From Calditrichia bacterium (lineage in GTDB: Bacteria; Calditrichota; Calditrichia; Calditrichales; Calditrichaceae): 28,079 nucleotides of DNA. Positions within the stretch are counted from its first letter, which is position 1. Each line of letters starts with the position of its first letter. Positions 1 to 28,079 of the stretch are shown one piece after another. Where the stretch lies: NCBI GenBank assembly GCA_026983775.1, contig JALSTK010000174.1, positions 1-28,079 on the forward strand, written 5' to 3'. Below the pieces are notes generated by a model. The model was not told where the DNA came from, did no database searches, and worked only from the letters and a program-made list of their open reading frames with translations. The position numbers were made by a program, and so were the translations under genes.

Positions 1-669
1 GCCGGTCTCTGCGGCATGTAAAGCGTTGGTAATTGTTTCCAGATCACGCATTTCCCCCACCAGAATGACATCGGGGTCTTCCCGAAGACAACTGCGCAGA
101 GCGGCCGCAAAACTATGGGTATGGCTGCCAACCTCTCTCTGATGGATTAAGCTCTGTTTTGGCTCATGCAGGTATTCGATGGGGTCTTCAATGGTAATAA
201 TATGGGCCCGGCGCGATATATTAATTTCATGGATCATAGCGGCCAGTGTAGTTGATTTTCCCGAACCCGTCGGCCCTGTGAGTAAGATCAGTCCTTTTTT
301 ATGCTGAACAAATTTTTTCAAGACATCCGGCATTCGCAACTCCTCGAGAGTTCGGATATGATGCGGAATCAGACGATAAGCGGCACTGAGGCCATGTACC
401 TGTTTATAAATATTCACCCTGAATCGGGATACACCGGGCAGATTCCAGGAATAGTCGATTTCCTCTTCGCCATTGAGCATACCCCGTTGTTTCTCCGTGA
501 GCTGCGGTGTTAGAAATTCAACTAACTGTTTCTCGGTAATGGGTGGCGCATCAAGCCTTTTTAGTTCACCAAGGATACGCAGAATGGGTGGCATACCCGT
601 ACTGAAGTGCACGTCCGATGCATTCTGTTTAAAGGCAAAACGCAGAGTATCTTCTAATAAATTACCCAT
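1..669 (-). CDS. pilT: Type IV pilus retraction ATPase PilT, partial: N-terminus at 669, C-terminus beyond window start
   Basis: Minus-strand translation from the ATG at 669-667 reads MGNLLEDTLRFAFKQNASDVHFSTGMPPILRILGEL...GPTGSGKSTTLAAMIHEINI...IEDPIEY...REDPDVILVGEMRDLETI. This shows the Walker A box and the Asp/His boxes of the PilT/PilU family. The gene has no stop inside the window. Its start lies 2 nt after the pilQ stop. Confidence 0.85.
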   Translation of the reverse strand, partial: MGNLLEDTLRFAFKQNASDVHFSTGMPPILRILGELKRLDAPPITEKQLVEFLTPQLTEKQRGMLNGEEEIDYSWNLPGVSRFRVNIYKQVHGLSAAYRLIPHHIRTLEELRMPDVLKKFVQHKKGLILLTGPTGSGKSTTLAAMIHEINISRRAHIITIEDPIEYLHEPKQSLIHQREVGSHTHSFAAALRSCLREDPDVILVGEMRDLETITNALHAAETG

Positions 670-671
670 TT

Positions 672-1985
672 TTATTTAATCCCGTTTGCTTTTGCCGCAT
701 TGAATATTTTGGTAGTAATGAAGATAAGCAAATCGCTCTTTTCTTTTTTGATATTCGTATGGCGGAATAAATAGCCGAGAAGAGGAATATCACCCAGCAA
801 CCATACTTTGCTTATATTTTCCGTTTTATTCTCTTTAATTAATCCGCCGATAACCAGTGTTTCCCCGTCTTTAAGGATTACGGTAGTTTTCACTTCGCGC
901 CGTGAAGTAATAGGCTGAGGAGCTTCGCCGGAGCCGGTATAGCCGATTATTTCTTCCAGAATCGGGTGAACCTGCAGAGTAATATCTCCATTATCTCCGA
1001 TATGGGGAATGACTTCCAGGGTCATATTGACATCTTTTTCTTTATAGGACAACAGGTCTCCGGATATTCCTCTGGAAATCTCAGGAACGGGAATAGTGGT
1101 TCCCATTTTGATAATCGCTTGTTTATTGTCCATGGCCGTAATACTTGGTTTGGCCAGTAAATGGGAATTGGCATCTTCTGCCAACAGATCGAGCGTGGCT
1201 CTCAGTTTAGAGAACGTCAAAACGCCCAAATTCAAATTTTGAATATTATTAGGCAATTCATACCAGGCCGATAGTAAAGAGGAACCACCCGAGCCCTGCG
1301 AATTGGTTTTGCTGATAGGAGCCGATGTTTCTGCTCCTGTGGTTTGGACCGTGACGCTTTTAGGCAGGTCCAGACCGACCCGTTTACTATTTCCCATTAC
1401 TTTTTCAATTAAACGTACTTCAATCTGGAGCTGTTTGGCAGGTCGATCCATTGTGGCGATTACTTTTGCCACTTTATTTACATTTTCCCAAAAATCATTA
1501 ACTACAATAAATTCAGCCCGATTAAATTTATCATCCTTTTCCGGTTCCGAGAGCAGAGGTTCGATCTTACCTTTTTTTGAGAGTAATGGCTCGATGGACT
1601 TTTTTATGTGAAAGCCGTCCACATATTTCAGATGAAAGACTCTCGAGACCAATTCGCCGTTCATATCTTTTCCATAGGGTTTCACGATTAATAAATTATC
1701 ACCTTTCACATAATGGAAACCCTGACTCTTCAGAATAGCATCCAACGCCTCCCCCAAAGGGATATCGTTCAGATTGGTAGTAACCAGGCCTTTTGCCGGA
1801 CCACTGTAAATAATATTCAGATTATACTGCTGAGCAAGGACACGAACCACCCGCTCCAACGGGGTTTTTACAAAACTGGTCGATATTTTCTGGGAAAGCA
1901 CGTCCTGTTGATTTTGTGCCCATAGAGCGGAAAATAACAGTAATAGCATATTCATCGTTAAGAAGATGGATCTCTTTCGCATCAA
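672..1985 (-). CDS. pilQ: Type IV pilus secretin PilQ
   Basis: 437-aa ORF with a signal-peptide-like N-terminus and a C-terminal secretin domain (GETLVIGGLI, LGDIPLLGYLF, DLLIFITTKI). Its position at the end of a pilMNOP-Q series supports the call. Confidence 0.85.
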   Translation of the reverse strand: MMRKRSIFLTMNMLLLLFSALWAQNQQDVLSQKISTSFVKTPLERVVRVLAQQYNLNIIYSGPAKGLVTTNLNDIPLGEALDAILKSQGFHYVKGDNLLIVKPYGKDMNGELVSRVFHLKYVDGFHIKKSIEPLLSKKGKIEPLLSEPEKDDKFNRAEFIVVNDFWENVNKVAKVIATMDRPAKQLQIEVRLIEKVMGNSKRVGLDLPKSVTVQTTGAETSAPISKTNSQGSGGSSLLSAWYELPNNIQNLNLGVLTFSKLRATLDLLAEDANSHLLAKPSITAMDNKQAIIKMGTTIPVPEISRGISGDLLSYKEKDVNMTLEVIPHIGDNGDITLQVHPILEEIIGYTGSGEAPQPITSRREVKTTVILKDGETLVIGGLIKENKTENISKVWLLGDIPLLGYLFRHTNIKKEKSDLLIFITTKIFNAAKANGIK

Positions 1986-1992
1986 AATCTCC

Positions 1993-2457
1993 TCAATATG
2001 TCTTTAATTGCAAAGTTATTCTTTTTCTCCCGTTAGAAAGATAGACTTTATTGCCGCCAATTCTCAGCACCTGATAACCGGAAATAATATCCCCTTCCTT
2101 GACGATTTTATCGTTAATTAAAGCGATCGAATTATTCCCTTTTCTACTGATTGCCAGGAGGTGCAGACGTAAGGTTCTATGCTTTACGCGGCCTTTTCTT
2201 TTTCTTACTATTTTTTGTTCTTTTAGATAAAAGGGATCCCGGCCCCAATTTGCCAGATAATCAACATTTTCCCCTCGGGCATTCTTAGTGGAGGAGGCCG
2301 TTTTTTTATTGGATTTACTCTTTGCCACCCTGGTTTTACTGTGACCGGAATATACCTGCTTGTATTTATCCAGATTTGTACTAATATCAAAAATCCCGTA
2401 GGCCACGACAATTCCAAGTACAATGAGCAGACGTTTTTGACTTTTTGTTACCTGCAT
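1993..2457 (-). CDS. PilP-like pilus assembly protein (positional call), with N-terminal TM helix
   Basis: 154-aa ORF lying between pilO and pilQ. It has an N-terminal hydrophobic segment (LLIVLGIVVAYGIF) and a C-terminal beta-rich region. The call rests on gene order, not on a recognised motif. Confidence 0.4.
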   Translation of the reverse strand: MQVTKSQKRLLIVLGIVVAYGIFDISTNLDKYKQVYSGHSKTRVAKSKSNKKTASSTKNARGENVDYLANWGRDPFYLKEQKIVRKRKGRVKHRTLRLHLLAISRKGNNSIALINDKIVKEGDIISGYQVLRIGGNKVYLSNGRKRITLQLKTY

Positions 2458-2460
2458 CTT

Positions 2461-3003
2461 CTATTCGTTCCATGTGTATAGTGAAGCATTGATTTGGGCA
2501 CTTAAAGTATTGGATTGCTTTTCCGTTCGCTCCAGCGTTACTTCTTCAGCGACCAGGTAAAAAGGCAGCTTCGGCCAATTTTCGAGAAAACGGCCGATAC
2601 GCAAATAGCTCCCCTCAACAGTGATGCTGATGGGAAGCGTGCTGATCTTTTTTTCCTTCGTGTCGGAAAAATATTCATCAAAGGCCGGAGCAAAATCCAT
2701 CAATTCAAGATGGTACTTTTTCGAAAAAACCTTAAGTGTATCGGTAACCTCTGTTAAATCATTTCTACTTATAAAACGGGTTTTTACATGTTCCAGTTTA
2801 CGTTTTTCCGCTTCAAATTTTTTCTCCATGATCTTCATATTCATCTGGGCCATCCGCGCTTTTCTAACCTTGCCCGATAACACCTCCAACTGCCGATTAA
2901 GACTCTGCAATTCATTCTGCTGCGAGCGATCCACAATAGTATACCACAATAAAAATCCTACACCGAGAAGAATGCTTAAAAGTATAAACAACCGCTTTTC
3001 CAT
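2461..3003 (-). CDS. pilO: Type IV pilus assembly protein PilO
   Basis: 180-aa ORF with an N-terminal TM helix (LFILLSILLGVGFLLW), a coiled-coil segment and a C-terminal globular domain. It lies directly downstream of pilMN with a 10-nt gap. Confidence 0.6.
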   Translation of the reverse strand: MEKRLFILLSILLGVGFLLWYTIVDRSQQNELQSLNRQLEVLSGKVRKARMAQMNMKIMEKKFEAEKRKLEHVKTRFISRNDLTEVTDTLKVFSKKYHLELMDFAPAFDEYFSDTKEKKISTLPISITVEGSYLRIGRFLENWPKLPFYLVAEEVTLERTEKQSNTLSAQINASLYTWNE

Positions 3004-3013
3004 TTACCCATCC

Positions 3014-4981
3014 TTATAAATATAAACGCAGACCGAATTTCGTAATAGACAATTCAGGGTCTTTCAGTTTATTCAACAGTTCCATGTGCTTAAAATACTT
3101 CAAATCTTTAAGGTGATTGATATAGTTTATCAGGGTAACATCGCCCATTAGAGGATCGATCTGAATAAAGCCTTCTATATCTATCTGATAGGTATAGTCG
3201 TTGTGGAACGAACTACCTTTTGTGTTTTGTGTATTTGCTGTTAGCTTGATAAACTGGATTTTATTCAGGTGAATATTTCTCGGAGTTTCATTACTGAATA
3301 GTCGTAAGACCTGAATAATATAGGGCTTACTCTTAACATATCCTTTTAATTCCTGATTCTTTTTATTGATAACTGCAATTTGTTGCAAAACTTCTTTATA
3401 TTTTTTCTCGATAGGATTCAGATTTGAGTACTCCGTCCTATATTTCTCTGCCAGACTTTGTTTATCAAGGATAATGGCTTTTTGGCGTACCGAAAGATAA
3501 CCTAAGCCGAAAAACAGGACAATGATGATAGTAATCAGCAGATAATTCAGTTTACGCAAAACAAAACGGGATTTGTAAGAGGCAGGTAATAAATTGAATA
3601 CCGGACGCTCTTGTAAGACAGTGCCGATGGTAGAAAAGAAACCGGAATATTCAATGGTACGTTTATCCAAATCCACAAATTGCGGAGTTAAAACAAACAT
3701 AGGCATGGAAAGACGTCCCTTCAGATAGGGCAAAAGGCTTTCCTTTCGGATCCCATAACCGGTTATGAAGATACGTTCGATATATTGCTGGACATTTCTA
3801 CCCTGGATATAGGCCAGGGAACGCAGTATTTCCGAGAAAAATGTGTGCAGCACCGGATTTTGTTTGCTCTTCAAATCCTTTATTTTATCCAGCAAGCGGC
3901 TTCTCAGCTGTGAAGGCTTCTCCACGCGATCATTACTCTCTTTTTCCCCTTCCCCTTTACTATCCATTTTCAAGGCCTGATCACGAATCGTTACCTCCAG
4001 ATTACGGGACCCGATACTGACATTACGGATCATCTCCAACTCGCCATTTTTCAGGTAACACATCTGGGTAAGATCGTAAGCGATATCGATTAATAAATCA
4101 CGATCCGGACGAAAAACCATACGCCGGTAAGTTCCTTGCAAAGCGGCCGGTCTTGGGATCAAAGTTTTCAGTTCTAATTTGGCGTTATTAAAAATATTGA
4201 CATAATAGGAAATAACTTCTTCGGGAACCGCTACAATCATAAGCCGGTACTTTTCAATACCCTCACTGCTGAGTTCATCTAATATTTCATAATTCCAAAC
4301 AGACTTTTCATCAAAATTCTTTAAATCATCGATATTCTTATTGTAGATAGCCTGTTTTAGATCGGCCGTCTTATTCATTTTAGGAAATATAACCTGACGA
4401 ATCGATATCTCGGGACTGAAAATACTGGCCGTTACATCCATCCCTCTTTTGTAGACTTTTGATTTAACATTTTCCAGGGCAATCTGTAAAGCCTTGCGCC
4501 GATCCCGCTCTTCGGATGGAAATTTTTGTATACCCCATTTTATAACCTGAATATCTTCTCCGGCTTTTCTGACCACCACGTATCGAATTTTATCCGGATC
4601 CAGGTCCAACGCCAAATGCCATCTGGAATTAAGACGTTTAAAAAACGGTAGTTTCTCATAGAATCGATCGTAGAGGTAGATCCGTTGTTTCTGAACAGGC
4701 TTTACCTTCATTGGAGGTGCCGTCCGGTTACCGGAGGACGACGGTCTGACAGGTTTCTTCCCGGGCGGCGCCGATTTTGGATGCTTTTTAGCGGCTGTTG
4801 GTATAGTTGCTTTATTCGAAGAAGATGCTGCTTTTTTCACTCCTGCAGTCTTCTTCTGCTTCGCTGCCCGATCCGTAGGGATCACTTTATTTTGCGGTTT
4901 TTTCGGCTTTGGGATATTTTTATTTTCCTTGTCCATGTTCATGGGAATATTCGTATGCTTTAATGTTTGGTAATTTTCCAT
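3014..4981 (-). CDS. pilM: PilM-PilN fusion protein with a K/P/A-rich N-terminal extension
   Basis: 655 aa. The first ~100 residues are low-complexity (KKPQNKVIPTDRAAKQKKTAGVKKAASS...). The next region is an actin-like PilM fold (LALDLDPDKIRYVVV, IDIAYDLTQMCYLKNGELEMIRNVSIGSRNL, ITGYGIRKESLLPYL). After that comes the PilN hallmark FNLLPASYKSR, a TM helix (LLITIIIVLFFGLGYL), a coiled coil and a periplasmic domain. The start is ATG at 4981, with alternative ATGs at 4942 and 4936. Confidence 0.8.
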   Translation of the reverse strand: MENYQTLKHTNIPMNMDKENKNIPKPKKPQNKVIPTDRAAKQKKTAGVKKAASSSNKATIPTAAKKHPKSAPPGKKPVRPSSSGNRTAPPMKVKPVQKQRIYLYDRFYEKLPFFKRLNSRWHLALDLDPDKIRYVVVRKAGEDIQVIKWGIQKFPSEERDRRKALQIALENVKSKVYKRGMDVTASIFSPEISIRQVIFPKMNKTADLKQAIYNKNIDDLKNFDEKSVWNYEILDELSSEGIEKYRLMIVAVPEEVISYYVNIFNNAKLELKTLIPRPAALQGTYRRMVFRPDRDLLIDIAYDLTQMCYLKNGELEMIRNVSIGSRNLEVTIRDQALKMDSKGEGEKESNDRVEKPSQLRSRLLDKIKDLKSKQNPVLHTFFSEILRSLAYIQGRNVQQYIERIFITGYGIRKESLLPYLKGRLSMPMFVLTPQFVDLDKRTIEYSGFFSTIGTVLQERPVFNLLPASYKSRFVLRKLNYLLITIIIVLFFGLGYLSVRQKAIILDKQSLAEKYRTEYSNLNPIEKKYKEVLQQIAVINKKNQELKGYVKSKPYIIQVLRLFSNETPRNIHLNKIQFIKLTANTQNTKGSSFHNDYTYQIDIEGFIQIDPLMGDVTLINYINHLKDLKYFKHMELLNKLKDPELSITKFGLRLYL

Positions 4982-5892
4982 CTACTTTTGTTCACTACAA
5001 TCGGTCCACCGTTAAGAGATTTTTTTAAAAACCGATTCATTATATTTCTATTATGGCGGACTGCAAATCTATACAGCCACCACGGTACGGTCGTACCTTT
5101 CACATTTCCATTGACAATAAGGCCACCATCCAGTTCTCTCCACAGAGGTTGTACTTCGCTAAGAAAGTAAGAACCGCTGTGTGGCATAAAGATATTGCCC
5201 AGCGTGGCTGCCAGTAATTGTTTACTTTTTTTGATCGTCGTTCGATTACCGATTACAAAATTTCCCGAATTCAGCCAGGCAGATTCGCCGAAAGTCAAAT
5301 TATTTTCCACAAAGGAGATGTGTTTCGTGAAAAAATATTTCGTGTTAATAATAAGATCTCCCGGATAATACTGTGTCGGCTTTGCCATATCTCGTAACTC
5401 ATCTTCGTCAAATTTCGGCATATGTTTAGCGTGACTTTTAATTAGACCGGAAGGTATAGTTTTAACAAATTGAACGGAGCCGGAAGCATAAACCGCGAAT
5501 TTGGAAACATCGGTGTAGTTCAAGGATTTTACCACGGTTTTTGCATAATGTTGGCTTATACCAATCGACTCTATTGCCAGGCTATCGGTTCCAAAAGTAT
5601 AAATGGTAATCCGGGCTCTGGAGCCGGAACCGGTGTCTAATATTTCCCGATAGCCGTTGAGGAACGAAAGGCTGTTATGGAGGGGAGCTTGTTCAAAGAT
5701 GCCGCGCAAGGCGTATTCTATCCCGGATTGAGCAGCATAGAAGGCTCTGGGTTCATCCATATTGATGGTTTGCATCCTGGAATCGGCAATGATTAATACA
5801 ACCAGAGTAATGGCCATAAGCCCCAAAAACAACAAAAATATCAGTGAATTGAGCAAGGCAAACCCTTGCTCACTTTTGATATTCTTCATCAT
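4960..5892 (-). CDS. PilX-like minor pilin, paralog 2
   Basis: The ORF track start at 6030 would overlap the upstream paralog. An internal ATG at 5892 gives MMKNIKSEQGFALLNSLIFLLFLGLMAITLVVLIIADSRMQTINMDEPRAFYAAQSGIEY, a PilX-N-like pseudopilin N-terminus. The protein is homologous along its whole length to the ORF at 5993-6949. Confidence 0.6.
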   Translation of the reverse strand: MMKNIKSEQGFALLNSLIFLLFLGLMAITLVVLIIADSRMQTINMDEPRAFYAAQSGIEYALRGIFEQAPLHNSLSFLNGYREILDTGSGSRARITIYTFGTDSLAIESIGISQHYAKTVVKSLNYTDVSKFAVYASGSVQFVKTIPSGLIKSHAKHMPKFDEDELRDMAKPTQYYPGDLIINTKYFFTKHISFVENNLTFGESAWLNSGNFVIGNRTTIKKSKQLLAATLGNIFMPHSGSYFLSEVQPLWRELDGGLIVNGNVKGTTVPWWLYRFAVRHNRNIMNRFLKKSLNGGPIVVNKSRWKITKH

Positions 5893-5992
5893 TCGCCTTT
5901 TATTAAAGATGAGACGATATAACGTTATACGCCCAGTCCCCTTATCCAAAACCGGATTTCCCCATTTCCGGGTAAGTTCGCTGGTTATCCAC

Positions 5993-6949
5993 TTAATGAG
6001 ATATCTTCCAATTGCTCGAATTGACGACAATCGGACCGCCGTTAAGAGAATAGTTCAACAGATAATTATTCATCCGATTGCGGTTATAGATAACCTGCAG
6101 CGAATTCCAGCTAAACCATAAAAAATGTCCCCGCACTGCACTTATATCGCCGTTTACAATCAGGCCACCGTTCAAGAAACGTAAAAAGGGCTGTTTTTCG
6201 CTATGGAAATCGGCCCCGCTGAAGGGCATGAATATATTGCCGCCGGTCCAACCTAAGAGTGCCGAACTCTGCTTAATCAACGTATTCTTACCGACTACGA
6301 AATTCCCTGTGTTAAGCCAGGCAAACTTCGAAAAGGTCAGGTCATCTTCAACAAAGGTGATATTGTTTGAGAAAGTAAAGGATGAAAGAGTCAAACTATG
6401 CGGATAATATTGGGTTGGTTTGGCCATATCGCGTAGTTGATCATAGTCAAAAAAGGGCATGGTGGTAGCATGCTGTTTAATCTTTCCGCCGGGGAGAGTG
6501 GACACATGGGAAACCGTTCCTGTCGTATAAATGGCATATTTCGATACATCGGTCACGTTAATCGTTTTTACAACGGCTCTTAGCACATTATTACTCTTAC
6601 CAGTGGCCTTTATCTGTAAATTATCCGTACCATTGGATGAAGAACTCACCAGAATTTTGATAGTGCATGAGGTGCCATTTCCTGTATTCAGGGTTTCCGT
6701 GTAGTTATTCAAAAAGCCCAACGTGCTATGAGAAGCAGCCTGCTCGAAGATACCTCTTAGAGTATATTCCACTCCCGATTGCGCGGCATAGAAAGCACGC
6801 GGTTCGTCCATGTTTAAGGTTTGCATGCGTATATCCGCTACTACCAGAGTGACTAAGGTGATACCCATCAATCCCAGAAACATTAAAAAAATGAGCGTAT
6901 TAATCAGGGTAAATCCCTTTTCTTCCTTGAATTTTTTAATTGCGCACAT
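5993..6949 (-). CDS. PilX-like minor pilin, paralog 1
   Basis: N-terminus MCAIKKFKEEKGFTLINTLIFLMFLGLMGITLVTLVVADIRMQTLNMDEPRAFYAAQSGVEY carries a prepilin-like GFTLI motif and a hydrophobic helix, matching a PilX N-terminal domain. Its many conserved blocks with the 4960-5892 protein (MDEPRAFYAAQSG, RDMAKPTQYYP, FVIG, LNGGPIVVN) mark the two as tandem paralogs. Confidence 0.6.
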   Translation of the reverse strand: MCAIKKFKEEKGFTLINTLIFLMFLGLMGITLVTLVVADIRMQTLNMDEPRAFYAAQSGVEYTLRGIFEQAASHSTLGFLNNYTETLNTGNGTSCTIKILVSSSSNGTDNLQIKATGKSNNVLRAVVKTINVTDVSKYAIYTTGTVSHVSTLPGGKIKQHATTMPFFDYDQLRDMAKPTQYYPHSLTLSSFTFSNNITFVEDDLTFSKFAWLNTGNFVVGKNTLIKQSSALLGWTGGNIFMPFSGADFHSEKQPFLRFLNGGLIVNGDISAVRGHFLWFSWNSLQVIYNRNRMNNYLLNYSLNGGPIVVNSSNWKISH

Positions 6950-7448
6950 AGATTTTTTCCGTTAATGTGGTTGTTCTTCCGTTTGTTGTGGTAACCAGAT
7001 GGATTACTATATATACCAAATCGTTTTTATTATTTGTAGTATTTTGGTTTTGATCTTCGTAAGCAAAAGGATCAGAGGTTACATGAGACAATATGGTACT
7101 CCAGCTACCCGAATCTACTTTCCGTTGTAAATTACCCGAATTCACATTATAGCGATACACATGCCCGTCTCCGCCGGTAAATTCAATCTGGTCTGCAGCC
7201 AATGATCCGCTGATATATTGGGGATCGATCATTTTTAAGTCGTTTTTGACAATACGCATTGCCGTGCGAAGGTCCCAACGGGCAACGGTATTTTGTTGTA
7301 CGGTACTGAAAGTACGAGCGTTTAAGGCGACAATCCCATAGCCAAAAAGAGAAAGAATTCCCAGAATGATAATAGTCACAACAACTTCGATAATTGTAAA
7401 GCCATCCTCATTCGAGATGTATTTCCGTTTTAATTTGAGTATTCTCAT
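6936..7448 (-). CDS. Minor type IV pilin (PilV/PilW/FimT-like)
   Basis: N-terminus DGFTIIEVVVTIIILGILSLFG has the prepilin cleavage motif G|FT(I/L)IE followed by a hydrophobic helix. 170 aa. Confidence 0.6.
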   Translation of the reverse strand: MRILKLKRKYISNEDGFTIIEVVVTIIILGILSLFGYGIVALNARTFSTVQQNTVARWDLRTAMRIVKNDLKMIDPQYISGSLAADQIEFTGGDGHVYRYNVNSGNLQRKVDSGSWSTILSHVTSDPFAYEDQNQNTTNNKNDLVYIVIHLVTTTNGRTTTLTEKIYVRN

Positions 7449-7876
7449 TTCGGCGCATAATATTTAGTGAAACGGGTTGTAAGCTTATAACCATTCGGGA
7501 ATTGGGGATGCGTAACTAATACGGTTACTTCCCAGGCATTAACCAAAGCGCCACCCCAATTAGTGATTTGCTGCACTGTAACGGTACGGTGATAATTATT
7601 AGCCAAATTTTCGCTTACTGCAAATTGCTGGGGATTTTTATACCAATCCCAATGGGTTTCCTTATATCCCACAATTTCTTCCATCTTGTCCTGGCTATAA
7701 GCCACTAATTTTTCGATAACTCTGCTTTGGACAGCCTTGGTGGATACACTACCATACACAGATATCAATACGGGTAGTGCGACTCCCAAAATAATTATTG
7801 AAACGACGATTTCTATCAGACTAAGTCCTTTTTCAGATAGAATCCTGTTTTTTAAGGTGTTCCATTCCATGATCAA
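7445..7876 (-). CDS. Minor type IV pilin
   Basis: N-terminus KGLSLIEIVVSIIILGVALPVLI is a prepilin motif plus helix. 143 aa, overlapping the next gene by 4 nt. Confidence 0.6.
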   Translation of the reverse strand: MIMEWNTLKNRILSEKGLSLIEIVVSIIILGVALPVLISVYGSVSTKAVQSRVIEKLVAYSQDKMEEIVGYKETHWDWYKNPQQFAVSENLANNYHRTVTVQQITNWGGALVNAWEVTVLVTHPQFPNGYKLTTRFTKYYAPK

Positions 7877-7892
7877 ATCTCTCTTATGAAAG

Positions 7893-7913
7893 AGCCCGGC
7901 AAAAAACCGGGCT
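7893..7913 (-). terminator. Intrinsic terminator/attenuator hairpin downstream of pilA
   Basis: Perfect 7-bp stem agcccgg/ccgggct with a 7-nt loop lies between the pilA stop (7930) and the next gene start (7876). On the minus strand it is followed by cuuuca. This arrangement is typical of partial termination after a major pilin gene. Confidence 0.4.
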
Positions 7914-7929
7914 CAGTGTAACATCTTGG

Positions 7930-8274
7930 TCATTGTACGGATAAGTTTCCGTTGGCATCCACGCTAACAGTAAAATCCGATCCATCCGATTTTTTCGGGG
8001 TCGTACCATCGGAGAAAAAAGCATTCGAATCTGTATTATACTGGCTAACAGCCTGTGTCAGAGTATAAGTCGGATCGGCGGCTACCTGTTGGGCAAAATA
8101 CATCATAACCGCAGATTCAATCGCTTTTTGATTGGCCTGATCCGCAGCGGATTTGGCACTGGTGGTTAAATCCAGATATTTGGGAACCGCAATGGCTGCC
8201 AAAATCCCCAGGATTACTATAACTACGACCAGTTCAATCAAGGTAAAACCTTTCTCATTCTTAGTGAATCGCAT
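7930..8274 (-). CDS. pilA: Major type IV pilin PilA
   Basis: ATG at 8274 is preceded by GGAGGA and gives MRFTKNEKGFTLIELVVVIVILGILAAIAVPKY, a canonical type IVa prepilin leader with the G|FTLIE motif. The mature protein is ~108 aa. The ORF-track start at 8334 is an upstream in-frame extension with no SD. Confidence 0.8.
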   Translation of the reverse strand: MRFTKNEKGFTLIELVVVIVILGILAAIAVPKYLDLTTSAKSAADQANQKAIESAVMMYFAQQVAADPTYTLTQAVSQYNTDSNAFFSDGTTPKKSDGSDFTVSVDANGNLSVQ

Positions 8275-8309
8275 ATCGATTCCTCCTCGTTTTGTTTGGT
8301 TTGGTTGTG

Positions 8310-9509
8310 TTACATTATATTCATCATATCCCACATGGGTAAAAACATTGCTAATGCCAAGAGCAGAACCATGCCGCCGAGAACTACAGTGACAATCGGT
8401 TCGATTAAAGCGGTCAGATTATTGACCGTATCAGCCACCTCTCTGTTATAATACTCCGAAACGCTAAAAAGCATATCATCCAGACTACCCGATTTTTCCC
8501 CAATCGAGACCATCTCTACCAATAATGAGGTGAAGTGCGGGCTTTGTCCGATGGCCACGGCGATTTCTTCACCTTTATTTATTTTGTCGGCAATTAATTT
8601 TAATTCTTTATTGTAAACTTCGTTTTCCATCGTTTTTCGCATTATTTCGAACGCTTTTGTGATAGAAATCCCAGTTCTGTTCATGGTAAAAAAGAGACGG
8701 CTAAACCGGGCAATGTTCACTTTTTGAACAAATTCCCCTATAATCGGTAGTTTTAAGGTCAAAGAATCTATATTAAACTTGCCTTTTGGTGTACGTTTAT
8801 ACATGATAAAGGCGATTGTCAAAAGAATGATACCCAATAAAATCAAAATACCGTAGTTGGCAATTACATCATGCATATTGATCAGAATCCGTGTAGGTAA
8901 GGGAAGTTCGTGTCCCGTATTCTTAAACAGCGGGATAAAATTAGGTATAACCGTTGTTGTGAAAACAATAAAGGCCCCAATTAAACCTATCATAACAAAT
9001 ATGGGATAACGAAAGGCCTTTTTTACATCTTTCCGCATTTGCGTATCTTCTTCCAGATATTTATGCAGATAAAGCAATGTCTCTTCCAGAGTACCGCTGA
9101 TTTCACCAATCATAACCGAATTAATGTATATGGTCGGAAATATTTTAGGAAACTGGGACAAAGCATCCGAAAGTTTGCTGCCCCCGGCAATGTCTTCGGT
9201 AATCGCTTCGATGACCTCTTTAAAGCCATCGTCCGTCGCTTGTTCTTTCAAAGCTTTAAGACTGGCCACGATCGGGACGCCGGCTTTTAATAATGTATAA
9301 AGCTGCTTGGTAAAATGTAAAACAATGGCATCTTTTACCCGCAATTTCATGGTATTTGTTTTTTTACCGGACTTGACCTCCTGGATACTGACCACCACCA
9401 TCTTCATTTCCGTCAGTTGACGGCGCACATCATTTTTATCCGGGGCCATCAGCATACTTTCTATAGTTTGCCCATCGGAATTTACTGCTTTGTATTTAAA
9501 ATTAGGCAT
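8310..9509 (-). CDS. pilC: Type IV pilus platform protein PilC (GspF family)
   Basis: 399 aa with two repeated GspF-type domains and three TM segments. It sits in the conserved position between pilD and pilA. Confidence 0.85.
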   Translation of the reverse strand: MPNFKYKAVNSDGQTIESMLMAPDKNDVRRQLTEMKMVVVSIQEVKSGKKTNTMKLRVKDAIVLHFTKQLYTLLKAGVPIVASLKALKEQATDDGFKEVIEAITEDIAGGSKLSDALSQFPKIFPTIYINSVMIGEISGTLEETLLYLHKYLEEDTQMRKDVKKAFRYPIFVMIGLIGAFIVFTTTVIPNFIPLFKNTGHELPLPTRILINMHDVIANYGILILLGIILLTIAFIMYKRTPKGKFNIDSLTLKLPIIGEFVQKVNIARFSRLFFTMNRTGISITKAFEIMRKTMENEVYNKELKLIADKINKGEEIAVAIGQSPHFTSLLVEMVSIGEKSGSLDDMLFSVSEYYNREVADTVNNLTALIEPIVTVVLGGMVLLLALAMFLPMWDMMNIM

Positions 9510-9528
9510 GGTTCCCTTTTCACGCTGC

Positions 9529-10305
9529 TTAGAGTACTAATTTCCAGTATAATGTATTTAAACTTTGTCCCCAAAATATCAGGATAACGACACCTATCGA
9601 AAAGAACGGTGCCATGGGTATATAATTATTCTTCGGCTGTTTATCGATAAATTTGAGGCTGATAAAAAACAACAGGGCAAGAACAAACCCTATATAGAGG
9701 GAGAGCAAAGCCATTTGCCATCCGAGGAAGAATCCGAGAACGGCAGCCAGTTTCACATCCCCCATGCCCATACTTTCCTTTTTAAACACTCTTGTACCAA
9801 CTAGGGCAACGACCAAAAATACTACTCCACTGACCAGTAGCCCTAAAAAGGCTTCCTTCCAGGGAAAAACACGAAAAGAAACATTCAGCAGCAAGCCTGC
9901 AATTAAAACGGTAAGCAGGACCTTGTTGGGAATTATTTGCTCGGCATAATCGACGAAGGCGGTGACAATCAGAGCATAGAGGAGGATCAGATTAAAAGCC
10001 ATTTGCCAGGAAAGGCCGAATTTGGAATAGGTTAACACGGTTAACAGGGCGGTACACAGTTCCACCCAGAAATATCGGGAGGCTATTTTATGGCCACAAT
10101 AGGCACATTTTCCTTTTAAAAAAAGATAGGAAAGCAGGGGGATGTTATGATAAAATTTTATCTTTGTATGACAGTAAGGACACTGTGAAGCAGGTCGAAT
10201 TAAGGATTGTCCCTTGGGAATACGATAAATGCACACATTCAGAAAGCTTCCGAATACCGCGCCGACCATAAAAGCATATGCATACATGATTACAGGAGTC
10301 ATCAT
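9529..10305 (-). CDS. pilD: Prepilin peptidase / N-methyltransferase PilD (A24 family)
   Basis: Tetracysteine motif CPYCHTKI...CAYCGHKI in the first cytoplasmic loop, polytopic membrane protein, and the catalytic Asp context GMGDVKL. Confidence 0.85.
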   Translation of the reverse strand: MMTPVIMYAYAFMVGAVFGSFLNVCIYRIPKGQSLIRPASQCPYCHTKIKFYHNIPLLSYLFLKGKCAYCGHKIASRYFWVELCTALLTVLTYSKFGLSWQMAFNLILLYALIVTAFVDYAEQIIPNKVLLTVLIAGLLLNVSFRVFPWKEAFLGLLVSGVVFLVVALVGTRVFKKESMGMGDVKLAAVLGFFLGWQMALLSLYIGFVLALLFFISLKFIDKQPKNNYIPMAPFFSIGVVILIFWGQSLNTLYWKLVL

Positions 10306-10311
10306 ATCACC

Positions 10312-12603
10312 CTATATCAGCTTAAATTCAGGTTCGGAATTATTACTTTTGGGTTGAACAGATGGCTGCGGAGGTGGAGTTTGGGAGGAAAGCCCACTCG
10401 GTTCCGAGGGGGCGGACAAGCCCCTTTTCCCTAATACCTTCTTAACTCTGGCAATTAAAACTTTACTTTTGATAGGCTTGGTTAGATAATCTTCGGCTCC
10501 TAAGTCCAATCCTTTCACTTCATCATCCGCTTCTTTTAAACCGGTCAGCATCAATACGGGAATGGAACGGGTCTTCGGATCAGACTTTAGATGCTGTAAC
10601 AGTTCATAACCGTCCATACGCGGCATCATAATATCCAGCAAAATAAGGGTGGGCAGGTCTTTTTTAATTTTATCCAGGGCCTGCACCCCGTCTTCGGCCT
10701 CCGTCACCTGCCAGGGTGTATTTTTCTCAATAATTTTGCGAAGCATCATCCGTGAAACTTTATAATCTTCGACGATCATAATTTTAATCTTATCACTTTT
10801 TTTATCCGCAACAGCCGATTGAGCCAGAACGGGTTTTATCGGATCGGCATTAACGGCAGGCGATATTCCCTTATTTTCTGCGGAGCTCGTATCTTTTTCA
10901 TGGCCATCACTTTCCCCCATATTGATGGTACGCAAGACCTCTTTATAGTCGGTAATACCGTCGGCAACCAGCGAAAGCGCATCCTCAAATAAGTTGCGAA
11001 AGCCGTTCTTCTTGGCCAGGGCTCTAAGTTCCGTCAGGGAAGCTCCGGCATTTATCTTATCCTTTATTTGATGGTCTAAAATAAGAATTTCGTAAACTCC
11101 TACCCGACCTTTATACCCCGTATATCCGCATTTTTTACAACCTTTGGCCTCATAAACCTGTGGATTGTCATGCATCTGGTTCACCATATAGTGCAGTTTC
11201 GGATCGATTTGATCCGTTTCCACCCTGGTTTTACATACAGGACATAATTTGCGTACCAGACGCTGGGCTATAATGGCTTGCAGAGATTCGGTAATTTTGA
11301 ATTTATCGACGCCCATATCGCGCAGACGGGTTATGGTTCCGAACGTATCATTGGTATGAAGCGTACTTAATACCAGATGCCCGGTTTGGGCAGCCTGGAT
11401 GGCAATTTCCGCCGTCTCATTATCCCGGATTTCACCGACTAATATCACATCCGGATCCTGACGTAGAAAGGAACGCAGAGCGCTGGCAAAGGTTACCCCG
11501 GCTTTTACATTAACCTGCACCTGATTGATTCCGTCCATAACATATTCTACCGGGTCTTCCACGGTAAGGATATTGTTGGCTGTCGATTTGATGCGGTTAA
11601 TGGCTGCATAAAGGGTGGTACTTTTACCGGAGCCGGTCGGCCCCGTAACCAACACCATACCCTGACGGAAGGAAAAGCACTGTTCCAGCAGGCCGCGGTT
11701 TACGCCACGGATTCCCATCTGATCGAAGGAAACGGCCGCCTTACGTTTGTCCAAAACACGGATTACGGCTTTTTCACCGAAACTGGTTGGTAAAATCGAT
11801 ACACGCAGATCGATATCTGCCTTTCCCACATAAATCTTTGCTTTTCCGTCTTGCGGCTTTCGCGTCTCCGCTATGTTCAAATCCGATATAATCTTAATAC
11901 GACTCATCAGGCTGGGATGAATGGTCTTGGGAATTTCCATCAAATTACGTAGTACACCGTCGATACGGATACGCACATGGGCGGATTTCTCTTTCGGTTC
12001 AATATGAATGTCACTGGCCCCATCATCTACCGCATCCGCTAAGATCTGATTGACCAGCTTGACCACCGGTGCCGGATTAGAATCGTTCTCCTCGCCGGGA
12101 ATTCGTACTTTTGAACGCTGATGATGGCTGCCCACCAGAGAATTAATTAATTTATCCGGTGAATAGTATGTATCGATTTTTTCTTCGATTTTATCTCTAT
12201 AGGCAAAATAGGTTTTCACATATTTGCCGGTAGCCGTCTCGATTTCGCGTTCGCAATCCAGATTTGACGGACTAAAACTGGCAATGAAGATTTGCTTATC
12301 CGTCATACTAAAGGGAATGAACAGATATTTCCTGCAAAGTTTTTCCGGAATTATTTTAATAACCTGGGGATCGATTTTGGTCTGATCCAGATCGACCGAT
12401 GGAATATTAAGCGCATTTTGCACAAATTCCGCAATATCCTCGGCCAGCAGGTAATTGTTTTCAACCAGAATATCGAAAAAATACGTTCTATCCGAAAAAC
12501 GCTGGGCTAATTCACCATACAGGGATTCATCAATGATCTGATAATAAATAAGGGCTTTTACTAACCAATCGTCGAAAAAAACGTGCGTATTTGTTATTGC
12601 CAT
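10312..12603 (-). CDS. pilB: Type IV pilus extension ATPase PilB (GspE family) fused to a C-terminal response-regulator receiver domain
   Basis: Residues 1-150 are a T2SSE_N-like domain. The ATPase core carries Walker A (GPTGSGKSTTLYA), the Asp box (VGEIRD), the His box and a tetracysteine cluster (CPVCKT...CKKCGYTG). A linker (SAENKGISPAVNADPIKPV) is followed by a CheY-like domain (IKIMIVEDYKVSR...LILLDIMMPRMDGYELL...VLMLTG...YLTKP). Confidence 0.85.
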   Translation of the reverse strand: MAITNTHVFFDDWLVKALIYYQIIDESLYGELAQRFSDRTYFFDILVENNYLLAEDIAEFVQNALNIPSVDLDQTKIDPQVIKIIPEKLCRKYLFIPFSMTDKQIFIASFSPSNLDCEREIETATGKYVKTYFAYRDKIEEKIDTYYSPDKLINSLVGSHHQRSKVRIPGEENDSNPAPVVKLVNQILADAVDDGASDIHIEPKEKSAHVRIRIDGVLRNLMEIPKTIHPSLMSRIKIISDLNIAETRKPQDGKAKIYVGKADIDLRVSILPTSFGEKAVIRVLDKRKAAVSFDQMGIRGVNRGLLEQCFSFRQGMVLVTGPTGSGKSTTLYAAINRIKSTANNILTVEDPVEYVMDGINQVQVNVKAGVTFASALRSFLRQDPDVILVGEIRDNETAEIAIQAAQTGHLVLSTLHTNDTFGTITRLRDMGVDKFKITESLQAIIAQRLVRKLCPVCKTRVETDQIDPKLHYMVNQMHDNPQVYEAKGCKKCGYTGYKGRVGVYEILILDHQIKDKINAGASLTELRALAKKNGFRNLFEDALSLVADGITDYKEVLRTINMGESDGHEKDTSSAENKGISPAVNADPIKPVLAQSAVADKKSDKIKIMIVEDYKVSRMMLRKIIEKNTPWQVTEAEDGVQALDKIKKDLPTLILLDIMMPRMDGYELLQHLKSDPKTRSIPVLMLTGLKEADDEVKGLDLGAEDYLTKPIKSKVLIARVKKVLGKRGLSAPSEPSGLSSQTPPPQPSVQPKSNNSEPEFKLI

Positions 12604-12772
12604 AATTCCACTAAATTCTATTTATTAAATCATTCGCTAATTTTCTGTATTTAGTAGAATTATCGTAGGATTTGGTCAGAACCTTAGGGAAAAATTAGAA
12701 ATCGGTAAAATAAGCGGTTTAAAAAAACGACTTTATAAGAGCATTCCAGTAACGCATATCACACAAGTCATT

Positions 12773-14614
12773 TTATCTCCAGCGCCAGACTCCCGGACGG
12801 CGTGGACGACGGGCCTTATCCTCAGACTTAACCAGAACTACCGGCGGTTCTTTTGCCTTCGCTGTACGGACTGCCGGATAAAATTTCTTACGAAGCGTCG
12901 GATCGATACGGAATGCTTTTTCCGCTGCACGGATAATTTCCGGCCGTAATCCTTCCGAAGCAATGGTTTCCGTATATTTGCGACGCCCGTCTACCAATTC
13001 CTTAATATAAAAATCGATTTCTTCCTGAGAATAGAACTTGTGTACATCATATTCATCCAAAGGTCGCCCTTCCACGGCAGCGATGGACAGCGTTCCCAGA
13101 ATTCCGGGTGTATAGGTGTTTGTTCCCCGTAAATCACCCCGTTGAATGGCGGCCATAAGGCTTAAGGGAACCCGGTCGGTCTTTCGTACCATTCTCTTTC
13201 TGGCAATACCGTTCTCCAGGGAAGTTTCAATGATCTCGCCCATGCCTCCCGTATTATACATCATGAAACGAACTTTTCCCGGATACTTGTTGACCAGGGC
13301 CATCACGATATCATAAAATCGATTGACTTTTCTGCCTCGTGATCCGATTATGAAGGGATCGGTACCCACAATCCGCACGGACTCACCGGCGTGTTCGGGA
13401 TTGGAAGCATAGCTGTGGGTAGACTCCCCCCAGAGATAGGCCAAAACACCTTGCTCGGGCGTTAATTGCTGGGCAAAAGGCATGATCGTATTTCGTCTGG
13501 TAATAAAGGCGAAAATCAGGCCGTCCATCTCATCCAATGTAGGCAAATTAACCGTCGGGGCACTAATGCCCTTCAGCTTACCATCCTGTTTCACTTTAAG
13601 CTGGTTGCGAAAGACAACCGCCCTTCCGTTTCCGCACAAACTTTCGTCAAGGAAGTCGATCTCACCTTGGTAGTTCATCATCAAATTTTCAAGAAGAGCC
13701 GATTTATGGATTAAAGCGTTGTACATGGCTTCCTGCTGGTCGGCACGTACATCCGTTTTGACATAAAAATTATTTTCCGATCCCAGGGCGGAACCATCAT
13801 CCCGCAGGAATACGATATCATCCTGACAAACTTCCGTTTTCTCACCTCGCTCATTATCGAGTCCCAGTTGATGACAGGACCAGGTGGATTTACCGGTAGC
13901 GGTCATACCGAACAGGAAAACACCGTATTTTTTGACACGATTTTCCCTTGGATCGCGCACGGTTACAATTTTCGAACCGGAGTGAAGACCCAACATATCC
14001 TGTTCATCGGCACGCCACATGGCCTGGCGTAAAAAACCTTTTTTATTTTCACCGAGGTAATCGGTACCCATGGCTATATTCAAATTATATTCGGGTAAGG
14101 ATAAAATCTGCGCCCGGATGGGATGTTCTTCGGGGATATGAATCATGATGAATTCCGGTCCGGGACGGGAAGAAGGATCGAACATGGTATTGGCCCACAT
14201 ATAGGCATTGCGGATATTTTTGGGGTCCGATACGGACATATATAAATCACAAACGGGATTATAATACGGGTTATGGCCCATCTGCCGCTTTATATGCACA
14301 AAAGGCAGAGTCCGCATCAAATGTAATACTTTTTCCAACTCCTGTTCCGATTGTTTAATAATTTGAATATGACTATCGAGGGGTTTGGGCAGACGTACCT
14401 TTTCACTTCCGAGATAAACCGTTTTCGGCGCTAAGCGACTCGATATTTTAGAAGTCCACATATAGGAACCATACCGGCTTTTTCGGGCAAATTTTTTCGC
14501 TTCTTTTTCCAAAAAGGACATATCAACCGTTTTAACATTCTTTCCATTTAACAACGGGAGTAATTCGTTATAAAATTTTCGATAGTAGGCTTCGTTGTAT
14601 AGCGAGGCGCTCAT
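12773..14614 (-). CDS. Phosphoenolpyruvate carboxykinase (ATP)-like protein
   Basis: LHSGSKIV...VFLFGMTATGKSTWS...DDIVFLRDDG...NNFYVKTD matches the PckA kinase-1a P-loop (FFGLSGTGKTTLS) and its flanking motifs. At 613 aa it is longer than typical PckA, with an extra N-terminal region and a basic C-terminal tail. Confidence 0.6.
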   Translation of the reverse strand: MSASLYNEAYYRKFYNELLPLLNGKNVKTVDMSFLEKEAKKFARKSRYGSYMWTSKISSRLAPKTVYLGSEKVRLPKPLDSHIQIIKQSEQELEKVLHLMRTLPFVHIKRQMGHNPYYNPVCDLYMSVSDPKNIRNAYMWANTMFDPSSRPGPEFIMIHIPEEHPIRAQILSLPEYNLNIAMGTDYLGENKKGFLRQAMWRADEQDMLGLHSGSKIVTVRDPRENRVKKYGVFLFGMTATGKSTWSCHQLGLDNERGEKTEVCQDDIVFLRDDGSALGSENNFYVKTDVRADQQEAMYNALIHKSALLENLMMNYQGEIDFLDESLCGNGRAVVFRNQLKVKQDGKLKGISAPTVNLPTLDEMDGLIFAFITRRNTIMPFAQQLTPEQGVLAYLWGESTHSYASNPEHAGESVRIVGTDPFIIGSRGRKVNRFYDIVMALVNKYPGKVRFMMYNTGGMGEIIETSLENGIARKRMVRKTDRVPLSLMAAIQRGDLRGTNTYTPGILGTLSIAAVEGRPLDEYDVHKFYSQEEIDFYIKELVDGRRKYTETIASEGLRPEIIRAAEKAFRIDPTLRKKFYPAVRTAKAKEPPVVLVKSEDKARRPRRPGVWRWR

Positions 14615-14652
14615 TTTCTAAATCCTTACGTAATTATTTCAATTACTTTTGT

Positions 14653-17004
14653 TCAGGAAATTTGCCCTAAAACTTCTTTTATTTTCTCAGCCAGGCTCTG
14701 TACGGATAGCCGGGCTGTATTTAATTGATAACAGGCTGCAATTTGAAAAAGGCGTTTAAAATCTCGTTTTTGCATTTCAAGACCCTGGCTGTTTTTAGAC
14801 AGCAAATGGGGATTATAGAAGGGTTGGTTGTCTGAACTGCTTTCCGAAAAAGGGCCCGAACTAAATCCGGCTTCCAGAACAGGCAAAGCTTCTTCACCCG
14901 GAATCTTTTCAATATCCGCAGTAACCGGATCGCTTTTAAGGATAAACACGGCCCGAACATCAATGCGTTTTACATGTTTTTGCATCCCGCCGATCCAGTA
15001 CGGATCAAGCATTGCAGCCGATTTTTTGGAAGCAAAATAGCAGTAAGGTTGACCCCGTTCCAGATCGCACTGCTCTTCTGATTCGCACTTCATATTCTGA
15101 CAATCTTCTTTACTGGTAACCACATTCTCACATTTACTACGGTCGAACAAGGGTGCCAATTGATGGTTGAGCAAAACCGTGTGGGTAGGCATATACAGTT
15201 TGCGTTCCGGATTATCCGCAGCGGCTATGCCGCCTCCATAACGGACAAAAACCATATCGTTGGAATGCAGGGCCACCGATTCATCGTTAAGTAATTCAAA
15301 AAACAATTCTGTTTTATGGGTTCCTTTGGGCCCCATTAATAAAAATCCGCATCCGTTATAATCCGCCGACATGGCACGTATACCATGTACCTCGAACAGT
15401 CGTTGCCCTACATCGCTGACCACTCCGAGAGCCAGGGAACGCAGGGAGGCATATTGATCGTTGTTAAACAGAACCGCCGTATGTGTTTCCGCATGATAAA
15501 ACCCATAGGGTTCACGTCCCACCGCTTCATCCACGGCATAGATAACGGCATGGGGTTCCAAATCCGCTTCAAGTTGAGCGGGATACCAGTTTTCCACCCA
15601 GAAATCGTAGAGATGGGCGTTGTTAGTTCTTAGCTGAACCACGACACCGTTGATATTGGCATTCCATTCATGATAACGATCGTATTGAAGTTGAGCCTCC
15701 GCTTCCGCCACCAAAGCTTCCCGCTGTTCCATGGTAACCTTACTGTCCACTTTCAGCGCTGTGGTCACTTTCGAATGATAATTATTCAGTTTAACGGATT
15801 TCACTTCGGCCGGAGTTTTAAGTTTACTCAAGGCTTCCCCTATACGGTCAATTCCCTTCTCAATATTTTCCATAGAAGTCGAATAGGAGATACGAATGAA
15901 ATGATCCGCTCCAAAGGCCGCACCCGGAATCAAAGCCACCTTTGCTTCCCGTAGCAGGTAGTATGCCAATCCGTAAGAGTTACGGATATAGTTTCCTTTA
16001 TACTCTTTACCAAAATAAGAAGAGACATTGGGGAATGTGTAAAAAGCACCTTCCGGCTTATGGCAGGAAATCCCCGGGATCGATTGCAGACGATGCATCA
16101 AATAGTTGCGTCGTTTCTGGAACTCGGACACCATACGACTGATTTCATACTGCGGTCCGGTAAGAGCGCTTAAAGCTGCGTATTGAGAAACGGTGGAAGG
16201 ATTGGAGGTGGAATGACTTTGAATTTTGTTACAACTGCTGATAATATCCGCGGGCCCGGCAGCATAGCCGATACGCCAACCGGTCATGGCGAACGCCTTT
16301 GATACCCCGTTGATGATTAGGGTTCGTTGTTTGATCTTTTCACTCAACGATGCAAAACTGACAAAGGTAAAATCATCAAAAACCAGTTTTTCGTAGATTT
16401 CATCGGCTATGACCAGCATATTTTCTTCTTCGATAATATCCGCTAATTCCATCAATTGCTCTTTATTGTAAGCGGCTCCCGTGGGATTGGAAGGATTGCA
16501 CAGAATAATCGCCTTGGTATTCGAAGAAAGGGCATTTTTCAGTTCTTCGGCCGTAAGCCTGAATCCATTTTCTTCTTTCACGGGAACGATAACCGGCCGT
16601 CCCCCGGCTAATTTGACCATCTCCGGATACGATACCCAGTAAGGCGCCGGGATAATGACCTCATCCCCATCATTCACAACCGACATCAGCACATTATAGA
16701 GATTCTGCTTTGCACCGGTCGATACGATGATCTGAGAAGGATCGTATTCCACTTCGTTTTCTTCGAGCAACTTTTTAGCAATGGCCTGACGTAAAGGTAA
16801 AATACCGCTATTTATGGTATATTTCGTTTTATTTTCATCAATGGCCTTTTTGGCGGCCTCCTTGATAAACCCGGGAGTGGGGAAATCGGGTTCACCAACG
16901 CTGAAATCAACTACATCAATCCCCTCGGCCCGCATGGTAATCGCTTTAGCTGCGATTTTCATGGTTGGCGAAACTGCAATATTTTTTACCCGTTCGGAAA
17001 TCAC
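14653..17004 (-). CDS. Fusion protein: class-I aspartate/aromatic aminotransferase (N-terminal ~395 aa) plus a PEPCK-like P-loop domain (C-terminal ~385 aa)
   Basis: The N-terminal part carries AspC family motifs NPSNPTGAAY and SKAFAMTGWRIGY (PLP-Lys). The C-terminal part carries GFLLMGPKGTHKTE...LHSNDMVFVR...NPERKLYM, which parallels the PckA P-loop and downstream motifs seen in the adjacent gene 12773-14614. Confidence 0.65.
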   Translation of the reverse strand: MISERVKNIAVSPTMKIAAKAITMRAEGIDVVDFSVGEPDFPTPGFIKEAAKKAIDENKTKYTINSGILPLRQAIAKKLLEENEVEYDPSQIIVSTGAKQNLYNVLMSVVNDGDEVIIPAPYWVSYPEMVKLAGGRPVIVPVKEENGFRLTAEELKNALSSNTKAIILCNPSNPTGAAYNKEQLMELADIIEEENMLVIADEIYEKLVFDDFTFVSFASLSEKIKQRTLIINGVSKAFAMTGWRIGYAAGPADIISSCNKIQSHSTSNPSTVSQYAALSALTGPQYEISRMVSEFQKRRNYLMHRLQSIPGISCHKPEGAFYTFPNVSSYFGKEYKGNYIRNSYGLAYYLLREAKVALIPGAAFGADHFIRISYSTSMENIEKGIDRIGEALSKLKTPAEVKSVKLNNYHSKVTTALKVDSKVTMEQREALVAEAEAQLQYDRYHEWNANINGVVVQLRTNNAHLYDFWVENWYPAQLEADLEPHAVIYAVDEAVGREPYGFYHAETHTAVLFNNDQYASLRSLALGVVSDVGQRLFEVHGIRAMSADYNGCGFLLMGPKGTHKTELFFELLNDESVALHSNDMVFVRYGGGIAAADNPERKLYMPTHTVLLNHQLAPLFDRSKCENVVTSKEDCQNMKCESEEQCDLERGQPYCYFASKKSAAMLDPYWIGGMQKHVKRIDVRAVFILKSDPVTADIEKIPGEEALPVLEAGFSSGPFSESSSDNQPFYNPHLLSKNSQGLEMQKRDFKRLFQIAACYQLNTARLSVQSLAEKIKEVLGQIS

Positions 17005-17063
17005 TTGTACCTCGATCGTCTTTATTCTATCTGCTTACCTTTACAAAAACGCAACGAATCCGA

Positions 17064-18461
17064 TTAGTCCTCATTACCTTCTAATTTCTTCTTCAACAGC
17101 TTTTTGATATCCGCTCCGGTCAAAGCTTCAATCACTTCGGGTAACTGGCTCAAAATTTCCGCGACCTGACCGGTAAGTTTGGAAGCGCCCAGTTTTCCGT
17201 CATGCTCGATCATGACAATCTTATCAAGTTTCGATAAGGGTTCGGACACAGCAGAAGCCAGCTCGGGCATTTTTTCCAGAATCATTTGATAGAGAGCCGC
17301 TTGATTATAGGATTCGTAGGCTTTGGCTTTGGAGGCAATGGCCCCGGCCTCGGCCTCTCCCAATTGCTGGATGCGCTCTGCCGCTACTTTATTTTCGATC
17401 TTTTGTGCTTCAAGCTTTCCTTCCGCCTCGGTTTTAATACGGTAGCTTTCGGCTTCGGCTTCAGCCTGAATCTGGAACTTCCTTGCTTCGGCGGGTTTGA
17501 TGACATTCGCTTCCAACTCTTTCTGCTTTTTGGCAATGGAAAGTTCTCCCAGCTTGGTGGATTCTTCCATTTCCACTTTTTTAACGGCATACTCTTCGCG
17601 TTTCACTTCCTGCTGTATCTTGAAGCGGGCTAATTCATAGGCCATATCGGCATGCGCTTTTTTGGCGTTTACCTCAACCTGCGATTCCGCTTTCTTCGCT
17701 TCATTTAACCAGGAGGCCTTGGCAATCTCAGCTTCTGCAGCGAGACGGGCAATTTCGCCTTCTTTTTTGGCTTCTGCCGTCTTTATGGTCATGTCCCGGT
17801 CTTTCTCGGCCTGATCCACCTCGGCTTCATATTTAGCCTGCGTGATGTGCGGCATACTTAAGGCGTCAAGATACCCCTGAGAATCACTAATATCACTAAG
17901 ACCGAAGGACATAATCATCAAACCCAGCTTCTTAAAATCATCCGAAGCCGCATCGTAAACCTTATCCGCAAACCGGTCCCGCAGGGTGAAAATCTCTTCA
18001 ACGGTTTGGGTTCCTATGACCTCGCGCACCTTATTTTCCAGAATTTTGGTCGAAACTTCCAGTATTCCCTCTTTGCCGCTGCTCAGAAAGTTGATGATAG
18101 CCAGATGCAAAGGATATTCATCCATATCCACTTTGACCTGAGCACTATACTCTACATTGACCGGGATTCCGTTATGACATAAAACATCGATTAACTTTCC
18201 ATGAACCGGTATGACCTCGATGGCAAACTTTTCGGCGTGTTCGGTAAAAGGGTTTACAAAAGCACCTCCACCGATCTTATAACGGAAGCCAATTTCTTTC
18301 TCTGAGCCATCCGGTTTGATAACCCGGTTCTTTTTACCACCGGAAATAATCAGGACTTCGTTGGGCCCGACCTTTCGATATTGTTTTGCATAAAAGAAAA
18401 CGATTCCGACGATGAGAATCACCACAACGGCCACAACAATGATTAGAGCGAGTTGACTCAT
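17064..18461 (-). CDS. Flotillin-like SPFH/Band-7 domain protein
   Basis: The ORF-track start (18488) is a TTG. The ATG at 18461 is preceded by GGAGG and gives MSQLALIIVVAVVVILIV (TM). An SPFH domain follows, and then a long Ala/Glu/Lys-rich coiled-coil region (EAEVDQAEKDR...AEAEAESYRIKTEAEG) typical of FloT/YuaG. Confidence 0.8.
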   Translation of the reverse strand: MSQLALIIVVAVVVILIVGIVFFYAKQYRKVGPNEVLIISGGKKNRVIKPDGSEKEIGFRYKIGGGAFVNPFTEHAEKFAIEVIPVHGKLIDVLCHNGIPVNVEYSAQVKVDMDEYPLHLAIINFLSSGKEGILEVSTKILENKVREVIGTQTVEEIFTLRDRFADKVYDAASDDFKKLGLMIMSFGLSDISDSQGYLDALSMPHITQAKYEAEVDQAEKDRDMTIKTAEAKKEGEIARLAAEAEIAKASWLNEAKKAESQVEVNAKKAHADMAYELARFKIQQEVKREEYAVKKVEMEESTKLGELSIAKKQKELEANVIKPAEARKFQIQAEAEAESYRIKTEAEGKLEAQKIENKVAAERIQQLGEAEAGAIASKAKAYESYNQAALYQMILEKMPELASAVSEPLSKLDKIVMIEHDGKLGASKLTGQVAEILSQLPEVIEALTGADIKKLLKKKLEGNED

Positions 18462-18674
18462 ACAGACCTCCTTTTTAGCCAATTGCAATCGATGTTTAAA
18501 GTGGCAAATTTATGTAATTTTTTCACTGTATCCAATCTATTTCTCATTTTATGTTTATTATTTTCACATTATTTATCACAGCGGTTTTGAAAATTTTATA
18601 GCATTCCGGAGGAGTGCTATGGATTTGAGATGTTTCCCAGAAAAAACAGATACGGTTTCCGTAATACAACGTGC

Positions 18675-19031
18675 TTAGGTATGTTTACAATAAAAATGGA
18701 TTTTCTCTTTTAGTTCATTAATATTAATAGGAACGGGTAAAGTATCCACATAACCGAGTTCGGCAAAATTATCCGGTGGCATATGATTCCAGTTTAGCAT
18801 TAACAAAACCGGAACATGGGCATAATATTTTCTCACCAGGTTTAGAATCGTGTGATCATCTCTGCCATGCTGCCATTCCAGAGCGATGTCTATTTTATGG
18901 GTAAGGATCATTTCTTCCAGTGCCTCCTTGTTGTCTGCCCAAATGACAGCATAGCCGAGTTCTTCAAATATATCTTTATATTCTTTAATCAGATAAAAAG
19001 GAAGTAGTACTGTGATTGTTTTTTTTGACAT
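18675..19031 (-). CDS. Small receiver-like (CheY-fold) protein, probably degenerate; hypothetical
   Basis: 118 aa with the alternating beta/alpha pattern of a receiver (ITVLLP..., KIDIALEW, VPVLLMLN). It lacks the N-terminal acidic pair and the conserved Lys-Pro. Confidence 0.35.
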   Translation of the reverse strand: MSKKTITVLLPFYLIKEYKDIFEELGYAVIWADNKEALEEMILTHKIDIALEWQHGRDDHTILNLVRKYYAHVPVLLMLNWNHMPPDNFAELGYVDTLPVPININELKEKIHFYCKHT

Positions 19032-19204
19032 TTTGAGTATATCTCCTTTCGTTTTTTTTATCTTTAGAATCTATCCACTCCTAGTAATTACCCACTTACT
19101 TATTTCTTATAGCCCCGTTTCAGTTGGCTTACTAAAAATTAAACGGAGAGGATTTCTACCTCAAAAAAAAGCAATACAACTAAAAATTGGCATAAGAAAG
19201 AATC

Positions 19205-19977
19205 CATGACCTCTGACCGAGCGGATGTCGGGCACGCATGGATGCGCGGAACGGGATATTTTAATGAAACTCACAAAGCTCACAAAGTATAAAAAAGTCT
19301 GATAAAAACCTTTGTGCTCTTGGTGACCTTTGTGGTATAAATTAAACCCTGTAGAGAAAAGATTTTGACGGAAACTAAGAAACACACAAAGCTCACAAAG
19401 TGCACAAAGTATAAATTGTGCGTAGTGCGATGAATACATGCCAAAGGGACAGGCGGTATCCTTTCTTACCCAATCAGTCTCTTGAGCGAAACGCGCCGTT
19501 TCTTTCTCATCCAGAAATAGCGGCATTTCACTCTTCCATGCCTTCAAAAATCCCCTCTGACCGACCGGATGTCGGTCACCCCGTAAGAGCGCATAGATGC
19601 TCTGAACGGGATATTTTAATGAATCACACAAAGCACACAAAGTACACAGAGAATAAAAAAGTCAGAAAAAAACCTTTGTGCTCTTGGTGACCTTTGTGGT
19701 ATAAATTTGGCCTCTGTAGAGAAAATATTTTGACGGAAACTAAGAAACACACAAAGCTCACAAAGTGCACAAAGTATAAATTGTGCGTAGTGCGATGAAT
19801 ACATGCCAAAGGGACAGGCGGTCTCCCTACACACACAATCAGTCTCTTGAGCGAAACGTGCCGCTTCTTTCTCATCCAGAAATAGCGGCATTTCACCCTT
19901 CCATGCATTCTATAATCCCCTCTGACCGACCGGATGTCGGGCATCCCGCCGGAGCGCATGGATGCGCGTGGCGGGGT
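19205..19977. repeat. Tandem direct repeat: two units of about 344 and 365 bp plus the start of a third, each beginning with a CRISPR-repeat-like half site
   Basis: Units begin at about 19211, 19555 and 19920 with (aat)cccctctgaccga(c/g)cggatgtcgg. The unit bodies are near-identical and each carries 5 CACAAAG and 2 CTTTGTG heptamers. The third unit merges into the terminal CRISPR repeat. Confidence 0.8.
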
Positions 19978-20452
19978 GAATAACGGGGTATTTTTCTACT
20001 GTGAGCACCGATACGATATACCGGAATCTGCGCAAGCGGTCTCAATCCCCTCTGAATAACGGGGTATTTTTCTACGAAAGAAGCAATCCGCGATCATTTT
20101 CGTATCCAAGAAACGAGTCTCAATCCCCTCTGAATAACGGGGTATTTTTCTACCAGGGTCTTGTTGACGTTGTAATCGTGGACGATTTTGTCTCAATCCC
20201 CTCTGAATAACGGGGTATTTTTCTACTTAATCAATCGGTGGACGGTTTCAGGCAAACAACGTCTCAATCCCCTCTGAATAACGGGGTATTTTTCTACAAG
20301 TTCAAGTTCAACTTCGGAAGGACACCTGCTATCTCTATGTCTCAATCCCCTCTGAATAACGGGGTATTTTTCTACACGGTATAAAATACGAATGTAAGTA
20401 TCTGCATTCGAGCAGGTCTCAATCCCCTCTGAATAACGGGGTATTTTTCTAC
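19978..20452 (-). CRISPR. CRISPR array: 6 full 37-nt repeats plus a disrupted terminal repeat
   Basis: The repeat on the + strand is gtctcaatcccctctgaataacggggtatttttctac. Full copies lie at 20039-20075, 20117-20153, 20190-20226, 20261-20297, 20339-20375 and 20416-20452, with a 3-prime fragment at 19978-19999. Spacers are 39, 41, 36, 34, 41 and 40 nt, all unique. The repeat has an internal hairpin CCCC...GGGG. In minus orientation it ends ...GATTGAGAC, a type I/III-like 8-nt handle, and the leader abuts cas2, so transcription is on the minus strand. Confidence 0.9.
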
Positions 20453-20706
20453 TCCTCAGGATCCGTGCCTTGCAGCCCAGGGGCTCGTGCTATGCAAATT
20501 ATGCCTGGTATGAAATTTTTACCTCTTGACCTGCTCATTTCCAAGAAATTCATCCTAAGTTATTGTTTTTTATGACGGACGATGGACTTTTTTATCTAAC
20601 TCATTGTTTCTATAAAAATTAGCATACATCTGATCCAGAACGACAATTCTGCCGTACTTTTACCCTTCCTTTTCTGGAATGTACACATTATTTTCGCTTT
20701 TTGCAA
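20453..20706 (-). promoter_or_regulatory. CRISPR leader (AT-rich) between cas2 and the first repeat
   Basis: ~250-nt non-coding AT-rich segment bounded by the cas2 stop (20707) and the most recently added repeat (20452). Confidence 0.5.
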
Positions 20707-21021
20707 TCATAAGAGAACTAATTGCGGTTCCTCATACACCTCCCCGTATCCCAAAATTTCGATACGGGTGACCTCCTTCTGCGCAAGGCGATAAAACCGA
20801 ACACTGTCTTTTTCTTCATCGATTTCCCGGGCAATTTTCAATTTTAATTCCTGCAATTGGCCGGAATCGAGATAACATTCAAAGACACTCTTCTGGGTAT
20901 GTTGGCCATAGCCTTTTAATAGCTTCATAATCCGTGTACGGGAACGGTTATCCACAATATCATAGGCTATGATAACATATTCTCTATCTATGGACATATC
21001 CCGCATATTCACTTTCCTCAT
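20707..21021 (-). CDS. cas2: CRISPR-associated endoribonuclease Cas2
   Basis: YVIIAYDIVDNRSRTRIMKLLKGYGQHTQKSVFECYL is the Cas2 signature. In-frame ATGs lie at 21021, 21006 and 20997. The 20997 start would give a 14-nt overlap with cas1. Confidence 0.85.
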   Translation of the reverse strand: MRKVNMRDMSIDREYVIIAYDIVDNRSRTRIMKLLKGYGQHTQKSVFECYLDSGQLQELKLKIAREIDEEKDSVRFYRLAQKEVTRIEILGYGEVYEEPQLVLL

Positions 21022-21961
21022 CTTTTAAATAACGCATAAAATGCCATACCTGACGTTCAATGATCTGCAGGAAATTTAATTTCATATTTTTATAACTGAA
21101 TTTTTCACCTATTTTCTTACGATATTGATTAAAAAAGATATGTAAACCTTCTTTATTGAAAATAGTGGAATCCTTTTCTTTTAAAAAATGGTCGGCTTTA
21201 ATCTGCTTTGTATTAATCAGGTGTATGACCAGAGTATCCGCCACAGGCGCCCGAAATTCTTCCATTAAATCGCTTACCAGAGCCGGATGACCGTATTTTA
21301 ATTCATGAAAAAACCCACAATAAGGGTCTAAACCCGAAGCTTCTACAAAAGCATATACATTATTGAACAACATCGTGTAAGCCAGGGAGAGTAAAATATT
21401 CAATGGATCCGGCGGAGGATGCTTCAGACGTTTTTTAAATCCGAAATCCTCGATAAGCAAAGCCGGTAGATTTCTGAAATAGATATTGGAAAAGCTTCCT
21501 TCAAAACCCCGTATCTGGTCAAGAGTCGAGGCAACTTTCAGGCTACGCAGCATATTATCCTGTTTTTCCCGAAAAGTTTGATAAACCACATCCGATTTCT
21601 TTTTTAGCATACGGCCATAATTGATTGTTTTGGCGCGAATAACCTGACGGCTGAAATGTAATCTAAATTCCGCGTCACGAAGCTTTTCATACTGTAGCCG
21701 GCGAATGTAAACATTAGGGGAAAGCGGCGGGCTTAAACGCCCCTTATATCGTCCATCCATACTTAAAAAGGCTATATCGATATTCTTAGCAAGACAATAG
21801 CCGGTTAAGGCAGCGCTTACTTCCACCCTACCCATAATGATAATCAGAGAAAGATTATTCATGGGTTGGACATATATTTTTTTACCTTCTTTATACAAAA
21901 CAATCTGCCCGCCGGTTTTACTTAAACGGGAGCCCTGTTCACTCACTACGATGACACTCAT
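20984..21961 (-). CDS. cas1: CRISPR-associated integrase Cas1
   Basis: 325 aa with conserved Cas1 blocks: GFEG..., DPLNILLSLAYTML, GLDPYCGFFH and ALVSDLMEEFR. It overlaps cas2. Confidence 0.9.
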   Translation of the reverse strand: MSVIVVSEQGSRLSKTGGQIVLYKEGKKIYVQPMNNLSLIIIMGRVEVSAALTGYCLAKNIDIAFLSMDGRYKGRLSPPLSPNVYIRRLQYEKLRDAEFRLHFSRQVIRAKTINYGRMLKKKSDVVYQTFREKQDNMLRSLKVASTLDQIRGFEGSFSNIYFRNLPALLIEDFGFKKRLKHPPPDPLNILLSLAYTMLFNNVYAFVEASGLDPYCGFFHELKYGHPALVSDLMEEFRAPVADTLVIHLINTKQIKADHFLKEKDSTIFNKEGLHIFFNQYRKKIGEKFSYKNMKLNFLQIIERQVWHFMRYLKDEESEYAGYVHR

Positions 21962-22079
21962 GCTGCTTTTATCCTCGAATAAGTTTTTTGCGGGGAATAT
22001 ACTTCCATCGCAATTAAATTTTTATGAACGCTTTAGCCGTTACTCGGCGTGCTTTTAGTCATTGATGCTGTATGGAAAA

Positions 22080-23519
22080 TTATTTTTGTTCGGCTAGAAC
22101 AGGCAATACGAAATGAAAGTGTTTATATTCGGTATTTAATATGGTAAGCGCTAACGCGGACACTTCCTTTTTATACGATGCCCGGGTGCTAATCCATACT
22201 TCGTCAAACAATAAAAAATAAATCCGGCCGTGTTCGCCTTCTTCCACCAAACCGGCATCTAATTTGATTATAGCATGATTAAAAAAATCGGCGGCACTGC
22301 CCTGAATAAGTCGATTCATTATTTTTCCGCTTAGATTCGGTTCCTTCTTATCCAGAGGTATTTTACGGCCCATTACAGTTTCTACAACGCCCGTCTGATT
22401 ATATTTCATCCATAACTCGGCCCGCAATTCATCCAGGGCCGGAAGTAATTTCCAAAAGAAAGGGCCGGGTTTAAAATCCGGCCGGCGCGGGCCGCCATTA
22501 ATCAGACTGTTCAAGAAGCGTTTGGCAACGCCGCGTCCCTCAGGATTAATTGCCAAATAAATATCCTGTTCTGGAATATCAGCCAGGCTGATCAAATGTT
22601 CATCGAGCAGAATGTTTAACAAAATCATAGGTTCTATGCTTTTATAATCATAAATAAGCAATTCCTTATCCGGCGGTTTAAGACTTTGCAACCTTTTTGC
22701 AGAAGGCCAGGTTTGTATGCCGGGATTGCGGTAGGTTATCCTTCCGGTAGCCGGGCCAATATTCAGTTGTGGGAAAACAAGTTGTCCTTCGATCCACAAG
22801 CCGTGTCGTTCCAATTTGTCTACCACTAAGTCTAATGCAGTTAAAGTTTTAATAGGTTCACGATTAATTTGCAAAGGCACTTTAGGCCTTATTTTTTTCA
22901 AAGGTTTTAACAATTCTTGAATCGTTTCGTCCAATTCTTCCGCTCCCCATAGTTTTTCCAGTAATAAAGCGCACTGGCGACGATGATACGGCACGTTGTT
23001 TTCTTCCTTAGTACCCTGATGAAGCAGATCGAGCAGAAAAGCGCGGTCTGTCTCATTACTATTGAAATAGGCATCGACCAACGATTCATAATCGCCGCGT
23101 CCGTAAAAATATAACATATTTTCTTTCATGTTCTGGCAATCTCTTTCGTGAATAATTTTCAGTAATCGCGTACGCAGACGTAAATTTTTATCTTTAAAAC
23201 CGTTAAATAAAATCGATCTGGCCTGAGGATAAGAGGCGCAATAAATCAATAAAGCGGAAAAATCCTGTAAAGAAAATAAATACCGGGCATAATCCTGACC
23301 TTGCAATGCAAGGCCGAGCCGTTCCACCCAAAAGGCGGTTTCCAAACGGATGGAGGCGTCCCGGTCATATAGTAATGGGATGATAACCCGTTTATTTTTA
23401 ATAAGCGAGCTATGTTCCAGCATCTTTTCCAGTTTTAGAAAAGCAAGAGCTTTTTGCCGGTTTTCACGGATAATTGATATTTTCTGTACAATTTGTTCGG
23501 GGGCTTCATTTTCCGGCAT
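22080..23519 (-). CDS. Family-A (Pol I-like) DNA polymerase domain protein: N-terminal helical repeat domain plus a thumbless palm/fingers core, directly upstream of cas1
   Basis: ATGRITYRNPGIQTWP matches Pol I TGRLSSSDPNLQNIP. LIYDYKSIEPM matches motif A (DYSQIELR). GRGVAKRFLNSLINGG is motif B (O-helix) with Arg and Lys retained. NRLIQGSAADFFNHAIIKLD...RIYFLLFDEVWI matches QGTAADI...HDE of motif C. Only about 15 residues separate the GLWIEG block from TGR, where Pol I has a thumb of roughly a hundred residues. No exonuclease motifs were seen. The gene ends 118 nt upstream of cas1 on the same strand. Confidence 0.7.
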   Translation of the reverse strand: MPENEAPEQIVQKISIIRENRQKALAFLKLEKMLEHSSLIKNKRVIIPLLYDRDASIRLETAFWVERLGLALQGQDYARYLFSLQDFSALLIYCASYPQARSILFNGFKDKNLRLRTRLLKIIHERDCQNMKENMLYFYGRGDYESLVDAYFNSNETDRAFLLDLLHQGTKEENNVPYHRRQCALLLEKLWGAEELDETIQELLKPLKKIRPKVPLQINREPIKTLTALDLVVDKLERHGLWIEGQLVFPQLNIGPATGRITYRNPGIQTWPSAKRLQSLKPPDKELLIYDYKSIEPMILLNILLDEHLISLADIPEQDIYLAINPEGRGVAKRFLNSLINGGPRRPDFKPGPFFWKLLPALDELRAELWMKYNQTGVVETVMGRKIPLDKKEPNLSGKIMNRLIQGSAADFFNHAIIKLDAGLVEEGEHGRIYFLLFDEVWISTRASYKKEVSALALTILNTEYKHFHFVLPVLAEQK

Positions 23520-23543
23520 GGATCCTCTCTTGTTTTTGCAGAA

Positions 23544-23984
23544 TTAAATTTCCCATTCTTTATGCAATTCGGCGGCGACCGCATATTCCTGTTTAGCCTG
23601 ATCGTCTTTCCCGATAAGACGGAAACACTCGGCCAGAGCAAGATGGGCTTCGTAAAAATCGGCGTCATAAATTTTCTTTTTAAATTCTATGGCCCGCTTG
23701 TAATAGACTTTGGCCTCCTGAGGTTTATTTTGCTTCAAAGAAATATTACCGAGAGCCAGCAAGATTTTATGTTTGGCTATTTTATCGCGACGCAGGGCTT
23801 CCATTAAGTCTACTATGGCCGCATGCAGATCATCCAGGCGCTGGTACAGTTCGGCACGATGACGATAAATATAAGCAGCTCGTCGTTTTTTGAGTGCCTT
23901 ATCATACAGTGTAAATGCTTCGGTATAGCGCTTTTGAGAAGCCTGAATATAGGCATATACTCTTTGGCCTGGGGATGAGCACAT
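23544..23984 (-). CDS. TPR-repeat protein, C-terminal fragment of a likely frameshifted TPR gene
   Basis: Repeated TPR-like helices (AELYQRLDDLHAAIVDLMEAL, LALGNISLKQNKPQEAKVYYKRAIE, EAHLALAECF). It overlaps the upstream TPR ORF in a different frame. Confidence 0.55.
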   Translation of the reverse strand: MCSSPGQRVYAYIQASQKRYTEAFTLYDKALKKRRAAYIYRHRAELYQRLDDLHAAIVDLMEALRRDKIAKHKILLALGNISLKQNKPQEAKVYYKRAIEFKKKIYDADFYEAHLALAECFRLIGKDDQAKQEYAVAAELHKEWEI

Positions 23985-24628
23985 AAGGGAGCGATTATGC
24001 GTTCGGCTTCCGAATATTTTTTTACCCCGGCATACCCTTTTGCCAGATTATATTTTTTGAAATGTGGAGCCAAATAGTTACGTTCATCCTCCTCGTCTAC
24101 TTTTTTAAAACAGGCTAATGCGTTCCCATAGCTTCGCAGATCGTAATAGACTTTTCCCAAGTAAAATATGGATCTAACATAATATTTTGCGCCCCGTTTT
24201 AAATGTGCATCGTCCTGATAACTCTGATAAATAACGATGGCCTGTTTCAGAGTCTCTTTTGCCTTAAGGAATTTGAGCATATTATACTGAGCAACCCCTT
24301 TACGGTATAAACAGACCAGATAATGCGGAAAAAGTTCCAGAGCCAGATCGAACCATTCGATCGCTTCTTTCCATTGACCGGCGTCATAAAAAGTATAGCC
24401 GATACTGTAATAGGGTTGGGCGCGGTTGCTTTCCCGTTCCAGCCATTGTTTATAGCAGTATCGGGCTTCATCATAGCGATCCAACTGCGAATAAGCAAAG
24501 CCCAGTGCACGCAAATGTTCCACCCGGGCATTGCCGGACTCGACGCTCGGTTTAAGATAATCGATCATATCCTGCCAGCGATTGGTTTGTTGTAATTCAT
24601 TAATTTTTTGCAGATTTATATTGTCCAT
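23813..24628 (-). CDS. TPR-repeat protein, N-terminal part of a likely frameshifted gene
   Basis: Multiple TPR motifs (ALGFAYSQLDRYDEARYCYKQWLE, YYSIGYTFYDAGQWKEAIEWFDLALE, LGKVYYDLRSYGNALACFKK). The last ~50 codons in this frame read as non-TPR junk while the +1 frame continues TPR. Confidence 0.55.
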   Translation of the reverse strand: MDNINLQKINELQQTNRWQDMIDYLKPSVESGNARVEHLRALGFAYSQLDRYDEARYCYKQWLERESNRAQPYYSIGYTFYDAGQWKEAIEWFDLALELFPHYLVCLYRKGVAQYNMLKFLKAKETLKQAIVIYQSYQDDAHLKRGAKYYVRSIFYLGKVYYDLRSYGNALACFKKVDEEDERNYLAPHFKKYNLAKGYAGVKKYSEAERIIAPLCAHPQAKEYMPIFRLLKSAIPKHLHCMIRHSKNDELLIFIVIVPNCTSAWMICMRP

Positions 24629-24714
24629 AGGAACAACCCCTTTTTATAAAAGAGCCATTCCCGTCCGATGGATTTTACGGATTGACCTGCAACAGACGGG
24701 ACTGGCTCGTTTTG

Positions 24715-24939
24715 TTATATGTAATCCGCCGGCACTCCGGCATCGAGGTAGATCTTTCCTTTCATAGATTCCCGGATTTGGCCCACCAGAAGCCATTCTT
24801 TTTCTTTTTCGAGAAAGAGCAGTCGGATATTCGGATTCAAACGGAAAAAGCCGGAAGAAAGCAGATGGAGCGCTTCTTGTGTATTGGTAACCAACAGCAA
24901 TGAAACGTTCCGGTTGCGTTTTACGGAAAAAGTAGTCAT
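24715..24939 (-). CDS. Small protein, DUF2283-like candidate antitoxin; hypothetical
   Basis: 74 aa. The ATG at 24939 is preceded by AAAGGAGG. The C-terminal pattern LFLEKEKEWLLVGQIRES resembles the DUF2283 D-x-D-G-x-LVGIEI block. Assignment is weak. Confidence 0.35.
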   Translation of the reverse strand: MTTFSVKRNRNVSLLLVTNTQEALHLLSSGFFRLNPNIRLLFLEKEKEWLLVGQIRESMKGKIYLDAGVPADYI

Positions 24940-24977
24940 GATCTGCCTCCTTTCTTCATTAAATTAGGTTTTTAAAG

Positions 24978-25013
24978 AAAGCAGAGAAGGAGATAAGCGG
25001 GCCTCCCCTTCTC
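24978..25013 (-). terminator. Intrinsic terminator-like hairpin
   Basis: Perfect 10-bp stem gcagagaagg/ccttctctgc with a 16-nt loop. On the minus strand it is followed by uuucuuuaaaaa. It lies between the DUF4258 gene and the 74-aa gene. Confidence 0.4.
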
Positions 25014-25111
25014 TGCCTCAGGCGGTGGGTCGGTTTGTGGGTAAAGCTGAGTTGATTTGTTTGACCATTTAAGTACCGTACACGTCCCTCATTATAAAAA
25101 GCATTTTCTTT

Positions 25112-25399
25112 TTAAGTATGCATGTATCTGATTTTTTTCAACCACTTTCTGTTTTTAAATACGGTGATCAGAGTTTCCGTTTTGGGATCACAGACCAGAG
25201 TCAGTCCTTCCCACTTTTCCGGATTTTTCGGTTTGAATTCTTTCTGCATTTTTTTCAAAGCCCGTTTGCCCAGAAAAAAGTAGAGTGAATTTTGAGCATA
25301 AACTCGTTGACCGAACCAGCGGGCAGCATAAATCATCTTTTCCGGTATATGACGTTGATTCATGCGTTGAACCGCGTGTTTTGTAATAGTAATGTTCAT
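25112..25399 (-). CDS. DUF4258-family putative RNase toxin
   Basis: ATG at 25399 with GGAGGAAGG 6 nt upstream gives MNITITKHAVQRMNQRHIPEKMIYAA...GLTLVCDPKTETLITVFKN. This matches the DUF4258 pattern (HA.eRm.eRgI...VVtVy). The ORF-track N-terminal extension lacks an RBS. Confidence 0.55.
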   Translation of the reverse strand: MNITITKHAVQRMNQRHIPEKMIYAARWFGQRVYAQNSLYFFLGKRALKKMQKEFKPKNPEKWEGLTLVCDPKTETLITVFKNRKWLKKIRYMHT

Positions 25400-25531
25400 G
25401 TCCTTCCTCCTATTCTTCTGTTTTACGGCGATTAAAGTAAAGGAGAAAGTGTATGGAACCATGAAAAATAAAATCGGGATGGAGCTTACCGAATTCGGTA
25501 AGGATATCTAAAAGGAACGGTTGAACAACTC

Positions 25532-26590
25532 TTAGTCGTCTATGTTGCGGGAATTAAAATTAAGCGGAATAAAATATTTATCCAAAACCGCTTCTTTATC
25601 GATTTTTATTTTAAAAAGAGAATATAAAAATTCGGGCAAAGAGGGTTCAAGAAATTTATGGTTAATACTCGAAACATCTTTTTTAATATTATCCACATCG
25701 AACTTCCCTTCTTTACCGGAACCATATTCATCTTTATAAAGCTTCTCGAGTTTACGATTATCCGCTATGTTTTGCGGTTCTTTTCCTTCGAACAGGAATT
25801 GGTATATGGCGAAGAGTTTGGGTTCAAAAACAACCGGAAATTCTTTTTCTCCCCATTTGATGAGCAGGCGGCGGGAATTTTTCTGTAAATCCGCCCGTAC
25901 CTCTTTTGCCAAATCTTCCAAATCCAATTTGGTTAATTTAATTAATTCTTCATAACTTAATTGTCGAATGTCGCCAAAAAGCTTTTGCAGCTTTTGGCGT
26001 AAGCGTATAAAAGGGATGCGGGCATAATCGATACGCGTCCGGGTATCATCAGGAGCAGGATAAAAAAAATCGTGGTCCTTTTCTCTTTCATCGGGATAGA
26101 TTAATACGTGTGACAGTTCATCTTTGGCCCGGCCGAATAAATTTAAGGCAATGGCCATATAACTACTCATGGTTTTGCGGCCGCCGGCAAGAGAACAAAA
26201 CAACCGTGTATTTTCCTCAAAGGTTTTTTCTTTAACAAAATCTATTATTTGATTGGCAGCCGCTTCATTCTCCGCCACGGATCGAACATCATTAAGCGGA
26301 GTTCCGTCATGGGCTTTAAGAATTTTGATCTGGAAAGAAGGAATTTTCTGTTTTTGTAGATCGTAATCTTCAAACATTCGATATATTATATTCTGCTTCA
26401 AAACCCTATCCTGCATTTTTTCCTTGCCGTGTGTGGTCGTTAAGACATAAATCTCGCTGATTGTAATTCCTTGTTGAACCACCAGGTTATACAGCGTTTC
26501 CGTTAAAATTTGCGGCGTGGAGCCGGCCACGGTGATTAAAATATTTTTAGAGCTGTCTTCCGTAATCTTCCCTTTCTTATCTACCGCCAA
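25532..26590 (-). CDS. CARF-domain protein, Cas_NE0113-like (CRISPR-associated Rossmann fold); C-terminal domain unassigned
   Basis: N-terminus KNILITVAGSTPQILTETLYNLVVQQG...EIYVLTTTHG matches CARF motif 1 (strand, G-x-SP, helix) and a DxTHG-like motif 2. No Rx4-6H HEPN motif was found in the C-terminal 200 aa. The apparent start is TTG at 26590, overlapping the vapC stop. No in-frame ATG precedes the CARF strand. Confidence 0.5.
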   Translation of the reverse strand: MAVDKKGKITEDSSKNILITVAGSTPQILTETLYNLVVQQGITISEIYVLTTTHGKEKMQDRVLKQNIIYRMFEDYDLQKQKIPSFQIKILKAHDGTPLNDVRSVAENEAAANQIIDFVKEKTFEENTRLFCSLAGGRKTMSSYMAIALNLFGRAKDELSHVLIYPDEREKDHDFFYPAPDDTRTRIDYARIPFIRLRQKLQKLFGDIRQLSYEELIKLTKLDLEDLAKEVRADLQKNSRRLLIKWGEKEFPVVFEPKLFAIYQFLFEGKEPQNIADNRKLEKLYKDEYGSGKEGKFDVDNIKKDVSSINHKFLEPSLPEFLYSLFKIKIDKEAVLDKYFIPLNFNSRNIDD

Positions 26591-26961
26591 ACGGCCGGAG
26601 CAAAATGTTTAAGTATTCTATTGTCTTTGGTCAATAATTTTGCTTTATGAAAATTCACTTCAGCCACAATCAGTCTGTCAAACGGATCGCGGGTCCAGGA
26701 TAAAGGCAAAGCTGCCTGTACAAGGTCGGCAAAATCGGTATGAACGGAAAGAAGCGTAATGGTTTCGCGTAGCTCGCCGACAATAATGGACGGTTCTATG
26801 GTTATCTTTCCGATTTCATATAAAAATTGTAATTCCAGCAAAGAAACCGTTGGAATAAATAGATCGCTGGAATCAATCAAATTTAGCGCTTTTTGAGAAA
26901 AACGGGCAGGGTCTCTTTGGAACAACCAGATTACTATATGGGTATCCAAAAACAATTTCAT
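26581..26961 (-). CDS. vapC: PIN-domain toxin VapC
   Basis: MKLFLDTHIVIW (first Asp), LLELQ (Glu) and TRDPFDRLIVA (Asp) are conserved PIN acidic residues. 126 aa, overlapping the antitoxin gene by 4 nt. Confidence 0.8.
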   Translation of the reverse strand: MKLFLDTHIVIWLFQRDPARFSQKALNLIDSSDLFIPTVSLLELQFLYEIGKITIEPSIIVGELRETITLLSVHTDFADLVQAALPLSWTRDPFDRLIVAEVNFHKAKLLTKDNRILKHFAPAVWR

Positions 26962-27197
26962 GCTTCTTCATCCCATTTCCAGGATTTGAAATTTACCAGC
27001 TCTTCCGGATCGCCTTTCACCACATTTTTGCGCGGCGGTTGACTAAAGAGGCGTTTCGTACGAGGCAAACGCTTATCCAGATCGATCTTTATAATCCGCC
27101 CCTTGCGCTTTACATAGACCGGTTTGCCCGTTTCAAGGACCTGGTCGAATATTTTGTATATCTGGCTCCGAATGGCCGTTAAGGAAATAGTTTTCAT
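26958..27197 (-). CDS. Type II antitoxin (Phd/YefM-like) paired with VapC
   Basis: 79 aa: MKTISLTAIRSQIYKIFDQVLETGKPVYVKRKGR, a Phd/YefM-like N-terminus. It lies directly upstream of vapC with an ATGA overlap. Confidence 0.55.
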   Translation of the reverse strand: MKTISLTAIRSQIYKIFDQVLETGKPVYVKRKGRIIKIDLDKRLPRTKRLFSQPPRKNVVKGDPEELVNFKSWKWDEEA

Positions 27198-27266
27198 TTA
27201 TAGGACCTCCGACCTTATTTACGTACGTAATATACTATATATGCGTACGTATTTCAAATGAAAAGA

Positions 27267-27749
27267 TCATACATCTTCCGTTAATAATTTTCGCGGGTCC
27301 AGATTTTTTTTTAGATACTTGCCGCTTTCCCGGTCATATTGCAACCAGATGGGATGACGGGCCAGGGTTTGCTGTAGCACATTATAGGCCGCCACCGCCA
27401 GGTAAGGAAATCCGCTAGGCACGATATAAATTTGATAATCACGATATTTTTCAGCCAGGGTCCGGCATTTTTGGGCGATGATTTTTTCGGCATCCATTGG
27501 CACATTGCCGCGGGTTAAAACTTCCACGGTAATTTGCCGGCCGAATTGATCCTGCAAGGCGGGTACAATGGGATGGAGGCCTTCGTTGACGATGATGAAT
27601 AATTTTGTTTCCTTCGTTCCGTAATAAGTGTTTGAGATTCTTTCAAATAAATCTTGCGCTTTTTTAAATTCTTCAGACGTTATTTTCGTTAAATTTCTAA
27701 TTAATCGAATTCCGTCCTCAAGCCATTCATTAATATTATTTTGATTCAT
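27267..27749 (-). CDS. Hypothetical protein (alpha/beta, possibly a minimal Rossmann/CARF-like fold) translationally coupled to the upstream HEPN gene
   Basis: 160 aa. The ATG at 27749 overlaps the upstream gene stop by 14 nt (ATGAATCAAAATAA). It has an N-terminal helix followed by strand/helix alternation (KLFIIVNEGLHPIV, YQIYIVPSGFPYLAVAAYNV). No decisive motif was found. Confidence 0.4.
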   Translation of the reverse strand: MNQNNINEWLEDGIRLIRNLTKITSEEFKKAQDLFERISNTYYGTKETKLFIIVNEGLHPIVPALQDQFGRQITVEVLTRGNVPMDAEKIIAQKCRTLAEKYRDYQIYIVPSGFPYLAVAAYNVLQQTLARHPIWLQYDRESGKYLKKNLDPRKLLTEDV

Positions 27750-28079
27750 CTTTAATTAAATCCTTGAATGATTTTAGTAGTTGATACCCTTTCTCTTTTA
27801 ATCTTCCATAATTTGGTTTGTTACTATTTGTAAACGATGCATGATTCAAAGCGTTGCGTATTGGAAAGAGTGTATTTTTAAATTTGATATATTTACTTAA
27901 ATCGTATGTTAATACGTGTTCTATTATTTGAATTTGATCTTCTTTAATTTTCCATTCATTTTTGTTTAATTTTTTTTCTTGAATATGCAATGCAGATGTA
28001 AATAATTGACGATGAACGGAATTATCAAAATTTAGTTCGGTAGCACGGCAACCCAATGAAATAAAATTCTCTTCGAGTA
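27736..28079 (-). CDS. C-terminal fragment of a HEPN-motif protein (Rx4H); N-terminus beyond window
   Basis: The frame is open to the window end; the ORF-track start at 28056 is a TTG with in-frame sense codons upstream. The C-terminus carries FPIRNALNHASF, that is R-N-x-x-x-H, the HEPN RNase consensus. This is as in the C-terminal HEPN of Csm6/Csx1 and Abi-type HEPN toxins. Confidence 0.45.
   Translation of the reverse strand, partial: LEENFISLGCRATELNFDNSVHRQLFTSALHIQEKKLNKNEWKIKEDQIQIIEHVLTYDLSKYIKFKNTLFPIRNALNHASFTNSNKPNYGRLKEKGYQLLKSFKDLIKDESK

Follow-up and report, generated by a model that had tools for sequence, protein, structure and literature searches.

The window, by which we mean the whole 28,079-nucleotide stretch of Calditrichia DNA analysed here, carries a CRISPR locus on its minus strand. 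It comprises cas1 (20984..21961; TIGR00287, E 4e-77), cas2 (20707..21021; TIGR01573, E 2e-17), a leader (20453..20706) between cas2 and the first repeat, and an array of six perfect 37-nt repeats, GTCTCAATCCCCTCTGAATAACGGGGTATTTTTCTAC, with five spacers of 34-41 nt (20039..20452). A sixth spacer of 39 nt (20000..20038, minus strand) is the last normal one. The array is type III-associated, and the source bacteria of arrays with this repeat family are probably Calditrichota-like. The leader sequence is also present in a second sample (L002), and the motif AATAAAAACAATAACTTAG is common to this leader and that of a related locus (L009). Besides cas2 and cas1, the neighbours are a PolA-like gene, a receiver-like 118-aa protein and a flotillin; no relative of the downstream 118-aa gene was found adjoining a CRISPR array.

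We read the array on the minus strand, as GTAGAAAAATACCCCGTTATTCAGAGGGGATTGAGAC, because cas1 and cas2 lie on that strand just upstream and because related loci have the order cas2, leader, array, with repeats ending in ATTGAGAC. It follows that the composite repeats described below form the distal end of the array. If transcription from the leader reads through, they would come to lie at the pre-crRNA's 3' end, as an earlier note on this DNA had proposed.

Split terminal repeats

Three composites lie contiguously with the array and on the same strand; we number them 3 to 1 from the array outwards. Composite 3, the seventh repeat (19914..19999, minus strand), is separated from repeat 6 by the 39-nt spacer and consists of a left repeat half, an insert and a right repeat half. 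Its left half (19979-19999) matches the canonical repeat at 21 of 21 positions and its right half (19914-19925), TCAGAGGGGATT, at 12 of 12, while the last 5 nt of the repeat differ and the 8-nt handle now reads ATTATAGA. In between lies an insert of 53 nt (19926-19978) with two hairpins and a GC content of 75%, against a background of 41-42%. Since 12-nt cores at the match level of the composites occur only 0.03-0.04 times per trailer shuffle, the flanks of the insertion match the CRISPR repeat better than chance, which bears out the earlier note's reading of a structured insert that interrupts the loop of a repeat.

Composite 2 (19549..19622, minus strand) is made up of a truncated left core, AAATATCCCGTT, a 41-nt variant of the insert and a right half, TCAGAGGGGATT, that is again intact (12/12), followed by the handle ATTTTTGA. 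Composite 1 (19200..19267, minus strand) likewise has a truncated left core, a 30-nt insert variant and a right half interrupted by TCAT (TCAGAGG+TCAT+GGATT). The left halves of both lack the first ~8 nt of the repeat but keep 11 of the 12 nt of the left core. The core of the insert, CTGACCGA(C/G)CGGATGTCGG, has three copies in the window, all within composites. Where the canonical repeat has the handle ATTGAGAC, the composites have ATTATAGA, ATTTTTGA or ATTCTTTC, and no composite provides an intact 5' handle. The last repeats of this array are thus hybrid and core-only: the central hairpin core is kept, the 8-nt handle is lost and a GC-rich, two-hairpin insert sits in the loop. From composite 3 to composite 1 the halves run from canonical left with good right, through truncated left with good right, to truncated left with damaged right, a pattern that unequal crossover explains. 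The same pattern would be expected equally if a small circle had integrated site-specifically and in tandem.

The insert and repeat stem of composite 3 are predicted to form a three-way junction that includes both palindromes pointed out in the earlier note (-34.1 kcal/mol, z -2.3), and in composite 1 an 11-nt deletion takes out the outer stem of the insert, so that the structure is lost (z +0.33). The copies of the insert are separated by 12-nt and 11-nt indels, and the hairpin of composite 2 reflects a shift in register following one substitution. The suggestion that compensatory changes keep the second palindrome did not hold: the three-copy alignment contains one pair-breaking change in each insert helix, and its covariation is at the level of chance (260 of 500 shuffles reach the observed value). 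A hammerhead-like junction was considered and set aside, as the junction strands, judged by eye, do not fit.

The feature extends past the coordinates of the earlier note. Composite 1 is followed by a segment of spacer length (40 nt; 19160..19199, minus strand) that has no match elsewhere in the locus, and then, at spacer distance, by a possible last and very degenerate repeat, GTAGAAATCCTCTCCGTTT...AAACGGGGCTATAAGAAAT (19102..19159, minus strand), which starts with GTAGAAA. Hence two repeat-like sequences surround a segment of spacer length, the second of them weak on its own (13/21 to the left half, a level reached by 0.5 matches per shuffle).

A mobile, MITE-like element, which the earlier note had offered as one explanation, finds no support. 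The insert lacks terminal inverted repeats, its ends (CCCCGCC... and ...CCGGTCGG) not being inverted copies of each other. Outside the composites, neither the roughly 33 kb of this contig nor the 25 other loci compared contained a copy; a search of one genome per GTDB species returned 2 chance matches, inside GC-rich coding DNA, and IMG/VR, plasmids and phages gave no match to the insert. Nor does the trailer match anything in plasmids or phages, and a search of IMG/VR with three motifs found nothing. No integrase, transposase or recombinase gene lies near the units at the locus. The related arrays are likewise free of the insert, this locus alone having a split repeat among about 190 repeats of the same family. 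In composite 3 the insert has the trinucleotide TCA at either end; a 3-nt duplication has a chance probability of 1/64, and microhomology is an alternative.

A tandemly duplicated trailer

The earlier note was right that a composite and the DNA following it are tandemly duplicated. Composite plus following segment make up 2.2 tandem units with start-to-start distances of 344 and 365 bp, and the two full units, A and B, are 86% identical by alignment column (~92% without indels). Their conservation is uneven, with an identical run of 96 nt (P about 4e-5) that spans one promoter-like site and the 5' arm of a long hairpin. This tandem region is known from one metagenome assembly, in which it lies on one MEGAHIT contig (k141_429708).

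The segments between the composites are ~280 bp long, near-identical and structured, and normal-length unique spacers are absent there. On sequence comparison they are the array's own trailer, being homologous to the trailer of another array with the same repeat core (L014), with which they have a 19-nt motif and hairpin modules in common. They are consequently not the duplicated spacers of a pseudo-array, the other explanation put forward earlier.

Each unit has three consecutive elements on the minus strand. Closest to the terminal repeat is a hairpin (unit B, 19846..19898, -25.6 kcal/mol, z -4.5; unit A, about 19481-19533, -23.9 kcal/mol, z -3.1) that occupies the guide position of an "extra" crRNA. 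The conserved motif comes next, as CGCTCAAGAGACTGATTG in unit B (19836..19853) and CGCTCAAGAGACTGATTGG in unit A (19470..19488); the former is common to the trailer of L014, 60-63 nt from GGGGATT, and the latter matches L014 at 19 of 19 positions, with a score of 38 against 16.5 +/- 2.4 for shuffles. The third is a long hairpin module (unit B, 19672..19774, -32.7 kcal/mol, z -4.35; unit A, 19308..19409, -32.3 kcal/mol, z -4.76). In unit B it is laid out as three 9-nt CTTTGTG units, a 45-nt apex and three CACAAAG units, directly followed by a U-run (19652-19671; UUUUUUUCUGACUUUUUU) that includes a run of U7; unit A has the shorter U-run UUUUUAU. The fold of the whole tandem unit has a z of -4.7. 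Units A and B differ at 6 columns of the long hairpin (5 substitutions and a 1-nt indel), all in the apex. With its A/U-rich stem of ~29 bp and its 45-nt apex, this is not the short GC-rich stem with a small loop of a textbook intrinsic terminator, and a scan with the terminator consensus did not call it.

No further long-hairpin module was found elsewhere in the 28 kb. The body contains no anti-repeat, the observed duplex being weaker than in shuffles. Two candidate relationships were rejected: the apex is not a decayed repeat (its score equals the shuffle mean), and CTTTGTG triplets with a 9-nt period in 47 viral contigs are not homologues, because the similarity stops beyond the short repeats.

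Other readings of the bodies also failed. They are not protein-coding, as they have no Pfam match, their frames differ between the units, and non-synonymous changes outnumber synonymous ones by 6 to 2; their sole database "homologue", P0246, is likewise a tandem repeat in translation. Rfam 15, searched with E up to 10, gave nothing credible on composites or bodies, and its CRISPR-DR8 family matched only the canonical repeats, weakly. Neither a tRNA nor a tmRNA was detected by ARAGORN. On the minus strand, promoter-like sites lie at 19809-19780, 19444-19415 and 19285-19258, such sites being found 4 times against 3.5 in shuffles. In about 33 kb of the locus the pseudo-spacers have no target (best matches of 10-14 nt, at chance level), and no toxin gene was found at the locus.

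Related arrays

A scan of JGI metagenomes for the repeat core yielded 8 arrays, of which only L013 and L014 reach into the trailer. Related loci in which the trailer is visible number only two or three. In L014 the 19/19-nt motif stands 60-63 nt after GGGGATT, as it does in the window, and at least 6 tandem copies of the same hairpin module follow. Of this trailer 88 nt are available as nucleotides and the farther part via a translated ORF only, namely P0246, which starts in the L014 trailer, translates the tandem modules and was the only real match among 1.84 billion protein representatives. A proximal hairpin lies at the same place in L014 with a different sequence (z -2.8); hairpins at this position are weaker in L013 (z -1.4) and L024 (z -1.2). 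The L014 terminal repeat is neither split nor provided with an insert. Tandem modules occur behind both arrays, whose leaders and cas1 types differ.

Two others, L013 with the same repeat core and L024 with a different repeat, have plain array ends, L024 showing an ordinary duplication of a spacer block. The terminal repeats of L009, L013, L014 and L024 all have a changed handle and diverge right after GGGGAT(T). Units in L009 were considered as further examples of the same fold, for which the folding gave no support (z -0.2 to -1.6).

Arrangements of this general kind occur outside CRISPR loci. REP and BIME clusters are short repeats of alternating orientation that form tandem hairpins at the 3' end of transcription units, and operons with antitermination end in tandem terminators, of which rrnB T1-T2 is an example. 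The trailer modules resemble REP/BIME in being tandem hairpins but are not dispersed, having been seen only behind two CRISPR arrays.

Discussion

Here, we lean towards the view that the distal end of this locus is the recombination-scrambled old end of a type III-associated array, in which hybrid repeats and trailer were duplicated together by misalignment, the insert bearing no mark of a mobile element and the bodies being no spacers; we hold this somewhat better than evenly likely. The insert would have arisen once, and misalignment or unequal crossover between two insert-bearing repeats would then have duplicated a unit of "repeat plus trailer", by the same process that duplicates spacer-repeat units. 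Constraint would lie on the trailer and not on the insert, whose copies are decaying, probably with no selected role, and whose utmost effect may be to keep Cas6 off the terminal repeat.

What might the trailer do? A pre-crRNA that reads through the array would first come to a terminal repeat whose handle is mutated. Next, a stable hairpin would bury the would-be guide of the "extra" crRNA, and last, a 100-nt hairpin and its U-run would end transcription before the next gene. We infer that the trailer probably ends transcription of the array and keeps down a useless "extra" crRNA.

Several of the parts have been described before. At the trailer ends of arrays, the terminal repeats are polymorphic at the 3' end and duplications arise via replication misalignment (reviewed in PMC8047081). 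The present array resembles those cases in that its last repeats diverge at the 3' end after GGGGAT(T), as in four related arrays, and in that repeat-bounded blocks are tandemly duplicated; it differs in having a repeat loop split by a 53-nt structured insert and in that the duplicated "spacer" is a 280-bp structured trailer instead of a spacer of 35-40 nt. Repeat-like mini-arrays beside type III arrays are probably degraded repeats (Shmakov et al. 2023, PMC10120712), and our locus shares with them degenerate repeat-like sequences just outside an array and the lack of a detectable target, whereas insertions into the loop, units of 350 bp and a trailer common to more than one array are absent from that survey. 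In type II-C systems, extraneous crRNAs are kept down by mutations in the extra repeat, by terminators and by hairpins that sequester the guide (Feussner et al. 2025, PMC12080349); the same article gives a type II-A leader-hairpin case as well and calls such suppression unexplored in other CRISPR types. All three type II-C devices have a predicted counterpart here (the mutated extra repeat, the pseudo-guide hairpin and the terminator-like hairpin with its U-run). The CRISPR type, however, is different, processing is by Cas6 with no tracrRNA, the extra repeat lies at the trailer end, and the counterparts are known from sequence and structure prediction.

That precedent lends some credit to the idea that the whole array end is a selected RNA module, with an insert that blocks or redirects Cas6 or stops an exonuclease, and with composites, guide-burying hairpin, 19-nt motif and tandem 125-nt hairpin/U-run units that together stop extraneous crRNAs from being made and loaded, end read-through and insulate the downstream genes. 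A structured insert of 75% GC, present in three copies within a region of 41% GC, could reflect selection on the insert itself, and all three composites have it. Strong proximal hairpins occur in both the window and L014 in the absence of sequence similarity, the motif keeps a fixed distance from the terminal repeat, and the tandem modules stand behind two arrays with different leaders and cas1 types. Yet the hairpins of the insert are eroding through indels and broken pairs (to z +0.33 in composite 1), neither the terminal repeat of L014 nor any other related repeat contains the insert, and L013 ends plainly with the same repeat core, so that we regard a module selected as a whole as doubtful, if worth keeping in view. 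We give still less credit to a crRNA-like regulatory mini-array of the CreA/CreR kind, or to tandem small-RNA genes. On this view every unit would be equipped with a promoter and a terminator of its own and produce an RNA that is guide-like or a hairpin, and the mini-array would consist of composite 1, the degenerate repeat at the far end and the 40-nt segment between them. The spacer-length gap before a further repeat-like sequence, the minus-strand promoter-like sites and the 96-nt identical block across one such site and a hairpin arm would suit it, and degenerate repeats around a spacer-length segment are a likeness to CreTA/CreR (PMC8501985; PMC9458426; bioRxiv 10.1101/2023.03.10.532045). 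Those systems, however, rely in the known cases on DNA-binding type I or V effectors, while mini-arrays near type III have been judged degraded (PMC10120712). Here the promoter-like sites occur at chance number, the handles are mutated, there is no anti-repeat in the body, and neither a toxin gene, a partially matching promoter target nor any complementary target of the pseudo-spacers was found in the DNA searched.

Two further explanations concern how the units came about. If a small non-autonomous element or circular cassette integrated into repeat loops, the composites would be the attL, attP and attR of a tandem integration; the left and right hybrid halves fit the order attL-element-attP-element-attR, the insert of composite 3 is flanked by a duplicated TCA, and the base composition of the insert is foreign to its surroundings. 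We consider this improbable, as there is no integrase or transposase nearby, no terminal inverted repeat and no further copy in any collection searched, and the body has its homologue in the native trailer of L014, whose terminal repeat is unsplit; unequal crossover, moreover, yields the same pattern of halves, and a 3-nt duplication is expected by chance in 1 of 64 cases. Least likely of all, to a degree that we give it hardly any weight, is an artefact in which the metagenome assembler mis-joined or over-expanded a repeat. The tandem region does stand in one MEGAHIT contig only, and the contigs of the second sample break at the first repeat and at 19165. On the other hand, the units differ at 14% of columns (indels included), their longest identical run (96 nt) falls short of the k-mer length that the contig name, k141_429708, implies, the flanks are 100% identical in the second sample, and the same kind of tandem modules occurs in the independent contig of L014.

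If the old end of a type III-associated array has indeed been scrambled by recombination, the locus offers a clear example of old-end decay in a CRISPR array, and a warning that such ends mislead programs that find arrays or call ORFs, a public "protein" of 301 aa being in fact a translated tandem hairpin repeat. The split repeat is also a natural test of whether Cas6 can cope with a repeat loop that holds a large insertion. Should the trailer prove functional, it would become testable how Cas6-processed type I and III arrays handle a guide-less "extra" crRNA and end transcription, the extra-crRNA mechanisms reported so far being those of types II-A and II-C; and a selected end-of-array module, if true, would have no described predecessor among Cas6-processed arrays. 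A curiosity in itself, the locus also gives a lead on the way in which type III arrays end.

Locus and orientation of the array

The split-repeat feature is the degenerate, duplicated trailer end of a CRISPR array, which is a known kind of array end, with the split repeat and the duplicated trailer as a new variant. The window belongs to a metagenome contig of 96.5 kb (ENA ERZ27262647, k141_429708) in which cas1 (20984-21961, minus strand), cas2 (20707-21021, minus strand), a 254-bp leader between cas2 and the first repeat, and six perfect 37-nt repeats (20039-20452) succeed one another. In three related loci (L002, L009 and L014), cas2 is followed by the leader and then by the array, whose repeats terminate in ATTGAGAC. 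On this basis, the window array reads GTAGAAAAATACCCCGTTATTCAGAGGGGATTGAGAC on the minus strand, which places the split-repeat feature at its distal, oldest end.

Judged by gene content, the setting is type III: a CARF protein of the NE0113 family is among the upstream genes, and cas10, RAMP and cas6 genes adjoin arrays sharing the window's repeat core. On the same contig, past the window's right end, a CARF (NE0113)-adenosine deaminase fusion and, after it, a NUDIX hydrolase precede the adaptation genes (L001 145-2864), and a second locus has the same arrangement (L007 510-3255); we take this fusion to resemble a Cad1-type type III accessory effector. The closest named Cas1 homologues are from Calditrichia and Caldithrix, which is only a weak hint as to taxonomy.

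Five loci with Cas1 proteins 54-100% identical encode a protein of 467-514 aa immediately upstream of cas1-cas2, in most cases behind a TPR gene (window 22080-23519, minus strand; L007 8491-9945; L008 6107-7651; L009 8539-10023; L011 8532-9935). The protein has the palm/fingers region of a family A DNA polymerase. It matches Pfam DNA_pol_A (E 3e-15) and the PADLOC model 'RTasPolA' (E 4e-12), with weak matches only to the Klenow fragment in the PDB, and may serve as a dedicated polymerase in spacer acquisition; a brief literature search found no prior description of it. Elsewhere in the window (10312-12603, minus strand) is a 763-aa PilB/GspE-type secretion ATPase with a C-terminal response-regulator receiver domain.

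Split repeats and their insert

Exactly as the earlier note described, the array-proximal composite (composite 3) is a repeat split by an insert, with a left half at 19979-19999 (21/21 matching), 53 inserted nt at 19926-19978 and a right half at 19914-19925 (12/12), after which the final five repeat bases, the 3' part of the 8-nt handle, are changed. Core matches of 12 nt and such quality occur 0.03-0.04 times per shuffled trailer. The insert has a GC content of 75% (vs 41-42% in its surroundings), carries TCA at both ends (a 3-nt duplication that is weak evidence) and, with the CCCC/GGGG stem of the repeat, is predicted to form a three-way junction with two palindromes (-34.1 kcal/mol, z -2.3). 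The tandem arrangement also holds: the window has three copies of the insert core, each within a composite and none elsewhere, at spacings of 344 and 365 bp. Composites 2 (~19549-19622) and 1 (~19200-19267) have lost the first ~8 repeat bases and kept the left core AAATATCCCGTT (11/12); the 12-nt right half is perfect in composite 2 and broken up by TCAT in composite 1. A further, very degenerate repeat-like hairpin (19102-19159) lies 40 nt after composite 1, so the feature extends beyond the left end that the earlier note gave it. In a second sample (SRR7968113), the contig with the downstream gene ends exactly at window 19165/19166, adjoining a T8 run just before this last degenerate repeat; no 31-mer is repeated there, and the break may reflect strain heterogeneity.

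The insert copies look like decay rather than maintenance. Compensatory changes had been claimed for the second palindrome, but in the three-copy alignment each helix has one pair-breaking change, one double change rests on an ambiguous alignment, and covariation is at chance (260 of 500 shuffles reach the observed value). The second palindrome of composite 2 is a register shift after a single substitution, and the insert of composite 3 is 12 nt longer than that of composite 2. In composite 1, 11 nt are missing, the 3' strand of the outer stem among them, and the predicted fold is not more stable than that of shuffled sequences (z +0.33).

Nor is the insert a recognisable mobile element, as had been suggested: it has no terminal inverted repeats, no recombinase was found near the locus, and no further copies were found in ~33 kb of the contig, IMG/VR, plasmids or phages, while one genome per GTDB species yielded two chance matches, both in coding DNA. 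Among ~190 repeats of the family in eleven fetched loci, split repeats occur at the window locus only, and Rfam and ARAGORN found nothing in the feature. Solitary copies of the repeat core exist outside arrays, on an IMG/VR contig classed as viral (UViG_3300033150_000652; L021 4644-4662) and at L015 1330-1366, the latter identical to the repeat of another locus (L019) save for the last base; both may be single repeat units that belong to mobile elements.

A structured trailer common to two arrays

The 280-bp bodies that separate the composites are non-coding: they have no Pfam matches, their open frames are not the same in the two units, and the one shared frame has six non-synonymous vs two synonymous changes. 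The bodies are highly structured, a whole unit having a predicted fold of -125 kcal/mol (z -4.7) on the transcribed strand, and fall into three parts. Starting ~19 nt after the repeat GGGG, a stable predicted hairpin covers the would-be guide of the terminal-repeat crRNA (-25.6 kcal/mol, z -4.5, and -23.9 kcal/mol, z -3.1, in the two units). It is followed by the motif CGCTCAAGAGACTGATTG(G) and by a 100-nt hairpin, with arms of three 9-nt CTTTGTG units and three CACAAAG units (-32.7 and -32.3 kcal/mol, z -4.4 and -4.8), downstream of which are UUUUUUUCUGACUUUUUU and the 5' arm of a second such module. No anti-repeat was found in the trailer body, and the apex of the long hairpin as a decayed repeat is not significant. 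Homology to viral CTTTGTG repeats was likewise rejected, the match being limited to the short repeats. One viral contig (L030, IMG/VR UViG_3300033064_002338) has four dispersed copies of three CTTTGTG units with a 9-nt period (3637, 4211, 6437 and 13457) and conserved flanks (GCCGT.ACCC ... GGCA.GCCGTT); these look like a repeated protein-binding site, the short repeat being their sole likeness to the window.

The two units are not evenly conserved. Over 96 nt (19727-19822) they are identical (P about 4e-5 at mean divergence), and the six differing columns of the long hairpin (five substitutions and a 1-nt indel) all fall in the apex, leaving both arms unchanged; the composites, unlike these parts, carry indels. 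It is therefore the trailer, rather than the insert, that would be under constraint or have undergone recent gene conversion.

The array at L014 has 45 repeats with the same 29-nt core as the window and a different leader and cas1. Its terminal repeat is unsplit and stops at GGGGATT, and the 60 nt that follow have no sequence similarity to the window, yet form a predicted hairpin (z -2.8). The trailer motif is 19/19 identical, at 63 nt vs 60 nt in the window (match score 38 vs 16.5 +/- 2.4 in shuffles). Past the motif, the L014 trailer is known from a translated ORF, P0246, the one real match when the body ORF was scored against 1.84 billion protein representatives. The N-terminus of this predicted 301-aa 'protein' is the L014 trailer translated from its ATG (ORF start L014 7387), and the remainder translates a tandem series of at least six copies of this hairpin module, ~125 nt long and read in shifting frames, with a phenylalanine-rich stretch (a T-run) behind every copy. 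P0246, present in public protein collections, is thus a spurious ORF open across shifting frames behind a CRISPR array. Together, motif and modules indicate that the bodies are copies of a trailer common to both arrays, and not the duplicated spacers of a pseudo-array that the earlier note had considered; the hairpin module itself is prone to tandem amplification.

A third array (L009, Cas1 54% identical) ends in two long units of ~185 bp each (12690-13075), each with a core-only repeat, a changed handle and ~150 nt bounded by inverted heptamer arrays (GAATTAC/GAATTAA ... GTAATTC). Their ends are conserved and their central ~70 nt unrelated; they are unrelated in sequence to the window, and their predicted structure is not significant. 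Plain array ends are seen at L013 (same core) and L024 (different repeat).

Probable origin of the tandem units

The repeat halves are canonical left and good right in composite 3, truncated left and good right in composite 2, and truncated left and damaged right in composite 1. If a single trailer copy lay between two insert-bearing repeats, exactly this pattern would follow from one event of misalignment or unequal crossing-over between these repeats, inside the insert, and the tandem units probably arose in this way. The same process duplicates spacer-repeat blocks (PMC8047081), an example being the two-spacer block duplicated in the ordinary array of a relative (L024 12040-12400). Tandem site-specific integration of a small circle would have a topology that accounts equally well for the halves, but the body has its homologue in the native trailer of L014, an array whose terminal repeat is unsplit, and a recombinase is again lacking. 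An assembly artefact is unlikely: 14% of columns differ between the units, and the second sample confirms the flanks, though the tandem region itself is seen in one assembly only. The observation in the earlier note stands, and its interpretation is supported in part.

A possible role for the trailer

In Cas6-processed arrays, the crRNA handle derives from the repeat upstream of its spacer, and therefore the last repeat gives an 'extra' RNA with trailer sequence as its guide. Type II-C systems are reported to have three devices against such extraneous crRNAs, namely a mutated extra repeat, a terminator, and a hairpin sequestering the pseudo-guide, in a paper which notes that other CRISPR types are unexplored (PMC12080349). 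Each of them has a counterpart in the present case: the handle is mutated in every terminal-type repeat of the window's repeat family, there are hairpin/U-run modules, and a strong predicted hairpin lies over the pseudo-guide in both the window and L014. From this likeness, we think that the trailer would end array transcription and would prevent the last repeat from providing the effector with a useless guide; the splitting and duplication of repeats would then be by-products. Being A/U-rich and having a big apex, the long hairpin departs from the textbook terminator. A regulatory mini-array is unlikely, as there is no target in the locus, the handles are mutated and promoter-like sites are at chance level. 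As a lead on the ends of type III arrays, the shared structured trailer can be put to the test.

Follow-up and report, generated by a model that had tools for sequence, protein, structure and literature searches.

Accessory genes of a probable type III CRISPR locus in a Calditrichia bacterium, with a likely ring nuclease and a predicted CARF transcription factor

Gene content of the locus

The window analysed here is a stretch of 28,079 nucleotides from a Calditrichia bacterium (contig JALSTK010000174.1). An earlier note on this DNA had described a defence island flanking a CRISPR adaptation module, and our ORF check of the window found all the noted reading frames on the minus strand at the same coordinates. 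These are not chance ORFs, because the same gene order recurs where the proteins share just 31–67% identity. From the window end inwards, the features are as follows.

27736–28079, minus strand: 3′ end of csx1 (last 113 codons of a 446-aa CARF-HEPN RNase), frame open to the window edge
27267–27749, minus strand: protein X, 160 aa, predicted to act on Csx1 signalling as a ring nuclease (or cOA sponge), from its CARF/SAVED fold and gene context
27229–27257, minus strand: promoter-like site TTGAAA-17-TATATT (consensus scan, 10/12 matches; a consensus match only)
26958–27197, minus strand: Phd/YefM-like antitoxin, 79 aa (PF02604, E 1e-6)
26581–26961, minus strand: VapC PIN-domain toxin, 126 aa (PF01850, E 4e-11, 44 bits)
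25532–26590, minus strand: NE0113-family protein (TIGR02584/PF09623/CARF5), 352 aa, CARF sensor from family HMMs plus a winged-helix output from predicted structure
25976–26548, minus strand: its CARF domain, about residues 15–205 (motifs G-[ST]-[TS]-P-Q and S-x-A-G-G-R-K-T-M-S)
25535–25906, minus strand: its C-terminal winged-helix domain, about residues 229–352 (predicted structure)
25112–25399, minus strand: DUF4258-family protein of 95 aa, counted from the ATG that follows AGGAGGAAGGAC (orthologues match PF14076)
24968–25019, minus strand: intrinsic terminator after the DUF4258 gene (16-bp stem at 24978–25019, then UUUCUUU)
24715–24939, minus strand: 74-aa ORF with a good Shine-Dalgarno sequence, a doubtful or strain-specific gene
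23544–24628, minus strand: TPR protein gene (Pfam TPR matches), split into overlapping ORFs 23813–24628 and 23544–23984
22080–23519, minus strand: family-A DNA-polymerase-like (PolA-like) protein, 479 aa (PF00476, E 3e-15; PADLOC RTasPolA, E 4e-12)
20707–21961, minus strand: cas1 (20984–21961; PF01867, E 4e-81) and cas2 (20707–21021; PF09827, E 3e-23)
19963–20455, minus strand: CRISPR array with six intact 37-nt repeats and a degenerate terminal copy (repeat search)

Most genes of the cluster belong to known families, and two conserved partnerships are previously undescribed. In loci that reach far enough, the block NE0113-DUF4258-TPR-PolA-like-Cas1-Cas2 is conserved; the window continues with the CRISPR array, whose repeat terminates in ATTGAGAC when read on the minus strand. 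The TPR gene is intact (266–410 aa) in L003, L009, L010, L011 and L014–L017. The PolA-like gene lies directly upstream of cas1 in a conserved arrangement; homologues with 36–42% identity adjoin cas1 in L003, L009 and L014–L017 (in L009 this is a cut ORF at the contig end), and the homologue in L011 lies at a contig end where cas1 is not reached.

Csx1 and the genes past the window end

The truncation of csx1 is due to the window end and not to biology, because the frame is open to the edge and the full gene is carried by two sequences that extend past this end, L001 (99.945% identical to the window across 10.8 kb) and L002 (100% identical across 2.5 kb). The HEPN motif reported earlier in this fragment was found as R-N-A-L-N-H at 27841–27858. 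Extension of the window, which the earlier note had proposed as a check for a CARF domain, showed that the complete 446-aa protein is a CARF+HEPN Csx1 (TIGR02221, 107.9 bits; DxTHG motif present; PADLOC CARF2 CARF_HEPN, 324 bits). This rules out an Abi or toxin-antitoxin toxin as the identity of the HEPN protein.

Upstream of csx1, just past the window, are the genes of Cad1 (CARF-adenosine deaminase) and a Nudix hydrolase. Partnerships of Cad1 with Nudix and of Cad1 with Csx1 have been published (PMC12993439, PMC11645235). The row of Cad1, Nudix and Csx1 resembles the Cad1/CAAD type III-B loci of Thermoanaerobaculum aquaticum and others, but here both Nudix and Csx1 are present, together with the small CARF-like protein X and the putative regulator NE0113.

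The NE0113-family protein

The 352-aa protein had been described as a CARF protein whose output domain was unassigned. The first part holds (PF09623, E 1e-31; TIGR02584, 154 bits against a cut-off of 80.65 bits; PADLOC CARF5, 231.8 bits), and so does the overlap of its TTG start with the vapC stop; a later start would remove the conserved first strand. The output domain, however, can be assigned. The protein belongs to the known NE0113/CARF5 family, for which we found 187 homologues, and in its predicted structure (AF2 pLDDT 93.4) the C-terminal domain has three strands, four helices and a beta-hairpin, which is the OmpR/PhoB-type winged-helix DNA-binding fold. This domain is common to the whole family and carries a recognition-helix-like motif, S-S-I-N-H-K-F (family consensus S-K-I-N-R-K-L). 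A profile of the domain gave no Trans_reg_C and no PDB sequence match.

The Csa3a and Csa3b proteins of Sulfolobales CRISPR loci are similar in having an N-terminal CARF domain, a C-terminal winged-helix DNA-binding domain and no enzymatic effector, and in being encoded beside adaptation genes. However, the CARF domain of NE0113 is of a different clade, CARF5, which it shares with Cad1 and which has the GGRKTMS motif; its winged helix is predicted to follow the OmpR/PhoB (Trans_reg_C-like) topology and to begin with a three-stranded sheet; and the protein is bacterial and type III-linked. The winged helix-turn-helix (wHTH) domain of Csa3 is more compact than the OmpR/PhoB-type winged helix. 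NE0113/CARF5 was previously grouped with Csa3 as likely transcription regulators (Makarova 2014, PMC4012209). We predict that the NE0113 protein is a cOA-responsive transcription factor, possibly a self-limiting one. No operator or regulated promoter of NE0113 was identified, and palindromes 3′ of its stop codon may simply be terminators.

Sis0811 is an example of CARF+wHTH proteins that act as ring nucleases and not as regulators. The NE0113 protein might likewise be mainly a ring nuclease, with a CARF domain that degrades cOA and a winged helix that is only structural or used in dimerisation. The NCBI name, 'CRISPR-associated ring nuclease Csm6', points this way, as do fold matches that include both Sis0811 and Csa3 and a CARF domain structurally closest to that of Cad1 and to the Crn1 enzymes Sso2081 and Sis0455. 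The invariant Ser/Thr after strand 1 (G-S-T-P-Q) and the invariant R-K in GGRKTMS are residue types that Crn1 catalysis needs according to the literature, and the related deaminase TaqCAAD degrades cA4 (PMC12993439). We nevertheless consider this alternative unlikely. The Crn1 model NF040581 scored just 18.7 bits against a cut-off of 125 bits, and the 'Csm6' label does not fit, the HEPN motif being absent throughout the family. The locus already has protein X as a candidate ring nuclease, besides effectors able to limit themselves. Moreover, NE0113 stands at the head of operons (of cas10 in L007, and of the adaptation block in L014–L017), a position typical of a regulator, and the basic motif S-K-I-N-R-K-L is conserved family-wide. 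The two roles are not mutually exclusive.

The DUF4258 gene and the 74-aa ORF

The gene following NE0113 had been read as a DUF4258 RNase-toxin-like gene with a strong Shine-Dalgarno sequence and a hairpin terminator, paired with a DUF2283-like gene. The window copy scored 23.2 bits with PF14076, below the 25-bit cut-off, and six out of six orthologues matched this family (best E 6e-7). PF14076 has been placed among RelE/ParE toxins (PMC11980606), and the protein thus belongs to a family of the RelE/ParE-superfamily (BECR) fold. The terminator hairpin was also confirmed (−25.5 kcal/mol, z about −3.1; partly caught by the consensus scan).

The pairing did not hold up. A DUF2283-like identity of the 74-aa ORF was not confirmed: this ORF has no match in Pfam, NCBIfam or PADLOC; it also has no tblastn match in related loci, and the closest relatives lack it, with a DUF4258-TPR spacing of only 112 nt. 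Instead, the DUF4258 gene is a conserved neighbour of NE0113 and the adaptation block. It was found directly 3′ of NE0113 in 10 out of 10 related loci examined, with copies of 46–60% identity in L003, L006, L009, L010 and L011 and DUF4258-annotated genes in L014–L017. A CARF sensor linked to a RelE/ParE-superfamily (BECR) protein in a type III locus recalls Cami1, in which CARF is fused to a RelE-family mRNA interferase. Here, in contrast, the two are encoded separately, with an interval of 110–180 nt that contains a hairpin; a winged helix is part of the CARF protein itself, and a functional link to DUF4258 is suggested by synteny alone.

Protein X

The 160-aa protein X overlaps the upstream csx1 by 14 nt, as was noted before, and the same overlap was found in three genomes. 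Four homologues (P0124, P0126, P0128 and P0131) are fused to the C-terminus of TM1812-type Csx1. With 23 representatives, this is a very rare family; those that are named belong to Calditrichota. In the predicted structure, two N-terminal helices precede a five-stranded alpha/beta core of CARF/SAVED fold, and the conserved motifs are IVNEGxHP, TxGN, VPSGxP, HPxxLQxDR and LDPR. X is a stand-alone CARF/SAVED-fold protein that overlaps csx1 or is fused to the C-terminus of Csx1. Because of this fold, the overlap and the fusions, X is likely a ring nuclease of a rare, undescribed family, in keeping with one of the roles first guessed for it.

X resembles Csx16 and Csx20 in its small size (about 110–160 aa) and five-stranded alpha/beta core, and its position right after Csx1 or fused C-terminally to it is that of extrinsic ring nucleases (Csx1-Crn2 'fuse to defuse', Csx16, Csx20, Crn4/Unk01). 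It differs from Csx16, the Csx20 fusion, Crn1 and Crn3 in its own motif set, NEGxHP, GN, PSG, QxDR and DPR. There was no significant sequence match to the Csx16, Crn1 and Crn3 models. The alignment to the Csx1-Csx20 profile continues into the X domain in two of the fused homologues; X by itself gave no match to this fusion profile, and an hhalign comparison of X with the C-terminal domain of a different Csx1 fusion was also negative.

A non-enzymatic X, whether a cOA sponge, a second sensor subunit tuning Csx1 allosterically or an antitoxin-like HEPN inhibitor, seems to us rather improbable. Csx15, likewise small and CARF-like, was at first without ring-nuclease activity, and a possible sponge role was suggested for it (PMC12409355). 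A 1:1 stoichiometry with Csx1, as would suit an inhibitor, is implied by translational coupling and fusion, and the additional two-helix N-terminal segment has no assigned role. However, the fold is CARF/SAVED and not that of MNT or another known HEPN antitoxin. N55 and H59, in the loop after strand 1, are invariant, and the P-S-G turn is conserved, with G113 invariant; all are located at the ligand-binding place of CARF proteins. Csx1-Crn2 is a precedent for a ring nuclease fused to Csx1.

Type III context of the locus

In relatives, the same genes come immediately after cas6-cas10-csm2-5 or a type III-D module, and Calditrichota relatives have cas10 effector modules directly upstream of the accessory genes. 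The order in L010 is cas6, cas10 (HD and GGDD intact), csm2-5, Csx1, X, ..., NE0113, DUF4258 and TPR. L013, a complete Calditrichota genome, has Csx1 and X after a type III-D module. In L009 the order is RAMPs with Csx19, ..., Csx1, Csm6, NE0113, DUF4258, TPR, PolA and, at the contig end, the cut ORF in the position that cas1 occupies in other loci. L006 has RAMPs, a Csx1-X fusion, NE0113, DUF4258 and TPR; in L007 (Microbulbifer) cas10 is directly downstream of NE0113; and L014–L017 have the compact block NE0113-DUF4258-TPR-PolA-Cas1-Cas2.

The earlier note had assigned the HEPN and CARF genes to the cOA arm of type III CRISPR and had suggested, as one option, a dispersed system. Synteny in the relatives bears out the former, and the island genes are cOA-signalling hardware. 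We read the island as a single contiguous type III locus, not as a dispersed system or a mixed defence island, with VapBC as a variable insertion. The stretch is probably the accessory arm of this locus, comprising sensors, an RNase, a likely off-switch and a likely regulator, between a presumed effector module upstream and the adaptation module.

Neither the 28-kb window nor the following 5.7 kb contains cas10, csm, cmr or cas6, and the 96.5-kb contig then stops in 125-nt tandem repeats; no cas10 or RAMP gene was seen for the source genome, and a scan of other collections with the CRISPR repeat and the window DNA gave no matches. This missing effector, the split TPR gene as a hint of decay, and the roughly 25% of Csx15 genes that sit in genomes without type III loci (literature) would suit a mixed island of orphaned CARF genes, relics or responders to an unlinked signal source, with VapBC and DUF4258 as independent toxin-antitoxin or Abi modules, but we hold this very unlikely, as the contig breaks exactly at the relatives' effector-module position, the reading frames of all CARF genes are intact, the array has six identical repeats with a type III/I-style ATTGAGAC end, and DUF4258, in contrast to a free toxin-antitoxin module, lacks an antitoxin next to it and is conserved together with NE0113.

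Proposed mechanism

As part of such an accessory arm, these genes could act as follows. Recognition of target RNA would lead Cas10 to make cOA, most likely cA4, which would switch on the HEPN RNase of Csx1 and the ATP-to-ITP deamination by Cad1, while Nudix would limit ITP toxicity. X would bind and cleave (or sequester) cOA and so switch Csx1 off, a role parallel to those of Crn1-4, Csx16, Csx20 and the Crn2 domain of Csx1-Crn2 fusions. The CARF dimer of NE0113 would bind cOA, and its winged helix would then alter transcription of neighbouring genes. NE0113 heads the adaptation block TPR-PolA-cas1-cas2, and this block and the DUF4258 gene are the most plausible targets, which would parallel the control of adaptation genes by Csa3a.

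VapBC and its insertion site

The Phd/YefM-VapC pair of the earlier note was recovered, with the antitoxin just below the PF02604 cut-off (28.8 against 29.8 bits) and the VapC acidic residues D6, E43, D92/D95 and D113 present. The promoter-like site lies within the 69-nt gap upstream of phd, and this consensus match is consistent with phd-vapC being its own transcription unit. In L014 and L015, a phd copy with 74% identity is present upstream of NE0113, and just a 33-aa remnant of vapC is left. L010 and L011 have a TumE toxin-antitoxin pair or an IS200-like tnpA at this place. VapBC occupies a variable insertion site, and it may be a selfish passenger of the locus.

Gene organization of the window and its extension

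All the genes of the window lie on the minus strand. The features that concern us are listed here in the order in which that strand is read.

Features of the window (coordinates, strand, description)
27736-28079, minus: ORF open to the window edge, ending ...FPIRNALNHASF...
27267-27749, minus: 160-aa ORF (protein X), overlapping the preceding ORF (27736-28079) by 14 nt
69-nt gap between X and the Phd/YefM-like gene, minus: promoter-like site inside
26958-27197, minus: Phd/YefM-like gene, overlapping the PIN/VapC gene by 4 nt (26958-26961)
26581-26961, minus: PIN/VapC gene (PF01850)
25532-26590, minus: 352-aa ORF (NE0113), TTG start overlapping the vapC stop
25480-25531, minus: palindrome TTACCGAATTCGGTAA; equivalent spacers in related loci L003, L006, L010 and L011
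25112-25399, minus: 95-aa gene (DUF4258-like), preceded by AGGAGGAAGGAC
After the 95-aa gene, minus: hairpin, 16-bp stem followed by UUUCUUU (-25.5 kcal/mol, z -3.1)
24715-24939, minus: 74-aa ORF
23544-24628, minus: TPR gene in two overlapping ORFs (271 and 146 aa); one intact gene of 266-410 aa in relatives
22080-23519, minus: 479-aa PolA-like (family-A DNA-polymerase-like) protein, immediately upstream of cas1
19963-20706, minus: CRISPR array and leader region; 37-nt repeat, minus-strand reading GTAGAAAAATACCCCGTTATTCAGAGGGGATTGAGAC, with the end ATTGAGAC

The order 3' of the 74-aa ORF is the split TPR gene, the family-A-polymerase-like gene, cas1, cas2 and a CRISPR array of seven repeats. 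The remaining window genes are type IV pilus, metabolic and flotillin genes.

A search with the exact 160-aa protein as query revealed two further assemblies of the same DNA, the contigs L001 (99.945% identity to the window over 10.8 kb) and L002 (100% over 2.5 kb). In L001, three genes precede csx1 on the same strand (L001:1154-4424): a receiver-domain gene (stand-alone response regulator), a 703-aa Cad1 and a 203-aa Nudix hydrolase. The Cad1 (CARF-adenosine deaminase) carries an A_deaminase domain (E 7e-53) and an NE0113-type CARF domain. Partnerships of Cad1 with Nudix and with Csx1 have been published (PMC12993439). Beyond the receiver-domain gene, the 96.5-kb contig terminates in 125-nt tandem repeats.

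What the earlier note called a HEPN fragment is the C-terminal end of a 446-aa protein, whose full gene is present in L001 and L002. The full protein is CARF+HEPN, a possibility that the note had raised. It was identified as Csx1 because it matched TIGR02221 (cas_TM1812; 107.9 bits, cut-off 76.25), contained the DxTHG motif (TIGR02549, E 1e-10, residues 132-157; both measured on the L001 protein) and spanned the full length of the PADLOC CARF2 CARF_HEPN profile (324 bits). Its HEPN motif R-N-A-L-N-H (window 27841-27858) is kept in the L010 orthologue. Most of the island is textbook type III signalling: Csx1, Cad1-Nudix and CARF sensors. The value of the finding lies in a predicted OmpR-type output for a mislabelled CARF family, a rare Csx1-coupled candidate ring nuclease and a conserved block running from NE0113 to Cas2.

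A rare CARF/SAVED-like protein coupled to Csx1

Only one relative of X was found by word-indexed search, and 23 when 1.84 billion representatives were scanned exhaustively with HMMER. Several of these 23 are the C-terminal 110-150 residues of 547-559-aa proteins with an N-terminal TM1812-type Csx1, in which the HEPN motif lies ahead of the X domain. Where the two genes are separate, an overlap of exactly 14 nt recurs three times: in the window, in the Calditrichaceae MAG L010 and in the complete Calditrichota bacterium GD2 genome (L013), whose X is 44.5% identical. The closest named homologues of Csx1 and X all belong to Calditrichota.

According to its structure model, X has a small CARF-like five-stranded alpha/beta fold; it adjoins or is fused to a putative cA4 effector. 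Its fold matches were Cap5 SAVED (8.9), VC1899 (8.7), Csm6 (8.7), SSO1393 (8.7), Can2 (8.5) and Csa3 (8.3). The invariant residues are N55, H59, G81, G113 and L136; strand 1 precedes N55 and H59, and strand 3 precedes G113. We infer that N55, H59 and G113 occupy the usual ligand-binding positions of CARF domains.

The "fuse to defuse" pattern of Crn2, Csx16, Csx20 and Unk01/Crn4 is also seen for X and Csx1. Searched alone against NCBIfam and PADLOC, X gave no match to the Csx16, Crn1, Crn3, Csx1-Csx16 fusion or Csx1-Csx20 fusion models; the alignment to the Csx1-Csx20 profile reaches about 75 positions into the X domain of the fused homologues P0126 and P0131. X is a rare CARF/SAVED-fold protein coupled or fused to Csx1 and a candidate for a further ring-nuclease family. 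A less likely rival is that X acts as a sponge or inhibitor. The coupling and fusion to Csx1 would suit an inhibitor; the putative ligand-binding positions and the precedent of Csx1-Crn2 fusions speak against this rival.

Four other relationships or identities for X were considered and rejected. The gene of 124 aa that occupies this position in L003 showed 15% identity in the alignment and no profile match. For the C-terminal domain of the Csx1 fusions P0248 and P0266 (576-577 aa), the hhalign probability was 0.5%. Crn4/Unk01 is by description unlike any known structure, while X is CARF/SAVED-like. A phage-derived anti-CRISPR was dismissed as no relatives occurred among 2.9 million viral contigs. 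A weak, sub-threshold Pfam match to Pam3_gp32 was also recorded (21.4 bits vs 27).

The NE0113 family protein and its predicted output domain

The 352-aa protein clearly belongs, by its sequence, to the NE0113 family. It matched PF09623 (E 1e-31, 110.6 bits, cut-off 23), TIGR02584 (154 bits, cut-off 80.65) and PADLOC "CARF5--CARF" (231.8 bits, residues 15-317), and its model has the Rossmann-like CARF fold; it had been called a CARF protein before, and these results bear that out. A word-indexed search gave 187 homologues of 340-430 aa.

No conserved C-terminal HEPN motif was found in 120 NE0113 homologues, and the sole family-wide R-x6-H (GGRKTMS...RxQDxLSH) lies within the CARF domain. The NCBI name "ring nuclease Csm6" is therefore unjustified on the Csm6 side. 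The NCBIfam label of TIGR02584 is 'CRISPR-associated ring nuclease Csm6', and none of the members examined has a HEPN domain; its 'Csm6' part is probably a propagated misannotation.

The C-terminal 125 residues gave no meaningful match to Pfam when members were scanned one by one. A 28-sequence profile of this domain gave no meaningful match among PDB sequences, and found neither Trans_reg_C nor an OmpR-family chain. With no match at the sequence level, the domain stayed unnamed in the earlier note and apparently also in the 2020 CARF classification ("CARF5--CARF"). The fold list gave VanR (8.6), DrrD (8.5), AdeR (8.0), VicR (8.0), ToxR (7.7) and OmpR-C (7.1), and also PhoP, KdpE, CpxR and PmrA. 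The modelled domain has the parts of the OmpR/PhoB Trans_reg_C fold, namely an N-terminal sheet, a three-helix core and a C-terminal hairpin wing. Its elements run as three strands, four helices and a terminal hairpin; the third helix, H299-317, is the longest and holds the family motif S-K-I-N-R-K-L. Both the element order and the position of this motif fit an OmpR-type fold. The folds described here are read from confident models.

From the fold matches, element order and motif placement, NE0113 is predicted to be a CARF sensor with a winged-helix DNA-binding output. The earlier description of a CARF protein with no recognisable output domain holds as regards HEPN motifs and sequence matches, but a winged-helix fold can now be assigned from the model. 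Like the Csa3-like CARF-wHTH regulators, NE0113 combines a CARF and a winged-helix domain and has no enzymatic domain. In Makarova et al. (2014), NE0113 and Csa3 were classed together as CARF proteins that lack an effector and probably serve in regulation. Our literature search on the family found no paper with an OmpR-type fold or any experiment.

The rival reading is that NE0113 is mainly a ring nuclease, as its database label has it. Identification as Crn1 failed (NF040581, 18.7 bits vs a 125-bit cut-off), and the modelled C-terminal domain argues for a regulator. We favour the regulatory reading. By its position, ahead of the adaptation genes and, in Microbulbifer, of cas10, NE0113 may be a sequence-specific, ligand-dependent regulator of cas genes. 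NE0113/TIGR02584 is a widespread CARF family, and if the predicted OmpR/PhoB-type output holds, it would be the bacterial type III counterpart of Csa3, which suggests control of transcription by cyclic oligoadenylate (cOA).

Related loci and the type III context

Gene order in related loci
L010: cas6, cas10 (HD and GGDD intact), csm2-5, Csx1, X, TumE toxin-antitoxin pair and IS200-like tnpA, NE0113, DUF4258, TPR
L013: cas6, Card1-like, cas10, RAMPs, Csx19, RAMP, Csx1, X
L009: RAMPs, Csx19, ..., Csx1, Csm6, NE0113, DUF4258-like, ..., TPR, PolA-like, ORF cut at the contig end (the spot occupied by cas1 in other loci)
L006: RAMPs, Csx1-X fusion, NE0113, DUF4258, TPR
L003: Csm6, ..., Csx1, 124-aa gene, NE0113, DUF4258-like, ..., TPR, PolA-like, Cas1, Cas2
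L014-17: NE0113 (67% identical), DUF4258, TPR, PolA-like, Cas1, Cas2; compact
L007 (Microbulbifer thermotolerans): NE0113 immediately upstream of cas10, csm2-5, cas6, Card1

No cas10 or csm/cmr RAMP genes were present in the 33.8 kb of this genome that were available, the window and its extension. Exact-match scans for the effector module gave no result, whether the window DNA was run against species genomes or the CRISPR repeat against metagenomes. In L010, L013, L009 and L006, cas10/RAMP genes lie directly upstream of the same genes; adjacency to an intact cas10 in relatives, the conserved gene order, the fusions and the domain architectures are all seen directly. Given this gene order in relatives, the window is probably the accessory part of one type III locus, and its effector module is expected on the Cad1 side, at the contig break. 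An unlikely rival, orphan CARF genes that lack a linked effector, fits the content of the 33.8 kb; the relatives speak against it. The earlier note's observation and main interpretation were largely right: of its two alternatives, accessory cOA genes are upheld, and a dispersed type III system gives way to a probable single locus.

VapBC, DUF4258 and the 74-aa ORF

The reported Phd/YefM-VapC pair is a PIN toxin (PF01850, 44 bits) with the acidic residues D6, E43, D92/D95 and D113 present, and a small overlapping antitoxin gene (PF02604, 28.8 bits, cut-off 29.8). A hot spot for insertions separates X from NE0113 (window 26581-27266; L010:10540-12170; L011:569-1030; L014:936-1273).

Contents of the site between X and NE0113
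Window: full VapBC
L014, L015: Phd and a 33-aa VapC remnant
L016: unrelated gene
L010: TumE toxin-antitoxin pair, IS200-like tnpA and a duplicated X 3' end
L011: tnpA alone
L006: nothing

Because this site is variable, VapBC is a passenger and not core. Unlike VapBC, the DUF4258 gene is a core part of the block. It comes next after NE0113 in 10/10 related loci of the clade, and its identity (46-60%, measured in L003, L006, L009, L010 and L011) exceeds that of NE0113 there (31-41%). The window protein scored 23.2 bits vs the 25-bit cut-off of PF14076, which was matched by all six orthologues (best E 6e-7). PF14076 is a toxin family of the RelE/ParE superfamily (BECR), and its genes usually follow that of the antitoxin (PMC11980606). 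In the present case the gene is on its own, flanked by a hairpin and a strong terminator, at a distance of about 110-180 nt from NE0113.

A DUF2283-like partner had also been proposed; the DUF4258 half of that pair is supported through its orthologues and the DUF2283 half is not supported. The 74-aa ORF matched nothing in Pfam at E<0.1, had no profile match in NCBIfam or PADLOC, and tblastn gave no homologue in related loci, the closest of which have no room for it. DUF2283 (PF10049) gave no profile match, and an apparent likeness to a 62-aa ORF of L009 was unsupported by tblastn.

In five of six loci the NE0113 stop codon is directly followed by a short palindrome centred on GAATTC or AAGCTT; it could be a terminator, attenuator or operator. 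A conserved operator between NE0113 and DUF4258 was rejected, as the alignment gave locus-specific palindromes only.

The adaptation block and its PolA-like protein

The block NE0113-DUF4258-TPR-PolA-like-Cas1-Cas2 is kept. The PolA-like gene lies directly upstream of cas1 in L003 and L014-17 as well; the contigs of L009 and L011 stop short of cas1. Identity is 36-42% over the whole set of homologues. The protein matched PADLOC 'RTasPolA' (E 4e-12), the PolA that accompanies UG9 defence reverse transcriptases, and keeps the Pol I-like motifs DYKSIEP (motif A), RGVAKRFLN (motif B), QGSAADF and FDE (motif C). The split of the TPR gene is likely a frameshift, pseudogene or assembly error.

The placing of NE0113, DUF4258, TPR and PolA-like genes before cas1-cas2 suggests that cOA signalling may be tied to adaptation. 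It also hints at a CRISPR-associated polymerase, as yet undescribed as far as our literature search shows, which found no published link of a PolA-like gene to cas1-cas2.

Proposed signalling

We propose that cOA made by Cas10 would activate Csx1 and Cad1, and that X would degrade or sequester cOA and so reset Csx1. NE0113 would sense cOA and change how its neighbours are transcribed, with DUF4258 and the TPR-PolA-cas1-cas2 cassette as the most plausible targets, in parallel with the control by Csa3a. VapBC would be selfish.

A more specific and rather unlikely extension would make NE0113 and DUF4258 a cOA-gated toxin module, a split counterpart of Cami1. NE0113 would silence the lone DUF4258 gene, or neutralise the toxin like a DNA-binding antitoxin, and Cas10-made cOA would release the toxin. 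The same switch might turn on TPR-PolA-like-Cas1-Cas2; if true, this would couple type III interference to spacer acquisition via a dedicated family-A polymerase.

CRISPR array and flanking repeats

In type I/III arrays processed by Cas6, the 8-nt crRNA 5' tag usually derives from repeat ends of the ATTGAGAC type. Since the repeat in its minus-strand reading ends in ATTGAGAC, the 251 nt that separate cas2 from the first repeat would be the leader. No cas6 is present in the window.

Just beyond the degenerate last CRISPR repeat lies a 365-bp tandem duplication (window 19235-19965). A 125-nt tandem-repeat array upstream of Cad1 (L001:298-936) is 82-88% identical to it, in the same orientation. 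The CRISPR-cas island as a whole thus lies between direct copies of a single repeat element. The units of this element hold pieces resembling the two halves of the CRISPR repeat, ..AAAATATCCCGTTC.. and ..TCAGAGGGGATT...
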